A stretch of 63,904 nt of DNA, filler included, from Caldilineae bacterium (GTDB lineage Bacteria > Chloroflexota > Anaerolineae > DTLA01), in assembly GCA_037446815.1 (NCBI GenBank). It is 6 parts of 6 records of this genome, joined end to end, with 100 filler letters (N's around TTAATTAATTAA, not from the genome) between each part and the next. Parts side by side here need not be neighbours in the genome. Positions count along the whole stretch, not along the records: positions 12,311 to 24,484 come from JBBIHX010000080.1; 5 more parts are not named here. The stretch is one strand, 5' to 3'. Numbering within the stretch: the first letter of the stretch is position 1; each line of letters opens with the position of its first letter. Positions 1 through 63,904 of this stretch are shown piece by piece. Both the position numbers and the translations under genes were made by a program. The notes beneath the pieces are model-generated. The model was not told the origin of the DNA. It ran no database searches and saw nothing but the letters and a program-made list of their open reading frames with translations.

Positions 1-39
1 TGTGCTATAATCCCCCCGAGACCGCCATGCGGGGAGAAC

Positions 40-1476
<1,437 letters not shown>

Positions 1477-1574
1477 GCGCGACGCAACGCCGGCATTCCT
1501 GCCGCTGAGATGCAGAGATGAGGGAGAAACCGAGGAAGACTCTGCGCGCTGCGTCTCCGCGGTGAACCAACGAG

Positions 1575-1724
1575 GATTCGGTTCACAAAGTCTGTTGGCA
1601 TTTGTCATTGCGAGGGCGCAGAGCGCCCGAAGCAATCTCTGGGCGTGAGGTTGCTTCGCTTCGCTCGCAACGACACACGAGGAGAGTGTCCAGGCGTTTC
1701 ACCAACACAAGATGAAACCGACTC
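1575..1724. repeat. ~150-bp MITE/REP-like element (family A)
   Basis: GATTCGGTTC...GAAACCGACT imperfect terminal inverted repeats around a GTCATTGCGAG...GAAGCAATC / GTTGCTTCG...CTCGCAACGAC palindrome; near-identical inverted copy at 30229-30378. Confidence 0.85.
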
Positions 1725-1805
1725 CCAACGAGCGGTGATTTTGGCCTCTTCGCGGCACTATGTTATAATTCGCACAGACTGAGCCATGCTCTGCCGCCAG
1801 AAACA

Positions 1806-1906
1806 GATTCGGTTCCGAAGCCAGTTGTTGTCCACTGTCATTCTGAGCGGCGAAGCCGCGAAGAATCTCGCTAACCGAGATGCTTCGCCTTCGGCTCAGC
1901 ATGACA
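1806..1906. repeat. REP-like palindrome (family B)
   Basis: GTCATTCTGAGCGGCGAAGCCGCGAAGAATCTC...GAGATGCTTCG...CTCAGCATGAC; recurs near 21580, 21810, 24690, 36680, 48740, 48820, 56314, 56425, 60782, 60884, 61138. Confidence 0.85.
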
Positions 1907-2069
1907 GAAGAACGGAAAGGCTGCGCGCTGGACGGACCAATGCAAGATGGAACCGTGCCCAGAAACATCCATCACAAGGAGGTGATTGGAGACCTGAAGT
2001 ATCCGTTTCGGCTCAACGGCGAGCCACCATTCTCTTGGCGGAAAAACTAAAACAAAGGAGTTTTGAGCA

Positions 2070-3320
2070 ATGACCGAGAAATTGAATCCCTTCAAAATCG
2101 CACAGCAGCAGTTGGACGAGGCTGCAGCCATCCTGAAACTGGAACCCGGCATTCATGCCCTTCTCCGCGAGCCCATGCGCGAACTGCACGTTACCATTCC
2201 GGTGAAGATGGACGATGGCAGCGTCAAGGTGTTCAAGGGGTTCCGCGTCCAGTACAACGACGCGCGCGGCGCCACCAAGGGCGGCATCCGCTTCCACCCC
2301 GAAGAGACCATTGACACCGTGCGCGCGCTGGCCGCGTGGATGACGTGGAAGACGGCCGTCGTGGACATCCCGCTGGGCGGCGGCAAGGGCGGCGTCATCT
2401 GCAACCCGAAGGAAATGTCCCTGGGCGAACTGGAGCGGCTGAGCCGCGGCTACATTCGGGCCATCGCCAAGTTCATCGGCCCCGAGACCGACGTGCCCGC
2501 GCCGGACGTGTACACCAACCCGCAGATCATGGCCTGGATGATGGACGAGTACAGCATCATCACGGGCTACAACGTCCCGGGCGTCATCACCGGCAAGCCG
2601 TTGCCGCTGGGCGGCTCGGCGGGCCGCGGCGATGCGACCGCGCGGGGCGGCGTGTACACCATCCGCGAGGCCGCCAAGGTGCTCGGCCTGAACCTGAAAG
2701 GCGCGCCCTGCGCCATCCAGGGCTACGGCAATGCTGGCTACTTCGGCCACGTCCTCGCCGAGCAAATTCTAGGTATGAAGGTCGTCGCCGTCAGCGACTC
2801 CAAGGGCGGCATCTACAACCCGGCGGGACTGAATCCCAAGGCCGTCTCGGAGCACAAGGAGAAAACCGGCTCCGTGGTCAACTTCCCGGGCGCCAAGAAC
2901 ATCACCAACGAGGAACTGCTGGAACTGGACGTGATGGTGCTGATTCCCGCCGCGCTGGAGAATCAGATTACCGAGAAGAACGCCGCCAACATCAAGGCCA
3001 AGATCGTGGCCGAGTTCGCCAACGGCCCGACCACGCCCGAAGCCGACAAGATCCTGTTCGCCAACGGCGTCTATCTCATCCCTGACTTCCTGTGCAACGC
3101 GGGCGGCGTTACCGTCAGTTACTTTGAGCAGGTCCAGAACGCCTACGACTACTACTGGCCGATTGAAGAGGTTTACGAGAAACTGGACCGCAAGATGACG
3201 GCCGCTTTCCATGCCGTCCACGAGATGGCGCAGAAGCACAAGGTCAACAACCGCGTTGGGGCATACCTGGTGGCCGTGCACCGCGTGGCCGAGGCGATGA
3301 GGCTGCGTGGCTGGGCCTAG
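2070..3320 (+). CDS. gdhA: Glu/Leu/Phe/Val dehydrogenase (glutamate dehydrogenase)
   Basis: [36 protein letters not shown] Rossmann motif, [26 protein letters not shown]. Confidence 0.93.
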
Positions 3321-3345
3321 AAGCCATTCTTCGCCGTGACGCAAG

Positions 3346-3381
3346 AAGCGCCCTGGGTATGCCCCAGGGCGCTTTCTCGTT
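3346..3381 (+). terminator. Intrinsic terminator after gdhA
   Basis: AAGCGCCCTGGG-tatgc-CCCAGGGCGCTT followed by TCTCGTT. Confidence 0.65.
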
Positions 3382-3423
3382 CAACTGGAAACGTGTGCGA
3401 TGCCGAAAGGAGGGAACGCTGCT

Positions 3424-4014
3424 GTGAGCGAGTCGGTCGTACCCTGCGTGTACTTTGAGCGGGCCGGCCCCGCCAACACCGAGCGGACGCTGGAGAGCGC
3501 CAAGGCTCGGGCCGACGAACTGGGCATCCGCAGTATTCTCGTCGCCACGACGACCGGCGCGACCGGAGTGCGGGCCGCCGAAGTGTTTCGCGGCTACGAC
3601 CTGGTGGTGGTCTCCCACAGCCACGGATTCGCGACGCCCAACGTCCAGGAACTCACAGAGGCCAACCGCGCGGCCATCCTCGCCGCCGGCGCGAAACTCC
3701 TGACCTGCCAGCACGCCTTTGGTGGCATCAACCGGGCCGTGCGCAAGGAATTCGGCACGTACATGCTGGACGAACTCATCGCGTTCGCCCTGCGCAACTT
3801 CTCGCAGGGCGTGAAGGTGGGCGTGGAAATCGCCGTGATGGCCGCCGACGCGGGCCTGGTGCGCGTGGGCGAGCCGGCCATCACCGTCGCGGGCACGGGG
3901 CGCGGCGCGGACACAGCCATGGTCGTGCTCCCGGCCAACGCCCAGAACTTCTTTGACTTCCGCGTGCTGGAGATTCTTTGCAAGCCCAGGCTTGGGCGGC
4001 CGCTGAAGGGGTAG
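3424..4014 (+). CDS. Conserved hypothetical protein, stand-alone pyruvate kinase C-terminal (alpha/beta)-like domain (MTH1675/COG1751-like)
   Basis: YFERAGPANTERTL, VATTTGATG, FSQGVKVGVEIAVMAADAG, AGTGRGADTA; GTG start after AGGAGG. Confidence 0.8.
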   Translation: MSESVVPCVYFERAGPANTERTLESAKARADELGIRSILVATTTGATGVRAAEVFRGYDLVVVSHSHGFATPNVQELTEANRAAILAAGAKLLTCQHAFGGINRAVRKEFGTYMLDELIAFALRNFSQGVKVGVEIAVMAADAGLVRVGEPAITVAGTGRGADTAMVVLPANAQNFFDFRVLEILCKPRLGRPLKG

Positions 4015-4017
4015 CGC

Positions 4018-4935
4018 ATGGCGCAGGCTCGGCGATTCGCGCAAACCGTCGTCAGCGTCCTGCTGGTGGCATGTTGTCTGGCGCAGTGCGGCGCGCCCCA
4101 GCCCACCGCCGAGGGACAGCCGGCGGCGGTCAGCATCCAGCAGAAAGGCTCCGACACCCTCGTGAACCTGGCGCTGGCCTGGGCCGAAGAGTACATGCGC
4201 CTGCACCCCGAGGTGCGCATCTCCGTAACCGGCGGCGGCTCCGGCACGGGTATCGCCGCCCTCATCAACGGTACGGTGGACATCGCCAACGCCTCGCGGG
4301 AGATGAAGCCCGAGGAGATTGAGGAGGCCAAGAAAAACGGCCGCGCTCCGCGGGAATTCGTCGTCGCGTGGGACGCCATCGCCGTTGTCGTCCACCCATC
4401 CAATCCCGTGAACGGCCTGACCCTGCAACAAGTCTCCGACATTTACACGGGCAAGATCACCAACTGGCGGCAGGTGGGTGGCGAAGATCGGCCCATCGTG
4501 CTCCTGTCCCGCGAGTCCAACTCGGGCACCTATGTGTACTTCTTGGAGAACGTCGTCCGCCTGGGCGACCCCAAGAGCGACGCCCTGTTCTCCCCGGACA
4601 CGCTCCTCATGCCATCTTCCGAGGGCATCAGTGCCGAGGTGCGACAAAATCCCAACGCCATCGGCTACGACGGGCTGGGCTACGTAACGCCCGACCAGAA
4701 GACGCTGGCCATTGCGCGGGATGCGGGCGGCCCGTTCGTCTTGCCGTCCGCGGACACGGTCAACGACGGCACGTACCCCATCGCGCGGCCCCTGTACATG
4801 TACACGGTGGGCGAACCGAGCGCCCACGTGCGCGACTATCTCAATTGGATTCTGGGCGATGGGCAGCGGCTGGTGGCCGGTTTGGGGTTCGTGCCGCTGC
4901 GCCAATCCCCGACAGGAGGCTCGGCTTCGCCATGA
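4018..4935 (+). CDS. pstS: Phosphate ABC transporter substrate-binding lipoprotein
   Basis: Signal peptide with Cys, KGSDT, GGGSGTGI, SRESNSGT, YPIARPLYMY. Confidence 0.93.
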   Translation: MAQARRFAQTVVSVLLVACCLAQCGAPQPTAEGQPAAVSIQQKGSDTLVNLALAWAEEYMRLHPEVRISVTGGGSGTGIAALINGTVDIANASREMKPEEIEEAKKNGRAPREFVVAWDAIAVVVHPSNPVNGLTLQQVSDIYTGKITNWRQVGGEDRPIVLLSRESNSGTYVYFLENVVRLGDPKSDALFSPDTLLMPSSEGISAEVRQNPNAIGYDGLGYVTPDQKTLAIARDAGGPFVLPSADTVNDGTYPIARPLYMYTVGEPSAHVRDYLNWILGDGQRLVAGLGFVPLRQSPTGGSASP

Positions 4936-5828
4936 ACAAGATGCCGCGCACGCGCTGGACAGAGTTCGCCATAGAGTCCCTGATTCGGGTCATCGGCTTC
5001 TCCACGGTCGGGTTCGTCATCCTCATCTTCCTGTTCCTGCTCCGCGAGGGGGTGCCCGCTTTCGTCCAGATAGACCTGGGCAACCTGTTCGGCACCCGCT
5101 GGTACCCGACCTTTGGCCTGTTTGGGACGCTGCCGCTCATCCTCGGGTCGGCGCTTATCACGATTACGGCCATCGTCATCGCGCTGCCGCTGGGCGTGGC
5201 GACGGCGGTGTTTATCCGAGAGGTGGCCCCCAATTGGGCGCGCGAGGTTCTCAAGCCCATGATAGAAGTGCTGGCGGGGATTCCGTCGGTGGTGCTGGGA
5301 TTCTTCGGGATGACGCTGGTTGCCCCCATCGTGCGCGAGACCTTCGGCGCGCCGACGGGCCTGGTCGCGTTCACCGGCGCGCTCATCCTGGCGTACATGT
5401 CGCTCCCCACCATCATCAGCGTGGCCGAGGACGCGCTGGATGCCGTGCCCAAAGCCTATCGGGACGCGGGCCTTGCCATGGGCGCGACGCACTGGCAGAC
5501 CATTTGGCGCGTGGTGGTTCCGGCGGCGCGCTCGGGCATCGTTACCGCCGTCATGTTGGGCATGGGCCGCGCCATCGGCGAGACCATGGCGGTGATGATG
5601 GTTACCGGCAACGCGGCGCGCCTGCCCCTGGGCCTAGATGCCCTGTTCCGACCCGTGCGCACCATGACGGCGACCATCGCCGCGGAGATGGGCGAGGTGG
5701 CCCACGGCAGCGTGCACTACCATGCGCTGTTCGCCATCGGCATCATCCTCTTTCTCATCACGTTCGCCATCAACCTGGCGGCGGCGTCCACCATGTTCCG
5801 CAAGCGGCGGCGAGGAGGGCTGCGATGA
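4932..5828 (+). CDS. pstC: Phosphate ABC transporter permease PstC
   Basis: ATG overlaps pstS stop; EVLAGIPSVVLG, EAA loop, GRAIGETMAVMMVTGN, TIAAEMGE. Confidence 0.93.
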   Translation: MNKMPRTRWTEFAIESLIRVIGFSTVGFVILIFLFLLREGVPAFVQIDLGNLFGTRWYPTFGLFGTLPLILGSALITITAIVIALPLGVATAVFIREVAPNWAREVLKPMIEVLAGIPSVVLGFFGMTLVAPIVRETFGAPTGLVAFTGALILAYMSLPTIISVAEDALDAVPKAYRDAGLAMGATHWQTIWRVVVPAARSGIVTAVMLGMGRAIGETMAVMMVTGNAARLPLGLDALFRPVRTMTATIAAEMGEVAHGSVHYHALFAIGIILFLITFAINLAAASTMFRKRRRGGLR

Positions 5829-6685
5829 GGGTCGCGATGAGAAACCGCTTTCTCGTCCAACGGCTGGGGTTTGCGCTGCTGACGCTGGCCGCCCTCGTCG
5901 TCGTTCTCCCCATCCTCGCCGTGGTCATCACCATCTTCGCCCGAGGCGCAGCGGCCATCAACTGGGAGTTCCTGACCGCCATGCCCCGCGACGGAATGCG
6001 GGCCGGCGGCATCTTCCCCGCCATCGTGGGCACCATCGTGCTGACGCTCGGCACCGCCATCGTCGCCATCCCGCTGGGCGTGGGCGGGGCCATCTACCTG
6101 TCGGAGTACGCCCGCGACACGTGGCTCACCCGCTCCATACGGCTGGCCATCGTCAACCTGGCAGGCATCCCGTCGGTGGTCTACGGGCTGTTCGGGCTGG
6201 GGCTGTTCGTGCTCCTGCTGGGGTTCGGAACGTCCATCGTGGCGGGGTCGTTGACGCTGGCCATCATGACCCTGCCCATCATCATCAGCACGGCCGAGGA
6301 GGCGCTGCGAGCCGTGCCGACCGAGTTCCGCACCGTGAGCGCCAGTTTGGGCGGCACCCGCTGGCAGGGCATCCGATACATCGTGCTGCCCCAGGCGCTG
6401 CCGGGCATCATCACGGGCATCATCCTGGGCCTGCTGCGCGCCGCCGGCGAGACCGCGCCCATCCTGTTCACCGTGGCCGCATTCTACCTGCCGCGGCTGC
6501 CCCGGTCGCCGCTGGATCAGACGATGGCGCTGCCCTACCACCTGTACGTGGTCAGCACGCAGGTTCCAGGGATGCCGCCCAAGATTCAATTCGGCACGGC
6601 GCTGGTGCTCCTGGGGCTGGTGCTCTCGTTGAACATCGGCGCGACGATGATTCGCAGTTACTTCCGCCGACGGCGGCAGTGGTGA
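5825..6685 (+). CDS. pstA: Phosphate ABC transporter permease PstA
   Basis: ATGA overlap with pstC; GGIFPAIVGT, IYLSEY, NLAGIPSVVYGLFG, RAAGETAPI. Confidence 0.93.
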   Translation: MRVAMRNRFLVQRLGFALLTLAALVVVLPILAVVITIFARGAAAINWEFLTAMPRDGMRAGGIFPAIVGTIVLTLGTAIVAIPLGVGGAIYLSEYARDTWLTRSIRLAIVNLAGIPSVVYGLFGLGLFVLLLGFGTSIVAGSLTLAIMTLPIIISTAEEALRAVPTEFRTVSASLGGTRWQGIRYIVLPQALPGIITGIILGLLRAAGETAPILFTVAAFYLPRLPRSPLDQTMALPYHLYVVSTQVPGMPPKIQFGTALVLLGLVLSLNIGATMIRSYFRRRRQW

Positions 6686-6693
6686 GCGTGCCT

Positions 6694-7470
6694 ATGATTG
6701 CGGAGCGAGACGTGAACGAGGCCAAGATCGCAATTCAAGACGTGTCCTACGCCTACGGCAGCCAGGAGGTGCTGCGCCACATCACGCTGGACATCCCCGC
6801 GCGGGCCATCACCGTGCTGTTCGGGCCGGCGGGCGGCGGCAAGACGACGCTCCTTCGGCTCATCAATCGGCTCAACGATTTGGTGGAAGATGGCCGAATG
6901 TCGGGGCGCATCCTGCTGGACGGGGAGGACATCTACGCGCCCGGGTTTGACGTTCCGAGCCTGCGCCGCCGCGTGGGTATGGTCTTCGCCCTGCCCCTGC
7001 CGCTGCCGGGCACCATCCGCGAAAACGTAACCTATGGGCCGAAACTGGCGGGCATGCGAGACCGCGCCCGGCTGGAGGAAATCGTGGAGCGAAGCCTACG
7101 GCAGGCGGCCCTCTGGGATGAGGTCAAGGATCGCCTGGATAGCCCGGCCAATGCCCTGTCGGGCGGGCAGCAGCAGCGCCTGTGCATCGCCCGAAGCCTG
7201 GCCCTGGAGCCGGAGGTGGTGCTCCTGGACGAGCCGACGTCGGGCCTTGACCCCATCTCCACCGCGAAGGTGGAGGAATCGCTGCTCATCCTGAAGGAGC
7301 ACTACACGGTGGTCATCGTGCCGCACAGCGTGCAGCAGGCAAGCCGCATCGCCGACTACGCGGCCTTCTTCCTCATGGGCGAGTTGGTGGAGCACCAGCC
7401 GGGCAAGAGGATTTTCACCACGCCGCTGGACAAGCGCACGGAAGATTACGTTACAGGCCGATTCGGATAG
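6694..7470 (+). CDS. pstB: Phosphate ABC transporter ATPase PstB copy 1 (divergent Walker A, Q-loop and H-loop)
   Basis: [42 protein letters not shown]; start could be GTG 6682. Confidence 0.88.
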
Positions 7471-7475
7471 GGCGC

Positions 7476-8243
7476 ATGGACAAGATAAGAACCGAGCATC
7501 TGTATTTCTACTACGGCCGCAAGCAAGCCCTCTGGGACATCAACATCGCCATCCCGGAGCGGCACATCACGGCCCTCATCGGCCCGTCGGGGTGCGGGAA
7601 GTCCACGTTCCTGCGCTGCCTGAACCGCATGAACGACACCATCCCCCGCACCCGCGCCGAGGGCAAGGTGTACCTGGACGGGGAGGACATCTACAGCCCG
7701 GATACCAACGTCGTGGAACTTCGGCGGCGGGTGGGGATGGTGTTCCAGCGCCCCAATCCCTTCCCCGCGTCGGTCTTTGACAACGTGGCCTTTGGGCCGC
7801 GCGTGCTGGGCTTGTACGGGCGGTCGGAACTGGCCGACGTGGTGGAGGAGAGCCTGCGCAGCGCCGGCCTGTGGGATGAGGTGAAAGATAACCTCGGGCA
7901 GGACGCGCTGGCGCTGTCCCTGGGCCAGCAGCAGCGGCTGTGCATCGCCCGCGTCATCGCTGTCAAGCCGGAGGTCATCCTGATGGACGAGCCGTGCTCG
8001 GCGCTGGACCCCATCGCGACCCTGAAGATAGAGGATTTGATGCGGGCGCTCAGCAAGGAGTATACTATTGTCATCGTAACGCACAACATGCAGCAGGCGG
8101 CCCGCGCGTCGGACTTCACCGCGTTCATGCTGAGCGACGCGGAGCGCACGGGACAACTGATAGAGTTCGGGCCAACCGCCGACGTGTTCACCAGGCCCCG
8201 AGACAAGCGCACCGAGGACTATATCACCGGACGGTTCGGCTAA
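7476..8243 (+). CDS. pstB: Phosphate ABC transporter ATPase PstB copy 2
   Basis: [53 protein letters not shown]. Confidence 0.93.
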
Positions 8244-8262
8244 CGACAGGGGGTAAGACAAG

Positions 8263-8940
8263 ATGCGCAGGGCTTTTGACGAGGACCTTCAGGACTTGCA
8301 GAACCAGATGCTGGAACTGGGCAGCATGGTGGGCGAGGCGTTGGCCCGTTCCGTGGACGCGCTCAAGCGCCAGGACATGGAGGCGGCGCGCGAGGTTATT
8401 CGGAACGATGTGAAGATCAACGAGAAGCGGTTCGCCATTGAGGCCGACTGCCTGCGGCTCATCGCGACGCAGCAGCCCATGGCGCGCGACCTGCGCTCCA
8501 TCGCCGCCGTGCTGGAAATCATCACCGACCTGGAGCGGTGCGCCGACTACGCGGCTGGTATCAGCAAGATCACCCTCATGATCGGCAAGGAGCCGTTCAT
8601 CAAGCCGCTGATTGACATCCCGCGGATGCTGGAAAAGGACCTGTCCATGCTGGACCGCGCCCTGAAGGCGTTCGTGGATCGGGATGTGGAAGCAGCGCGC
8701 GGCATCGCGGCAGAGGACGACGAGGTGGACGCGCTCTACGACCAGATCAACAACGAGTTGATATCGTTCATGCTCCAGGACCCGCGGACGGTCCGCCAGG
8801 CAACGCGCCTGCTGTGGGTCGCCCACAACCTGGAGCGCTTCGCCGACCGCGTTACCAACATCTGCGAGCGGGTGGTGTTCACCGTTACCGGCGAAATGCG
8901 CGAGATGAACATCCAAGAGCCCGAAGTGGAACCGCAGTAG
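8263..8940 (+). CDS. phoU: Phosphate signalling complex protein PhoU
   Basis: QQPMARDLR, DLERCADY, DDEVDALY, LERFADRVTNICE. Confidence 0.95.
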   Translation: MRRAFDEDLQDLQNQMLELGSMVGEALARSVDALKRQDMEAAREVIRNDVKINEKRFAIEADCLRLIATQQPMARDLRSIAAVLEIITDLERCADYAAGISKITLMIGKEPFIKPLIDIPRMLEKDLSMLDRALKAFVDRDVEAARGIAAEDDEVDALYDQINNELISFMLQDPRTVRQATRLLWVAHNLERFADRVTNICERVVFTVTGEMREMNIQEPEVEPQ

Positions 8941-8967
8941 CGGCGCGGTCGCGCACCGAGGGCCAAG

Positions 8968-10818
8968 ATGAAGCGCGCCATCGTCATCGCGGCGATTCTC
9001 GCCCTTGTGCTCGCAGTCGGAGCGCCGGGCGGTGCGCGGCCGCCTCTCCCCCAAATCCGCTGGGTGAACGGCGTGGAGGATCCGACCGCGGGCGTCCGCG
9101 AAGGCCCGCCCTCCCGCCCCTCGCCCGACGTTCCTCTGGCCGACGTGGAGGATGTGCCCGCGTTCTTCGGGCGCTATCCATCGTCGGCGGAGGTCCGCGC
9201 CTTCCTAGACGGCCTGGCCCAGGAGTATCCGGGCCTCGCTACGCTACAGACCGTGGGCACATCGTGGCGCGGGCAGCCCATCGTGGGCATCCGCCTGGGG
9301 AATGAGGCGATGGGCGACCCCGATGTCCGTCCCGCGCTCTACCTGGACGGCCAGCACCATGCCCGCGAACCCATCTCCGCCCTGTGCGTGCTGTACACGG
9401 TGTGGTGGCTGCTCGCGCAGTACGGCCATGACCCCCTCGCCACCCACCTGCTGGACACGCGCACGGTCTACGCCATCCCCTCGGTCAACCCCGACGGGAA
9501 CGATGTCTGGCTCGCCGACAACTTCTCTCAGCGACGGAATGCGAATCCCACATGCTGCGACGACGACGGCGACGGCCTGGTGGACGAGGACCCGCCCAAT
9601 GCCATCGGCTGGGGCACGTTCCACGCCTATCTCTACATCTTTGACCCCGCATGGCTCGCCGCGCACCCGGACAATCCCTTCGTGGACAACTGGCAGGCCC
9701 ACGTTACGGGCATCGCGGACATGGGATTCGTGGACGCCCAGGGGAACCCCATCCCGCAGGTGGATGATGACGGGGACAGTTCCCGCCACGGGACAAACGA
9801 AGACCCCATCGGCGGCGTGGACCTGAATCGCAACTACGACGTCCACTGGGGATTGGGCGACCCCAAGATGTGGAGCGATGTGTACCGCGGCCCCGCCGTG
9901 TGGTCCGAGCCGGAGGTGCAGGCCGTGCGCGACTGGGTGCGGGCGCACCCCAATGTCGGCGTGGCGGCAACGCTGCATTCGGGGGCCGACCTGCTGCTTC
10001 ACCCGTGGGGTTGGGCCATGGATGAACGCTTGCCCGACGGCCAGGTGTACGAGCACATCGGGCGCAAGGCGTCGCAACTGACCGAGTGCTGCGGGTTCCT
10101 GGGCGCGCCCCACACGTGGACCGCGCGCGGGTTGTACACGGTGAGCGGCAGCGCCATGGATTGGCTCTACCTGCAGGGCATCTACGCCTTCTCGCCCGAG
10201 GTGTACGCGGCAAGCAACATCGCCCGCGCGACGCCCTACACCGCGCCGGGGATTGCGAACGCATTCCTGGCCTACACCAGCACAGGCGTCATGTTCAACC
10301 CGCCGGAAGACGGCATTGTCCAGGTCTGCGAGCGGTGGCGGCGATTTCTCGTGTACCTGCTGGCCGCGCTGCCCGCGCCGGTTTTCAACGAGGTGGCGAC
10401 GGAGGGGGATAGCCTTGTGGTGCGCGTTGCCAACAACGGAGGAATCGCGGCGGCCCTCGCGCTTGAGGCCGAGACCGACGACGGCGTGCGCTACTCCGTG
10501 GAGGCGCCGGGGCTACGGGGCAGGCAATTCACATGGCAACTGCCCCTGGAGCCGCTCCTGGGCCACACGCTCACGTTGACCGCCACCGCGACGATGAGCG
10601 TCGCCGGCGGGCCGCACCCGCTGCCCCCCGCCACGTTGCGCGTGCGCGTGGGCGAAGGCGGCGCGGAAGTGCTGGGCGGCCTCGTGTCGCCGCTGGCGTC
10701 GCTGGCGGGGTTCTTCGGCGCGGAGGGGTGGGAAGCGGACCCGCGCCGCTGGGACGGGGAGTATCATCTGGGGCCGCCCATCGGGTACAGGTGGGCGTTT
10801 CCCGTGTTCGCCCGATGA
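8968..10818 (+). CDS. Secreted M14-family zinc carboxypeptidase
   Basis: Signal peptide; HHARE (HxxE), NPDG, RRN, GVDLNRNY, SEPE, TLHS, SPEV; DxDxDG-like acidic loops. Confidence 0.85.
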   Translation: MKRAIVIAAILALVLAVGAPGGARPPLPQIRWVNGVEDPTAGVREGPPSRPSPDVPLADVEDVPAFFGRYPSSAEVRAFLDGLAQEYPGLATLQTVGTSWRGQPIVGIRLGNEAMGDPDVRPALYLDGQHHAREPISALCVLYTVWWLLAQYGHDPLATHLLDTRTVYAIPSVNPDGNDVWLADNFSQRRNANPTCCDDDGDGLVDEDPPNAIGWGTFHAYLYIFDPAWLAAHPDNPFVDNWQAHVTGIADMGFVDAQGNPIPQVDDDGDSSRHGTNEDPIGGVDLNRNYDVHWGLGDPKMWSDVYRGPAVWSEPEVQAVRDWVRAHPNVGVAATLHSGADLLLHPWGWAMDERLPDGQVYEHIGRKASQLTECCGFLGAPHTWTARGLYTVSGSAMDWLYLQGIYAFSPEVYAASNIARATPYTAPGIANAFLAYTSTGVMFNPPEDGIVQVCERWRRFLVYLLAALPAPVFNEVATEGDSLVVRVANNGGIAAALALEAETDDGVRYSVEAPGLRGRQFTWQLPLEPLLGHTLTLTATATMSVAGGPHPLPPATLRVRVGEGGAEVLGGLVSPLASLAGFFGAEGWEADPRRWDGEYHLGPPIGYRWAFPVFAR

Positions 10819-10846
10819 CGCCGCAGGCCACGCGCCGCCGCGCGCC

Positions 10847-11953
10847 CTACACCACCCGCACCATCATCTCGCGGGACGCGAACGTCTCCTCGGGCCCGCT
10901 TGACCCCGGCGAAGCCAACACCCGGACGCGGACGCGCACGAACATCTCGCCCCTGCGCCCAACGGGGACAATCTGGTGGAACTGCCTGCGTCCGCTGCTC
11001 GGAATTACGCTCGTCTCGTTGGCATGCTCGCGGCCCTGGGCGTCCGACTCGGTGTCGTAGGAGAGCCAGGTCTCGTACGCCTGCTCCGGGCCCAGATTGA
11101 TGCGCCAGCGCACGTGAATCGGGCGGGGGAACACCACCTCCTCGGGGAGGTCCAGAATCTCAATCCAACCGGTGATGGTGTGGTATGCCCGGAACCATTT
11201 GGTCAGTTGCGCGTGCTGTCGGGAGGCCTCTTCCGCAGCCCGCTGCTCGTTCAGAGCATCTATCCTTTGAAAGATGCGGCGCTGAATGTCCTGAGGATTG
11301 GGCACTTCCAGGAAAACTACGGCCTGCGTGCGTCCCGCCGTTTCCACGATCACATCGCCGAATCCCAGGATGCCCCCCCAGAACCCCTGCTGAGCGCGGA
11401 CATTCTGCACCTGATCCAGGCGCGCCTCGGTGCGCTGGTCGTAGAGCAGCGGGAATCGCACCCGGTCAATAATGCGGTCGTTCGTCAGGATATAGACATC
11501 GTTGCGCCAGTCTATGGTATTCAGAGCAAACCAGAAACCGACCGAAAACAGCCATGCGAAATACACCCAGGACACGTAGCGCTCTGTTCCGGGCACGATA
11601 AAGGCCAGCGCTACCGTCACGATGGCCGCCGTAACCAGCAAAACCGCCCACCCAGCCATGAGCGCGCGCACTAGGGCCGTTACCCGGCGGAGCACTCCCT
11701 GCCGCTGGGAGAGCGGCGTCTGGTCGGTTGGGGCGCCGACATTGGCGACGCCCAGCACGCGCCAGATAAGCACCAGGGAGCCGAGAATCAGCGTGCCCCG
11801 AACCCACAGCCCATTGGTGGACCGGCCTATGAGCCACGCAGCCAGGAGCGTCAAGACGCCGCCAGCGGGCAGGAACGCCGCCCTCAGCAGCACAATAGGG
11901 TGGCGGCGCCAGATCTGTGGCTGGGACGGTGCCCCGGCAGACGCTTGGGACAT
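10847..11953 (-). CDS. Membrane protein with bacterial PH (bPH_2) domain and C-terminal soluble domain
   Basis: About 4 TM helices then WRNDVYILTNDRII...LDQVQNV...GFGDVIVETAG; ATG coupled to upstream stop (TGATG). Confidence 0.75.
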   Translation of the reverse strand: MSQASAGAPSQPQIWRRHPIVLLRAAFLPAGGVLTLLAAWLIGRSTNGLWVRGTLILGSLVLIWRVLGVANVGAPTDQTPLSQRQGVLRRVTALVRALMAGWAVLLVTAAIVTVALAFIVPGTERYVSWVYFAWLFSVGFWFALNTIDWRNDVYILTNDRIIDRVRFPLLYDQRTEARLDQVQNVRAQQGFWGGILGFGDVIVETAGRTQAVVFLEVPNPQDIQRRIFQRIDALNEQRAAEEASRQHAQLTKWFRAYHTITGWIEILDLPEEVVFPRPIHVRWRINLGPEQAYETWLSYDTESDAQGREHANETSVIPSSGRRQFHQIVPVGRRGEMFVRVRVRVLASPGSSGPEETFASREMMVRVV

Positions 11954-12210
11954 CACGACGTCCCCTTTCCGCTGGGCGCAACAAGCCCTTCGGCCAGCAT
12001 TCGCCGCACCCGATCCTCTTCCATGAGCGCACGCTGATACCGTGCCTCGTCCGCCGCCTTCAGTATCTCCTGTGAAATCTCCGAGGCATGCCTTACGTTG
12101 TCTATCCGAAAGGCCAGGCCAACGCTGGCGGTCTCCACCCGCACCGTTCCTAGGCCTACCCACTTCTGGAGCATGGCCGCCGAGTACGAGGCGTTCTGCA
12201 CCTTGGGCAA
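11953..12210 (-). CDS. PH-domain protein, C-terminal fragment truncated at contig end
   Basis: KVQNASY...LGTVRVETAS motif parallels the downstream paralogue. Confidence 0.65.
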   Translation of the reverse strand: MPKVQNASYSAAMLQKWVGLGTVRVETASVGLAFRIDNVRHASEISQEILKAADEARYQRALMEEDRVRRMLAEGLVAPSGKGTS

Positions 12211-12310
12211 NNNNNNNNNNNNNNNNNNNNNNNNNNNNNNNNNNNNNNNNNNNNTTAATTAATTAANNNNNNNNNNNNNNNNNNNNNNNNNNNNNNNNNN
12301 NNNNNNNNNN
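12211..12310. other. Artificial contig linker (N44-TTAATTAATTAA-N44)
   Basis: Six-frame stop linker flanked by Ns. Confidence 0.98.
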
Positions 12311-12372
12311 CGCCTCACAAATCCAGTATACGGGAGAGCTGCTCGTGTGTATGTGACTTTGGTCACCACAAA

Positions 12373-12407
12373 AACGTGCGACGCATCTCGCAGGTGCGTC
12401 GCACGTT
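12373..12407. repeat. Short palindromic repeat
   Basis: AACGTGCGACGCA-tctcgcagg-TGCGTCGCACGTT; second copy near 56542-56575. Confidence 0.7.
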
Positions 12408-12477
12408 TCTCGGTTCCGAATGCTTTTGGAATGCTGAAGCCGCGCGTCAGCATTCCAAGACTCCGTTCGCGGTCGGG

Positions 12478-14124
12478 CTATGCCTCGGCGAGGGCCGCGG
12501 CCGGTTTGCGCTCCAGCCACCGCTCCGGCACCACCAGGCTCAGGACGTTCCTCCAGCCCAGCGTGGCGATGACGTTGATGAGGAAGGCCAGGAATCCCAG
12601 CGCGATGAGAATGCCGCCGACGATGGCGAGGGTCTCGTTGGTCTGGTAAGGGCTGCCTTCGGGGTACAGGGTGCGGCGGAGCATCCCGCGCGCGCCGGCC
12701 ATCCCCATCACGTAGGCCATCCCCACCGAGCCAATCATCCACAGCCAGAAGTGGGCGTTCACCAGCGCGGCGCTCTTGATTTGCAGATTCGTGAGCATGG
12801 GAATCAGCGCGTACACAACGGCGAACAGGAGCATCGCCAGGCCGGTCAGCAGGAAGGTGTGCGCGTGCAGCGACACGACCCATTGGGTGTTGTGGAACAC
12901 CACGTTCAGGCCCACGTTGGCCTGAATCAGCCCCGCCGCGCCGCCCATGATGAACCCGAACATGGAGCCGAGGACGAACTTCAGCGGCGGCGAGAACTTG
13001 ACCGGACGCGCCAGCCAGATGGTCATCAGCGTGGCGAACAGCGTCAGGCCCATGGTGAAGAACTCGCCCCAGGTGATGAACTGGCCCGACAGGAGCCGCA
13101 TCCACAGCGGCTGGCTCTGATCGCCCAGCAGGTGGTGGCTCCACACGCCCAGCGATACCAGCAGGTCCACCATGATGACCGTTTTCACCACGTTCTCGCC
13201 GAAGAGTTTGCGCCCCACCAGCAACGGCACCAGCAGGTACCACACGCCCGCCGTGTACATCAGCACGTTGCCGTCGGCCACCATGTCCAGCCCCCACCAG
13301 AACCAGTTCTTGTAGATGAGCGGGTCAATGGCGGTGGGGTTCAGCGGTGATTTCAGCAGCGCCGCGATGCCGTAGACCAGAATCAGCGCACCTGCCGTGA
13401 GCAAGACGATGGCGTTGATGACGGTGTCAATGGAGCCGCGCGCCACCGCCACGATGAACACGGGCAGGCCGTTGTAGTCCAGGTTGGGAGCGGCCTTGTC
13501 CTCCTTGCCCAGCCGCTTCATCAGGCGCGAGATGCCAAAGGCCGCCCGCAGGAACGCGCCGAGACTGTAGGAGCCGGGATTGCTCTTGCTCAATACGGTG
13601 CTGAAGGTGTTGTACGAGAACAAGAGGATGTTGACCATGATGATGGCCGCGCCCACGGTGAAGGCGATGCTGCCGATGAGCGGCACGCGGTCATAGGACA
13701 CGGGCAGCGGCCAGTACAGCGTGTACAGCGAGTTGAACAGACCGAAGAACCCCGCGGCCCAGCACGTCATCACGCCGACAATCTGCGCCCAGAAGTTGAA
13801 GACCAGCAGTCGCTTGTGGCGCACTTCCTTGCCCAGCAGGTGCGGCACCAGGAAGTAGAACGCGCCGAACACGAGCATGTAGGCGAAGCCGTAGATGCCC
13901 ACAATGGGGTGTGCCGTGAGCATGGCGTAATACAGTTCGGCGGAGGTAACCTCGCGCCCCACCGGCCGCAGCGCCATGAGCGCCTGCTCCATCCCGTGCA
14001 GCGCGTCGGGGTCGGCCAACTGGATGCGCATGAGAATGCCCTCAAAACCGGACAGGGCCAGGAAAAGCAGGCCCACGACTGCAAATCGTAGCGTCCATTT
14101 GGTTTGCCAGTTGAGAGTCGTCAT
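12478..14124 (-). CDS. Heme-copper oxidoreductase subunit I, atypical (gNOR-like putative nitric oxide reductase)
   Basis: Polytopic membrane protein; helix-II His (MLTAHP), helix-VII HH (VWSHH), helix-X HxH (LHAHT), GMLRR; helix VI reads WFWWGLDMVADGNVL with no His or Tyr. Confidence 0.85.
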   Translation of the reverse strand: MTTLNWQTKWTLRFAVVGLLFLALSGFEGILMRIQLADPDALHGMEQALMALRPVGREVTSAELYYAMLTAHPIVGIYGFAYMLVFGAFYFLVPHLLGKEVRHKRLLVFNFWAQIVGVMTCWAAGFFGLFNSLYTLYWPLPVSYDRVPLIGSIAFTVGAAIIMVNILLFSYNTFSTVLSKSNPGSYSLGAFLRAAFGISRLMKRLGKEDKAAPNLDYNGLPVFIVAVARGSIDTVINAIVLLTAGALILVYGIAALLKSPLNPTAIDPLIYKNWFWWGLDMVADGNVLMYTAGVWYLLVPLLVGRKLFGENVVKTVIMVDLLVSLGVWSHHLLGDQSQPLWMRLLSGQFITWGEFFTMGLTLFATLMTIWLARPVKFSPPLKFVLGSMFGFIMGGAAGLIQANVGLNVVFHNTQWVVSLHAHTFLLTGLAMLLFAVVYALIPMLTNLQIKSAALVNAHFWLWMIGSVGMAYVMGMAGARGMLRRTLYPEGSPYQTNETLAIVGGILIALGFLAFLINVIATLGWRNVLSLVVPERWLERKPAAALAEA

Positions 14125-14149
14125 AAGTCATCGCTCCTTGTAGGATTGC

Positions 14150-14232
14150 CGTTGGCTGTCGGCAGTCAGCGGCCAGATGGAGTTGCAAGCCGAACGCTGA
14201 TGGCTGAATGCAGGTCGCTGACCGCTAGAGCC
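14150..14232. repeat. Heptamer-periodic inverted repeat (CAGnCAn / GCTGAnn)
   Basis: GGCAGTCAGCGGCCAG...GCTGATGGCTGA...GCTGACCGCT; similar tract at 45325-45410. Confidence 0.55.
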
Positions 14233-14235
14233 AGC

Positions 14236-14658
14236 CTACGGCGTTACGCGAATCGCATTGGGAACGTACATCTCCGAATGGCGCGGGCCCGAGTATTCCG
14301 TGGAGCGGACGTCGTACACGCCTGGCGTGTCAAATCGCCACGTGATCTTATTCTCGTAGCCCGGCAGGACCTGCATCTGGAACACCATGGTGCCATCCGG
14401 GCGGAAGACGCCGAACCCGTACGTTACGTCCTTGGATGTGGCGACGAACTGCACAAACTCGTTGACCTTGACCTGGACGCCGCCCTGTGGAAGCCGAATC
14501 TGGTAGTCCTCAAACTCCACGGGAACGACGCGGTCGGGCGTCGGGCGCGCCCAAAGGAGCCATTGCTGCCAGGGGACCAGGGGCGACAACGTGATGACGT
14601 TGACGAGCACGAAGACGCCCACGAGCACAAACAGCCAGTTTCGTTCTCGCTTGTCCAT
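14236..14658 (-). CDS. Heme-copper oxidoreductase subunit II (cupredoxin fold, CuA ligands lost)
   Basis: One N-terminal TM helix; TSKDVTYGFGV and YDVRSTEYSGPRHSEM align with DVxHxF and CxExCGxxHxxM; AGGAGG RBS. Confidence 0.85.
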   Translation of the reverse strand: MDKRERNWLFVLVGVFVLVNVITLSPLVPWQQWLLWARPTPDRVVPVEFEDYQIRLPQGGVQVKVNEFVQFVATSKDVTYGFGVFRPDGTMVFQMQVLPGYENKITWRFDTPGVYDVRSTEYSGPRHSEMYVPNAIRVTP

Positions 14659-14660
14659 CT

Positions 14661-14765
14661 TCACCCTCCTTTCTCCTTGACTTTCCAGGCGAAGAGCAGC
14701 ATGAAGAGGATGACCAGAACCAGGAACGCCGTGTAAGCCCACCAGATGACATCCGTTGCGTACAT
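14661..14765 (-). CDS. 34-aa single-TM protein, putative subunit IIa-like
   Basis: Manually translated MYATDVIWWAYTAFLVLVILFMLLFAWKVKEKGG*; AAGGAGGGAGG RBS; 3' end contains the subunit II RBS. Confidence 0.8.
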   Translation of the reverse strand: MYATDVIWWAYTAFLVLVILFMLLFAWKVKEKGG

Positions 14766-14866
14766 AGCCTCCCTCCTTGCGGGTTTCTGACCGGGGCATA
14801 TGTGTGCAGGGCGATGGTGCAATACGTGTCTTCAAGAGTAGTGTAACGAGGCCGCAATTCGCCGTA

Positions 14867-14882
14867 TGTAACTTTTGTCGCA
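14867..14882. promoter_or_regulatory. Candidate Crp/Fnr-family operator
   Basis: TGTAAC-TTTT-GTCGCA imperfect palindrome with Crp geometry (TGTnA-N6-TCnCA), ~100 bp upstream of the oxidase operon. Confidence 0.4.
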
Positions 14883-15037
14883 AATGGCCAACGAATTCTC
14901 GACCACGGCACCGGCGGCCGATGCCGTGAACGCAGGGGCGCGAAGGGTCTCGGCGGTGAGACGCCTCGCAGGGCTTGGCGGCAGCGGGGCTTCTCACAGC
15001 ATATTGTGAGAATTCCTAACAAGGGCGCTGAAGGGTC

Positions 15038-15076
15038 TTGACTTTCTGCCCTACACGTACTATAATACACGTGTAG
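15038..15076 (+). promoter_or_regulatory. Sigma70 promoter with overlapping inverted repeat
   Basis: TTGACT-17-TATAAT (15038-15066); CTACACGT-N10-ACGTGTAG (15051-15076) brackets the -10 box. Confidence 0.75.
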
Positions 15077-15252
15077 AGATCCTTCAACCCTTGTGCCTCA
15101 TCTGGTCAACACTCATGGCACCTCGGCGACGCTCGGCGAGCGAAAGGAGGGTGCTGCGGCGTTTCATCCTGCGGTCATCATTCGCGCTCCGACAAGTCCC
15201 TAGGCCCTTGCGCCGTTGATTGCCGGGAGCGCCTTTGCAAGGAGTGAAAACA

Positions 15253-16407
15253 ATGAGACTTTGGCGTGATCCACAAAAGGCCCTCGTCATGGTCGCAGCG
15301 GGGATACTCCTGCTCCTCCTGGGCTGCGGCTTCACCGGCGATGGCACGTCGCAGCGCGCCACGCCCCAGCCCACAACGCCGCCGCTGGTGGTGGCCACCG
15401 CCACGCCCCTGCCCCAGCAGGACTACGAGGCGTTGGAACTGGAAGAGCGCCTGCTGGTCAACCTGTTCCAGCGGGTGGGCCCGTCGGTCGTGCACATCCA
15501 GGTAACGACGGCGACCGGCTCCGGTTCGGGTTCGGGCTTCTTCTACGATGCCGACGGCCACATCGTTACCAACAATCACGTCGTGGAGGATGCGGAGACC
15601 ATCCGCGTGGTGCTGGCCGACGGCACGACGGTGCCCGCCGAGGTGGTGGGGACCGATCCCGATGCCGACCTGGCGGTCATCGTGGTGGACGCGCCCGCGG
15701 CGCTCGTGGTGCCCGCCGAACTGGGCGATTCGGGCAAAGTCCAGGTGGGGCAATGGGCCATCGCCATCGGCAACCCGTTCGGGCTGGAACGCACGGTTAC
15801 TCGCGGCATCATCAGCGCCTTGGGGAGGGTTTTTCCCCAGGAGAGCGGGTTCTCCATCGCCAACCTGATTCAGACCGATGCCGCCATCAATCCGGGCAAC
15901 TCCGGCGGGCCGCTGCTGGACTTGCGGGGCCGCGTCATCGGGGTCAACACCATGATTATCTCGGAGACCGGCGCGTCGGCGGGCCTGGGGTTTGCCATTC
16001 CCGTGAACATCGTCAAGAAGGTGGTGCCCGCGCTCATCCGGGACGGCTTCTACGCGCACCCGTGGCTGGGCATCCGCGGGTACACCATCACGCCTGAACT
16101 GGTGGAGGCGCTGAGCCTGCCGGTGGACCGCGGCGCGCTGGTGGGCGAAGTAACATCCGGCGGCCCGGCCGCGAAGGCGGGGCTTCGCGGGGGGCGGCGC
16201 ACCGTGCGCATCCCGGGCTACGTGGAGCCGGTGCAGGCCGGCGGCGACATCATCGTGAGCATAGACGGCACCCGCGTAACCGGCATGGATTCGCTCATCA
16301 GTTACCTGGATTTCACCGAGGCCGGGCAAGTGGTGGTGCTGGACGTGATTCGCGGGACGGAGCGGCTGTCCATCCAGGTAACCCTGGGGCAGCGTCCGCG
16401 CGACTAA
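15253..16407 (+). CDS. htrA: HtrA/DegP-family serine protease with PDZ domain, lipoprotein
   Basis: LLLLGC lipobox-like; [27 protein letters not shown]; one PDZ domain. Confidence 0.9.
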
Positions 16408-16421
16408 TGGGGAGGCTTGGC

Positions 16422-16763
16422 GTGAGCGACAGTCCGTCGCCTCAGGAACCTTGCTACGTCATCAGCGTTGCAGCGAAAATGGTGGGCGTGCACCCTCAGA
16501 CGCTCCGCTACTACGAGAGCCTGGGGCTTATCAAGCCGTGCCGCTCGCCGGGGAACAGGCGGCTGTACTCGCCCAGCGACATTGAACGATTGCGGCAGAT
16601 TCAGCGTCTTACGGATGAACTAGGCGTCAACCTTGCGGGGGTGGAAACCATCCTCTCGCTTATGGACCAGGTAGCGCGGATGAAGGCAGAGATGGAGGCT
16701 CTGCAGAGGCGCTTTGAACGCGAGATCGCCCTGCTCAAGGGCAAGTCGCAGGGTAGCGAATAG
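16422..16763 (+). CDS. hspR: HspR-like MerR-family heat-shock regulator
   Basis: YVISVAAKMVGVHPQTLRYYE, GNRRLYS, ELGVNLAGVE; GTG after GGAGG (alternative ATG 16407). Confidence 0.85.
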   Translation: MSDSPSPQEPCYVISVAAKMVGVHPQTLRYYESLGLIKPCRSPGNRRLYSPSDIERLRQIQRLTDELGVNLAGVETILSLMDQVARMKAEMEALQRRFEREIALLKGKSQGSE

Positions 16764-16800
16764 GCGGATTGGAATCGGATCATGCAGACAGGAGGACGAA

Positions 16801-17892
16801 ATGTTTGACGAAAAGGATGTTCGTGAACTGGCTGCCTTCCATGCAGATGGAGCCGCGGTGTTGAGCCTGTACCTGAGCACAGATCCTTCCCGCCACATCA
16901 AGGACGAAACGAGATTGAACCTGAGAAGCATGCTGAAGCAAGCGGTGGCGCTGGGCGCGGCCCAGTCCGATGCAGACCGCATGGAGCGTTTCGTGGATTT
17001 GGAATACGACTGGCAAGCCAAAGGGCTGGCGATGTTCTCCTGCCAGGAGGGCGATTTCTGGCGCGCCTACCCGTTGAGCGTGCCCATCAGCAACCACGTC
17101 TTCGTGGCCGACCGGCCCTATGTGAAGCCGTTGAGCGACATCCTGGACGAGTACGGCAAGTTCGCCGTCGCTCTGATTGACCAAGAGGGGACCCGAATCG
17201 TTCTGTACCATTTGGGCGTTGTGGAGGACACGGCGGGCACATTCGGCGCCGAGTTGAAGCGGCACAAGCAGGGCGGCTGGGCGGCCCAGCGATTGCAGCG
17301 CCGCGAGGACGCCAAAGCCCACCAGAACCTCAAGGACGCCGTCGCGCTTGTCAAGGACTTCTGCAACAAGCATCAGTGCAAACGCCTCATCGTGGGCGGG
17401 CAGGACGAAACCGTGTCAAAGTTTCTGGCCATGCTGCCCAAAGCCCTCCGCGATAGCGTCATCGGCACCATGCCTATAGACATCACGGCGTCGGAGAGCG
17501 AGGCGTTGGAGCGGGCCCAGGACTTGCTGGAGCGGGCCGAGCGGGAGCGGGAGGCTTCCCTCGTGCAGCAGATGATCACAGCGGCGACCAAGGGCGGGCC
17601 GGGCGCCATCGGCCTGGCTGATACCCTGACCGCGCTGCAAGAGGAGCGCGTCCACGTCCTGCTCGTGGAGGAGGGGTTCCAGGCCACCGCGTACCGATGC
17701 GATCACTGTGGCTACATTGGGGCGCAGAAGACCAAAACGTGCGTATACTGCGGCGGGCCTATGGTTGCCGTCAAGGACGCCGTGGATGCCATCGTCCGCC
17801 GCGCCATTCAGCGAGGCGTAGAAGTGGAATTCGTGCAGGGGAACGACGATTTGAAACGCGCGGGGCAAATCGGCGCGATTCTTCGGTACTGA
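16801..17892 (+). CDS. Bacterial archaeo-eukaryotic release factor (aRF1/eRF1/Vms1-like, baeRF-type) protein
   Basis: LSLYL N-domain, RPYVKPL, HKQGGWAAQRLQR at the GGQ-loop position, CxxC..CxxC zinc ribbon, terminal IGAILRY. Confidence 0.8.
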   Translation: MFDEKDVRELAAFHADGAAVLSLYLSTDPSRHIKDETRLNLRSMLKQAVALGAAQSDADRMERFVDLEYDWQAKGLAMFSCQEGDFWRAYPLSVPISNHVFVADRPYVKPLSDILDEYGKFAVALIDQEGTRIVLYHLGVVEDTAGTFGAELKRHKQGGWAAQRLQRREDAKAHQNLKDAVALVKDFCNKHQCKRLIVGGQDETVSKFLAMLPKALRDSVIGTMPIDITASESEALERAQDLLERAEREREASLVQQMITAATKGGPGAIGLADTLTALQEERVHVLLVEEGFQATAYRCDHCGYIGAQKTKTCVYCGGPMVAVKDAVDAIVRRAIQRGVEVEFVQGNDDLKRAGQIGAILRY

Positions 17893-17934
17893 ACCTGCAC
17901 CTACGGCCGGTACACGCCGGCGAGGTGAGACTCT

Positions 17935-20412
17935 ATGATGCGATTTGATCGGTTTACAGAGCGCGCGCAGGATGCAGCCATGCGCGCCTACGAGATTCTG
18001 CAGCGCTACGGCCACACGCAGGTGGATACCGAGCACCTGCTCCTGGCGCTGATAGAGCAGCCAGGGGGCGTCATTCCGCAAATCCTGGACAAACTGGGCG
18101 TGGACGCCGACGCGCTGAAGCAGCGCCTGGAGGCCGCGTTGCGCGCCACGCCCCGCAGCGCGGGGTTCGGCAGCACCATGGCCGGCCAGATGTTCATCAC
18201 GCCGCGCCTCAAGCATGTGGTGGACACCGCCAACGAAGAAGCCAATCGCCTGAAGGATGACTACATCTCCACCGAGCACCTGTTCCTCGCCATTCTCGCC
18301 GAGCGGGGGGCGCCCGCCTCCCGCTTGCTGGAGGAGATGGGGGTTTCGCGGGATCGGGTCATGGAGGCCATTGAGCAGGTGCGGGGCGGGCAGCGCGTTA
18401 CATCCCCCCAGGCCGAGACCCGCTACCGGACGCTGGAGCGGTACACGCGCGACCTGACCCAACTGGCCCGCGAAGGCAAACTGGACCCCGTCATCGGCCG
18501 GGACAAGGAGATCATGCGGGTCATGCAGATCCTGTCGCGCCGCACCAAGAACAACCCCGTGCTCATCGGCGAGGCGGGCGTGGGCAAGACCGCCATCGTG
18601 GAGGGCCTGGCGCAGAAGATCGTGCAGGACGACGTGCCCGAAATCCTCATGGGCAAGCGCGTCCTCGCCCTGGACCTGGGCGCGATGGTGGCGGGCACGC
18701 GCTTCCGCGGCGAGTTTGAGGAGCGGCTGAAGACGGCCATAGAGGAGATTCAGCGCGCCCAGGGCGAGATCATCCTCTTCATTGACGAACTGCACACCGT
18801 GGTCGGGGCAGGGGCCGCCATGGGCGCCATGGACGCGTCCAACATGCTGAAACCTGCCCTGGCCAGGGGCGAACTCCAGTGCGTGGGCGCTACGACGCTG
18901 GATGAGTACCGCCGCTACATTGAGAAAGACGCCGCCCTGGAGCGCCGCTTCGCGCCGGTGTACGTGGACGAGCCGTCGGTGGAGGAGACCATCCAGATGC
19001 TGCGGGGCGTGCGCGACCGCTACGAGGCGCATCACAAGGTGCGCTTCTCCGACGAGGCCCTGGTCGCGGCGGCGCGCCTGTCCAAACGCTACGTAACCGA
19101 CCGTCACCTGCCCGACAAGGCCATTGACCTCATAGACGAGGCGGCATCCAAGTTGCGCATGGCGATTCACAGCATGCCCGCCGAACTCAAGGAGAAGCGC
19201 GCCGCCATCCACAAACTGGCGGCGGAAGAGGAAGCGGCCTGGCAGCGGCGGGACTACGAGAAGGCCGCCGTCCATCGCGCCGAACGCCTGCGGCTGGAAC
19301 AGGAGTTTAACGCGGCCCGCGAAGCCTGGCAGCGCGAGAAGAACATTGACGAAGTGGTGGACGTGCAGGACATCGCCGAGGTGGTGGCCACCTGGACCGG
19401 CATCCCCGTTACGGCGCTCCTGGAGACCGAGGCCGAGCGCCTCGTCCACATGGAGGAGCGCCTCCACGAGCGCATCGTGGGCCAGGATGAGGCCATCCGC
19501 GCCGTGTCCAACGCCATTCGGCGGGCGCGGTCCGGCCTGAAAGACCCCCGCCGCCCCATCGGCTCGTTCATCTTCCTCGGCTCGTCGGGCGTCGGCAAGA
19601 CTGAATTGGCCAAGGCGCTGGCCTGGTTCCTGTTTGACGACGAAGAGGCCCTCGTCCGCGTGGACATGAGCGAATACCGCGAGCGGCACACCGTCTCCCG
19701 CCTCATCGGCGCGCCGCCCGGCTATGTGGGCTACGAGGAGGGCGGACAACTGACCGAAGCCGTCCGCCGCAGGCCCTACCAGGTGGTGCTCTTTGACGAG
19801 ATAGAGAAGGCCCACCCCGAGGTCTGGAACGCCCTGCTGCAAATCCTGGAGGATGGCCGCTTGACCGATGGCCAGGGCCACACGGTGGACTTCCGCAATA
19901 CGGTGGTCATCATGACCTCCAACATCGGCACGCAGTACACGCGCAAGGGCGGCACCCTGGGCTTCCGCGCGGGCGATGCGCGGGACGCCGAGGAGCGCGC
20001 CGCGCATGAGGCCATTGAGCGCGGCCTGCGCGAGACCTTCCGCCCCGAGTTTCTGAACCGCGTGGACGAGATTATCATCTTCCACACCCTGACTCTGGAC
20101 CAGGTCAAGCAGATCGTTGACCTCCAAATGCGGGAGATCCGCGAGCGGCTGCGGGAGCAGGGCGTGGAGGTGGAACTGACCGAAGCTGCACGCGACTGGC
20201 TTGCGCGGGAGGGCTACGACCCCAACTTCGGCGCGCGCCCACTGCGCCGCGCGCTGCAGAAGCATGTGGAGAACGCCCTCGCCTTGCGCCTGCTGAGCGG
20301 CGAGTTCCATGAAGGCGATGTCATCATCGTGGACGCGGCGGACGCGGGCATCCGCTTCTACCGCAAGCAGAGCGTGGAACTGCCGTCCGATTCCGTCGCC
20401 GCGACTTCGTGA
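17935..20412 (+). CDS. clpC: ATP-dependent Clp protease ATPase subunit (ClpC/ClpB family)
   Basis: Clp N repeats, [14 protein letters not shown], short coiled-coil middle domain, [21 protein letters not shown] loop, GARPLRR. Confidence 0.85.
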
Positions 20413-20422
20413 GCGGGCGTGC

Positions 20423-21505
20423 ATGGCCGAGGGCGCGAACGACATCGTGCAACTGGACGGCTCCCACGGCGAGGGGGGAGGCCAAATTCTGCGCACGGCC
20501 CTGTCGCTGGCCGTGGCGCTGGGGCGACCCTTCCGCATCAGCAGGATTCGGGCAGGACGGGCCAAACCGGGCCTGCGCCCGCAGCATCTGGTTGCCGTGC
20601 GGGCCGCGGCGGCCATCTCCGGCGCGACGGTGGAGGGAGACCACATCGGCTCGCAGGACCTGCTGTTTGCGCCAGGGCACAAGCCCCGCGCGGGCGAATT
20701 CACCTTTGACGTGGGCGCGACGGAGGCCGGGGGAAGCGCCGGGGCCGTGTCGTTGGTGTTCCAGGCGCTCTTCCTGCCCCTTTCGCTGGCCGAGGGGGCG
20801 TGTCGCCTGACGCTGGTGGGCGGGACTCACGTTCCGTGGAGCCCGCCGTTCCACTACCTGGCGCACGTGTACCTGCCGGCGGTGGCCGCGCTGGGGTATG
20901 AGGCCGACCTGGCGCTGGAACGCTGGGGCTGGTACCCGAAGGGCGGCGGGGTTGTGCGGGCGGAGGTTCGGCCCCGCGCACGCAACGCCGCGCAGCCCGT
21001 GGACTGGACACGGCGAGGGCGCATCGTCCGCGTGTGGGGCATCAGCGCCGCGTCCAACCTGCCCGAACACATCGTCCAGCGGCAGAAGGCGCAGGCGGTG
21101 GAGACGCTGCGAAAGGCCGGCCTTCGCGCCGCGATAGAGGAGGTGGAAGGGCCGGCGGCGGGCTTCGGCACCGTGGTTTTCCTCGTCGCCCAGTACGAGC
21201 GCGGCATCGGCGGGTTCACAGCCTACGGGGCGCTGCGGAAACCGGCGGAGCGCGTCGCCGAGGAGGCTGCCCGCGACCTGGTGCGGTTTCACCAGACGAG
21301 GGCCGCTGTGGACGCGCACCTGGCCGACCAGTTGCTGTTGCCTGCGGTCATGGCTGGCGAAGACGTGGCGTTCACCACGCCGGAGGCCACCGAGCACCTG
21401 CGCGCCAACGCCTGGGTCATAGAGCAGTTTCTCGGCCCGCGGGTGGCGATTGAACCTCACGCGACCGGCGCGCTGGTTCGCGTGCGCGGCGCCGCGCGAG
21501 GCTAA
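20423..21505 (+). CDS. rtcA: RNA 3'-terminal phosphate cyclase
   Basis: DGSHGEGGGQILR, PGLRPQHL, GGTHVPWSPP, GWYPKGGG, VDAHLADQL, catalytic-position His in TEHLRAN. Confidence 0.93.
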   Translation: MAEGANDIVQLDGSHGEGGGQILRTALSLAVALGRPFRISRIRAGRAKPGLRPQHLVAVRAAAAISGATVEGDHIGSQDLLFAPGHKPRAGEFTFDVGATEAGGSAGAVSLVFQALFLPLSLAEGACRLTLVGGTHVPWSPPFHYLAHVYLPAVAALGYEADLALERWGWYPKGGGVVRAEVRPRARNAAQPVDWTRRGRIVRVWGISAASNLPEHIVQRQKAQAVETLRKAGLRAAIEEVEGPAAGFGTVVFLVAQYERGIGGFTAYGALRKPAERVAEEAARDLVRFHQTRAAVDAHLADQLLLPAVMAGEDVAFTTPEATEHLRANAWVIEQFLGPRVAIEPHATGALVRVRGAARG

Positions 21506-21845
21506 AGCCCCCGCGCCGAGGGTGTGGAGCATCCCCGGTTCCCTCGCCCGCTGGGAGAGGGTTAGGGTGAGGGGCGAGATTCTTCGCCCTGCGCCGCTCA
21601 GAATGACGGTTGTGGGGGCGTGGCGGCGCGGGGCTAAAGCCCCCGCGCTGAGGGTGTGGAGCACCCCCGGTTCCCTCGCCCGCCGGGCGGGAGAGGGTTA
21701 GGGTGCGGCCGCGCGGGGCTGAAGCCGCCGCGCTGAGGGTGTGGAGCAAATTGGCAATTTGCTCCACGGGCGCAGGGCCAAACCGCTGCGCTTGGCGGTT
21801 CCGCTGCTGTCATTCTGAGGCGCGAAGCGCCGAAGAATCTCACGT
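21500..21845. repeat. Cluster of REP-like units
   Basis: Three GGCTRAAGCCnCCGCGCYGAGGGTGTGGAGCA units, two CCCTCGCCCG..GGGAGAGGGTTAGGGTG units, two family-B half sites. Confidence 0.8.
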
Positions 21846-21931
21846 CGGCGGGCGCTCCTCACCCCGCGCCTGCGGCCTGGCAACGAGGGGGCGGGGTCGG
21901 CCGAGAGCACGAACACTCATACGGAGACGAC

Positions 21932-22897
21932 ATGTTTGAACTCATCTTCCTGGGAACGTCAGCGTCTGCGCCATCGCTCAAGCGGGGCCTCTCCTCGGCC
22001 ATGGTACTCCACAAGGAGTACCGCTTCCTGATAGACTGCGGCGAGGGCACCCAGCGGCAACTGCTCAAGAGCGGCCTGGGCTTCAAGCGCATGGATCGCA
22101 TCCTGATCACCCACGGGCATCTGGATCACATCCTCGGCCTGGGCGGGCTCATGTCCACCTTCGCCCGGTGGGAGTCCATAGACCGCGTGGAGATTCTGGG
22201 CGGGGCGTGGGCGCTGGAGCGGGTGCGCGCGCTGATGAACGTGGTCTTCGGCGAAGGCATCCCGCCCATTGACATCGTGTACACGGAACTTGAGCCCGGC
22301 ATCGTGCTGCAAGATGACTCCTTCGCGCTCATTGCCTTTCCCGTGCAGCACCGAGGGCCCGGGTGTTTCGGCTTCACATTCTACGAGAAGGAGAAGCGAC
22401 CGTTCCTGGTGGACCGCGCCGAGGCGCTGGGCGTTCCCGCAGGCCCGGAGCGGGCGCGGCTGGTGCGCGGCGAAGCGGTGCGCCTATCCGACGGGCGCAT
22501 CGTTACCCCCGACGACGTGTTGGGCGACCCCATCGGCGGGGCCAAACTGGTCTTCGTCGGCGACGCGGGCAGCACCGAGGGGCTGGCGAGCGTGGCCCGG
22601 CACGCCGACGCGCTGGTGATTGAGGCCACCTACACCGAGGAAGAGGCCGACATGGCGCGCAAGTTCGGCCACCTCACGGCGGCGCAGGCGGCGCGCCTGG
22701 CCGCGGAGGCCAACGTGCGCCTGCTCATCCTCACCCACATCTCGCGGCGCTACTCGGAGCGGCAGATACTGGACGAGGCCGCGCGCATCTTCCCCAACAC
22801 GGTTGTGGCCAACGACTTTGACGCGTTCCGCATCGTCAAGCGGGAGGTGCAAATCCGGTCGGGCGAGCCAGGAGCCGAAGCGCGCGCTACGGGCTGA
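21932..22897 (+). CDS. rnz: Ribonuclease Z (short form)
   Basis: FLGTSAS, DCGEGTQ, THGHLDH (HxHxDH), GP-rich exosite GVPAGP, EATY, GHLT, LTHISRRY. Confidence 0.93.
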   Translation: MFELIFLGTSASAPSLKRGLSSAMVLHKEYRFLIDCGEGTQRQLLKSGLGFKRMDRILITHGHLDHILGLGGLMSTFARWESIDRVEILGGAWALERVRALMNVVFGEGIPPIDIVYTELEPGIVLQDDSFALIAFPVQHRGPGCFGFTFYEKEKRPFLVDRAEALGVPAGPERARLVRGEAVRLSDGRIVTPDDVLGDPIGGAKLVFVGDAGSTEGLASVARHADALVIEATYTEEEADMARKFGHLTAAQAARLAAEANVRLLILTHISRRYSERQILDEAARIFPNTVVANDFDAFRIVKREVQIRSGEPGAEARATG

Positions 22898-24191
22898 CCC
22901 TGCGCCACACGAGCACGCCCAGCGCCGCCAGAATCAGCGCCGCCGATGAGCATATCGGCGTGGACGATGGTTCCTCCTGCGGGCGCGGGGTCGGCAGGAC
23001 AGGCGGCGTGGTGGGCGCGGGCGTGGGCTGCGGGGGCGCGCCGATGGCTTCCCGCCAGCGTGCGTCCAGTTCGTCAACCCCGAAGCCGTACACTTCCCGC
23101 AGCGCGTCCTCCTGGTACACGCCCTTCTTGAACGTGCGCAGGAGCAGGTCCATCTTGTCGGTGCCGTAGGTGTCTATGAGATACTTCACCACGGAGTAGC
23201 ACTCGCCGTAGAACAGGTCCACCTGCGTCGGGTCGCCGGTGTAGGCCGACAGCGACCGCACTGAGATGAGCGTGTTGGTGCGAATCGCGCGGTCCAGGTC
23301 TGCCTGATTCTCGCCGCGCAGGTCCCCCTCGGCGTACATGGCCAGGCCTTCGTCCAGCCACGTGGGCAGGCCGCCCAGCGGGTTGTCGGTGTACGCGCCG
23401 ATGACGATGTGGCTCAACTCGTGGGCGATGGTGCGGTCGGCGTCGGCGGCCGTGGACAGGATGACGATGGTATCCCCGCCCATGGCCATGCCCAGGGTGA
23501 TGGTGGCGATGTCGTACCCCTCGCTGCGCGACGAGATGGCGAGGCTCATGTCGGACTTGCTGCGGTACAGGAACACGCGGATGGGCTTCTGGAGTTCCAC
23601 GCCTGTGCCCGCCTGAAGCCGTTCCAGGGCTGCTTTCGCACCGGCCATGATCTTATCGGCCTCGCGTTGGCTGTCGCCGTACCAATGGAAGATGAGGTTG
23701 CCTTCCTGCTGCTGCTTCCAGTTGAAGCGATTGTCCGCGTAGGTTACGGTTGCCTGCTCCGTCTCCAGAACCCGCCCGTCGGCAAGTTCTGCCCGCCACC
23801 AGTATGTGATGACCCGGCCGGGAGGGATGTCGCCGGGCGTCAGTTCCCACGTCCACTCGGCGTTGATGCGCGTGCCCGTATCCTCCAGGTTGACGCGGTT
23901 GCGGGCGCGCTCGCCCTCCAGTTGGTAGAACAGGTGCAGCGCCTGCACGGGCGAATCCGTCTGCGCCTGGAGGGCGAAGGTGATGGCCGCGCCGAATTCC
24001 GCCCGGGCGCTGAGGCGGCTACCCGGCCACGGCTCCTGCGCCTGCGCCGTCGCTGCTAGGACGATGGCCAGGAGCAGAAGGGCGACGGCGAGGAGGCTAA
24101 CCCTTCCCGCCCTTGCCCACGGTGTCCAGCGAGACCTTTGTGATGTCCAGTCGCTCAGGGGGCGTGTCAATGTGCTTGTCTCCTTCATCAA
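22887..24191 (-). CDS. Secreted gluzincin (peptidase MA-like) metallopeptidase with C-terminal membrane anchor; start uncertain
   Basis: Signal-like hydrophobic stretch, HELSH...WLDEGLA, Pro/Thr linker, C-terminal Cys-TM-RR. Confidence 0.75.
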   Translation of the reverse strand: MMKETSTLTRPLSDWTSQRSRWTPWARAGRVSLLAVALLLLAIVLAATAQAQEPWPGSRLSARAEFGAAITFALQAQTDSPVQALHLFYQLEGERARNRVNLEDTGTRINAEWTWELTPGDIPPGRVITYWWRAELADGRVLETEQATVTYADNRFNWKQQQEGNLIFHWYGDSQREADKIMAGAKAALERLQAGTGVELQKPIRVFLYRSKSDMSLAISSRSEGYDIATITLGMAMGGDTIVILSTAADADRTIAHELSHIVIGAYTDNPLGGLPTWLDEGLAMYAEGDLRGENQADLDRAIRTNTLISVRSLSAYTGDPTQVDLFYGECYSVVKYLIDTYGTDKMDLLLRTFKKGVYQEDALREVYGFGVDELDARWREAIGAPPQPTPAPTTPPVLPTPRPQEEPSSTPICSSAALILAALGVLVWRRVSP

Positions 24192-24339
24192 TCATCATGA
24201 CGGGGATGTTGTCCACAATGGGGTACTTTCGGCGACAGTCGGGGTTGGGGCACACCAGCCACGCGTCGCCGAACAGTGTTACCTTCGTGCGGCAGTGTGG
24301 GCAAACGAGAATGTCCAACAACTCGGAATCCACAGGCAT
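24097..24339 (-). CDS. Trm112/YcaR-family protein
   Basis: LLDILVCPHC...LVC...C..KYPIVDNIPVM; GGAG RBS. Confidence 0.85.
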   Translation of the reverse strand: MPVDSELLDILVCPHCRTKVTLFGDAWLVCPNPDCRRKYPIVDNIPVMMIDEGDKHIDTPPERLDITKVSLDTVGKGGKG

Positions 24340-24402
24340 CTCCACTCGCTCCGGAACCAAGTATCGCTATCTTCGCAATTCTGCGTAATGTTGCCATGCC
24401 TT

Positions 24403-24448
24403 GTAGGCGCAGGTCTTGTAGGGGCAGGTCTCAGACCTGCCCCTACAG
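24403..24448. repeat. GTAG-type REP-like palindrome
   Basis: TGTAGGGGCAGGTCT-c-AGACCTGCCCCTACA with a partial upstream copy. Confidence 0.7.
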
Positions 24449-24484
24449 GGCCCTGTGCCTTTCTGCGGTGCAAGGCCATTATAT

Positions 24485-24584
24485 NNNNNNNNNNNNNNNN
24501 NNNNNNNNNNNNNNNNNNNNNNNNNNNNTTAATTAATTAANNNNNNNNNNNNNNNNNNNNNNNNNNNNNNNNNNNNNNNNNNNN
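24485..24584. other. Artificial contig linker
   Basis: N44-TTAATTAATTAA-N44. Confidence 0.98.
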
Positions 24585-24687
24585 CAGAAGATCACGGGGC
24601 AGAAGCGCCTGCTGGACGAGTGAGGCAGCAGCGGGGGCGGAGTCGGGTTCGTCTTGCGTGGTCAGCCCGCGCGTTGCCTCTCCCTAT

Positions 24688-24756
24688 GTCATGCTGAGCC
24701 GAACGCGAAGCCTGTCGGTTACCGAGATTCTTCGCGGCTTCGCCGCTCAGAATGAC
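24688..24756. repeat. Family-B REP-like palindrome (inverted)
   Basis: GTCATGCTGAGCCGAA...GAGATTCTTCGCGGCTTCGCCGCTCAGAATGAC. Confidence 0.8.
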
Positions 24757-24880
24757 AGTTCGCACATTTTTGGTCATCGGTGGCCAAGTGCGTATAATGC
24801 AGCCTTGTGCCCGGCGGGTCTCCGGACGTCGCCGGGCTGATTTCTGGGCGCTATCCGCCTGCAACGAGGCTGCGAGCAGT

Positions 24881-26107
24881 ATGGGAATCGCGAACACCGT
24901 GTATCTGGCTATCATCGTGCTTGCGCTCGGGGGCGTAGCCGTGGGGCGCTACCCGTGGCTGCGCATGAACCGCGCAACCATCGCGCTGGTGGGCGCGGTT
25001 GTCCTCATCGCGTTTGGGGCGATGTCCCTGGACGAGGCCTACGCGATGCTGGACATGAACACGTTGGCTCTCTTGTTCGGAGTCATGATTCTCAATGTCA
25101 ACCTGATGCTGGCGGGGTTCTTCCGTCTGGTGGGGAGTCTCGTGGTGCGGGTGGCACGGTCGCCACGGCAGTTGCTGGCCATCATCATCGGCGTGTCGGG
25201 AGTGCTGTCGGCGCTATTCCTCAACGATACGATCGTCCTGATGTTCACGCCGCTTGTGCTGGGCATCACCCAGGGCCTGCGGCGCAATCCGATTCCGTAC
25301 CTCATCGGCCTGGCGACGGCGGCGAATATCGGGTCGGTGGCGACGATCACCGGCAATCCCCAGAACATGATCATCGGCGTGGCGTCGGGCATACCGTACC
25401 TGCGGTTTGCCGGCTACCTGACACCGGTTGCGCTGTTGGGCATGGCGGCGGCCTGGGCGATTCTGGTGATGGTGTACCGTGAGGAGTTCCGCGACCGGAC
25501 GCTGCCGCCGGATGGCAACGGGCCTGTGGAGTTCTACCGGCCTCTGTTGGTGAAGGGGCTGGTGGCGACGGGCGTGATGGTGGTTGGCCTGGCCGCGGGC
25601 GCGCCGATTCCCCTGGCGGCGTTGCTGGCGGCGGCGCTGCTGCTCATCACGCGGCGGGTGGAACCGCAGCGGGTTTTCGGCGAGGTGGACTGGGCGCTGC
25701 TGGTGTTTTTCTCGGGCTTGTTCATGATCACGGGCGCGTTAGAGAAGATAGGCGTGGCAGAGCGGCTGTTCGCTGTGGCACGACCTCTGGCGGAGGCGGG
25801 GGGCGCGTCGCTGGCGGCGGTGGGCGTGGTGCTGAGCAACCTGGTGTCCAACGTCCCGGCGGTGCTCCTGTTCCGGCCCATCGTCCCGCAGTTCGCCGAC
25901 CCGCAGGCGGCGTGGCTTACCCTGGCCATGTCCACGACGCTGGCCGGCAACCTGACGCTCCTGGGGTCGGTGGCGAACCTCATCATGGCGGAGATGGCGC
26001 GCGAGCGGGGCGTGCACGTTTCGTTCGGGGAGTATCTGAAGGCAGGCGTGCCCATCACCCTGGCGACGCTGACGATTGGCGTCGTGTGGCTGGGGGTGGT
26101 GGGGTAG
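24881..26107 (+). CDS. ArsB/NhaD/SLC13-superfamily anion permease
   Basis: Many TM helices; SALFLNDT, ANIGSVATITGNPQN, SNLVSNVPA, STTLAGNLTLLGSVAN. Confidence 0.88.
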   Translation: MGIANTVYLAIIVLALGGVAVGRYPWLRMNRATIALVGAVVLIAFGAMSLDEAYAMLDMNTLALLFGVMILNVNLMLAGFFRLVGSLVVRVARSPRQLLAIIIGVSGVLSALFLNDTIVLMFTPLVLGITQGLRRNPIPYLIGLATAANIGSVATITGNPQNMIIGVASGIPYLRFAGYLTPVALLGMAAAWAILVMVYREEFRDRTLPPDGNGPVEFYRPLLVKGLVATGVMVVGLAAGAPIPLAALLAAALLLITRRVEPQRVFGEVDWALLVFFSGLFMITGALEKIGVAERLFAVARPLAEAGGASLAAVGVVLSNLVSNVPAVLLFRPIVPQFADPQAAWLTLAMSTTLAGNLTLLGSVANLIMAEMARERGVHVSFGEYLKAGVPITLATLTIGVVWLGVVG

Positions 26108-26120
26108 GGGTGCCTGCGCC

Positions 26121-28343
26121 TCATGGCGTCTTCGGGTGGGACACGGAATTGGCCGCGGGTACCGTCGCGTTAAGATTCTCCAGCCATCCGAAGCCGGGCT
26201 TGTCGCTGATGACCGAGAGGAAGTAGAACTCGCGGATGGGGATCACAGTGATGGCAGCAGGCGGCACCGCGAAGTCCTGGCTGGTGATGGAGAGCGAGCC
26301 GTCCGCGTCGGCGAAGCGGGTGAGGGCAACCCGCCTTAACTGGGCCGCGCCGATGTCCAGATTGAGGGCCAGCGCGTCTTCGGCATTGCTCCAAAACGCT
26401 ATAATGTCCTCATTTCCCCGCGTGAAGAGTTTGTACACCAGGCCTGAGTAGTCGGCGCCCATCAGGGGCGCATCCCACCGATAGACCGGCGTAGCGCCCG
26501 ACAGGTGCTTGACCAGCAGGTTGTAGGCGGCGGGGTCTGCGGGCGCGAAGATGAACTCGGTGCCGATGACGCGCTGGTGGGCGTTGATGGCGCCGATGCG
26601 AAGCCCTGCGAGCGCCTCGCGGGCAGGCGTGGTCGTCGGGTCGGCATCGTGGAAACCGGCGTGCAATTCGGTGTCAAACAGGTAGAAACGGTCAAGCACG
26701 CCCAGCGCGAGCGCGTCGCTGAGGAACCCGCTGGAGTCAATGCGCTCATCTAGCGTCTGCCAGGCCTGTCGTGCAGGAATCAGTCTGCCTAGCGGCGTGG
26801 TGTAGTCGTCCAGTGGCGGGGCCGTCTCGCAACCGTCGGGCAGCGAGTAGGGGTTGGCTGGGTCTTGGAAGTACGCGCAACTGTCGGGTGGATCGGGCAG
26901 CCAGTTGGGGTAGAAATACGGGAACTGGTGAAAGCCGATCGCTACGTTGTCGTTGTCCAGCAGGCCGCGTGAGATCATGTACTCGGTGGTAGCGGTCAGA
27001 TCGTGGTCGCGCGATGCCGTTATCTCCAGCGCGCCGGTGATGAGCAGGGCATAGGGGTTTGCGGCGGCCATTTCGCGCGCCGCGGCGTCGGATGCCGTGA
27101 ACAACAAATCTCCGTATGCCGCAACGAACTCGGGCGAGTTTGGCCCCGCCACGCATGGGGGCTGGTTGGGGCCGCACGTGGCATTGCAATCGCTCATGTC
27201 GGGCGGGGTAGTGCACGGGCACAGATAGAACTCGGCGGCAGGCTCGTTGCCCATCTCCACGAAGCGCAGGTCGGGGGCGTAGCGCGCGACCTGCTGGTAC
27301 ATGTTGTCGCGGAATTGCCGCAGAACGAACCCATTTCGCACATCGTAGAACCCTCTGGAACCGTCGGGGTTGGTGTATTGGGGGCACGTCATCCATCCAA
27401 AGTTGCCGTCCAGCACGCCAGTGAACAGGGGCGAGTAGTCGCGCACGTCCGGCGGCAGGCCGAAGAGCCAGTCCAAGTCGTCCCAGATGTACTGCCCAGG
27501 CGCGTGTTGGATGCCGCCCCATCCGCCTGCGCCGCGCACGAACTGGACCGCGTACCGCTGAGCCAACATGCCTTGCCGCAGGGCGCGCTCCGCTTGTTCG
27601 GGAACGAGCACGCGCTGCACGGGATGGCAGTTGCAGGAGTCCAGTTGCTTGGCGCACGCGACGTCGCGGGTGGTGCCCGGCGGGTCGCCCGGCGTGGTCG
27701 GGCACGATGCGCACGCAGGGCCCCAGATGGCGAGAAATGGCACGGGAATGCCGACATAGGCTGGAGTGTCGGGGTGGATGCTGAACAGCGGAGTCCGGGG
27801 CTGGATGGATGGGGATAACGTGAGTGTGGCGGCTACTCGGTCGTTGCCCGCGACGAACACGAGGGTCAAGGGGTGCGGGCGCATCCGCAGGGTCTGCAGC
27901 ATCAGTTCGCCTGTGGCAGACACGACCATGCCGGCGGAGATGGTCGCGGCGTCCGTCGGGGAGAGCCTGGCGGCATCGTTGACGTAGGTGTGCATGAGGC
28001 TTTGGAAGCGCACCTCAATAGGGCGATGATAGCTGCGCACCTCAATCGGCAGGTAGGCAACGTGTCCCACCGTGAGCGGAACGGTCGCCGGGACCGAGAT
28101 GAATGACAGCCCACCTGGCCCATCGGATAGGACAATGGCGCCGGGCGACGTCGGCGTGGGTGTGGGTGTGGGAGTGGGATGAAGGCCGGTCCAGCGTATC
28201 ATGGCCACGGGTAGACGGATATGTTTAGGCGTGCTCTGCCGGGCCGGACGACCGGCGAGCCGCGAGGTGAATTGCGGAACGGCCAGCAACACCCCCGCGG
28301 TCAGTACAATCACGATTGCTGTCAGGATCGCGGCTCGCTTCAT
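26121..28343 (-). CDS. Large secreted Cys-rich protein with putative clan GH-A glycoside hydrolase barrel
   Basis: Signal/anchor, PT repeats, PGQYIWDDLD, EMGNEP (acid/base-like), GFHQFPY, FDTE (nucleophile-like). Confidence 0.6.
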   Translation of the reverse strand: MKRAAILTAIVIVLTAGVLLAVPQFTSRLAGRPARQSTPKHIRLPVAMIRWTGLHPTPTPTPTPTSPGAIVLSDGPGGLSFISVPATVPLTVGHVAYLPIEVRSYHRPIEVRFQSLMHTYVNDAARLSPTDAATISAGMVVSATGELMLQTLRMRPHPLTLVFVAGNDRVAATLTLSPSIQPRTPLFSIHPDTPAYVGIPVPFLAIWGPACASCPTTPGDPPGTTRDVACAKQLDSCNCHPVQRVLVPEQAERALRQGMLAQRYAVQFVRGAGGWGGIQHAPGQYIWDDLDWLFGLPPDVRDYSPLFTGVLDGNFGWMTCPQYTNPDGSRGFYDVRNGFVLRQFRDNMYQQVARYAPDLRFVEMGNEPAAEFYLCPCTTPPDMSDCNATCGPNQPPCVAGPNSPEFVAAYGDLLFTASDAAAREMAAANPYALLITGALEITASRDHDLTATTEYMISRGLLDNDNVAIGFHQFPYFYPNWLPDPPDSCAYFQDPANPYSLPDGCETAPPLDDYTTPLGRLIPARQAWQTLDERIDSSGFLSDALALGVLDRFYLFDTELHAGFHDADPTTTPAREALAGLRIGAINAHQRVIGTEFIFAPADPAAYNLLVKHLSGATPVYRWDAPLMGADYSGLVYKLFTRGNEDIIAFWSNAEDALALNLDIGAAQLRRVALTRFADADGSLSITSQDFAVPPAAITVIPIREFYFLSVISDKPGFGWLENLNATVPAANSVSHPKTP

Positions 28344-28535
28344 GGGACGCCTCCCGTGCAGGGACACCGAGACCGTCTCGGCATCCGTGCTTTCGGTGTC
28401 AGCATAGCGGCGATATGTTAGCGGGCAAGTGGGAAGATGTAAAACGTTTGTAAGAAGCGACATACGCCCGGCATAGGGGCAAACACAGAGCAGGCACGCC
28501 GTTGCATGTGCGGAGGGCGAGGGTGAGATGTATCT

Positions 28536-28570
28536 GAGACCCCAAGGGTGTTCAAAACCCTTGGGGTCTC
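28536..28570. repeat. Perfect 14-bp stem hairpin (REP-like or terminator downstream of metK)
   Basis: GAGACCCCAAGGGT-gttcaaa-ACCCTTGGGGTCTC. Confidence 0.6.
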
Positions 28571-28636
28571 TTCCGCATCTACCGAGGATGGCGGGGTGAA
28601 GGCGGGGAGCGGATGTCTCCCTGCGGATGCCAGGCC

Positions 28637-29848
28637 CTATAGCGCCGCCTCTTTGCGCAGCAGGTCGGCCTTGTCGGTGCGCTCCCAGGGCAGGTCTAGG
28701 TCGTCGCGCCCGAAGGCCCCGTAAGCCGCCGTCGGCTTGTAGATGGGGCGGCGCAGGTCAAAGTCGCGGATGATGGCGGCTGGCCGCAGGTCAAAGTGCT
28801 TCTTGACCAGTTCCACAATCTTGTCGTCGGGGATGTGGGCCGTGCCGAAGGTCTCCACCATCAGCGACAGGGGTCGGGCGACGCCGATGGCGTAGGACAC
28901 CTGAATCTCCACGCGGTCGGCCAGGCCCGCGGCGACGATGTTTTTGGCGATGTAACGCGCCGCATAGGCCCCGGAGCGGTCCACCTTGGTGGGGTCCTTG
29001 CCCGAGAAGCAGCCGCCACCGTGCCGCACGACGCCGCCGTAGGTGTCCACGATGATCTTTCGGCCCGTGAGGCCGGAGTCGCCCATGGGGCCGCCGATGA
29101 CGAATCGCCCGGTGGGGTTGATGTAGTACTTGGTGGCGCCGTCCAGCAACTCGGCGGGGATGACGGCCCGAATCACGTGCTGCATGATGCCCGCTTCCAC
29201 TTCGTCATGGGTAACCGAAGGATCGTGCTGGGCTGAGACGACAACGGTGTCCACCCGCTTGGGCTTGCCGAAGGCGTACTCCACGGTAACCTGCGACTTG
29301 CCATCGGGCCGCAGCCAGGGCAGGATTTTGGCCTTGCGAACTTCGGCCAGGCGGCGGCAGAGGCGGTGCGCCAGCGAGATGGTCAGGGGCATGTACTCGG
29401 GCGTCTCGTTGCAGGCGAAGCCGATCATCATGCCCTGGTCGCCGGCGCCGATGGCCTCTATCTCCTCGTCGGTCATCTCGCCCTTTTTGGCTTCCAGCGC
29501 CTTGTCCACGCCCAGGGCGATGTCCTTGGACTGCTCCTTGACGGAGACGATGACGCCGCAGGTGTCGGCATCAAACCCGTACTTGGCGCGGGTGTAGCCA
29601 ATGTCGCGGATGGTGTTGCGGGCGATCTCGGCCATGTCCACGCGGGCCGATGTGGTGATTTCGCCCATGATGACGACGAGGCCGGTGGTGGCGCTGCACT
29701 CGCAGGCCACGCGGGCGTCGGGGTCTTGGGCCAGGATGGCGTCCAGGATCGCGTCGGAAATCTGGTCGCAGACCTTGTCGGGATGGCCTTCGGTTACCGA
29801 TTCGGATGTCAGGTACAGTTTGGCCGAAGTGGCGAACGTGGTACTCAT
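28637..29848 (-). CDS. metK: S-adenosylmethionine synthetase
   Basis: [51 protein letters not shown]. Confidence 0.98.
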
Positions 29849-29977
29849 GGATTGTGCTCCTTTCTGAATGTGATTTCAGGTCTGTTCGTTTGGATGGCTC
29901 ACCGCAGAGTCGGAGAGGGAACATCGGGTACCCTCTGTGCTCTCTGTGCTCTCGGCGGTGAAAGCCCGCCGGTTTTG

Positions 29978-30012
29978 GCAAAAAGAAAACTCCCTCAAGA
30001 TGAGAGAGTTTC
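29978..30012 (-). terminator. Riboswitch-controlled intrinsic terminator
   Basis: Minus strand GAAACTCTCTCA-TCT-TGAGGGAGTTTTC-TTTT; 5' arm CTCTCATCTT is complementary to the P1 3' strand AAGATGAGAG. Confidence 0.8.
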
Positions 30013-30019
30013 AAGGCAC

Positions 30020-30158
30020 CTCTCATCTTTCAGACTCGCTCGGTGCGGTCTGCCGGAATTGGCACCATGAACGGGGTCATCGCCCCCGACGGGCCGCGAC
30101 CCGCCGTTCTGGTTGCCGGGGTTTCACAGGGCCGGTCCCTCCACCCCTCTGGATGAGC
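30020..30158 (-). ncRNA. SAM-I (S-box) riboswitch
   Basis: Minus strand CTCATCCAGAGGGGTGGAGGGACCGGCCCTGTGAAACCCCGGCAACC...GGTGCCAATTCCGGCAG...CTGAAAGATGAG upstream of metK. Confidence 0.93.
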
Positions 30159-30184
30159 GTCCAGTCATATTCGGTTGTGCGGGG

Positions 30185-30213
30185 ATAATAGCACAGGGCG
30201 GCGGGTTTGTCAA
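30185..30213 (-). promoter_or_regulatory. Sigma70 promoter for the SAM riboswitch and metK
   Basis: TTGACA-17-TATTAT with extended -10 TG. Confidence 0.75.
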
Positions 30214-30228
30214 AAAACCGAACGTGCC

Positions 30229-30378
30229 GAGTCGGTCTCATCTTGTGTTGGTGAACCGTAGGCGCACTGTCCTCGTGTGTCGTTGCGAGCGAAGCGAAGC
30301 AACCCCACGCTCCAGGGATTGCTTCGGGCGCTCCGCGCCCTCGCAATGACAAACACCAACAGACTTTGGAACCGAATC
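30229..30378. repeat. ~150-bp MITE/REP-like element (family A), inverted copy
   Basis: Reverse complement closely matches 1575-1724 end to end. Confidence 0.85.
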
Positions 30379-30404
30379 AACGTGCCTTTTTTCACCGCCG
30401 GGGC

Positions 30405-30585
30405 GCCCACGCCCGCCCGACGCTAAAGCATCGGGTCGGGTGGGCGTGGCATCTTCTCCCTTAGCGCGGGGGTTTAGCCCCGCGCGGGGCCTGCATCATC
30501 CACAAATAACACGCATTGGCACGAATAGGGGGTGGGGCGGGGTGTCTACACCCGCCCGAGGCTGAAGTCTCGGGCTAAGGCGGCG
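30405..30585. repeat. REP-like units
   Basis: CCCGACGCTAAAGCATCGGG, CTTAGCGCGGGGGTTTAGCCCCGCG, CCCGAGGCTGAAGTCTCGGGCTAAGG; related units at 31870-31950. Confidence 0.65.
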
Positions 30586-30810
30586 AGGACGTGCGGGCCG
30601 GAGGTGGTAGGAACGGCGGCGCGGCCGATTTCCCTTCCCGTGCAGGGCGTGGTACAATAGGCATGCTGTCACGATGCGCAGAGATGTGAGGGGTGCCAGC
30701 GGGCTCCCCTCGTTTTGTTCTCCCTGCGGCACATGGCCCTTACTTCTGGGGAGCGGAGCGACGAGGCCGCCGCTGCAGGAAGGCCCAATAATTCAGTGAG
30801 GAGCAAACCG

Positions 30811-31788
30811 ATGAAAAGCAGAACCCTGACGCTAGCCCTCGCCGTCGTGTTCGCGCTGCTGCTGGCGGCGTGTGGCGGCAAGGCGACCCCCACCGCAACC
30901 CCTGTCCCCACGCCCACCGACACGCCGACTCCCGAGCCGTCGCCTACCGTGGGGGGCGTGGACGTGGCGATGACGCTGATTACGCAGCCTTCCGGCCCCA
31001 GCGTGGCCCTTGTCAACGGCGTTGCCATCTCGGCGGACCTGTACCTGGGCGAACTGGAGCGGCAACTCATCTACATCACCGAGCAGTACGGCCTGGACTG
31101 GAACGATCCCCAGATTCAAGTCTATCTGCCTCAGGTTGAGCAGCAGACGTACTGGCAACTCATCAACCTGGAGTTGGCGCGCCAACTGGCACGCGCGGAG
31201 GGAATCGTCATCAGCGACGACGCCCTCGCCCAGGAGATTGAGACCACGCGCCAGTCCATCCTGTCCAGCGGCACGTACACCGACTGGGACAACTTCCTGG
31301 CCGTGAACAAGATCACCGACGCGTACTTCCGCGACCGCATCCGTGATTCCATGATTGTGGACGAACTGGTGAAGCGGCACGGCGGCCCCACCGAGGCCGA
31401 GCAGGTGCACGCGCAGCACATCCTGGTGGCCGACGAGGAGACCGCTCGCAAGGTGCTGGACGAACTGAAGGCGGGCAAGACGTTTGAGGAACTGGCTGCG
31501 GCCTACTCGCAGGACACCGGCTCCAAGGACACCGGCGGAGACCTGGGTTGGTTCCCGCGCGGGGTGATGGTTGCCGCGTTTGAGGAAGCGGCGTTCTCGC
31601 TGGCCGTGGGCGAAGTGAGCGAGCCGGTACAGACGGATTTCGGCTATCACATCATCAAGGTGCTGGGCAAGGAGGTGCGGCCGCTGGAGGCCGAGATGCT
31701 CCAGCAGATGCAGGAGCAGGCTTTCAGCGAGTGGTTCTCGGCCCAGCGCGACCAGGCGCAGATTCAGGAGCAGATGACCTGGGAGTAG
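30811..31788 (+). CDS. PrsA/SurA-like parvulin peptidyl-prolyl isomerase lipoprotein
   Basis: LLAAC lipobox, PT linker, VHAQHILV, GGDLGWF, TDFGYHIIKV. Confidence 0.88.
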   Translation: MKSRTLTLALAVVFALLLAACGGKATPTATPVPTPTDTPTPEPSPTVGGVDVAMTLITQPSGPSVALVNGVAISADLYLGELERQLIYITEQYGLDWNDPQIQVYLPQVEQQTYWQLINLELARQLARAEGIVISDDALAQEIETTRQSILSSGTYTDWDNFLAVNKITDAYFRDRIRDSMIVDELVKRHGGPTEAEQVHAQHILVADEETARKVLDELKAGKTFEELAAAYSQDTGSKDTGGDLGWFPRGVMVAAFEEAAFSLAVGEVSEPVQTDFGYHIIKVLGKEVRPLEAEMLQQMQEQAFSEWFSAQRDQAQIQEQMTWE

Positions 31789-31987
31789 TCGCAGGGCGCG
31801 GGAGGCGCGCGGGGTCGCCCACGGAGTTCACCCATGGGTTCCCGAACGCCGGGGGTGAGGTGCCTCGGCCTGCCCGAGGTTGAAGCCTCGGGCTAAGGGG
31901 GCGCGGACTGCGGGCTGGGCTGCCGTAGCGCGGGGGTTTGGCCCCGCGGGATATGGAGTCGCCCGCGGACCGCACCCATCGGTCCCT

Positions 31988-32196
31988 GTTGCCGCCCGCG
32001 GAGAAGGGAAGACCGAAGGCCGGGAGTGAGATGCGCGGGGAGNNNNNNNNNNNNNNNNNNNNNNNNNNNNNNNNNNNNNNNNNNNNNNNNNNNNNNNNNN
32101 NNNNNNNNNNNNNNNNNNNNNNNNNNNNNNNNNNNNNNNNNNGTTGCCGCCCGCGGAGAAGGGAAGACCGAAGGCCGGGAGTGAGATGCGCGGGGA
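31988..32196. repeat. Direct repeat flanking a 100-N scaffold gap (32043-32142)
   Basis: GTTGCCGCCCGCGGAGAAGGGAAGACCGAAGGCCGGGAGTGAGATGCGCGGGGAG on both sides of the gap. Confidence 0.7.
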
Positions 32197-32250
32197 GGCG
32201 CGTGGGAGCGCGGGCGGCCTACACATGCCCGCGATGGTGGCGCTGATTTT

Positions 32251-34194
32251 GTGGCCGACGCGTTGCAGCGACGGGACGCCGAACGCCGTCGCGCAGAAGA
32301 GGAGGTCCGTCGGATGAAGGACTTCAGCGAAGGGTTGATACAGAGCATGATGGAAGGCGTGATGACCGATAACATGGAGGGATACTTCACCTTCGCCAAC
32401 GAGGCAGCGGCGGCCATCTTGGGCTACGATTCGCCGGCGGAGTTGGTGGGGCAGCATTGGACGGCCATCATCGCGCCCGACTGCCACGACATCATCCGCG
32501 CGGCCAACGAGCGCCGAAGCCACGGCGTTCGCGACCGCTACGAGGTGGACCTCATTCGCAAGGACGGACGGCGCATCACCGTGGAGGTAACCGGCGGCCC
32601 CCGCATGGAAGGCGGCGAGCAGGTGGGCACAACGTCCGTGTTCAGCGATATCACCGAGCGCAAACTGCTGGAGCAACTCCTCTGGCAGACCAAGGTGGTG
32701 GTGGAGCATAGTCCCGTGGCGCTGTTTCGGTGTCATGCCACGGGCGATTGTCGGATGGAGTTCGTGTCCGAGAACATCGGCCGGTTTGGGTACACGCGGG
32801 AGCAGATTCTCGGCGGGGCGCTGTCGCTGTACGCGCTCATCCACCCCGAGGACCGCGAGCGCGTGGCCGACGAACTGGCCCGGCGCGTGGCTGCGGGCGA
32901 GGATGCCTTCCAGTTGACCTTCCGCACCCAGGCGCGAGATGGAACCGTCGTCTGGACGGAGAGTTACACCGAGGCGGTGCGCGCGGCCGACGGCACCGTG
33001 TTGCACTTTCAGGGGGCTTGGCTGGACATCACGGACCGCAAGCAATTGGAAGAGCGACTCCTCCAGGCGCAGAAGATGGAGGCCATCGGGCGATTGGCCG
33101 GCGGCGTGGCGCACGACTTCAACAACCTGTTGACCGCCATCTCGGGCTACGCCAACTTCGCCCTGGAGACGGTGGGAGAGAAGCACCGGGCGGCGGGCGA
33201 CCTACACGGCATCCTGGACGCGGCATCCCGTGCAGCCGACCTTACCCGACAACTCCTTGCCTTCTCGCGCAAGCAGATTTTTGAGTTGAAGGCCGTGGAT
33301 TTGAACGCGCTCATCCAGGGCATGGGCAAGATGCTGCGGCGGCTTATCGGCGAGGACATTGACCTGGCCATCGTGCCCGGCGCGAACCCCGCGACCACCC
33401 GCGCCGACGCCGCGCAGATAGAGCAGGTGCTGGTGAATCTGGCGGTGAATGCCCGCGACGCCATGCCCGACGGAGGCACGCTGACCATTGAGACGAGCAA
33501 CGTAACCCTGGATGACGCCTATGTGCGCACCCATCCGGGAGCCGTGGCGGGCGACTATGTCCTCGTCGCCGTTACGGACACGGGCGTGGGCATGAGCGAG
33601 GAGGTCAAATCACGCATCTTTGAGCCGTTCTTTACGACCAAGGAGCCGGGGAAGGGCACCGGACTGGGCTTGTCCACGGTGTTCGGCATTGTGAAGCAGC
33701 ACGAGGGCAACATCTACGTGTACAGCGAGCCGGGCGTGGGCACCACGTTCAAGGTGTACCTGAAGCAGGCGATGGAGTCGGCCCAGGCGCAGGCAGAGCG
33801 AGCCGAAGAGCAGCGGGTTGTGGGCGGGACGGAGACGATCCTGCTGACCGAAGATGATGCGGCGGTGCGACAGATGGCAGCGCGCATCCTGCGAGGGCTG
33901 GGGTATACGGTGCTGGAGGCGGCCAATGGCGCAGAGGCGTTGCAGGCGGCGCGGAAGCACGGCGGCCGCATTGACCTGCTGATTACCGACGTGGTGATGC
34001 CGCGCATGAACGGGCGGGAACTGGCCCAGCGGCTGGCGGAGATCTGCCCGGATGTGAAGACGCTGTACGTGTCCGGCTACACGGAGAATGCCATCGCGCA
34101 TAACCACATCTTGGACGACGGCGCTCACTTCTTGCAGAAGCCGTTTGCACGGCGCGCGCTGGCGCAGAAGGTGCGCCAGGTGCTGGACGCGTAG
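32251..34194 (+). CDS. Cytoplasmic hybrid sensor kinase (2 PAS, HisKA, HATPase, REC); possibly 5'-truncated
   Basis: Two PAS-PAC domains ending [43 protein letters not shown], receiver LLITDVVMP. Confidence 0.88.
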
Positions 34195-34215
34195 AGGATT
34201 GGGGGCGCGGGGAGC

Positions 34216-35127
34216 ATGGAACGCACCATCGTGCTTCAGGCGGAGCGCGGGGGCGTGCGCGTGGACAAATACGTGGCCGAGGCGGTGCCTGACCTGTCGC
34301 GGGCGGCGGCTCAGCACCTGATAGACGAGGGCCGCATCCGCGTGAACGGGGCGGTCGTCAAGGCGTCGTACCGCCTGGAGCCGGGCGACACCATCGCCGT
34401 GGAAATCCCCCCGCCAGTGGAGGTGAGCCTCGCGCCGGAAGCCATTCCCCTGGACATTGTGTACGAAGACCCCGATATCCTGGTGGTGAACAAGCCCGCA
34501 GGGATGGTGGTGCACCCCGGGTTCGGACACGCCGGCGGGACGCTGGTCAACGCGGTGCTGGCCCACTGCCCGGACCTGGCGGGCGTGGGCGGCGAGTTGC
34601 GCCCGGGCATCGTGCATCGGCTGGACAAGGACACGTCAGGCCTCATCGTCGTGGCGAAAGGCGACGCGGCTCTGCGCGACCTCCAGGCGCAGTTCCAGGG
34701 GCGCGAGGTGCAGAAGGCGTACCTGGCGCTGGTGGAGGGGCATGTGTCGCCGGCCACGGGCCTGATTGACGCGCCCATCGGGCGGGACCCGCGGGCGCGC
34801 AAGAAGATGGCCGTGGTGCCGCGCGGCGGACGCGAGGCCCAGACCGAGTACCGCGCGCTGGAGTTCTACGATGCCCATACGCTGGTGGAGGCGCACCCGC
34901 TCACGGGCCGCACCCACCAGATTCGCATCCACATGGCCTTTATCGGCCACCCCATCGTCGGCGATCCCGTGTACGGGTTCCGCAAGCAGCGGGCGCAGGC
35001 GCCGCGGCTGTTTCTGCACGCGGCGCGGCTGGGATTCCGTCTGCCCTCCACGGGCGAGTGGCGCGAGTTTCAGGCTCCGCTGCCCGACGACTTGGCGGCC
35101 GTGTTGGCGCGCCTGCGGCGAGATTGA
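34216..35127 (+). CDS. rluD: RluA/RluD-family pseudouridine synthase with S4 domain
   Basis: S4 domain, VNKPAGMVVHP, HRLDKDTSG, TGRTHQIR, LHA. Confidence 0.88.
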   Translation: MERTIVLQAERGGVRVDKYVAEAVPDLSRAAAQHLIDEGRIRVNGAVVKASYRLEPGDTIAVEIPPPVEVSLAPEAIPLDIVYEDPDILVVNKPAGMVVHPGFGHAGGTLVNAVLAHCPDLAGVGGELRPGIVHRLDKDTSGLIVVAKGDAALRDLQAQFQGREVQKAYLALVEGHVSPATGLIDAPIGRDPRARKKMAVVPRGGREAQTEYRALEFYDAHTLVEAHPLTGRTHQIRIHMAFIGHPIVGDPVYGFRKQRAQAPRLFLHAARLGFRLPSTGEWREFQAPLPDDLAAVLARLRRD

Positions 35128-35214
35128 CGGCAGCCGCGAATGCAGGCGGAGTCTACAGGCGATCCGCGAATCGCCCGTAGCCTCCGTGCGCATCCCGCCG
35201 GCGGCGCCTGGCGT

Positions 35215-36516
35215 CTACAGCCCGTACTGCGCCCTGACCAGCGGGGCCAGGCCCAGTTTCTCCAGCGTCTTCATCGGCGCGAGCATCGTTACCGTAACGA
35301 CGCCCGGGAGCCGCCCGATTTCCACCGCGCCGGTCAGCGTTACGCGGTTGAGCACCTCGTCCTTGGACATGCCCAGCAGGTCGGCCATGCGGGCCACGCC
35401 GTTGTCCGCCGCTTCGTTGAGGTTTGCGCCGGAGCCGACCATCTGGATGGGCGCGGCTTCCTCCAGGGCGTGTTGGCCGAAGCGTGCGGCGAGCGCCTTC
35501 GCGGCGGCCTTCTCGCGGGCCTTGTGCGGGCGGGCCAGGTAGGGGAGGTCCTCCGCGGGCGGCAGCAGGATAGGCCCGCCGATTTTCAGCCCCTTGAGCA
35601 GGTGCACGTCCACGGAGACCCGCGCCGACACGTCGGTGGTGTGGCCCGCGATCTCGCCATCGCCCTGCATGGCGTGGGCGTCGCCCATGTAGACGCCGCC
35701 GCCGTCCACCTTGACGGGGCAGATGAGCACGGCGCCGGCGCGCACGGAGTCAATATCCAGGTGGCCGTCGGTGCGGTGCTCCAACTGCTCCTTGGCGATG
35801 CCGTACTTGTGGGGCGCGCCGATGAGGAACTGGCCGAAGTCGCCCGCGTTGTGCGAGTCGGGCATGTCAATGGCGGGCGTCGTGCCGATGTTGCCCAGGA
35901 AGGGACGCATGCGCGTGGCCACGCCCGCGATGTCGGCAGGGCACAGGGCCACCACCGGATGCTGCTCGGACTTCTTGGGCAGGGCCATCAGTTTGGCGGC
36001 TTCCTCGGCCAGGCGCTTGGCCACGTCGGGGCCGACGGTAACACCCACCTTCTTCGCGCCATCCAGCACGATGGTGTAGCCGTTGGCGAAGTGGAAGGGG
36101 CTGACCTCGGCTCCGCACACGGCGCAGTGAATGGCCTCGGCGCCCACGCCGACGACTTTGGTGGGCGGGCTTTCGGTGCCGCACTGGGGGCAGACCCGCG
36201 CCACGAACGGGTCGCCCACATAGCGCCCTTCCACCACCGTCATGGTGCCCGATGAGGTAACGACGGAGGTTACACGGATGCGGCGGATGTGAATGGCGAT
36301 GGCGTCGCCCACTTTCGCGCCCTCAACGGCGACGGGCGTGGTTACCTCGTGCCCGCCGTGGAACGAGGGGGTGATCATGGGCCCCCAGCAGCCAGGGGCG
36401 GTGTCGGCGATGATGCGCCCGCCGTCGGCGACGGGGCCGATCATGGAGATGCTCGGCCCAACGATGCCGCCTGTGAAGGTGCCCACGCGAACCGACTTTT
36501 TCGCTTTGCTTGCCAT
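35215..36516 (-). CDS. Acetamidase/formamidase-family protein
   Basis: GHEVTTPVAVEGA, PFLGNIG, DGHLD, GDAHAMQGDGE; CxxC..CxxC insert. Confidence 0.85.
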   Translation of the reverse strand: MASKAKKSVRVGTFTGGIVGPSISMIGPVADGGRIIADTAPGCWGPMITPSFHGGHEVTTPVAVEGAKVGDAIAIHIRRIRVTSVVTSSGTMTVVEGRYVGDPFVARVCPQCGTESPPTKVVGVGAEAIHCAVCGAEVSPFHFANGYTIVLDGAKKVGVTVGPDVAKRLAEEAAKLMALPKKSEQHPVVALCPADIAGVATRMRPFLGNIGTTPAIDMPDSHNAGDFGQFLIGAPHKYGIAKEQLEHRTDGHLDIDSVRAGAVLICPVKVDGGGVYMGDAHAMQGDGEIAGHTTDVSARVSVDVHLLKGLKIGGPILLPPAEDLPYLARPHKAREKAAAKALAARFGQHALEEAAPIQMVGSGANLNEAADNGVARMADLLGMSKDEVLNRVTLTGAVEIGRLPGVVTVTMLAPMKTLEKLGLAPLVRAQYGL

Positions 36517-36580
36517 AGCCCACTCCTTTCTGACGCTGCGGATGCCCCAGGGTTAGCGCCATGGGGCGACGGACTGCCGG

Positions 36581-36634
36581 AGTTCCAGCGTTGGAACTTG
36601 CACATAGTGTAGCATGGGACTGGTGGGGTGTCAA
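36581..36634 (-). promoter_or_regulatory. Sigma70 promoter plus palindromic operator of the acetamidase gene
   Basis: Minus strand TTGACA-17-TACACT (36634-36606); AGTTCCAGCGTTGGAACT palindrome at 36581-36598. Confidence 0.6.
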
Positions 36635-36650
36635 TGGGGATGGCAGGCTG

Positions 36651-36855
36651 GATTCGGCTCCAAAGTCTGTTGGCATCTACCGTCATTCTGAGCGGCNNNN
36701 NNNNNNNNNNNNNNNNNNNNNNNNNNNNNNNNNNNNNNNNTTAATTAATTAANNNNNNNNNNNNNNNNNNNNNNNNNNNNNNNNNNNNNNNNNNNNTGCT
36801 TCGGGCGCTCCGCGCCCTCGCAATGACAAATACCAACAGACTTTGGAACCGCATC
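36651..36855. repeat. Family A/B repeat ends flanking the contig linker (36697-36796)
   Basis: GATTCGGCTCCAAAGTCTGTTGG...GTCATTCTGAGC before the linker; family-A half after it. Confidence 0.75.
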
Positions 36856-37667
36856 TACACCGTCCCCGCGAGGGCCACCATCGCGCGGAACGCCTTGTAC
36901 GCGCTCTCCGTGTCCGGCGCGGTGAACTCCAGCGTCAGCCCATCCATGCGGCGGCTGCCGGGGATGAGCGCCGCCATGTCGGCCTGGGCCAGGCGCTGGA
37001 ACACGGCCCGCACCTCCACGGGCGTCGCGACGACGAAGGGCCGCCCGCCCTTGCGCACGGCGCGCGTCGCCGCCTCCCGTATCCGCTCCCGCGCCAGCTC
37101 CGGGTGCACACACCGCGCCGCCTTCCACCCCACCCCATCCTTGACGGCGACGGTCTCCACGTCGCCCAGGAGGGCGCGCGCCTCTTCGGTTACCGCGCGG
37201 TCGCCCGTTACCAGCACCACCGGCACGCCGAACGCGCCTGCCATGGCCGCGTTCAGCCCCGTTTCGCCCACCGCCTGGCCGTTCAGGCGCACCTCGGTAA
37301 CGATGCTCCCCGCGTAGGTATGGGCCAGCACGCCCGCGCCTGTGCCCATCCGCGAGTGGTAGCCGACGAAGAAGACCGCGTCCACCTCCGGGCCGATGCC
37401 CTCCATCATGCTCAGGGGCTTCGGGCTTCCGGAGATGAGTTCCGCTGCCGGGTTCAGTTCTTCCAGCAGGATGTTGGCCATGCCGCCGTGGCTGTCGTTG
37501 ACCACCACGCGGGTAGCCCCGCCCGCCAGCGCCCCCTCAATGGCGGCGTTCGTCTCCGCCGTCATCAGTTTGCGGAAGCGGTCGTACTCCTTGTGGCTGG
37601 ACGTTACGTGATCCGTCGTAACCACGCCCGAGATGCCTTCCATGTCTACCGAGATCAAGATATTCAT
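36855..37667 (-). CDS. dppA: M55-family D-aminopeptidase
   Basis: ISVDMEG, VNDSHG, FVGYH, LAHT, GETGLN, LVTGD. Confidence 0.9.
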   Translation of the reverse strand: MNILISVDMEGISGVVTTDHVTSSHKEYDRFRKLMTAETNAAIEGALAGGATRVVVNDSHGGMANILLEELNPAAELISGSPKPLSMMEGIGPEVDAVFFVGYHSRMGTGAGVLAHTYAGSIVTEVRLNGQAVGETGLNAAMAGAFGVPVVLVTGDRAVTEEARALLGDVETVAVKDGVGWKAARCVHPELARERIREAATRAVRKGGRPFVVATPVEVRAVFQRLAQADMAALIPGSRRMDGLTLEFTAPDTESAYKAFRAMVALAGTV

Positions 37668-37771
37668 CGCAGCGTCTCCTTTTTCCGCGTTCTTGGGCAG
37701 GTGATGCGCCTTTATACAAGGCGACTCCCCCGCCGTCAAGCGATGCGGCGCGTCTTCGCCCGCCGCCAGGC

Positions 37772-37813
37772 GCATGGGGGTTGCCCGCGCAGGGCATGGG
37801 GGTTTCCCCCCAT
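37772..37813. promoter_or_regulatory. Candidate operator upstream of the cytochrome operon
   Basis: GCATGGGGGTT twice, 22 bp apart; the second forms the ATGGGGG-TTTC-CCCCCAT palindrome. Confidence 0.4.
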
Positions 37814-37958
37814 CGCAAAATGGCCACAAGACCCGATAGCCTTTCCCAAATGTCTGGAGTATCCTCAAGGTGGAAATGGGGAACGTCGCGGCAACTCGGA
37901 ACCCGTTCGGACCCCTGATTCAGCGGCAAATGGGTCAATGGCGATAAGGAGGTCGGCG

Positions 37959-38306
37959 ATGGAATCGGTGCTTGCGGTAATCGGACTGTTCGTGTTGCGT
38001 ATCGGAGTGCCCATCGTTGTGATGGTGCTCCTGTCGTGGGGCGTGAGCCTGTACGTCCAGCGCGAGGAGGCTCGGGCGCTGGAGGCCGAGAAGCGGGCGG
38101 CCCTTGCCCAGGCCGCGGCGGCGGCTGCGCCGTCGGCCTGCTGGGACGTGAAAGGGTGCAGCGAAGAGGCAAAGGCCGACTGCCCCGCTGTGAAGCGCCC
38201 GGACCTGCCCTGCTGGCTCGCCAAGCAACTGGCCACCGGCAGGTTGTCGCCCGCGTGCGAGGCCTGCGCCATGTACCAGAAGAGCCTCGCCGCGGCCCGT
38301 GCGTAG
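37959..38306 (+). CDS. Small membrane protein with six-Cys 'two-CW' C-terminal domain
   Basis: TAAGGAGG RBS; TM helix with LRIGVP; CWDVKGC..CPA..CWL..CEAC. Confidence 0.75.
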   Translation: MESVLAVIGLFVLRIGVPIVVMVLLSWGVSLYVQREEARALEAEKRAALAQAAAAAAPSACWDVKGCSEEAKADCPAVKRPDLPCWLAKQLATGRLSPACEACAMYQKSLAAARA

Positions 38307-38357
38307 AGACTCCTTCCCGGAGAACGGCGCGGGCAAAGTTTTCAGGAGGTGATGAAG

Positions 38358-38480
38358 ATGGCTACCGTGATGGACGACCTGATCATTGTGGGGATGATGC
38401 TGGCGCGCCTGGGCATTCCCATCCTGATGATGGCGCTCTTGGCTGCGGTGCTCAACCGAGTGGCGCGGTCATCGGCATAA
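38358..38480 (+). CDS. 40-aa single-TM protein
   Basis: AGGAGGTGA RBS; MATVMDDLIIVGMMLARLGIPILMMALLAAVLNRVARSSA*; resembles the N-terminal helix of the upstream ORF. Confidence 0.72.
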   Translation: MATVMDDLIIVGMMLARLGIPILMMALLAAVLNRVARSSA

Positions 38481-38555
38481 CCGCGCATCGCGCGCGGCGC
38501 AACTGTGCGGCTCATCCGAGAGGATCAAATTCAGCGTTGAACAAGGAGGGGTTAC

Positions 38556-39488
38556 ATGAGGATGCATTCTACTCGCAACGGCGACCGTCCTCTCGTCAGA
38601 GGGACATTCATCGCGTGTGTCGTCGCCATGGCGATCCTGCTGGCGTTCTCGGGGCAGGCATTCGCCCAAGGGCCTGAGCCCACGTACAAGGGGCCGGATT
38701 ACTGCGCCGCCTGCCATTCGGCCGAAGCGCGGGCCTGGCAGAACTCCACCCACGCCAAGGCCACGTCCGCCGTGCCGCCGGATGCGGACCGGGCCTGTCT
38801 CCGCTGCCACACCACGGCCTTCAACGCCTCCGACGGCACGTGCGCGTACCAAGATGTGGAGTGCGAAGCGTGCCACGGCCCCTATCTGGAGGGCCACCCA
38901 CGCAGCGCAGCCATGAGACTTCCGTCCGATTCCACCGCCTGCCAAGAATGCCACGCCAAGACTTACGAGCAGTGGGAGACCACACCCCACGCTCAACTGA
39001 ACGTGCAGTGCATCGGCTGCCACGATGCCCATGCCCAAGACCTGCGCCTCGCCGCCGACCAACTGTGCACGTCCTGTCACCGGGCCAAACTGGAATCGTT
39101 CCCCCACAGCGAGCACGACAGCCTGGGCATTGAATGCACCGTCTGCCATGTTCCGGTCAAGCCATCCGACCAGCCAAACGTGAGCCTGGCGAGCACGCGG
39201 GGCGGCAGCCACGCGCCAGACCACAGTTTCGCGCCGCCCGCGGAGTCGTGCGTCGGTTGCCACGCCAAGGGCAGCGTGCCCATGACCGCCGGAGCCACGG
39301 CGCAGGCAGACCCCGCCAAAGTCCTGGCCGACCAACTGGAAGCCACGGAGCGCGAAAATGGAACGCTGCGCAACCTGGCCATCGTAACCCTGGGCATCGG
39401 CCTCGGCATCGGTGGCGTCCTCGGTGTCGTGTCCATCCTGCTCATCGGATACATCGCGCAGCGGAGGGGCAAGCCATGGACGATCTAA
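38556..39488 (+). CDS. Octaheme cytochrome c with C-terminal membrane anchor
   Basis: Signal peptide; 8 CxxCH motifs (CAACH, CLRCH, CEACH, CQECH, CIGCH, CTSCH, CTVCH, CVGCH); C-terminal TM. Confidence 0.88.
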   Translation: MRMHSTRNGDRPLVRGTFIACVVAMAILLAFSGQAFAQGPEPTYKGPDYCAACHSAEARAWQNSTHAKATSAVPPDADRACLRCHTTAFNASDGTCAYQDVECEACHGPYLEGHPRSAAMRLPSDSTACQECHAKTYEQWETTPHAQLNVQCIGCHDAHAQDLRLAADQLCTSCHRAKLESFPHSEHDSLGIECTVCHVPVKPSDQPNVSLASTRGGSHAPDHSFAPPAESCVGCHAKGSVPMTAGATAQADPAKVLADQLEATERENGTLRNLAIVTLGIGLGIGGVLGVVSILLIGYIAQRRGKPWTI

Positions 39489-40393
39489 AGACGGCTCGTC
39501 TCTCTCGGCGCGATTTCCTCAAGGGGCTGGGGCTGGGCACTGCTGCAGCCGTGGCGGCCACCCTGTCGCCTAGCCTGGCGCGGGCCGCTGAAGAGCCATC
39601 GGGCGACGGCTGGGGCATGCTGGTGGACCTGACCCGCTGCACCGGCTGCAACTCCTGCGCCCTGGCGTGCAAGGAGGCCAATGGCCTGCCGCAGATACCG
39701 GGGAAAGTGCCCACCGCCCTGGACGCGGATACCTACACATTCGTGGAGCCGTTCCAGGTGGCCAACCTGCGCGGCGAGATCGTAACCCGCTACGTCAAGC
39801 GGCAATGCATGCACTGCCTGGAAGCAGCGTGCGTGTCGGCCTGCCCGGCGGCGGCCATGCACAGCAGCGGCGAAGGCCCCATCATCTACCGCGCCAGCCG
39901 TTGCCTAGGCTGCCGCTACTGCGAGGTCGCCTGCCCCTTCGGCATCCCGCGGTTCAATTGGGACAACAGCATCACGCCCACCATCAACAAATGCTGGCTG
40001 TGCTACGAGCGCCTGAAAGAGGGCGAGGAGCCGGCGTGCGTCAGCGCCTGCCCCACCGGAGCCATCCGCTTCGGTCGGCGCGATGATTTGCTGGCGCAAG
40101 CCCACGCGCGCATCACCTCCCACCCCGACCGGTATGTGGACCACGTCTTCGGCGAGTCCGAGGTCGGCGGCACTTCGGTGCTGTACATCTCCGACGTGCC
40201 CTTTGACCGCCTTGGGTTCCCGGCCAACCTGCCGCTCGTTGCGCCGCCCAAGCAGACCGAGAAGATTCTCTACAAACTCCCCTACGTCATCTTCGGCATG
40301 GCCGCGTTCATGACCGGCACGGCCCTCTACACTCACCGAAAGCCCGCGGCTGTCGTGCCCGTGGAAGCCGAAGCCCCGGACAAGGAGGAGTAA
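39476..40393 (+). CDS. Tat-exported 4x[4Fe-4S] ferredoxin (HybA/HmcB/NrfC-like)
   Basis: SRRDFLK Tat motif; 16 Cys in four cluster motifs; GESEVGGT; C-terminal TM. Confidence 0.9.
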   Translation: MDDLKTARLSRRDFLKGLGLGTAAAVAATLSPSLARAAEEPSGDGWGMLVDLTRCTGCNSCALACKEANGLPQIPGKVPTALDADTYTFVEPFQVANLRGEIVTRYVKRQCMHCLEAACVSACPAAAMHSSGEGPIIYRASRCLGCRYCEVACPFGIPRFNWDNSITPTINKCWLCYERLKEGEEPACVSACPTGAIRFGRRDDLLAQAHARITSHPDRYVDHVFGESEVGGTSVLYISDVPFDRLGFPANLPLVAPPKQTEKILYKLPYVIFGMAAFMTGTALYTHRKPAAVVPVEAEAPDKEE

Positions 40394-40396
40394 CCC

Positions 40397-41722
40397 ATGG
40401 CAGACATCCTGGCATATCCGGCATTCTGGATCGTGGCAGTCTTGAGCATCGGCATCCCGAGCGCGTTCCTGGCCGTAACGCGCTCGCTGGTGGTGAGGCT
40501 GGCGAGCCGGTCGCAGAGCGCAGCCACTGCCGCAGCCGAAGGCATCGTCGTGCCCGTGCCCCGCGTCCGCTCGCCGTGGAAAGTCCTGCGCGACCTCGCG
40601 TTCATCGGCGTCATGGCCACCGGCACCGCCATCATCCTGGTGCGGTTCGCGTTTGGCCTGGGCGCGGTAACCAACCTCAGCGATAAGTTCGCGCTGGGAT
40701 TCTGGATCGGGTTTGATGTAATGAGCGGCGTGGCGCTGGCCGCCGGCGGGTTCGTGATGGCCGCCACGGTGCACATCTTCCGCATCCACCGCTTTGAGCC
40801 GCTGGTGCGCCCGGCCATCCTGACGGCGTTCCTGGGCTACCTGCTGGTCATCGCCGCGCTCCTTGTGGACCTGGGCCGACCCTACAACGTGTGGCGGCCC
40901 CTGGTGCACTGGCAGTACCACTCGGTGCTGTGGGAGGTGGGCATCTGCGTCGCCACGTACACCACGGTCCTGTTCTTTGAGTTCCTGCCCGTCATCCTGG
41001 AGCGCGTGAACAAGGTGGAGGCCATCACCAAGCGATTGCCCACCGTCGCCTTCTACCGCTGGCTGAAGAAGGTCTCCATCGTGTTCGTCATCCTCGGCGT
41101 GGTGCTGTCCACGCTGCACCAGTCGTCGCTCGGTTCCCTGTGGGTCATCGTCCCGCAGAAACTGCACCCGCTGTGGTACTCGCTGTACCTGCCGGTCTTC
41201 TTCTGGCTGTCGGCGGTGGCCGTGGGCTTCGCCATGACCATCGTGGAGTCCAACCTGAGTTCCCGCGCCTTCAAGCGGGGGCTGGAGCAGCACCTGCTGG
41301 CCGAACTGGGGCAGATCGCGTCGGTCATCCTGGCCGTCTATCTGGCGGCGCGCATCGTGGACATCACCGCGCGCGGCGCATGGCCTCGGGCCTTTGAGCC
41401 GACGCTGCAGGCCGCGACGTTCTGGGTGGAGATGATCCTTGGCGTCGTGGTCCCCATCATCCTGTTCGCCGTACCTTCGCTGCGCCGCAACCTGAAGGTG
41501 CTCTTCTTCGGCGCGTGGCTCGTCGTGCTGTTCGGCGTGGCGCTCAACCGCATGAACGTCTCGTGGATCGGCCTGCTGTCCTACACCGGCAACATCTACA
41601 GCCCGTCGTGGATGGAATTGGTGGTAACGGTTACCATCCTGGGGTTCGGCGTGCTGGCCTTCTACCTGGCCGCCAAGTACTTGCCCGTCTTCCCCGAAGA
41701 AGACCCGCATCAGGCCCACTAG
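40397..41722 (+). CDS. NrfD/HybB/HmcC-family integral membrane quinone-interacting subunit
   Basis: GLGAVTNLSD, GVALAAGGF, VDLGRP, SVLWEV, TLHQSSLGSL, KLHPLWYS, ALNR. Confidence 0.9.
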   Translation: MADILAYPAFWIVAVLSIGIPSAFLAVTRSLVVRLASRSQSAATAAAEGIVVPVPRVRSPWKVLRDLAFIGVMATGTAIILVRFAFGLGAVTNLSDKFALGFWIGFDVMSGVALAAGGFVMAATVHIFRIHRFEPLVRPAILTAFLGYLLVIAALLVDLGRPYNVWRPLVHWQYHSVLWEVGICVATYTTVLFFEFLPVILERVNKVEAITKRLPTVAFYRWLKKVSIVFVILGVVLSTLHQSSLGSLWVIVPQKLHPLWYSLYLPVFFWLSAVAVGFAMTIVESNLSSRAFKRGLEQHLLAELGQIASVILAVYLAARIVDITARGAWPRAFEPTLQAATFWVEMILGVVVPIILFAVPSLRRNLKVLFFGAWLVVLFGVALNRMNVSWIGLLSYTGNIYSPSWMELVVTVTILGFGVLAFYLAAKYLPVFPEEDPHQAH

Positions 41723-41747
41723 CCCCTGCTCCCTCGCGTCGCCTAAC

Positions 41748-41794
41748 GGGCGGGCCGCCCTTCTCGGTGGCCCGCCCCCTGCGTTCAGATTTTA
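41748..41794 (+). terminator. Probable terminator after the NrfD-like gene
   Basis: GGGCGGGCCGCC-cttctc-GGTGGCCCGCCC stem; weak T tail. Confidence 0.45.
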
Positions 41795-41921
41795 CACTTT
41801 CACCACAAGCCTCTAATGCGCCTTTCATGCAGCGCCACGCGATTCCCGATACAATGATAGCAGTACGTATCGCGGCGTTGCCCTGGGGTGCAACCCGCGC
41901 CAGTTCTACTGCGGAGGGCCT

Positions 41922-43343
41922 ATGCAAAAGAAGACCGTCTGGATCATTGTCCTGGTTGTTGTGCTCGTCGCGGGGGCCATCTGGGGCATCACCCGCTGGA
42001 ACGCCGCCCGCAAGGCCAGCGCCACCGCGCCACAGACCTCAACGGTACAGCGCGGCGACCTGCAGGCCATCGTGGGCACGTCGGGCACGGTGCGCGCCAC
42101 CCAGTCCATGGACCTCACCTTCGGCGTGGCGGGCACCGTCGTGGAGATTCTGGTGGCCGAGGGCGACCAGGTCAAGGCCGGCCAGCCGCTGGCCCGCTTG
42201 GACACCTCCACGCTGGAGGCGCAAGTCGCCAGCGCCGAACTGTCGCTGCGCCTGGCCGAGAAGAACCTGGAGGACCTGAAGTCCCCGCCGACGAAGACGG
42301 AAATCGCCCAAGCCGAGGCAGCCCTCGCCAGCGCCAAGGCCGCCTACGAGGCAGCCAAGGCCAAGCCGGTGGAGTGGCAAATCGCCCAGGCGGAGGCCGC
42401 GCTGGAGAAGGCGCGCAAGACGCTGCAAGACGCCCAGGCCGCGTATGATGCCGTCTCGTGGCGACCCAACATCGCCATGCTCCCGCAGGCCACCCAACTC
42501 CAGCAGGCCACCGAAGCCTACCAGGAGGCCCTGGATGCCTACCGCATCGCCATGGCCAGCGTCAGCGACGCGCCCATCAAGAGCGCCTACGCCCAGATGC
42601 TCCAGGCGCAGGATGCCTACGACAAACTCATGGCCGGCCCGACCGAAGAGGAATTGCTCAGCGCCGAGGCCCAGGTAACCCAGGCCAAGCAGGCCCTGGA
42701 CACCGCCCGCAAGAACCTGGACAGCGCCACCCTGAAGGCGCCCTTTGACGGCACCATCACCGCCGTCAACATCATCACCGGCCAGACGGTGGCGGCCAAC
42801 ACCACGGCTATGTCCATCGCCGACCTGGCCCACCTGCAGATTCAGGCCAACCTGCCCGAGGTGGACGCCGTGCAGGTGAAAGTCGGCCAGCGGGCGGAAA
42901 TCACGCTGGATGCCCTCTCCACGCAGACGCTGGGCGGCCAGGTCGCCAAGGTCGCCCTTGTCGGCACCGTTACCCAGGGCGTGGTCAACTACCCCGTTAC
43001 CATTGACCTTGACCCCACCGACCTGCCCGTGAAGCCGGGGATGACCGCCAGCGTCAGCATCATCGTGGACGAGCGCACCAACGTCCTCATGGTGCCCAAC
43101 CGCGCTGTGCGCTCCCAAGGCGGGAATCGCGGCTACTACGTGGAGGTCATGGTGGAAGGCCAAATCGTCCAGGTGCCGGTTACCATCGGGCTGAGCAACG
43201 GCGCCATGACCGAAATCACCAGCACCGGCCTGCGCGAAGGCGACACGGTAGTGGTCTCCAGCACCACGACGACGACCAGCAGCCGCATTCCGGGCATCGG
43301 CGGCGGCATCCTCGTCGGCCCCATGGGGCCTGAGGGCCGATAG
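41922..43343 (+). CDS. MacA-like periplasmic adaptor (efflux membrane fusion protein)
   Basis: N-terminal TM, lipoyl halves ([21 protein letters not shown]), long alpha-hairpin, KPGMTA. Confidence 0.88.
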
Positions 43344-43386
43344 CGCGTTTCCGCCAACCTGCGGCGAACATGCGAGAGGAGATCCT

Positions 43387-44075
<689 letters not shown>

Positions 44076-44079
<4 letters not shown>

Positions 44080-45320
44080 ACGTGCAGGAAAGCCTCAGGA
44101 CGGCCATCACGAGCCTGTCGGCCAACAAACTGCGATCGTTCCTCACCATGCTGGGCATCATCATCGGCGTGGCGGCGGTCATCGCCATGCTGTCCATCGG
44201 CCGCGGCGCGCAAGAGGCCATCACCAGCCAGATCACCAGTATGGGCACCAACCTGCTGTTTGTGCGGCCGGGCGCGGCCAGCCAGGGCGGCGTCCGCATG
44301 GCCCAAGGCTCGGCGGCCACCCTGACCTACGACGATGCCCTGGCGCTGGCCGACCCAGTGCGCGCGCCATCGGTCGTCGCCGTCGCGCCTGAGACGTCCA
44401 CCTTCGGCCAGGTGGTGTACCTGTCCAGCAACATCAACACCCAGATCACGGGCGTTACGCCGGAATACGAGCAAGTGCGCAACATGCCGGTGGAGTACGG
44501 GTCATTCATCACGGCGCAGCACATCGCGGCCCGCAGCCCCGTGGCGGTCATCGGCGCCAACGTGGTGGCCGAACTGTTCAACGGCGACGACCCGCTGGAC
44601 AAGAACATCCGCATCAACGGGCAGAACTTCCGCGTGATCGGCGTCCTCAAGGCCAAGGGCGGGACGGGCTTCGGCATCACCGACGACCGCATTCTCATCC
44701 CGCTGACCACCCTGCAAAGTCGGCTGGCGTCTAGCGGGCGGTTTCGCGGCGGCAATACCATCCAGACCATCAACGTCCAGGTGGCGAGCACGAAGGCAAC
44801 AGACCAGGCGATAGAGGAAATCAGCGCCATCCTGCGCGAGCGCCACAACATCCTCTACGAGGACGATTTCACCATCACGTCGCAGCAGGACACCATTGAG
44901 GCCGCCAACCAGATCACCGGCATCCTGACGGTGTTCCTGGGCGGCATCGCTGCCATCTCCCTTCTGGTGGGCGGCATCGGCATCATGAACATCATGCTGG
45001 TGTCGGTTACCGAGCGTACCCGCGAGATCGGCATTCGCAAGGCCGTCGGCGCGCGCAAGCGAGACATCCTGGCCCAGTTCCTGACCGAGGCCACGCTGCT
45101 CAGCGTCGCCGGAGGGCTGGCGGGCATCCTGGTCGGCTACGGCATCTCGCGGTTCATCACCGGCATCAACCTGGGCGCCACGCAAATCAGCGCCGTCGTG
45201 AGCGCCGATTCGGTGCTGTTGGCGACGCTGTTCTCCATCGCGGTGGGCCTGTTCTTCGGGATTTTCCCGGCCCAGCGCGCCGCAGACCTGAACCCGATTG
45301 AGGCATTGAGGTACGAGTAG
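44076..45320 (+). CDS. MacB/FtsX-family ABC permease
   Basis: [49 protein letters not shown]. Confidence 0.93.
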
Positions 45321-45429
45321 CAGAAAGCCATCGGCGGTCAGCCATCAGCAGTCAGCCACCAGCATTTGGCGGAGAGCCGTCGCGGCTAGCCGCTGATGGC
45401 TGACCGCTGGAGCATCGCGAGGAGGATAC

Positions 45430-45876
45430 ATGAAGAAGAACATCTTGTGGATCGTAGTGGGCGTGGTCTTGATCGTGGGCGCGGGCGTTGGAGGCTACTT
45501 CCTCGGCGTGGAGCAGGGCAAGGCCCAGGCGGCCAGCGTCCGCGAACGGTTCATCGCAGAGCGGTTCGGCACCGGCCAGTCCAACGGCCAGACGACGCCC
45601 GGCCAGGTCCTTCCGGGGCAGGGCGGCACGGGCCGCGCCGGTATGCTGGGCCGCGGCGCGACGGGGACCGTCAAAGAGATTCAGGGTAACACCATCCTTG
45701 TCAGCACCGCCACGCAGGAACTGAAGGTGCAAGTTACCGCCGACACGCGCATCACCATGACCACCCAGGGCAGCATCAGCGACATCAAAGTGGGAGACCG
45801 CATCATCATCGGCGGCCAGACCCAGGGCGACACCATGACGGCGACCCAAATCCAAATCGTGCCGGATATGCCCTAG
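45430..45876 (+). CDS. Membrane-anchored hypothetical protein with C-terminal OB-fold-like (DUF5666-like) domain
   Basis: GGAGG RBS; N-terminal TM; GTVKEIQGNTILV...DIKVGDRIIIGG...ATQIQI. Confidence 0.7.
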   Translation: MKKNILWIVVGVVLIVGAGVGGYFLGVEQGKAQAASVRERFIAERFGTGQSNGQTTPGQVLPGQGGTGRAGMLGRGATGTVKEIQGNTILVSTATQELKVQVTADTRITMTTQGSISDIKVGDRIIIGGQTQGDTMTATQIQIVPDMP

Positions 45877-45884
45877 GACGAACC

Positions 45885-45924
45885 GCGAGGAGAGGCCCTT
45901 ACCCCTGCAAGGGCCTCTCCTCGC
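45885..45924. terminator. Hairpin between convergent genes
   Basis: GCGAGGAGAGGCCCTT-acccctgc-AAGGGCCTCTCCTCGC. Confidence 0.65.
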
Positions 45925-45959
45925 CGCCTGCTCCACGGTACTCGTGCCCCATGCTGCCG

Positions 45960-46613
45960 CTACGGCTCTATCAGCCCCTTGCGGATGGCGTATTTCGTCA
46001 GTTCAATGCGATTGTGCAGGTTGAGTTTCTCCATGATGTTGGCGCGGTGGCGTTCCACGGTCTTGACGCTGATGTGCAGCGCCAGCGCGATCTCCTGCGT
46101 CGTGTACCCCTCGGCGATGAGGGTGAGCACCTCGCGCTCGCGATCGGTCAGGCCATCGTAGGTCTCCTGTTCCCCGCCCTCCCGCACGCGCCGCATGTAG
46201 TCTTCCACCAGCGACCGCGCCACCGTCGGGTACAGGTACACGCCGCCGCTCTGCACCGCCCGCACCGCCTCGGCCAGAGACATGGGCGCGGCCTTCTTGG
46301 GCACGTACCCCGATGCCCCTGCGCTCAGAATCTCAAAGAAGTACTGTTCGTTGTCGTACATGCTCAGCACCAGGATATTGCACTCCGGATGCCTCTTCTT
46401 GATTTGGCGCGTTGCCTCAAACCCGTCCATGTCGGGCATGACGATGTCCATGACCACCACATCGGGCTTGAGTTCGTCGGTCAGCCGAACGGCCTCGCGC
46501 CCGTCCCCCGCCTCGCCCACAATCTGCAATTCGGGGTCGGTTTCCAGCAACATGCGCACGCCCGCGCGAACGATGGCGTGATCATCCACCAACAGGATGC
46601 GTATCGGACTCAT
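45960..46613 (-). CDS. NarL/FixJ (NreC-like) response regulator
   Basis: LLVDDH, VMDIVMP, GYVPK, LuxR HTH LTDREREVL...TVERHRANIMEKL. Confidence 0.93.
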   Translation of the reverse strand: MSPIRILLVDDHAIVRAGVRMLLETDPELQIVGEAGDGREAVRLTDELKPDVVVMDIVMPDMDGFEATRQIKKRHPECNILVLSMYDNEQYFFEILSAGASGYVPKKAAPMSLAEAVRAVQSGGVYLYPTVARSLVEDYMRRVREGGEQETYDGLTDREREVLTLIAEGYTTQEIALALHISVKTVERHRANIMEKLNLHNRIELTKYAIRKGLIEP

Positions 46614-48579
46614 GGCTCTCCTCCTGCGCGAGGGGGACGTCCACAGTGATGCGCGTGCCGGCGCCCGGGCGGGAGTCAATCACCATGAACCCACCCAGCC
46701 CCTCGGCCCGCTCCTTCATCCCCAGAAGCCCCCACGCGGGGCGCGGCGATAGCGGATCCATCGCCGCCTGCGGGTCAAACCCCGCCCCGTCATCCTCCAC
46801 CACCAGGACAACCCTGTTAGGCTCGCCGCGCAGAGAAATCGCCACCCTTTTCGCGTTGGCGTGCCGAATGATGTTCTTGACCGATTCCTGCGCGATTCGG
46901 AACAATTCCACCTCCAGGTGCGGCGGCAGGCGCGTTCTGCCCAGGGACAGTTTCAGGTCCACCTGCGGCAAGCGATCCCTGTTGGCCTCCACCAGCCAGC
47001 GCAGCGCGGCGACAAGCCCCAGGTCATCCAACAGCGTGGGGCGCAGGTCGGCGATGAGGCGATCTATCCCCTCCATCGCTTGCAGGCCCACGATGAGCAA
47101 GTCTTTGAGCCGCGCCTCGGCCAGGTGCGGATCGGAGACGACGATGGCCTCCAGCGCGCCCAGGCCGGTAACCAGCGCCGTGAGTGACTGGCCGGTCTCG
47201 TCGTGCAGTTCGCGGGCGATGCGGCGGCGCTCTTCCTCCTGCGCAGCGACCACGCGCTCCAGCAGCCGCCGCAGCATCTGCTCGCGCCGCTGCACCTCGC
47301 GGTACAGCCAGGCCTTCTCCATCCCCACCGCCACCTGATTGGCCAACGCCTGCGCCTGCTGGAGTTCGCGGTCCGTGAATCGCCCGGCCTCGCTCTCATT
47401 CGCCATCGTCATCACGCCCAGCATCCAGCGCTCGGAGCGCAGCGGCACGCACAGCACGCTGGGGAGTTCGTCGCTCCGGGAAGCCACGCCGCGCCCAGAA
47501 CGCACGACTTCCTCGGCCATCTCCAAGGCCCGCGCGCAGGGCGTCTCAATGCCGGTACAAGCCTTGGTCTCCAACTTGCCGGTGGCCGGGCTTGTTACGA
47601 GGATACACCCGCACTCCGCGCCGTCAAACAGGTCCACAATCCGCTCAATCGCCTCCTTGGCCAGCGCGTCCATATCCAAGCGAGACGCCACGATGCGGCT
47701 CGTTTCCAGGAGGGCCGACAGTTCCCGTGCCAGGCGCGAGAGTTGGGCGGTGTGTTCCTCTGCCTCGCGCCGTCGCGCGGCCTCGGCGAGCAGCGCGGCC
47801 TCCTGCGCCTTCAGCAGTTCCTCGCGCTCGGCGGCCTCCACGACGCCCAGCGCCCGCACGATGCCGAACATCGCCACTCCAAGCGCCACAACCCGCAGGT
47901 ACTGCACGTGCACGCCGAACGCGCGGAAAAACCACGCGTCGTTGAGCACGGTGGACGGCCAGAGTATGCTGTGCGGGGCGACGATCTGGTCAAGGACTCC
48001 AAACCAGATGATGGCCCACCCTGTGGTGAACATGGCCGCGCCGAACGCGGGGCGCATCTTCGTCGCCATTTCCCGACGCTGGAGCCAGAACGCATAGGCC
48101 ACCAGCGCGGTGGACGGCAGGCCGAGGACATAGCGCGCCCAGACATCCGCCGCGCGCAGCCACGCCGCGGTATCCGCGATGAGCAAGCGCATCACAGCCG
48201 CGCCCAGCAGCCACAGCGCCGCAAGCCCCGGCAGCGCCCACCGCCGCCAGCCGCGCTCCGTCTCAGGGACCACCTGCCGCCATATGGCCAGGCCATATGC
48301 AGCCATCAGCAGAAAAGCAGCCACGAGCAGTGCCAGTTCCAACCGTCCGCCGATGCTCGCCGTGCTGTTCTCGCGCAACGCCTGCCCCAGGCTGGCCAGG
48401 TCCAGCCATTTCTTCAGGGCCCGCGCGAATCCCGCTGCCGCCAGCAGCGCCAACGGCCTGCGAAAGGGATATTCGTGAGCGCGGCCCATCTGCAACGCCA
48501 CGGCAAGCCCCAGCGCAAAGAACGCCAGGCCCGACGCGAAATACGGCACGATCAGGCTTTCAGCCGTCAATTCAAGCAT
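46582..48579 (-). CDS. Membrane sensor histidine kinase (multi-TM, GAF, HisKA_3)
   Basis: About 7 TM helices, GAF, ERRRIARELHDETGQ, LRPTLLDDLGL, DDGAGF, GLLGMKER. Confidence 0.9.
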   Translation of the reverse strand: MLELTAESLIVPYFASGLAFFALGLAVALQMGRAHEYPFRRPLALLAAAGFARALKKWLDLASLGQALRENSTASIGGRLELALLVAAFLLMAAYGLAIWRQVVPETERGWRRWALPGLAALWLLGAAVMRLLIADTAAWLRAADVWARYVLGLPSTALVAYAFWLQRREMATKMRPAFGAAMFTTGWAIIWFGVLDQIVAPHSILWPSTVLNDAWFFRAFGVHVQYLRVVALGVAMFGIVRALGVVEAAEREELLKAQEAALLAEAARRREAEEHTAQLSRLARELSALLETSRIVASRLDMDALAKEAIERIVDLFDGAECGCILVTSPATGKLETKACTGIETPCARALEMAEEVVRSGRGVASRSDELPSVLCVPLRSERWMLGVMTMANESEAGRFTDRELQQAQALANQVAVGMEKAWLYREVQRREQMLRRLLERVVAAQEEERRRIARELHDETGQSLTALVTGLGALEAIVVSDPHLAEARLKDLLIVGLQAMEGIDRLIADLRPTLLDDLGLVAALRWLVEANRDRLPQVDLKLSLGRTRLPPHLEVELFRIAQESVKNIIRHANAKRVAISLRGEPNRVVLVVEDDGAGFDPQAAMDPLSPRPAWGLLGMKERAEGLGGFMVIDSRPGAGTRITVDVPLAQEESHESDTHPVGG

Positions 48580-48670
48580 GGTCCTTGCTACCCGCCTGCA
48601 TGCGGCATTTGTGCCGCATTGCACAAGGAGTATACCACAAGGGCGGCTTGAACGCAATGGCGACGCAGCC

Positions 48671-49047
48671 GATTCGGTTCCAAAGACTGTTGGTACTGTC
48701 ATTGCGAGGGCGCACAGCGCCCGAAGCAACCCCTGAGAACTGTCATTCCGAGCGGCGGAGCCGCGAAGAATCTCGCTGACCGAGATGCTTCGCCTTCGGC
48801 GCAGCATGACACAATGAGGCCGTCATTCTGAGCGGCGGAGCCGCGAAGAATCTCGCCCCTCACCCCAGCCCTCTCCCGAAGGGCGAGGGCTTTNNNNNNN
48901 NNNNNNNNNNNNNNNNNNNNNNNNNNNNNNNNNNNNNTTAATTAATTAANNNNNNNNNNNNNNNNNNNNNNNNNNNNNNNNNNNNNNNNNNNNTCGGGCG
49001 CTCCGCGCCCTCGCAATGACAAATACCAACAGACTTTGGAACCGACT
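48671..49047. repeat. Repeat cluster (families A, B and CCCTC-type) around the contig linker (48894-48993)
   Basis: GATTCGGTTCCAAAG..GTCATTGCGAGGGCGC, two GTCATTCYGAGCGGCGGAGCCGCGAAGAATCTC, CCCTCACCCCAGCCCTCTCCC. Confidence 0.8.
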
Positions 49048-49194
49048 CGGGACAAACTCTCACTGCAGAGAACATAGAGACCGCAGAGGGATTGAAAGAA
49101 TCAGTGCATCATCCCTTTGCTCAGTCTGCGGCCCGATTCCCCCTCTGTGGTCTCCGGGGTCTCTGCGGTGAAACCATCTTGTAGCGAGGCAGAC

Positions 49195-50643
49195 ATGATG
49201 CTTATCATTCTCGGCCTGGGGCCAGGCGACCCGAAACTGCTGACCCTGGAAGCGCAGGAGGTCCTGGCCGCCGCGCCCGAAATCTACGTCCGCACCCGCA
49301 AGCATCCCACCGTGGCGGCGTTGCCCCCGGCGGCGCTCCGCTCCTTTGATGCCCTGTACGAGCAGTACGACGACTTCGCCCAGGTGTACGCCGCCATCGC
49401 CGAGGAGGTCATCCGCCTGGCGCGGCGCGACCAGGGCGTGGTATACGCCGTCCCAGGCCACCCGCTGGTTGGCGAGCGCAGCGTGCAGTTGGCGCTCCAG
49501 TTGGCCCGCGAGGCCGGCATCCCCGTGCGCCTGGTGGACGGCCTCAGTTTCATTGAGCCCACCCTCTCGGCCCTGGGGATTGACGCGCTGGACGGCCTGC
49601 AAATCGCCGATGCCACCGAGACCGCCCTCCTGCACCATCCGCGCCTTGACCCCGACCGGCCCGCGCTCCTGGCGCAACTCTACAGCCGCGACCTGGCCGC
49701 CGAGGTGAAACTGACCCTGATGAACCAGTACCCCGACGAGCACCCGGTCATCCTGGTGGGCGCGGCGGGCACGCCCCGCCAGCGCATCGCCCAACTCCCG
49801 CTCTACGAGATTGACCGCCAGGCGTGGGTGGACCACCTGACCTCGCTCTACGTGCCGCCGCTGCCCCAGCCCAGCGGCATGGAATCGTTCCAGGAGACCA
49901 TCGCACACCTGCGCGCGCCCGACGGCTGCCCCTGGGACAGGGAGCAGACCCACCAGACCCTGCGCACCAACCTGCTTGAAGAGGCCTACGAGGCGCTGGA
50001 GGCCATAGACCGAGACGACCCCGAGGCCCTCATGGAGGAATTGGGCGACCTCCTGCTGCAAATCGTGCTCCACGCGCAGATCGCCACCGACGAGGGCGAG
50101 TTCCGCATGGCCGATGTCATCGCCCACATTGACGCCAAACTGAAGCGCCGTCACCCCCACGTCTTCGGCGATGTCAAGGTTTCGGGAGCCGCCGAGGTTA
50201 CGGTCAACTGGGAGGAAATCAAGCGCGAGGAGCGCAATCACGCCGACCACCGCTCCATGCTGGATGGCGTGCCCAAGACCCTGCCCGCCCTGTCGCAGGC
50301 CCAGGACTATCAGAACCGCGTCGCCCGCGTGGGGTTTGACTGGCCGGACATTGAGGGCGTCCGCCGCAAGATCGCCGAGGAACTCCGCGAACTGGAGGAG
50401 GCCCAGACGGCGGAGGAGCGAGAGGCCGAGATGGGCGACTTGCTCTTCGCGGTGGTGAACCTGGCCCGCTGGCTCCGCGTGGATGCGGAGAGTGCCCTGC
50501 GCCGCGCCAACGCCCGCTTCGCCAGGCGCTTCGCCGAGATGGAACGCCGCTGCGCCGAGGCCGGCCGCGTCCTTGCCAACTTGACCCCAGAGGAGCAGGA
50601 TGCCCTGTGGGAAGCGGCGAAAGCCGATGAAACACCCGGATAG
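49195..50643 (+). CDS. mazG: Tetrapyrrole methylase-like / MazG NTP pyrophosphohydrolase fusion (YabN-type)
   Basis: GLGPG, YAVPGHP, GCPWDREQT, EEAYE, EELGDLL, RRHPHVF, GFDW, EMGDLLF. Confidence 0.92.
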   Translation: MMLIILGLGPGDPKLLTLEAQEVLAAAPEIYVRTRKHPTVAALPPAALRSFDALYEQYDDFAQVYAAIAEEVIRLARRDQGVVYAVPGHPLVGERSVQLALQLAREAGIPVRLVDGLSFIEPTLSALGIDALDGLQIADATETALLHHPRLDPDRPALLAQLYSRDLAAEVKLTLMNQYPDEHPVILVGAAGTPRQRIAQLPLYEIDRQAWVDHLTSLYVPPLPQPSGMESFQETIAHLRAPDGCPWDREQTHQTLRTNLLEEAYEALEAIDRDDPEALMEELGDLLLQIVLHAQIATDEGEFRMADVIAHIDAKLKRRHPHVFGDVKVSGAAEVTVNWEEIKREERNHADHRSMLDGVPKTLPALSQAQDYQNRVARVGFDWPDIEGVRRKIAEELRELEEAQTAEEREAEMGDLLFAVVNLARWLRVDAESALRRANARFARRFAEMERRCAEAGRVLANLTPEEQDALWEAAKADETPG

Positions 50644-50655
50644 GGAGGATGAACC

Positions 50656-52068
50656 ATGACTCGTAACTCGCGCCCGTTCCTGGAGAAACTGGAAGACGCC
50701 GTGGCTCGCTCGGGCTCGCTGCTGTGCGTGGGGCTGGACCCCGACCCGGCGCGCATTCCCGCGCGGTTCCGCTCGGCCGATGACCCCGTCGCGGCGTTCA
50801 ACCGCGTCATCATAAAGCAGACGGCCCCATTCGCCGCCGCGTACAAACCCAACGTCGCCTTCTACGAGGCGCTGGGGCAGCGGGGGTTGCAGGCGCTGGC
50901 CGCGACCATCGCCGCCGTGCCGCCGGAGATTCCCGTCATCCTGGACGCAAAGCGCGGCGACATCGGCAGCACTGCCGAAGCCTACGCCCGCGCCGCCTTT
51001 GAGATCTGGGAGGCCGACGCCCTCACGGTCAACCCCTACCTGGGCTTGGAAGCCCTGTCCCCCTTCGCCAAGTATGCCGACCGCGGGCTGTTCGTCCTGT
51101 GCCTCACGTCCAACCCGGGCGCCGAGGAGTTCCAGACCCGCGCTCCCCTCGGCGAGCCGCTGTTCCTGCAGGTGGCGCGGCGTGTCGCGGCGGAGATGCC
51201 GCCAGCCGTCGGGCTGGTCGTCGGCGCCACGCAGGCGCAAAACCTGGCCAGGGTTCGGGCCGCCGCGCCCGACCGCTGGTTCCTCGTCCCGGGCGTGGGC
51301 GCCCAGGGTGGGGATTTGGAGATGACCCTGGCCAACGGCCTGGACTCACGCGGCTCCGGCCTGCTCATCGCCGCCTCGCGCAGCATCCTGTACGCCGACG
51401 ATCCCGCCCAGGCCGCGCAGGCGCTGCATGCCGCCATCGCCCAGGGCCGCAGCCCCGGCGTCGGTTGGAGCCTGCACGAGCACCTGGCGCTGGCCCTGTT
51501 TGATTGCGGAGCCGTGCGCTTTGGCGAGTTCCGACTCAAGTCCGGCAAACTGTCGCCCATCTACATTGACCTGCGCGTGCTGGCCTCGTATCCCGAAGTC
51601 CTGAGCCAGGTGGCCAGCGTATACGCCCACCTGCTGCGCGGCCTGGCCTACGACCGCCTGGCCGCCATCCCCTACGCCGCCATGCCCATCGGCACGGCGG
51701 TGTCGCTCCTCACGGGCAAACCGATGATCTATCCGCGCCGCGAGGTCAAGGAATACGGCACGCGCCGCTCCATAGAGGGGCTGTATGAGCCGGGCGAGAC
51801 CGTCGTCGTGCTGGACGACCTGGCGACGACAGGGGCCAGCAAGATAGAGGTGGCCCAGGCCCTGGAAGCTGAGGGCGTGCGCATCTCCGACATGGTGGTG
51901 CTCATAGACCGCGAGCAGGGCGCCGCCGAAGACCTGGCCCGGGCGGGCTACACCTTGCACAGCGCCTTCCGCCTGTCCCAACTGCTGGACATCCTGGCGA
52001 AGCGCGGCCGCATCACTGCCGAACAGCGGGCGCTCATCCTGGCCTACCTGGAGGCGGATCGGCAATGA
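50656..52068 (+). CDS. pyrF: Bifunctional OMP decarboxylase / orotate phosphoribosyltransferase (PyrF-PyrE fusion)
   Basis: [25 protein letters not shown] followed by [26 protein letters not shown]. Confidence 0.92.
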
Positions 52069-53000
52069 CAGCACCCGACCTGACGATCTCCCTGTGCGGC
52101 GTCCGCCTGCGCAATCCGCTCATCCTCGCGTCGGGCATCCTGGGTACCAGCGCCGACCTGCTGGAGCGGGTAGCGCGGTGTGGCGCGGGCGCGGTTACGT
52201 CCAAGTCGTGCGGGCCGACCCCCCGCGCTGGCCACCCCAACCCCACGGTGTTGGACTGGGGCCACGGCCTCATCAACGCCGTCGGGTTGAGCAACCCAGG
52301 GGCGGATGAGGAGGCCCGCATCCTCGCGGACGCCAAGGCGAGGCTTGCCCTGCTGGGCGTGCCCCTCATCGCCAGCATCTTCGCCGAGACGGCGCAGGGG
52401 TTCGGCGATGTGGCCCGCAAGGTGGCCGAAGCCTCGCCGGACTTCGTTGAAGTCAACATCTCCTGCCCCAACGTGGAGGCCGAGTTTGGACAGCCCTTTG
52501 CCGCCGATGCGCGGGATGCCGCTGCCGTTACAGCCATCGTGCGGCGCGCCGTGTCGCTCCCCATCATCGTGAAACTTTCGCCCAACGTGCCCGACATCGC
52601 CGCCATCGCCCGCGCCGTGGAGTCCGAAGGCGCCGACGCCATCGCGGCCATCAACACCCTGGGGCCGGGCATGGTCATAGACACCGACAGCGGCAAGCCG
52701 ATTCTCGCCAACCGCACCGGCGGCGTCTCCGGCCCGGCCATCCGCCCCATCGCCGTGCGGTGCGTGTACGACGTGGCGCGGGCGGTGCGCGTGCCGGTCA
52801 TCGGCATCGGCGGCGTCGCCTGCGGGCGTGACGCAGTGGAGATGATTATGGCCGGCGCGACGGCGGTGGGAATCGGCTCGGCCGTGTACTACCGCGGGCC
52901 AGAGGTCTTCGCCGCCGTCCGCGATGAACTGCGGGCCTTCATGGAAGCGCGGGGCTACTCAGCCTTATCCCAGATGCGAGGGCTGGCCCATGACGCCTGA
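52065..53000 (+). CDS. pyrD: Dihydroorotate dehydrogenase family 1B catalytic subunit
   Basis: [40 protein letters not shown]. Confidence 0.92.
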
Positions 53001-53708
53001 TCTACCCACTGCGTTTCGCATTCGGGACATCCGCGACGAGTCGCCGACGGTGCGCACCTTCACGCTGGACGGCGCGATCCAGGCGGAGCCCGGCCAGTTC
53101 GTCATGGTCTGGCTCCCACGGGTCAACGAGAAGCCGTTCAGCCTGGTGGACGCCGCGCCTATCACCCTGACCATTGCCCGCGTGGGGCCCTTCACCGAAG
53201 CGGTGCATCGGCTGGGCGTGGGCGACCGCCTGTGGCTGCGTGGGCCTTACGGACGCGGGTTTGACCCCCTGCCGCGCCCGGCGGTGCTTGTGGCGGGCGG
53301 GTACGGCGCTGCGCCGCTGGCGTTCCTGGCCCGCCGCCTTCGGGCCGAGGGCGCGGAGGTAGACGTGGCCCTGGGGGCCAAATGGGCGAGCGACCTGGTG
53401 CTGGAAGAACGCTTCCGTGCGGCGGGCTGCCGCGTCCACCTGGCCACCGAGGACGGATCGCGGGGCCACCGGGGGCTGGTTACCGACGTGGCCGCGCGTC
53501 TGCTTGACGAGCGACCGGACGCGGCGCTGTATGCCTGCGGGCCGGAGGCGATGCTCCTGCGCCTGGCGCGCCTGTGCCAGGAGCGGGGAGCGCCCGGCCA
53601 GTTCAGCCTGGAGCGCATGATGAAGTGCGGGCTGGGCGTGTGCGGCTCGTGCGACTATGGCGGCCTGCTGGTGTGCCGCGATGGGCCGGTCTTCTCCGCC
53701 GCCCAGTT
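52990..53708 (+). CDS. pyrK: Dihydroorotate dehydrogenase electron transfer subunit; 3' end lost in scaffold gap 53709-53808
   Basis: [30 protein letters not shown]...C.DGPVF [2Fe-2S] motif. Confidence 0.9.
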
Positions 53709-53814
53709 NNNNNNNNNNNNNNNNNNNNNNNNNNNNNNNNNNNNNNNNNNNNNNNNNNNNNNNNNNNNNNNNNNNNNNNNNNNNNNNNNNNNNNNNNNNN
53801 NNNNNNNNGCCCAG

Positions 53815-53890
53815 TTCCCTCGCCCCACGGGAGAGGGCCAGGGTGAGGGCGACCCTCCCTCGCCCCACGGGAGAGGGCCAGGGTGAGGGC
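53815..53890. repeat. Tandem CCCTCGCCCCACGGGAGAGGGCCAGGGTGAGGG units
   Basis: Two copies after the gap; same family near 21540, 21675, 48856, 61258-61332. Confidence 0.8.
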
Positions 53891-53897
53891 TGCGCCG

Positions 53898-55292
53898 TCA
53901 GTGGGTGTGATGCTCGTGCCCCGGCGGAGCCAGGCGCGCGAACGCCGTGATGATCGCCTCGCTCAGCGCCGGGTGGATCACCTGCGAATCGGCCAGTGGC
54001 GTATACGACTGGTCGCCCGCGTTCATCACGTACACAATCTGCTGCACCAGGATGGCCGCGTCCGTGCCCACGATATGGCAGCCGAGGATTTTCCCCGTCT
54101 CCTGCTCCACGACCACTTTTACCAGGCTATCGTCCTCGCCCATGGCGTAGCCCTTGGTTACGTCGGTATAGCGGGCGCGGCCCACCAGAATCTTGCGCCC
54201 TGCGGCCAGCGCCTCGGCCTCGGTCATGCCCACCGAACCCACCTGCGGATACCCGAACACCGCATGGGGCACGGCGTGGAAGTCCATCGGATGGCGGTGC
54301 CCCGTGGCGATGGCGTGCCAGACGGAGTCGGCCTCGTGGTTGGCCGTGTGGCGGAACATGTGCTTGCCAATGGCGTCGCCCAGCGCCCAGATGTTGGGTT
54401 TCGTCGTCTCCAGGTACTCGTTGACCACGATCCAGCCATCCTTGTCGGTCTGCACGCCGGTCTTCTCCGGCTTCAGCAGGTCGGCGTTGGATTGCCTCCC
54501 GACCGCCAGCAGAATCTCGTCGGCGACAAAATCGTAGGTCTGGCCGTCGCTGCGGTCGCGGGCGGTAACCACCTTCTTGCCGTCGGCGCGGGCGACCTTC
54601 ACCACCTCAAAGTTGGTGTGAATCTCAGCGTACTTGGAGAAGCGACGCTTGACGATGGCGGAAATCTCCGGCTCCTCTTCTTTGAGCAGGCGGGGATTGC
54701 GCCCCAGGATGGTAACCTTCGTCCCCACGGCCGAGAAGAAGTGGCCGTACTCGCAGGCGATGTATCCCCCGCCGATGATGACGAGGCTTTCCGGCGGCTC
54801 GCGCAGGTTGAGCACGGACACGTTGTCCAGATAGCCGGCCACGCGCAGGCCCTCCACGGGCGGCACCAGGGTCCTGGCGCCCGACGCGATCAGAATCTTG
54901 GGCGCGGTGATGGTCTCCTTGCCGACCCGCAGCGTGTAGTCGCCGACGAATTCGCCCGTGTCGCGGTACATCTGGGGGTTCTTGGAGTGGGCCAGGGCGC
55001 GCTCCATCTCCTCGCGGCCCTCGTCCACATACGTGCGCATGCGCTGCATGATAAGGCCGAAATCCACCCGCGACACGCTCCCGTGCACGCCGATGGCCGC
55101 GGCATCCTCCAGGGCGCGGATAACGTCGGCGGGATACAGCAGGATTTTTGTAGGGATGCAACCGTTGTTGAGGCACGTCCCGCCCAGAGGGCCATGCTCC
55201 ACGACGGCGACGCGCATGCCGTGGGCCGCCGCGTTGGCCGCCACGTTCATCCCCGCTCCCGTGCCGATGACGATAAGGTCGTATTTGCGCAT
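53898..55292 (-). CDS. Pyridine nucleotide-disulfide oxidoreductase (dihydrolipoamide dehydrogenase / mycothione reductase family)
   Basis: GTGAG FAD motif, GGTCLNNGCIPTK redox disulfide, GGGYIACE, HPALSE. Confidence 0.88.
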   Translation of the reverse strand: MRKYDLIVIGTGAGMNVAANAAAHGMRVAVVEHGPLGGTCLNNGCIPTKILLYPADVIRALEDAAAIGVHGSVSRVDFGLIMQRMRTYVDEGREEMERALAHSKNPQMYRDTGEFVGDYTLRVGKETITAPKILIASGARTLVPPVEGLRVAGYLDNVSVLNLREPPESLVIIGGGYIACEYGHFFSAVGTKVTILGRNPRLLKEEEPEISAIVKRRFSKYAEIHTNFEVVKVARADGKKVVTARDRSDGQTYDFVADEILLAVGRQSNADLLKPEKTGVQTDKDGWIVVNEYLETTKPNIWALGDAIGKHMFRHTANHEADSVWHAIATGHRHPMDFHAVPHAVFGYPQVGSVGMTEAEALAAGRKILVGRARYTDVTKGYAMGEDDSLVKVVVEQETGKILGCHIVGTDAAILVQQIVYVMNAGDQSYTPLADSQVIHPALSEAIITAFARLAPPGHEHHTH

Positions 55293-55323
55293 GGCGCTCC
55301 CCTTTCTGCTCAAAGCGTCTGAT

Positions 55324-55899
55324 TCAACGACATTCCCCCGGCGTATCCAGCCCTATGCCGCGGAGTATCTCGGCGAGCCTCTCCAGGAACGGTTCGGACA
55401 GAGCCTCCGAGAACTCCTGGAGCCATTTGCGTGTATAGGTCAAGTCCACGCTCGGATTCTTGAGAAGCATCGCGCGGACATCTTCCAAATCTCGCGGGCG
55501 GCCAGCGATGATCTTGTGAATGACCACATCCTCCAGGGAGGCAAAGCGCACGTTGGCTTCACCAATCCGCACTGTGCGAACTCTATCCAGCGCCTGCCGC
55601 TCGTAGGGGGAGAAGGAGAACACAAAGTCCACGCGGATGCCGGTGGCCGGTTCTTCGCAAGGGAGTACCATCGTTTGGCGCGTGAACTTGTCCGGAGAGA
55701 CGAGGGGGCTGAGTCCCGCTTTCTCTGCCAGCGTCAACACGTCGGCCAAGCGATCTAGGCCCACGCCGAGGGTGATGTCAATGTCCTTCGTCAGGCGCGG
55801 TTCGCCGTACAGGAGCACGGCCTGGCCGCCGATGATCATGTATGGGATGCCCGCCTCATCCAGCGCGAGCGCGATCTTCTCCAGCAAGGCCGTGAACAC
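55324..55899 (-). CDS. Nucleotidyltransferase (AbiEii/DUF6036-like)
   Basis: YMIIGGQAV...PRLTKDIDI, KIIAGRPRDLED. Confidence 0.8.
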   Translation of the reverse strand: MFTALLEKIALALDEAGIPYMIIGGQAVLLYGEPRLTKDIDITLGVGLDRLADVLTLAEKAGLSPLVSPDKFTRQTMVLPCEEPATGIRVDFVFSFSPYERQALDRVRTVRIGEANVRFASLEDVVIHKIIAGRPRDLEDVRAMLLKNPSVDLTYTRKWLQEFSEALSEPFLERLAEILRGIGLDTPGECR

Positions 55900-56086
55900 G
55901 CATCACCTCCGCCACTCGGATGTCCACGTCAATCCCGTCCAGCGGGTCGCGAGGGGGGAACACCCCCAGCGCCCGCGCCTCGGCCAGGAGCGCTTCAACG
56001 ATCCGCAGATTGCGGAAGTAGTCGGGCGGCTGGCTCCGTATCCGATCGTCTTCAAATTGCTGCACCATGCGCCGGTTCGTCAACAT
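55856..56086 (-). CDS. Small hypothetical protein, putative partner of the nucleotidyltransferase
   Basis: GAGAGG RBS, 76 aa, overlaps the downstream gene start. Confidence 0.65.
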   Translation of the reverse strand: MLTNRRMVQQFEDDRIRSQPPDYFRNLRIVEALLAEARALGVFPPRDPLDGIDVDIRVAEVMRVHGLAGEDRARAG

Positions 56087-56112
56087 GGATAGCCTCTCGT
56101 TTGCCCTGGGGC

Positions 56113-56141
56113 ATTGTAGCGGGCCTGACGGGCCGCGTCAA
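56113..56141 (-). promoter_or_regulatory. Sigma70 promoter
   Basis: Minus strand TTGACG-17-TACAAT. Confidence 0.65.
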
Positions 56142-56164
56142 GCAGCGGGCGCCTCGCCCGTTCC

Positions 56165-56710
56165 TGGTTCGCGTGAATTCGCGTTCATTCGCGGTTCTGG
56201 TGCTCTGATCTGACGCGCGAAGCGCCGAAGAATCTCGTCGACCGAGACCCTTCGCTTCGCTCGGGGTGACAGGACCGGCGGCTTTAGCCGCGCGCGGCCA
56301 TGCCCCCACAACTGTCATCCTGAGCGGCGAAACCGCGAAGAATCTCGCGCTCCCATCCGCGCAATCCGTGCCATCTGTGGATACAGCCACGGCGAGTCGG
56401 TTCCAAAGCCTGTTGGCATCTACCGTCATTCTGAGCGGCGAAACCGCGAAGAATCTCGCGCTCCCATCCGCGCAATCCGTGCCATCTGTGGATACAGCCA
56501 CGGAGATGCTTCGCCTCCGGCGCAGCATAACAGGAGAGCGACAACGTGCGACGCACCTCCGAGGTGCGTCGCGCGTAACCAGGAACACCCGAAAAAACTC
56601 AAAAGAAACTCTGCGGCCTCTCTGTCCCTGCGGTGAATCTCAGCCGTTTTCTTGCCAGCCGCACGTGAGGCGGAGACGACCTATCCGTGCAATCCGTGTC
56701 ATCCGCGGAT
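56165..56710. repeat. Composite repeat cluster with a 111-bp-period duplication
   Basis: 56314-56392 is near-identical to 56425-56503; contains family B, a family-A end, nonamer tracts and the GTGCGACGCA palindrome. Confidence 0.8.
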
Positions 56711-56792
56711 GCAGCCGCGGCCCTGGCTTTGCCTTCGCTCGCGCCTGTGCTACAATGCCCCAGGATGCAAGATGCGCCGCGAGGACGAGACC

Positions 56793-58535
56793 ATGCCCAT
56801 ACGCCTGTTGCCGCCCGAAATCGCCAACAAAATCGCCGCCGGGGAGGTGGTGGAGCGTCCCGCCTCCGTCGTGAAAGAACTGGTGGAGAACGCCCTGGAC
56901 GCCGGAGCCACGGAGGTTCAGATAGAGGCCCGCGAGGGAGGCCGTCGGCTCATCCGCGTGGCCGACAACGGGAGCGGCATCCCCGCCCGCGAGGCCGAGT
57001 TGGCCTTCGCCCGCCACGCCACCAGCAAGATCGCCACGGTGGAAGACCTGGCGGCCATCCGCACGCTGGGCTTCCGGGGCGAGGCGCTGGCCAGCATCGC
57101 GGCGGTAGCGCGGGTCTCCCTGCTCACGCGCGCCGCCGAAGATGAGGTGGGCACGTTCCTGCGGGTGGAGGGCGGGCAAGTTGTCCTGCGCGAAGGCCGC
57201 GCGAGTCCCCGCGGGACAACGGTAACCGTGGAGAACCTGTTCTACAACGTCCCCGCGCGCCTCAAGTTCCTCAAGGCCGATGCCACCGAGTCGGCCCACA
57301 TCGCCAACGTGGTTACACGTTACGCCATCGCCTTCCCCGAGGTGCACTTCTCGCTGGTGCGCGACGGACGCCTCGCGTTCCAATCGCCTGGGAGCGGCAA
57401 ACTCCTGGACGTGCTGGCGAAGGTCTTCGGGGCGGACACGGCGGCGCGCCTGCTGTCCGTGGACCCGGCCCAAGATGCCAGCCTTCCGCCCGACGCCAAG
57501 GTGCGCGTCCAGGGCTACGTGGGTGAGCCTGCGCTCAACCGCTCCGATCGCGACGGGCTGATGCTGTTCGTCAACCGCCGCTGGGTGCAGGACCGATCGC
57601 TGGCCTACGCCGTCATCCAGGCGTACCACACCCTGCTGCCAGAGGGCCGCTTTCCCGTGGCCGTCCTCCTGCTGGAGATGGACCCGTCCGAGGTGGACGT
57701 GAACGTCCATCCCGCCAAGAGCGAGGTGCGATTCCGGAACCCGTCGCTGGTGTTCTCCGAGACCCAGCGGGCGGTGCGCCGCGTGCTGGTGGCCCGCGTG
57801 CCGGTGCCGGAGATGCGCGTGCCGCACCAGGCCCCGCTCCAGGCCGATGCCGAGCGATTCCGCGCGCTCAGCCAACTGGGGCTGGAAGCCCAGCGCACCG
57901 GCGACACCGAAGCCATCCGCGCGCCGGCGTTCCAAGTGCCCGAGCGGCCCGATCCCGCCGCCCGCGCACTCCCACCCCTGCGCGTCCTGGGTCAGTTGGC
58001 GCAGATGTACATCATCGCCGAAGGCCCCGATGGCCTGTACCTGATTGACCAGCACGCGGCCCACGAGCGGGTGATGTACGACCGCCTCATGGCCCAGAAG
58101 ACCGCCGCCCAGACGCCCGTGCAGCAGTTGCTGGAACCCCTGCCGGTGGAACTCACGCCGCTCCAGATGAGCACGCTGGAGGAGGCGTTGGACGACCTTG
58201 CCGCGCTGGGCTTTGAGATAGAACCCTTTGGCGAGGATACGTGCCTGGTGCGGGCTGTGCCGGCTGACATCGCCGGAAACGACATCGCCACGGTGCTGCG
58301 GGACGCCCTCAACGAACTGGGGCAGGAACCGCCCCCGCCCGTGCAGGGCCACCGCGTTACCGCCGTCGTGGCCTGCCACGGCGCGGTGCGCGCGGGCAAG
58401 ATCCTGACCTACGAGGAGATGCGGGCGCTGGTGGAGCAGTTGGAGCAATCGGCGTTGCCGCGCACGTGCCCCCATGGCCGCCCTACGGTGCTGCACCTGA
58501 GCATGGGGCTGCTGGCGCGGGAGTTCGGGCGGTAG
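56793..58535 (+). CDS. mutL: DNA mismatch repair endonuclease MutL
   Basis: IAAGEVVERPASVVKELVENALDA, GFRGEAL, DVNVHPAK, DQHAAHER, ACH, CPHGRP. Confidence 0.97.
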   Translation: MPIRLLPPEIANKIAAGEVVERPASVVKELVENALDAGATEVQIEAREGGRRLIRVADNGSGIPAREAELAFARHATSKIATVEDLAAIRTLGFRGEALASIAAVARVSLLTRAAEDEVGTFLRVEGGQVVLREGRASPRGTTVTVENLFYNVPARLKFLKADATESAHIANVVTRYAIAFPEVHFSLVRDGRLAFQSPGSGKLLDVLAKVFGADTAARLLSVDPAQDASLPPDAKVRVQGYVGEPALNRSDRDGLMLFVNRRWVQDRSLAYAVIQAYHTLLPEGRFPVAVLLLEMDPSEVDVNVHPAKSEVRFRNPSLVFSETQRAVRRVLVARVPVPEMRVPHQAPLQADAERFRALSQLGLEAQRTGDTEAIRAPAFQVPERPDPAARALPPLRVLGQLAQMYIIAEGPDGLYLIDQHAAHERVMYDRLMAQKTAAQTPVQQLLEPLPVELTPLQMSTLEEALDDLAALGFEIEPFGEDTCLVRAVPADIAGNDIATVLRDALNELGQEPPPPVQGHRVTAVVACHGAVRAGKILTYEEMRALVEQLEQSALPRTCPHGRPTVLHLSMGLLAREFGR

Positions 58536-58551
58536 GGGGCGGCCATTCGCG

Positions 58552-58890
58552 TCATTCGCGGCTGCCCGTCCCCTCCGGCGGTTTCCTCCGCCCGTCCCAG
58601 AAGTGGAACAGCGTCAGAATGGGGTGCCGATAGGACATGCGCGGCCCCGCGTACCGCATGACGGCGCGGATGCGCTCGCGCATGGCCGGCTTGTAACAGT
58701 GCACGGGGCAGTTGGCGCACGTGGGCTTGTCCGCCCCGAACCTGCACCGCGCCAGCCGCTCCTCGGCGTAGGCCAACAACTCCTCGCAGTCGGCGCACAG
58801 GTCGCCCCGCGTGCCATGTTGCCCGCGGCAGTAGATGCGAATCATCGCCGCGACGGTCTTGCGCTCTCTTGCCAGACGTTTGGCCCCCAT
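58552..58890 (-). CDS. ygbA: YgbA-family ('nitrous oxide-stimulated promoter') Cys-rich protein
   Basis: REKKT-like start, MIRIYC..H, C..C, RC.FG..KPTC.NCPVHCY, MRYAGPRM..RHP. Confidence 0.85.
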   Translation of the reverse strand: MGAKRLARERKTVAAMIRIYCRGQHGTRGDLCADCEELLAYAEERLARCRFGADKPTCANCPVHCYKPAMRERIRAVMRYAGPRMSYRHPILTLFHFWDGRRKPPEGTGSRE

Positions 58891-58955
58891 CGCACCCCCA
58901 AGGTCGTGATGTCGCCGAATGATAAAACGGCCGTCGCGCCAGCGCAAAACCGCCC

Positions 58956-58984
58956 TTGACGTTTTGCGAATCTTGGGCTACTAT
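58956..58984 (+). promoter_or_regulatory. Sigma70 promoter of the dynamin-like gene
   Basis: TTGACG-17-TACTAT. Confidence 0.65.
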
Positions 58985-59015
58985 GCACCCCGACAAGACG
59001 CACGCCGGAGGCCCT

Positions 59016-60749
59016 ATGCTGCGCCGTATCCTGGACAAGACCCAAGCCCGTATCCTGGCGGAGGAGCGTCGAACGCTCGGCAACCTCCAGGTCGCCCTGG
59101 CCCGCTTCGGGCTGGACCCGAAGGACCAAGAAACGCTCGCCCACTCCATCCAGACGCTGGACGAGTTGTTCCTGCTGGTGGTGGTAGGGGAATTCAACTC
59201 GGGCAAGAGCGCCTTCATCAACGCCCTGCTCGCCCAGCCGATCCTGGAGGAAGGCGTAACGCCCACGACCACCCGCATCAACCTGCTGAAGTACGGGCCG
59301 GAGGTGAGCCGAACCGCCCAGGGCGCGGCGCTGGACGTCATCACCGCGCCGCTGGACCTCCTGCAGGAAATCAACATCGTGGACACGCCGGGCACCAACG
59401 CCATCCAGCGCGAGCATGAGGCCATCACCGAGGAATTCGTCCCCCGCGCCGACATGGTGCTGTTCGTTACGTCCGCGGATCGCCCCTTCACCGAGAGCGA
59501 GCGCGCTTTCCTGGAGCGCATCCGCAACTGGGGCAAGAAGGTCGTCGTCGTCCTCAACAAGATAGACATCCTGGAATCCGACGGCCACGTCCAGGAGATA
59601 GAGCGGTTCATCACCGAGAACGCCCGCGCGCTCCTGGGCTTCACGCCCGAAATCTTCCCCGTCTCGGCCAAGCAGGCCCTCCGAGCCAAGCAAACCGGCG
59701 ACGCGGCCCTGCTGGAGCGCAGCCGCTTCCCCGCGCTGGAGACGTACATCGTCGCCACGCTGGACGAGAAGGAGCGCATCCGCCTGAAACTCGGCAATCC
59801 GCTCAAGGTGGGCCAGCGGGTCATCGGGACGGTGCTGGCCGCGATTGACGGCCGCCTGGCGCTCCTGCAGGACGACATCGCCGCCGTGGAGGACATCTAT
59901 CGGCAGATGCAGGCGTACCGCGAGGACATGCGGCGCGACTTCCGCTTCCGCCTGGCCGACGTGGACAACGTCCTGCACGAGTTTGAGAATCGCGGCATGA
60001 CCTACTTTGATGAGACGGTGCGGCTCGCCCGCGTGTTTGACCTCCTCAACAAGAGCCGACTGCAGGCCGAATTTGAGCGCAAGGTGGTCGCCGACGTGCC
60101 CCAGACCATAGAGCGGCGTGTGGTTGAGGTGATTGACTGGCTGGTGGCGAAGAACCTGCGGCAGTGGCAGGCCGTCATGGATCATCTGGCCGAGCGCCGT
60201 ACCGCCCACGCGGGGCGCATCGTCGGCCAGGTCGGCGGCACGTTTGACTACGACCGCGACCGCCTGCTCCAGACGGTTTGGCGGGAGACCCAACGCACCA
60301 TTGAGACCTACGACCGCCGCGCCGAGGCCGAGCAGGTGGCCGACTCGGTGCGCACGGCCGTGGCGACGACGGCGCTGGTGGAGGTGGGCGCCATCGGCCT
60401 GGGCGCCGTGCTCACGGCCGCATTCTCCACCACCGCGATGGATGTTACCGGCGTGCTCGCGGCCACCGCCCTCGCCGCGCTGGGTCTATTCGTGATTCCC
60501 GCGCGCCGCCGCAAAGCCAAGGACGAACTGCATGGGAAGATCGCCGCGCTGCGCGAGAAGTTGATGGCCGCCCTCACCGGCCAGTTTGACGGCGAACTGG
60601 AGCGAAGCCTGTCCAAACTGGAAGAGGCCATTGAGCCGTACACCCGCTTCATCCGCACCGAGCGCGATCACCTGACCAAGACCCGCCAGGACTTGGGCCT
60701 CATCGCCGAGAACATGGCGCGGCTGGAGGCCGAAATCGCCCGCCTGTGA
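59016..60749 (+). CDS. Bacterial dynamin-like GTPase
   Basis: GEFNSGKS (G1), PTT (G2), DTPG (G3), NKID (G4), helical stalk, hydrophobic hairpin near C-terminus. Confidence 0.88.
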   Translation: MLRRILDKTQARILAEERRTLGNLQVALARFGLDPKDQETLAHSIQTLDELFLLVVVGEFNSGKSAFINALLAQPILEEGVTPTTTRINLLKYGPEVSRTAQGAALDVITAPLDLLQEINIVDTPGTNAIQREHEAITEEFVPRADMVLFVTSADRPFTESERAFLERIRNWGKKVVVVLNKIDILESDGHVQEIERFITENARALLGFTPEIFPVSAKQALRAKQTGDAALLERSRFPALETYIVATLDEKERIRLKLGNPLKVGQRVIGTVLAAIDGRLALLQDDIAAVEDIYRQMQAYREDMRRDFRFRLADVDNVLHEFENRGMTYFDETVRLARVFDLLNKSRLQAEFERKVVADVPQTIERRVVEVIDWLVAKNLRQWQAVMDHLAERRTAHAGRIVGQVGGTFDYDRDRLLQTVWRETQRTIETYDRRAEAEQVADSVRTAVATTALVEVGAIGLGAVLTAAFSTTAMDVTGVLAATALAALGLFVIPARRRKAKDELHGKIAALREKLMAALTGQFDGELERSLSKLEEAIEPYTRFIRTERDHLTKTRQDLGLIAENMARLEAEIARL

Positions 60750-60769
60750 GGTGCGCGCCCCGCGCGGCC

Positions 60770-60970
60770 CGCCCCCCAACCGTCATTCTGAGCCGCGAAG
60801 CGGCGAAGAATCTCGCCGACCGAGGCCCCGCATGGCCACCCCCAGCGCGGCGGCTTTCGCCCCGCGCAGTCCGCCCCCCAACCGTCATTCTGAGCCGCGA
60901 AGCGGCGAAGAATCCCGCCGACCGAGACCCCGCATGGCCACCCCCAGCGCGGCGGCTTTCGCCCCGCGCA
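60770..60970. repeat. Tandem ~102-bp duplication containing family-B half sites
   Basis: 60770-60868 is near-identical to 60872-60970. Confidence 0.8.
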
Positions 60971-61017
60971 ACATGGCCGCATCCCGGATGGGGTCCGCGC
61001 CGCCAACCTAGCGCAGG

Positions 61018-61117
61018 NNNNNNNNNNNNNNNNNNNNNNNNNNNNNNNNNNNNNNNNNNNNTTAATTAATTAANNNNNNNNNNNNNNNNNNNNNNNNNNN
61101 NNNNNNNNNNNNNNNNN
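61018..61117. other. Artificial contig linker
   Basis: N44-TTAATTAATTAA-N44. Confidence 0.98.
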
Positions 61118-61134
61118 TCCCTCGCCCGCAGCAA

Positions 61135-61340
61135 TCTGTCATTCTGAGCGGCGAAGCCGCGAAGAATCTCGCGCACCGATACCCGTCGCTCCGCTCAGGG
61201 TGACAGGACGGACCGGCATTCCCCCAAGGGCTTCTCCCCTCAGCGCGCCGCCCTGCTCCCTCGCCCGCACGGGAGAGGGCTGGGGTGAGGGCCACGCCCC
61301 CTCGCCCTTCGGGAGAGGGCTGGGGTGAGGGCCACGCCCA
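61135..61340. repeat. Family-B and CCCTC/GGGAGAGGG repeats at contig start
   Basis: GTCATTCTGAGCGGCGAAGCCGCGAAGAATCTC; two GGGAGAGGGCTGGGGTGAGGG. Confidence 0.75.
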
Positions 61341-61435
61341 CGCCGACATTGCTTCCGTCGTTCCGCGCCCCCGCTATGCCGGTCGCCAACAACGTTGGGG
61401 CCGCGTTGCGCCCCTTGATAGGGCACGTCGCCGTC

Positions 61436-62410
61436 TCAGCGCCGAACCTTGGCGGGGAGGATGTACGGGTACTCGCGGCCCAACGCCAACCGCATGGCCC
61501 GATCCACCTTGCGGAACGCCAGGTACAACCGCCAGATCATCGCATCCTCGCGGTAGTACGCGCCGACCTCCTTCACCGTGAGCGGCTGGACCTGCGCCCC
61601 GCCATCCCACGCCGCGAAGAACGCGTTGACCGCGTCGGTTACCGCCGGAACCCACTCATCCCGCTGCTCCTTGTAGAAGTTCGCCACCAGGTCAACCGCC
61701 ACCTTGCGGAAGTCGTAGTACCGCGTCATCACATCTTCCAGGAACAGCAGGCGGAGAATCCAGACGAGAAACGACGGGGCGCTGCGCAGGAAAATCTCGG
61801 GGTTCAGTTGCTCCACGCCGTTGCGGCGCATCATGGGCGAACTGGTGTCAAAGTAGGCCAACTCAAGGGGGTCGGGCAGGCGCGGCTCGCGGGCGTCAAA
61901 CCCCACAATCGCCCAGTTGGATATCTGAATATCCAGGCCCAGTTCCAGTTCCCCGCGGTGCTGGCGGTTGAAGTCAAAGACCTTCTTGGACTCGGCCAGC
62001 ACCGCTTGCACCAGCCGCCTCACATCGTCCAGCGGGAGCGCCTGCATCGCGCGGTGGCCGATGGCTTCGGGGGGCAGTTTCTGCTGCGCGATGTACACCA
62101 CCACCCGCCCACTGCGCCGGTCCACGAACCATACCGCCGTATCGGGCACCACCCGCAGGCCAACGCGCCCCAGCGTCTCCACGTAATCCTGATGCAGCGC
62201 CACGTATGCCTGGGCCTCTTCCTCCATGCGGAACATGGGCAGGCGCTTGTACGCGATCTGCCGTTGGCTCTCGGTGCCGATCTCCAGCGTGGTGCTGATT
62301 TCCCCGTAGCCCAGCACCTTGGCGGGGATGGCGCTGCGCTCGGGGTAGCGCGGGTCCAGGCCCGCTTCAAACGCTCGGAGCAGGTCCAGGTCAATGTCCA
62401 GGCTTGTCAT
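61436..62410 (-). CDS. DUF6206-like protein with protein-kinase-like motifs
   Basis: LGYGEIS, AYKR, LDIQISNW, YFDTS; ATGA overlap with the upstream aminotransferase. Confidence 0.7.
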   Translation of the reverse strand: MTSLDIDLDLLRAFEAGLDPRYPERSAIPAKVLGYGEISTTLEIGTESQRQIAYKRLPMFRMEEEAQAYVALHQDYVETLGRVGLRVVPDTAVWFVDRRSGRVVVYIAQQKLPPEAIGHRAMQALPLDDVRRLVQAVLAESKKVFDFNRQHRGELELGLDIQISNWAIVGFDAREPRLPDPLELAYFDTSSPMMRRNGVEQLNPEIFLRSAPSFLVWILRLLFLEDVMTRYYDFRKVAVDLVANFYKEQRDEWVPAVTDAVNAFFAAWDGGAQVQPLTVKEVGAYYREDAMIWRLYLAFRKVDRAMRLALGREYPYILPAKVRR

Positions 62411-63684
62411 GGCCGCCCTCCCTGGAGAAACGCTTCCACACCCGACAGGGCCGCGTCCACGCGCTGGAGAATCTCCTCGGCCAGCGGGCGGTCTATGATG
62501 AGCGGCGGCAGAAACTGGGCCACCCGCGTGTCGTTGTAGGCGTACACACACAGCAGGCCGGCGTCGTAAGCAGCCTTGGAGAAGATCGGCCCGCAGTACG
62601 GGTTCACCATCTCAATCCCCATCATCATGCCCAACTGGCGCAGGCGCACCAGCACGGCGGGATGCCTCTTGCGGAGCCGCGCGAATCCCTCGGCGAACAC
62701 GGCGGCCATATCCTGTACATGGCGCAGGAATGCGGGGTCGGAACTGATTTCCAGCACCTTGAGCGCCACCGGACAGCCCACCTCCGCCCCGCCAAAGGTG
62801 GAGATGTGGATGAACGGGTCGGCATGGAACACGCTCTCCAACTCCTCGCGGAAGCAGGTGGCCGCCATGGGGTAGATGCCGCCGGACAGGCCCTTGCCGA
62901 TGACCATGATGTCCGGCTCCACCCCGAAGTGCTGGATGCCCCAGAGGTTCCCCGTGCGGCCCAACCCCGTCTGAATCTCGTCCACGATGAGGAGCGCGCC
63001 CGCCCGATCGCACAAGGCGCGGACCTGGGCAAAGTAGTCCCTATCGGCGATGGGCATGCCGGAGGTGGCGGGAACGGTTTCAAAGATCACCGCCGCCGTC
63101 TCATCGTTCACGGCTTGCTCCAGGGCGGCGATGTCGTTGAACGGGACCTGGGAGAAGCCGGGCGGCATGGGGCCGAAGGGCGCGCGGTACTTCTCGTCGC
63201 CCGCGGCCAGGGCCAGGCCGGTATGTCCGTGGTAGCCGCCCTTGGCCGAGACGATATTCGGGCGGCGCGTGTATCCGCGCGCGACTTTGATGGCCAGGTC
63301 CACCGCTTCCCCGCCGCCGACGGCGAAGACCGTGTACGGCAGATTTCCCGGGGCCAATTCTGCCAGGCGTTGGGCCAGCGCCGCCCGCTGCTCGCTGATG
63401 AGGTGATGGTTGCCGATGTCCAGTTCGCGCAGGCTTCGCTCCAGGGCGGCGATGATGTCGGGGTTGCGGTGGCCCAGGTTGAACACCCCGCCGTTGCAGT
63501 GGCAATCAATGAGCCGCTTCTCGCCCGACAGGTCCCAGAGGTAGGGCCCTTCGCGCTTGCCCAGGGCAAAGTCAATGCCGGCCTCGCGGAAGAAGCGGAC
63601 CTTGCCCGAAGAGACGTGCCGCGCGAAGAGGTCCATCACCTCGGCCTTGCTCCGCGCCCCCACCAGACCACGAGTCTCATCCAT
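62407..63684 (-). CDS. Class-III PLP-dependent aminotransferase
   Basis: NLGH, GGGEAVD, GGYHG, IVDEIQTGLGRTG, IGKGLSGG (PLP Lys), STFGG; AAGGAGG RBS. Confidence 0.92.
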   Translation of the reverse strand: MDETRGLVGARSKAEVMDLFARHVSSGKVRFFREAGIDFALGKREGPYLWDLSGEKRLIDCHCNGGVFNLGHRNPDIIAALERSLRELDIGNHHLISEQRAALAQRLAELAPGNLPYTVFAVGGGEAVDLAIKVARGYTRRPNIVSAKGGYHGHTGLALAAGDEKYRAPFGPMPPGFSQVPFNDIAALEQAVNDETAAVIFETVPATSGMPIADRDYFAQVRALCDRAGALLIVDEIQTGLGRTGNLWGIQHFGVEPDIMVIGKGLSGGIYPMAATCFREELESVFHADPFIHISTFGGAEVGCPVALKVLEISSDPAFLRHVQDMAAVFAEGFARLRKRHPAVLVRLRQLGMMMGIEMVNPYCGPIFSKAAYDAGLLCVYAYNDTRVAQFLPPLIIDRPLAEEILQRVDAALSGVEAFLQGGRP

Positions 63685-63864
63685 GGCGTTCCCTCCTTTG
63701 CCGGTGTGCCTAGGACCGAATGCGCAGACGTACCGCACTGCCGAGACGCGGAGACCGCGGTGGGAATCCACGGCACCCTGCTGCAGTCTCGGCGCGCTTG
63801 CGGCGAAGGCGCATTCCCTGTGCGCCTATCGCTGCTTGCCGAGGTGCCATCGGCAAGCCGAGGA

Positions 63865-63894
63865 ATTCTAGCCAAAGCCCGCGCCCCCCGTCAA
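63865..63894 (-). promoter_or_regulatory. Candidate sigma70 promoter
   Basis: Minus strand TTGACG-18-TAGAAT. Confidence 0.5.
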
Positions 63895-63904
63895 GTCGTG
63901 AAAA

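Follow-up and report, generated by a model that had tools for sequence, protein, structure and literature searches.

A Caldilineae operon for a putative quinol-fed nitric oxide reductase of the gNOR family, with an apparently split subunit II

The gene at positions 12478..14124 of the window, the 63,904-nucleotide stretch of DNA from an uncultured Caldilineae bacterium (Chloroflexota, Anaerolineae; GCA_037446815.1) that we analysed, raises the question of what a heme-copper oxidoreductase (HCO) does when Asp takes the place of an active-site His. The window is a chain of ~12.2 kb contigs with runs of N around TTAATTAATTAA at the junctions, namely at 12211-12310 and at four further places, and the locus lies at the very start of contig C80 in an assembly of 3.19 Mb and 265 contigs that is 93.6% complete. 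Three genes, all on the (-) strand, form a unit in the order 34-aa peptide, subunit II and subunit I. The features of the locus are:

12311..12477, (-): 3' flank of 167 nt, reaching to the contig end, with a 55-nt overlap with contig C165
12478..14124, (-): predicted gNOR subunit I, 548 aa, identified by Pfam COX1, invariant ligands, structural model, Foldseek and tree
Site residues of subunit I: predicted heme ligands H72, H420 and H422; predicted metal site D280, D284, H330 and H331
14125..14235, (-): spacer of 111 nt between the genes for subunit II and subunit I, carrying the ribosome-binding site of subunit I
About 8-10 nt before the ATG of subunit I, (-): ribosome-binding site AAGGAG, read from the sequence
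14236..14658, (-): predicted gNOR subunit II, 140 aa, one membrane helix plus a cupredoxin domain without CuA, with weak COX2/CoxB matches
14661..14765, (-): gene for a 34-aa single-helix peptide, from a reading of the sequence and a survey of hydrophobic small ORFs

Subunit I matches Pfam COX1 over residues 11-505 (E 8.6e-64), and the His residues that the sequence-only reading had picked out are all in place: the motifs TAHP, WSHH and LHAH, starting at residues 70, 328 and 419, supply H72, H330 and H331, and H420 and H422 of the 548-aa ORF. Together with D280, D284, R483 and R484, these residues do not vary among 27 sequences with 42-79% identity to the query. Helix VI, with the sequence WWGLDMVADG starting at residue 276, lacks any His, and its cross-link position is not occupied by Tyr; its residues W276, W277, G278, L279, A283 and G285 are, like the two Asp residues, invariant in the same set.

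The exact register of helix VI depends on the alignment method. In a MAFFT alignment of 44 sequences, D280 shares a column with the metal-ligand His, D284 with the cross-link Tyr and W276 with the conserved Trp that precedes the His by four residues, whereas HMMER pairwise and profile alignments to A-family oxidases are shifted by one residue, with Leu279 opposite the His and Asp280 opposite the next Pro. We take D280 to be the His position and D284 the Tyr position, preferring the MAFFT register because the sole helix-VI His of P0174, the nearest His-bearing relative (WWGLHSYVNQ), falls exactly at the D280 position and because W276, D280, D284, L288, A292 and Y296 have a four-residue spacing, as for one helix face. 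The earlier claim that Asp replaces the helix-VI metal-ligand His and that the cross-linking Tyr is gone is thereby confirmed.

A family with this kind of site has already been named gNOR, Hemp & Gennis 2008 and Sievert et al. 2008 reportedly being earlier references for it. In the passages of Murali et al. 2024 (PMC11214002) that deal with it, gNOR is the sole HCO family in which an active-site His has given way to Asp, with a cupredoxin subunit that has no CuA and a possible capacity to oxidise quinol, and the family is termed “proposed”. A table in PMC8756737 that covers gNOR lists D for the Tyr position and enters no proton channel. Two relatives connect our query to these published sequences, namely L033, which has 64% identity to the query subunit I and stems from a record titled Dehalococcoides sp. 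JdFR-56, and L011, which has 76% and lies on contig DUEL01000039.1; their genomes hold exactly one PF00115 match each. In the corresponding rows of Dataset S8 (PMC11214002), JdFR-56 sp002011495 and both DUEL01 species are entered as GNOR=1 with no other NOR, a correspondence drawn by name, not by accession. Since L033 and L011 are the sole HCO genes of gNOR-only genomes, the product of 12478..14124 is, judged by its sequence, one more member of the published gNOR family. The leaves of the tree of Murali et al. include one Anaerolineaceae gNOR and one Bacteroidetes gNOR (PMC11214002), and our cluster look-ups gave no accession linking the query protein to the leaves of that tree. Judged by titles and the openings of abstracts, the literature from 2024 on that names gNOR together with nitric oxide reductase consists of surveys, and we found in it no report of a gNOR purification or assay.

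The Asp-Asp family extends well beyond this organism. A protein-database search with subunit I returned 2979 matches, the best 120 of which are 73-96% identical to it. With one representative per 50% cluster, the motif occurs in just two other full-length clusters, P0121 (54% identity) and P0123 (43%), and the next full-length relatives, at ~30% identity and E ~1e-28, have His-Tyr or His-Asn sites. A scan of species genomes confirmed 555 relatives, and the best 80 of these 555 loci were analysed further. Among these best 80, sequences from Anaerolineae, Thermoflexia, Caldilineae and Dehalococcoidia are 62-96% identical to the query, those from Firestonebacteria 55%, those from Bathyarchaeia, Nitrososphaeria and Thermofilaceae 44-52% and those from Bacteroidota 42-45%. 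The motif WWGLD[ML][VI]ADG is present in 77 of the 78 full-length homologous ORFs from these loci; the one miss, L059, is a fragment, and L052 and L057 yielded no complete ORF.

In a 58-row tree, before which P0193, P0214, P0216, P0219, P0236, P0240 and P0260 had been left out as truncated or badly aligned, the 27 Asp-Asp sequences group together without exception (SH-aLRT 100, stem 0.7), with the query in the Chloroflexota part of this branch, nested with L011 and L033. The sister branch holds P0174 (WWGLH...N) and the odd relative P0235, which have sNOR/bNOR-type sites and share the helix-VI length and the WWGL context with gNOR, but keep the third His, where our query has D280, and carry Asn at the Tyr position. 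Two long branches are united in this grouping, which may not be reliable.

Profile classification went along with the single Asp-Asp clade, the NCBIfam oxidase models scoring far below cut-off for subunit I: CtaD reaches 122 bits against a cut-off of 671, and ccoN (TIGR00780) 58.7 bits against 583, which rules out a C-family (cbb3) label. A B-family oxygen reductase was rejected because the His-Tyr cofactor, the three His ligands and CuA are missing, with D280 and D284 instead, and a cNOR or qNOR, with three His plus Glu at FeB, because the third His is missing in subunit I. When the PDB was searched by sequence, neither the protein nor the family profile retrieved a cNOR or qNOR chain at E <=0.001, and the Foldseek top 50 for the subunit I model contained none either, although these results leave room for a distant kinship. 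Relatives of the query are publicly named ‘cbb3-type cytochrome c oxidase subunit I’ at NCBI and ‘cytochrome c oxidase subunit 1’ at JGI, and the failure of the ccoN model marks this as the mislabelling by annotation pipelines that had been predicted from the sequence. The proposal of gNOR membership itself likewise held up, on the Asp in place of His, the loss of Tyr, the CuA-less cupredoxin subunit, the JdFR-56/DUEL01 link and the support for the clade.

Of the 78 loci with a complete gNOR ORF, 63 showed a subunit II gene in our gene sets, and no other neighbour of subunit I is widely conserved. The CuA ligands of subunit II are replaced, with Y80 for the first His and S119 and S123 for the two Cys, each of the three being found in 63 of 64 aligned subunit II sequences; in the same alignment RSTEYSG is invariant and the next Pro is present in 61 sequences. 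The gene for the 34-aa peptide is preceded by GGAGGGAGG, with a strong ribosome-binding site, and its stop lies 2 nt ahead of the ATG of subunit II. A hydrophobic small ORF was found in 27 of the 63 loci, that of L026 being spurious, so that ~26 Chloroflexota loci keep the peptide gene. In other phyla subunit II has two helices and 181-199 aa, and because the peptide aligns with the first of these helices, we read it as the split-off first membrane helix of subunit II: relative to the rest of the gNOR family, the subunit II gene of Chloroflexota would be divided into one for the 34-aa peptide and one for the 140-aa protein. This arrangement mirrors that of Thermus thermophilus ba3, which has a one-helix IIa and a one-helix cupredoxin subunit II. 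In the Thermus ba3 oxidase, subunit IIa consists of 34 residues. The spacer between the genes for subunits II and I is much longer here than in the closest relative, L008 (111 nt vs 12 nt), and is not a repeat, as it matches just itself in the genome.

An AlphaFold model of subunit I (pLDDT 82.1, pTM 0.85) has aa3, bo3 and ba3 subunit I as its top Foldseek matches (TM 0.68-0.77), and the best PDB matches of the gNOR family profile are quinol oxidases, aa3-600 (1.8e-26) and bo3 (1.5e-23). The invariant E28 of gNOR aligns with the quinol-site D74 of B. subtilis aa3-600, and the partner Arg is Leu here. The A-family quinol oxidases (E. coli bo3, B. subtilis aa3-600) and qNOR likewise do without CuA and without cytochrome c, although their active sites are entirely different from that of gNOR. 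As neither CuA nor a cytochrome c domain is present at our locus, quinol is the likely donor.

Subunit I of T. thermophilus ba3 has twelve helices, like that of gNOR, and its Y248 corresponds to the invariant Y296; ba3, however, has H233-Y237 and CuA, whereas the query has D280, D284 and no CuA. When the channel residues of ba3 were mapped onto gNOR through a ba3-like representative, S309, T312, T315 and Y244 of its K-type channel corresponded to M358, T361 (T/S/A in the family), A364 and A292, and no B-type proton channel is kept, in the family and the query alike. The invariant T351, E354 and T357 of helix VIII are candidate proton-delivery residues.

Since the operon ends close to the contig end, its downstream neighbours have to be sought on another contig. 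C165 opens with 55 nt that are the reverse complement of those at the start of C80, at the end of the 3' flank; after them come a short repeat with roughly 200-330 matches across the genome, an ORF for a lipoprotein-like product of 137 aa, a hemerythrin-type gene, which is 89% identical to the gene directly 3' of gNOR in L008, and a DUF2249 gene. A hemerythrin-DUF2249 pair probably lies downstream of gNOR here as well, the join between C80 and C165 being a 55-nt overlap that runs into a repeat. Among the best 80 loci, a hemerythrin-type gene is found within 4 kb of gNOR in 14, and in the two closest relatives it is the next gene downstream. In 19 of the 80, all Bacteroidota, the gene immediately upstream encodes an Rrf2 regulator, and 9 loci have a CRP/FNR regulator close to gNOR. 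Assignment of the Rrf2 regulators to NsrR is not supported, given a score of 47.9 bits against a cut-off of 182 and better scores for the SUF, RirA and IscR models. Of the 78 full-length loci, 7 have a heme O synthase gene next to gNOR, sulfur-transport and rhodanese genes are found 3' of the operon in ~6-9 Bacteroidales loci, and in L036 a sulfite/nitrite-reductase-like gene precedes the operon. The hemerythrin-type, CRP/FNR and Rrf2 neighbours fit NO stress, and the sulfur-transport and rhodanese genes fit other chemistry too. At our own locus, a search for FNR boxes with up to 2 mismatches gave none in 14659-15219 and a total for the window not above chance, and Rfam had no match in the repeat-rich stretch downstream.

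A cryptic membrane protein with a likeness to the oxidase fold, picked up by no sequence model, adjoins gNOR in some genomes, and in at least one other it adjoins nirS. The likeness comes from a fold search alone: profile-profile comparison of this protein family with gNOR indicated no homology (probability 1.4%), and in the PDB the profile of the protein family came no closer than an unrelated proteasome subunit at E 1.6, which is not a meaningful match.

The gene inventory of the genome bears on the source of any NO. We did not find nirK, nirS, nosZ, narG or nrfA in this 93.6% complete genome; cytochrome bd and a heme O synthase gene are present, and gNOR subunit I is the sole COX1-type gene. 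Across a class sample of 201 genomes, 28 carry gNOR; the four other members of the genus are all among them, and none of the four has nirK or nirS. Scores over cut-off for nirK were obtained in 15 of the 201 genomes and in 0 of the 28 with gNOR; full-length nirS is present in 14 and in 1 (G073), respectively, with one fragment in another gNOR genome. Hence the class sample shows no link between gNOR and NO production.

We infer, with a probability of about 0.65, that the three-gene operon encodes a quinol-fed gNOR that scavenges NO outside denitrification. Electrons would pass from menaquinol straight into subunit I, the presence of cytochrome bd indicating that a quinol pool exists. Subunit I would bind two hemes, one low-spin, through H72 and H422, and one high-spin, through H420, the latter possibly heme O, since heme O synthase is encoded in the genome and next to gNOR at several other loci and there is no second COX1-type gene. 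A second metal beside the high-spin heme would be held by two His and one or two carboxylates; by general coordination chemistry such ligands would favour non-heme iron over copper, though which metal is bound is a guess. Two NO would be converted to N2O with little or no energy conserved, because the B-type proton channel is not kept. The NO removed in this way would be made by neighbouring organisms or by chemistry, and scavenging is favoured over denitrification because the genome has no nitrite reductase. The enzyme would probably act together with the products of the downstream hemerythrin-like and DUF2249 genes.

The two-His, two-Asp site might instead turn over something other than NO, be it a sulfur compound, peroxide, peroxynitrite or trace O2, in which case ‘NOR’ would be a misnomer for this clade. 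The carriers are mostly anaerobes without nitrite reductases, the sulfur-related genes of the Bacteroidales loci and of L036 point in this direction, and gNORs are mainly found in sulfidic settings according to the habitat statements in PMC11214002. However, the biochemically tested Tyr-less HCO families named in the same source (cNOR, qNOR, bNOR and eNOR) are all NO reductases, a synthetic model of the gNOR site cited there reduces NO (PMC11214002), and the hemerythrin-type, CRP/FNR and Rrf2 neighbours fit NO stress. We therefore consider a substrate other than NO unlikely, while granting it some weight. It is also conceivable, as a doubtful extension, that gNOR in nitrite-reductase-free anaerobes would be no denitrification enzyme and could form the core of a membrane defence module for which NO would perhaps not be the sole or main substrate; such a module might comprise the hemerythrin and DUF2249 proteins, heme O synthase and the cryptic oxidase-fold protein, the last as a second, undescribed heme enzyme acting on nitrogen oxides.

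Murali et al. handle gNOR as a denitrification enzyme in the relevant passages of their study (PMC11214002), and if this applied here the protein would be the respiratory NO reductase of a denitrification pathway, like cNOR and qNOR in denitrifiers. Part 4 of their Dataset S8 has nirK or nirS in 2 of 8 Chloroflexota gNOR rows (PMC11214002), and G073 combines gNOR with full-length nirS. Yet the missing denitrification genes of our genome, the lack of nirK and nirS in its four congeners, the counts in the class sample and the loss of the B-type proton channel all argue against a respiratory role, which we hold to be quite improbable. As for an oxygen reductase, the identity given by the public cbb3-type and cytochrome c oxidase labels, the COX1 fold and the best sequence and fold matches to oxygen reductases weigh very little against the missing His-Tyr cofactor, metal-ligand His and CuA, the low scores of the oxidase models, conserved neighbours with no CcoO- or CcoP-type gene among them and a cytochrome bd already there for O2, and we give this reading hardly any credence.

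With NO scavenging by a gNOR as the preferred reading, the present labels matter beyond this one gene. Taken at face value, the names cbb3-type and cytochrome c oxidase would suggest aerobic respiration, wrongly, for many Anaerolineae, Bacteroidales and archaeal genomes, and the same labels would mask what may be a source or sink of NO and N2O. With at least 555 species genomes in our scan and 28 of the 201 sampled genomes of the class, the family is common, and its occurrence mostly without nitrite reductases bears on the use of gNOR counts in denitrification surveys. A small three-gene operon in a genome of moderate size, with the heme O synthase identified, makes this organism a reasonable candidate for gNOR expression and metal analysis. 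To the published picture of the family, the locus adds an apparently split subunit II, a setting free of nitrite reductases, a probable downstream hemerythrin/DUF2249 pair and a possible link to a cryptic oxidase-fold protein.

The analysis of the genome beyond the window revealed a membrane protein encoded outside it that escaped family-based annotation. We found no match for it in Pfam and NCBIfam searches and no similarity to gNOR in a profile comparison, yet its predicted structure shows the fold of subunit I of the oxidases and NO reductases. In fold comparisons, the model aligned with the cbb3 subunit CcoN with a Z-score of 26.8 across 399 residues and with NorB with a Z-score of 25.6. 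The gene and the homologue located at a gNOR-bearing locus of another genome are:

C2:45426-46844 (L091:2427-3845), own genome: membrane protein of 472 aa
L011:9741-11117: homologue of the 472-aa protein

Further homologues occur in five other loci, and an alignment of seven members of this family contains seven invariant His residues. All 120 relatives among the matches listed are unnamed or annotated as 'hypothetical protein', and a Pfam domain was found in none of these 120.

The genomic context of this cryptic gene and its distribution were also analysed. In the own genome it immediately precedes the heme O synthase gene, and in four loci (L011, L013, L019 and L043) it immediately follows gNOR. 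Within the class sample, the protein is present in 16 of the 28 genomes with gNOR versus 20 of the 173 without, and nine of these 20 gNOR-free genomes carry nirK or nirS.

At the gNOR operon itself, we observed a spacer separating subunits II and I and a group of divergently transcribed genes:

Window 14125-14235: spacer of 111 nt between gNOR subunits II and I
Window 15220-20412, divergent from the gNOR operon: HtrA-type protease, HspR/MerR-like regulator, ClpB

The spacer, with its imperfect inverted repeat (GGTCAGCG / CGCTGAC), occurs once in the own genome and is not present in the relative L008, which is 94% identical. L007 and L008 show synteny for the divergent arrangement; two of its products we take to be an HspR/MerR-like regulator and ClpB from reading their translations, without a database match.

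The N-runs around TTAATTAATTAA (window 12211-12310 and near 24529, 36741, 48938 and 61062) mark where contigs, each about 12.2 kb long, were joined artificially, and the genes flanking such a joint are not genomic neighbours of each other. A short dispersed repeat was found in the following places:

C165:56-285 (L088), own genome: GC-rich repeat
Window, near 1575-1728, 30239-30378, 36797-36855, 48669-49050 and 61256-61378: further copies

This repeat yielded no match in an Rfam search and about 200-330 blastn matches over the 3.2-Mb assembly. It is frequently located at contig ends and is therefore probably a cause of assembly breaks.

Among the homologues of the gNOR subunits, the subunit II alignment includes 63 locus sequences, and a single one of them retains the three CuA residues (His, Cys and Cys), which are lost in all others; it may represent a CuA-bearing intermediate. 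For subunit I, the branch of the tree nearest to the Asp-Asp clade consists of the representative proteins P0174 and P0235. At the positions of the two Asp, P0174 has His...Asn and P0235 carries Arg and Gln. In P0235, HWQH replaces the helix VII His-His pair, and this protein may possess another odd active site.

Follow-up and report, generated by a model that had tools for sequence, protein, structure and literature searches.

An aeRF1-like protein of predicted Balon-like architecture encoded beside clpC in a predicted stress operon of Anaerolineae, joined in one genus to an rtcA-rnz pair

Organization of the locus

The window, i.e. the whole stretch of DNA that was analysed, comprises 63,904 nucleotides, and six genes of an Anaerolineae bacterium were read from it that all lie on the plus strand in the order htrA-hspR-aeRF1-like-clpC-rtcA-(426-bp repeats)-rnz, together with the following features.

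14991..15012, no strand assigned: palindrome TTCTCACA-N6-TGTGAGAA directly 5' of the -35 box, candidate operator (possibly of HspR)
15038..15066, plus strand: sigma-70-type promoter TTGACT-17-TATAAT, 11/12 matches
15051..15076, no strand assigned: perfect palindrome CTACACGT-N10-ACGTGTAG spanning the -10 box (1 match versus 0.02 expected)
15073..15252 (start approximate), plus strand: htrA 5' leader of ~180 nt, conserved in the genus according to alignments
15253..16407, plus strand: htrA, secreted Do/HtrA-type serine protease with PDZ domain (Pfam Trypsin_2, E 3e-37; PDZ_2, E 1e-11)
16422..16763 (alternative start ATG 16407), plus strand: hspR, MerR-family heat-shock repressor (NF047375)
16801..17892, plus strand: gene for an aeRF1-superfamily factor, baeRF-1 family 10, "GGW" type, with a Balon-like fold and a C-terminal zinc ribbon
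17935..20412, plus strand: clpC, Hsp100 unfoldase of class I whose M-domain is short, with an LGF loop for ClpP docking (residue 675)
20423..21505, plus strand: rtcA, RNA 3'-terminal phosphate cyclase (TIGR03399, 366.7 bits versus 250)
21506..21931, no strand assigned: repeat-rich spacer with three ~70-nt direct copies, an inverted 22-nt pair and a hairpin
21932..22897, plus strand: rnz, short RNase Z (NF000801, 269.1 bits versus 252)

Gene order and strand, the near-consensus promoter, the gaps of 10-42 bp among hspR, the aeRF1-like gene, clpC and rtcA (37, 42 and 10 bp, respectively) and a repeat cluster of 426 bp between rtcA and rnz had been part of the original prediction, and all of them were found in the sequence. 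The htrA start codon (ATG at 15253) is preceded by AAGGAG at a distance of 8 nt, and the hydrophobic N-terminal stretch of HtrA terminates in LLGC. Depending on the start of hspR, htrA and hspR overlap by 1 nt or are spaced by 14 nt; the GTG start at 16422 is preceded by GGGAGG. The sole plus-strand terminator-like site falls within htrA.

Two promoter-like sites were detected in 8.5 kb, including that at 15038-15066, versus 0.7 +/- 0.8 in shuffled sequences, and its -35 and -10 boxes are kept in alignments with the three closest relatives. The palindrome at the -35 box is unique within the window (1 match versus 0.04 expected) and has a counterpart at the same place in the relatives L001-L003 (TTCTTACA-N7-TGTAAGA; L001: TTTTACA). 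An exact-pattern search of related genomes matched G002 and G003 at the htrA-hspR-aeRF1-like operon only and did not find it in G001 or G052, so that conservation of this candidate operator is confined to the genus of the window. The second palindrome, which spans the -10 box, is of doubtful meaning because it is not conserved in the alignment with L001-L003. In the htrA leader, RNAalifold predicts pairing of a 5' UUCUU with the AAGGAG Shine-Dalgarno motif in 4/4 sequences, all of them from close relatives; the leader has no Rfam match.

The hspR product scores 118.2 bits with the NCBIfam equivalog NF047375 (cut-off 105); annotation as CbpM was rejected, with a model score of merely 34.9 versus a cut-off of 138. 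HspR regulons such as dnaK-grpE-dnaJ-hspR of actinomycetes or cbpA-hspR of Helicobacter have the gene of the autoregulated repressor inside a chaperone/protease operon, as is probably the case here, and in many relatives a dnaJ-type gene lies directly 5' of hspR. In contrast to these regulons, the HAIR inverted repeat is lacking: the canonical operator had 0 matches with up to three mismatches allowed.

The aeRF1-like protein

The aeRF1-like gene has an AGGAGG ribosome binding site and encodes 363 aa, which match Pfam baeRF_family10 with an E value of 8e-35. The protein thus belongs to the aeRF1 superfamily, as anticipated from its likeness to eRF1, but it is not Vms1-like, as had also been proposed: it scores 120.6 bits with baeRF_family10 versus 37.5 with acVLRF1, and membership in the Vms1/VLRF-1 clade was rejected with the NCBIfam acVLRF1 model (21.8 versus a cut-off of 125).

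A profile search against the PDB gave Msmeg1130 Balon as the best match (E 4e-24, residues 14-362), whereas aRF1/eRF1 reached just about 1e-16 and spanned only residues 94-362, i.e. the middle and C domains; the aRF1 N-domain did not align in this search. The AF2 model (pLDDT 88.1) has Balon 8v9l as its top Foldseek match (TM 0.71), and VIA-align superimposed it on six Balon entries with Z scores of 27.1, 26.1, 21.4 and 20.1-20.4 at an rmsd of ~5 A, compared with Z scores of at most 17.4 and an rmsd above 10 A for eRF1/aRF1. Balon of P. urativorans, Msmeg1130 and Rv2629 have the three-domain aeRF1-like fold in common with the protein and are its best match in structure and sequence, and alignment shows an N-domain SLY(L/F)NxDP element shared with Msmeg1130 (SLYLxxDP as the element common to mycobacterial Balon). 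The protein is a bacterial descendant of the archaeal release factor (baeRF-1 family 10), with the architecture, as modelled, of the Balon hibernation factors.

The NIKS motif is missing from the protein, as it is from Balon and unlike in aRF1/eRF1, and the YxCxxxF motif was not found in it either. At the position of the release-factor GGQ, the middle-domain loop reads KRHKQ-GG-W, so that the glutamine is replaced by tryptophan; G158 and G159 are invariant and align with the GGQ of aRF1/eRF1. They are the sole invariant loop residues, the residue before them being Q in 49/81 sequences, and the KRHK flank and arginines downstream of GG are conserved. The window and 80 further loci comprise 52 loops of type GGW, 26 with an insert, two GGI and one GGF. 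Across the window and 139 family representatives, GGW is present in 71 and GGQ in one, and the four zinc-ribbon cysteines in 130. The zinc-ribbon insert and the C-terminal ...LRY end are shared with aRF1 4af1.

It should be noted that the likeness to Balon is incomplete. In place of the lasso loop of Balon, the protein has its invariant GG and the adjoining tryptophan; instead of the beta-hairpin of Balon-type families, it retains an intact CxxC...CxxC zinc ribbon; and it falls far below the cut-offs of the NCBIfam models of Balon-type hibernation factors (92.5 versus 480 and 88.1 versus 320). The invariant GG and the true zinc ribbon, unlike in the solved Balons, speak in favour of a function at the catalytic centre which Balon lacks. 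Balon genes also lie within stress/chaperone operons, typically with Hsp20, DnaK, DnaJ, RaiA and RtcB, as far as described in the main text of PMC10901736, in which ClpB and HspR each occur 0 times; the neighbours here are clpC and hspR.

A conserved proteostasis module

The product of clpC (825 aa) has B. subtilis ClpC as its best solved match, in a single stretch (2-804, 920 bits). Identification as ClpB was rejected, since ClpB matches in two stretches. The M-domain comprises 96 aa, versus 161 aa in ClpB-type neighbours, and together with the LGF loop this confirms the original assignment as ClpC. Furthermore, 45 of 50 full-length clp neighbours of aeRF1-like genes are of the ClpC type with an [LIM]GF loop.

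At 49/70 loci, a clp gene in the same orientation follows the aeRF1-like gene within 2 kb. Leaving out three near-identical relatives, ClpC is found 3' of the aeRF1-like gene in 46/67 informative Anaerolineae/Caldilineae species outside the genus of the window, so that the pairing is indeed conserved in relatives. Upstream, dnaJ, htrA or hspR is present in 57/60, with variable partners (dnaJ 45/60, htrA 27/60, hspR 21/77); hspR directly 5' of the aeRF1-like gene is missing from the loci of most relatives. In a quick tree, the clpC-adjacent state is found on either side of the midpoint root, with 9 changes versus 24.2 in shuffles (0/500 as low). The first module is a predicted stress/proteostasis operon, (dnaJ/htrA)-(hspR)-aeRF1-like-clpC.

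The rtcA-rnz pair and its link to the module

RtcA also exceeds the cut-off of NF003246 (368.7 versus 352 bits) and matches RtcA 4o89 in the PDB (E 2e-63). RNase Z has the HGHLDH motif, and its score with TIGR02651 (276.4 bits) lies below the cut-off of 292.95. The rtcA-linked rnz is the sole full-length RNase Z match in each of five related genomes, and the gene at 21932..22897 is the organism's main RNase Z copy. The suspicion that this housekeeping gene is a chance neighbour was not substantiated with respect to rtcA: among Anaerolineae rtcA loci with room for it, rnz lies directly 3' in 40/78, with a median gap of 3 bp and gaps of at most 20 bp in 28/40. The two genes are a separate pair that is probably translationally coupled. 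The RtcR-controlled RNA repair operon rtcBA of E. coli contains an RtcA orthologue as well, but here the conserved partner of rtcA is RNase Z, and rtcB adjoins rtcA at 0/83 loci. Lack of rtcB had been stated originally and applies to the cluster only; RtcB is encoded away from it in all four related genomes searched.

The full string is also present in four relatives (L001-L003 and G052). However, rtcA/rnz lie near the aeRF1-like gene at only 4/80 loci, three of them in the genus of the window; outside the genus, rtcA is 3' of the aeRF1-like gene in 0/50 species, and rtcA/rnz are within 10 kb in 1/77. The original prediction had itself named lack of synteny in relatives as evidence against it, and the synteny found, confined to the genus of the window plus this one rearranged locus, does speak against it. 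The latter, L064, is a distant genome that belongs to a different deep clade in the quick tree and has rtcA-GAF-rnz-orf-htrA-htrA-aeRF1-like on a single strand, with rtcA-rnz upstream. It is the sole independent case, because this arrangement was the reason for choosing the window, and one such case is not significant because about 0.2 would be expected by chance (rough estimate). Since rtcA-rnz follows the first module in this genus only, the string consists of two conserved modules that are linked in a single genus and is no proven single rescue pathway. Nevertheless, the 10-bp gap between clpC and rtcA and the juxtaposition in L064 leave room for a functional link.

Possible functions

The most probable reading, at roughly 0.6, is a stress-induced A-site factor that is co-expressed with ClpC, the RNA 3'-end module having been added either fortuitously or through co-regulation particular to the lineage. 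The first module would be driven by the strong sigma-70 promoter with the palindrome beside its -35 box and would encode its own HspR repressor; gene content, gaps of 10-42 bp and the lack of predicted terminators suggest heat induction and transcription as an operon. Upon heat or proteotoxic stress, the aeRF1-like protein would enter the A site of the ribosome irrespective of the codon, placing its GGW loop at the peptidyl-transferase centre, where it would either silence and protect ribosomes like Balon, which is more likely, or free nascent chains. Meanwhile, damaged protein would be cleared by ClpC(-ClpP), HtrA and DnaJ.

Alternatively, the GGW protein could actively hydrolyse peptidyl-tRNA without regard to the codon, or serve ClpC as an adaptor, freeing chains on heat-stalled ribosomes for ClpC-ClpP, with RtcA and RNase Z uninvolved; this option is clearly less probable. 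The glutamine is replaced and GGQ is found in 1/140 sequences; yet in bacterial release factors it is the backbone and not the side chain of this glutamine that does the chemistry, and thus the tryptophan alone would not exclude activity. The invariant glycines in register with GGQ, the conserved flanking KRHK and downstream arginines, and a neighbour of the ClpC type with a ClpP loop instead of a ClpB disaggregase are in favour, but the long loop insert in 26/81 close relatives is unlike catalytically constrained release factors. The arrangement repressor-X-clpC is reminiscent of ctsR-mcsA-mcsB-clpC of Firmicutes, in which adaptors or modulators of ClpC are encoded between the repressor gene and clpC, and by analogy might point to an adaptor; the middle gene here, however, encodes a ribosome-factor homologue and not a kinase/adaptor. 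Family 10 has been singled out as a possibly active hydrolase in PMC6514570, whereas the protein resembles Balon in its modelled overall fold and in its N-domain, and Balon keeps the catalytic centre inert according to the main text of PMC10901736.

An integrated pathway of ribosome quality control (RQC) and tRNA recycling, with Vms1-like peptidyl-tRNA cutting or hydrolysis on stalled ribosomes, ClpC extraction like that by Cdc48 and end repair by RtcA and RNase Z, is improbable. As in the eukaryotic Vms1/ANKZF1-Cdc48/p97-ELAC1-TRNT1 system, an aeRF1-superfamily protein is encoded beside an AAA+ unfoldase, and a short RNase Z and a cyclic-phosphate enzyme are in one string, with four genes at gaps of 10-42 bp and free of predicted terminators; the recurrence in four relatives and the L064 locus agree with it. 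But the protein is outside the VLRF-1 clade and only GG is invariant in its loop, ClpC is a ClpP partner and not a Cdc48 homologue, RtcA produces the cyclic phosphate rather than consuming it, and the rtcA-rnz link is limited to one genus, its single independent instance not being significant. In addition, RqcH/NFACT is encoded elsewhere in related genomes, and in bacterial RqcH-based RQC release is by Pth. Thus, the heat-shock-controlled rescue pathway proposed originally is unsupported by synteny as an integrated Vms1-like RQC, and its RtcA-to-RNase Z step gains support.

It would be still less probable that the aeRF1-like gene merely resides in a heat-shock neighbourhood and has an unrelated role. 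ClpC adjacency, which may reflect shared regulation only, was lost in several clades (missing in 21/70 close loci), none of 20 more distant family members has it, and the upstream partners vary; however, gene order and orientation persist among lineages in which the aeRF1-like proteins are only 42-52% identical, and a chaperone, protease or repressor is nearly always upstream.

For the second module under the preferred reading, RtcA would convert 3'-phosphate ends of RNA (tRNA) to 2',3'-cyclic phosphates, which RNase Z would take off by analogy with the eukaryotic short RNase Z, which removes the cyclic phosphate of ANKZF1-cleaved tRNA, as described in parts of 10.1101/2021.08.05.455008 and PMC11897441. 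Between the two genes, the ~70-nt direct copies lie at 21486, 21618 and 21703, the first overlapping the rtcA stop, and within the window this unit is confined to these three places (3 matches, 0 expected); the spacer also holds the inverted pair (21586-21607 / 21809-21830) and one perfect hairpin. The spacer has the appearance of a locally inserted or duplicated stretch. Its counterpart is ~85-145 bp long in L001, L003 and G052, and that of L002 measures ~650 bp.

Two gene pairs placed side by side

The gene string reads from htrA to rnz on the plus strand and brings together two pairs of genes that occur apart in relatives, namely the aeRF1-like gene with clpC, and rtcA with rnz. The original prediction combined the eRF1-like factor, ClpC, RtcA and RNase Z into one Vms1-like pathway of ribosome quality control and tRNA recycling. 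The genes and the two functional pairs were named correctly, but the integrated four-step pathway is unsupported, because the pairs travel separately. The features of the string are the following, with starts, ribosome-binding sites and gaps taken directly from the sequence.

15038-15066 (+): promoter TTGACT-17-TATAAT, 11/12 matches
15253-16407 (+): htrA, Trypsin_2 and PDZ domains
16407 or 16422-16763 (+): hspR, NF047375 HspR equivalog, 118.2 bits (cut-off 105)
16801-17892 (+): aeRF1-like gene, Pfam baeRF_family10 (PF18854)
17935-20412 (+): clpC (Hsp100 gene), ClpC-type match, LGF loop, short M-domain
20423-21505 (+): rtcA, TIGR03399 366.7 bits (cut-off 250.05) and NF003246 368.7 bits (cut-off 352)
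21506-21931: repeat-rich spacer, direct and inverted repeats, hairpin
21932-22897 (+): rnz (short RNase Z), NF000801 269.1 bits (cut-off 252), HGHLDH at residues 61-66

From htrA to rnz, the successive intergenic gaps are a 1-nt overlap or 14 bp, then 37, 42, 10 and 426 bp. Two promoter-like sites were found in 8.5 kb, compared with 0.7 +/- 0.8 in shuffled sequences, and the only terminator-like site on the plus strand of the gene string lies within htrA. With TIGR02651, the RNase Z scores 276.4 bits, just short of the cut-off of 292.95.

Family and fold of the aeRF1-like protein

The aeRF1-like protein matches Pfam baeRF_family10 (PF18854) with 120.6 bits (cut-off 27.1, E 8e-35), and the sister models are weaker (family 2, 42.2 bits; acVLRF1, 37.5 bits); the family 10 model is not very specific, since in a control it also fires in B. 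subtilis, Thermus and archaea. Its NCBIfam matches, to three Balon-type hibernation-factor families, aRF1 and acVLRF1, are all sub-threshold. For the hibernation-factor models (the MSMEG_1130, Rv2629 and AOC03_06830 families), the scores of 92.5 versus 480, 88.1 versus 320 and 46.6 versus 330 bits are far under the cut-offs, and equivalog-level membership of Balon is thus rejected. Membership of the Vms1/ANKZF1 group (the VLRF-1 clade) is rejected as well, since the Pfam acVLRF1 score of 37.5 bits is below that of family 10 and the NCBIfam acVLRF1 score is 21.8 bits versus a cut-off of 125. Both the structural model and its superposition give the aeRF1-like protein a full N-domain; acVLRF-1 is described as having lost the N-terminal codon-binding domain (PMC6514570). 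Vms1/ANKZF1 was not among the Foldseek or VIA matches listed, which does not imply a difference in fold.

The family is already known, as a Pfam family since 2019 and, with regard to stress-operon contexts, from the Balon literature. With a word-seeded search for homologues, 504 relatives were listed at E <= 1e-5, and the best 120 of these are mostly 359-372 aa long and, where named, come from Anaerolineae, Caldilineae and unclassified Chloroflexi. Searching 1.84 billion representatives exhaustively with a profile retrieved 7663 proteins at E <= 1e-3, 1385 of them at E <= 1e-30. In five related genomes the aeRF1-like gene is the sole gene of the aeRF1 superfamily that was found.

The nearest relative of solved structure is Balon. 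A profile of 32 relatives has M. smegmatis Balon Msmeg1130 as its best solved match (E 4e-24, residues 14-362), whereas aRF1/eRF1 reach only E ~1e-16 with the same profile, over the middle and C domains only. The AlphaFold model (pLDDT 88.1, pTM 0.77) has the aeRF1-like fold of three domains and superposes best on ribosome-bound Balon, with a Foldseek TM of 0.71. VIA-align gave Z scores of 27.1, 26.1, 21.4, 20.4, 20.2 and 20.1 for six Balon entries (rmsd ~5 A over 327-353 residues), and Z <= 17.4 with an rmsd above 10 A for eRF1/aRF1.

A GGW loop in place of GGQ

Neither NIKS nor YxCxxxF occurs in the aeRF1-like sequence. The lack of NIKS is shared with Balon, and the N-domain motif SLYLxxDP aligns with SLYFNADP of Msmeg1130. 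In the middle domain, KRHKQ-GG-W-AAQR is in register with KHGRGGQS / KGGQSAQR of eRF1/aRF1. In Balon, GGQ is absent and a lasso loop is present instead, whereas the aeRF1-like protein has lost the Q and retains an invariant GG in register with GGQ. In the alignment of 32 relatives, G158, G159 and the four cysteines of the C-terminal zinc ribbon are invariant.

In the window and 80 species loci, the loop tripeptide is GGW in 52 cases, GGI in two and GGF in one, and 26 loops are of a long insert type; a Q just before the GG is found in only 49 of the 81. The window together with 139 family representatives (the best 150 profile-search matches minus 11 shorter than 330 aa) yielded 71 GGW, six GGF and a single GGQ, and 130 have a complete zinc ribbon. 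A GGQ at residues 199-201 of the aeRF1-like protein is due to chance, as relatives have GGT, SGT or AGT there. The loop with its glycines but without the glutamine, the Balon-like N-domain and shape, and the archaeal-type zinc ribbon therefore mark a distinct GGW branch.

The chemistry of release factors rests on the backbone of the glycines together with the glutamine's main-chain amide. Because the backbone is used and not the glutamine side chain, the GGW protein could still be a hydrolase, and we give this role about one chance in five. According to Burroughs and Aravind (2019, PMC6514570), family 10 is among the few baeRF-1 families that are possibly active hydrolases, and a 'well-conserved glutamine' is ascribed to its catalytic loop; the GGQ position is W in the aeRF1-like protein, and another position may have been meant. 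Helena-Bueno et al. (2024, PMC10901736) define Balon by the missing NIKS and GGQ, by an HP motif located at the decoding centre, and by a lasso loop with which the catalytic centre stays inert. Balon is described as binding the A site of vacant and of translating ribosomes, together with EF-Tu. The aeRF1-like protein would work most like Balon, as an A-site factor that needs no codon and is produced in response to stress. Its gene, which here stands beside the probable main ClpC, would be under heat-shock-type control, and its invariant GG-W loop may either only dock at the catalytic centre or act there. Balon-type factors have been recognized only since 2024, and little of their diversity has been explored.

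The linked ATPase is ClpC

The ATPase has two Clp_N repeats and two AAA+ modules (Pfam) and a 96-aa M-domain. Among solved structures it matches B. subtilis ClpC best, in a single stretch (residues 2-804, 920 bits), whereas ClpB is matched in two pieces, and its LGF (residue 675) lines up with VGF, the ClpP-docking loop of the B. subtilis protein. An identity as the ClpB disaggregase is rejected, because TIGR03346 matches in two stretches with 1148.4 bits, short of the required 1232.1, and because true ClpB-type neighbours in relatives have an M-domain of 161 aa and themselves lack the ClpP loop. The match, the loop and the score under the ClpB cut-off agree with the name ClpC that the gene had been given from sequence. 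Related genomes have, in addition, a ClpB-like gene as well as an Hsp100 that lacks the M-domain, and therefore the linked gene looks like the main ClpC of the organism.

Neighbourhood of the aeRF1-like gene in relatives

The neighbourhood was surveyed in the best 80 of 244 confirmed loci, on contigs from one genome per species. Neighbours were found by profiles on stop-to-stop frames (for htrA, a profile built on the relatives' proteins) and were counted only where the contig leaves room. Since L001-L003 are near-identical relatives (87-88% identity), counts are given with and without them.

Neighbours of the aeRF1-like gene (loci with room; then without L001-L003)
clp <= 2 kb downstream, same strand: 49/70; 46/67
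clp <= 500 bp downstream: 46/70; 43/67
dnaJ-type gene <= 3 kb upstream: 45/60; 45/57
htrA <= 3 kb upstream: 27/60; 24/57
hspR immediately upstream: 21/77; 18/74
dnaJ, htrA or hspR (any) upstream: 57/60; 54/57

Representatives of the dnaJ (DnaJ and DnaJ_C), htrA and hspR clusters were confirmed by Pfam. Among 50 full-length clp neighbours, 45 are of the ClpC type (96-aa M-domain, [LIM]GF loop) and five of the ClpB type (161 aa, no loop). The ClpB-type gene lies between the aeRF1-like gene and clpC in four of these five loci (L011, L017, L018 and L027); at the fifth, L005, the contig stops short. At two further loci (L019:11360-12307 and L049), a 315-aa ORF with Clp_N repeats and ClpB_D2-small only, and no AAA+ modules, lies between the two genes; this ORF could be either a Clp paralogue that has been shortened or what is left of a pseudogene.

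On a quick maximum-likelihood IQ-TREE tree of the 80 aeRF1-like proteins with a midpoint root, adjacency to clpC requires nine changes versus 24.2 in shuffles (0/500 as low), and the clpC-adjacent state is found on both sides of the root, Caldilineales rows included. The few changes and the presence on both sides fit an old aeRF1-like/clpC pairing with several later losses. Of 20 Chloroflexota members that are more distant (179-304 bits), none has a clp within 5 kb; only one has dnaJ-hspR upstream, and GGW is kept in most. At one of these 20 distant GGW loci, an RtcB gene (L181:8336-9853, minus strand) lies ~2 kb from the aeRF1-like gene, reminiscent of the RtcB genes reported near some Balon genes.

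Across Anaerolineae and Caldilineae, the GGW branch is encoded between heat-shock regulators or chaperones and ClpC, which offers a testable link between A-site occupation and proteolysis. In our literature searches we found no paper on the GGW signature or the aeRF1-like/clpC arrangement, nor on the rtcA-rnz pair; the homologue and operon supplements of PMC10901736 may bear on the first two.

The rtcA-rnz pair

RtcA was found in 100 out of 200 genomes sampled from the class, in 93 of them with a score over the cut-off. We examined 83 of these rtcA loci, leaving out the related genomes G001-G003 and split or partial matches. In 40 of the 78 loci with room, rnz lies directly downstream of rtcA on the same strand, and in four more it follows one or two genes further on. 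Measured from aligned starts, the gap has a median of 3 bp, is <= 20 bp in 28 of the 40 (which include three loci with overlapping stop-to-stop frames) and is negative in 18. The initial concern that rnz might be a chance neighbour is thereby removed. Five genomes have no full-length RNase Z other than the linked rnz. In a phylum-wide sample RtcA is rarer (16/301), and the pair was found only in two already-known loci. At L081, L097, L103 and L108, a GAF-domain gene (~370-420 aa) comes right after rtcA; rnz follows it in the first three, and the L108 locus ends before any rnz.

The rtcBA repair operon type is rejected, because rtcB is adjacent to rtcA in 0 of 83 loci. The earlier remark that no rtcB is present therefore holds for the neighbourhood of rtcA but not for the genomes, as RtcB is encoded away from rtcA in the related genomes G001-G004. 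In three of these (G001:C39, G002:C62 and G003:C248) the RtcB match is split into model positions 1-56 and 46-426, ~1.5 kb apart in one ~1000-aa frame, which suggests an intein-bearing RtcB in the genus of the window.

In eukaryotes, short RNase Z takes the 2',3'-cyclic phosphate off tRNA lacking CCA, according to 10.1101/2021.08.05.455008 and PMC11897441. Given this precedent, the sequence 'RtcA then RNase Z' is the best-supported part of the proposed model, as an independent module. About half of the RtcA-bearing Anaerolineae have rtcA and rnz as a translationally coupled pair, with no rtcB, which suggests a possible route from 3'-phosphate tRNA via RtcA and RNase Z to the CCA-adding enzyme.

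Junction of the two modules

Both rtcA and rnz are found near the aeRF1-like gene at 4 of 80 loci. Three are L001-L003, with the gene order of the window; at the fourth, L064, rtcA, a GAF-domain gene, rnz and a 97-aa ORF lie upstream of htrA-htrA-aeRF1-like on one strand. Outside the genus, rtcA is downstream of the aeRF1-like gene in 0 of 50 loci with at least 5 kb of downstream sequence. Apart from L064, the synteny of rtcA and rnz with the eRF1-like gene, whose absence in relatives had been named as refuting the predicted pathway, was found in the genus only. As the window was chosen for its arrangement, L064 is the only independent juxtaposition, and one case is not significant against a rough chance expectation of ~0.2 among 77.

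A joint reading of the string would nevertheless be as follows. The GGW protein would be a stress-induced, codon-independent factor at the peptidyl-transferase centre, which would pass the nascent chains of stalled ribosomes to ClpC-ClpP, acting as a hydrolase or else as a ClpC adaptor bound to the ribosome; RtcA would turn the 3'-phosphate ends of tRNAs into the cyclic form that RNase Z removes, and in this genus both processes would be wired into one heat-shock transcript. We consider this reading unlikely, at roughly 15%. If it were true, it would reveal a bacterial counterpart of Vms1-Cdc48 of independent origin, and the long-sought physiological role of RtcA in these bacteria. The related genomes also encode a long HPF and RqcH, and thus neither hibernation nor ribosome quality control rests on the aeRF1-like gene alone.

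Regulation

The window and L001-L003 share both promoter boxes (-35 and -10) and, directly before the -35 box, a palindrome TTCTYACA-N6-7-TGTRAGA; a palindrome across the -10 box is confined to the window. The HAIR operator has the consensus CTTGAGT-N7-ACTCAAG, and the window contains no copy with up to three mismatches. The genus palindrome is rejected as an exact regulon-wide motif, because the exact pattern occurs only at this operon. Upstream of the operons at 66 distant loci, no inverted repeat is generally shared, and the best arm occurs in four loci.

The ~180-nt htrA leader (15073-15252) is conserved in the genus, and its consensus fold pairs a 5' UUCUU with the AAGGAG Shine-Dalgarno motif in 4/4 sequences. 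The leader has no Rfam match. It could be an RNA thermometer, a hint that comes from the predicted fold of four close sequences only.

Spacer and surroundings

The spacer between rtcA and rnz contains three direct copies of a ~70-nt unit, the first of which overlaps the rtcA stop, as well as an inverted 22-nt pair and a hairpin; the ~70-nt unit has no further copy in the 64-kb window. In relatives the spacer is ~85-145 bp (L001, L003 and the related genome G052) or ~650 bp (L002), so that the 426-bp repeat cluster looks like something inserted locally, or duplicated, within an rtcA-rnz pair of greater age. The 22-nt inverted arms (21586-21607 and 21809-21830) bracket ~200 bp of the spacer and sit in longer ends that, judged by eye, look alike (GAGATTCTTCG...CTCAGAATGAC / GTCATTCTGAG...CGAAGAATCTC). 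The whole structure, 21576-21840, looks like a miniature inverted-repeat element, and has no second copy in the window.

An Rfam scan of 14800-23000 gave two chance-level matches only (E 0.33-0.34, under gathering), and there are no tRNA genes in the window. PADLOC gave only generic protease, HTH and AAA+ domain matches; the aeRF1-like protein, RtcA and RNase Z had no match, and we saw no sign of a known defence system. The remainder of the window is ordinary chromosome, with gatB, gdh, metK, mutL, transporters and two-component systems. A Peptidase_MA_2 gene (22887-24191, minus strand) converges on rnz, the ends overlapping by 11 bp, and elsewhere it adjoins rnz only in L001-L003.
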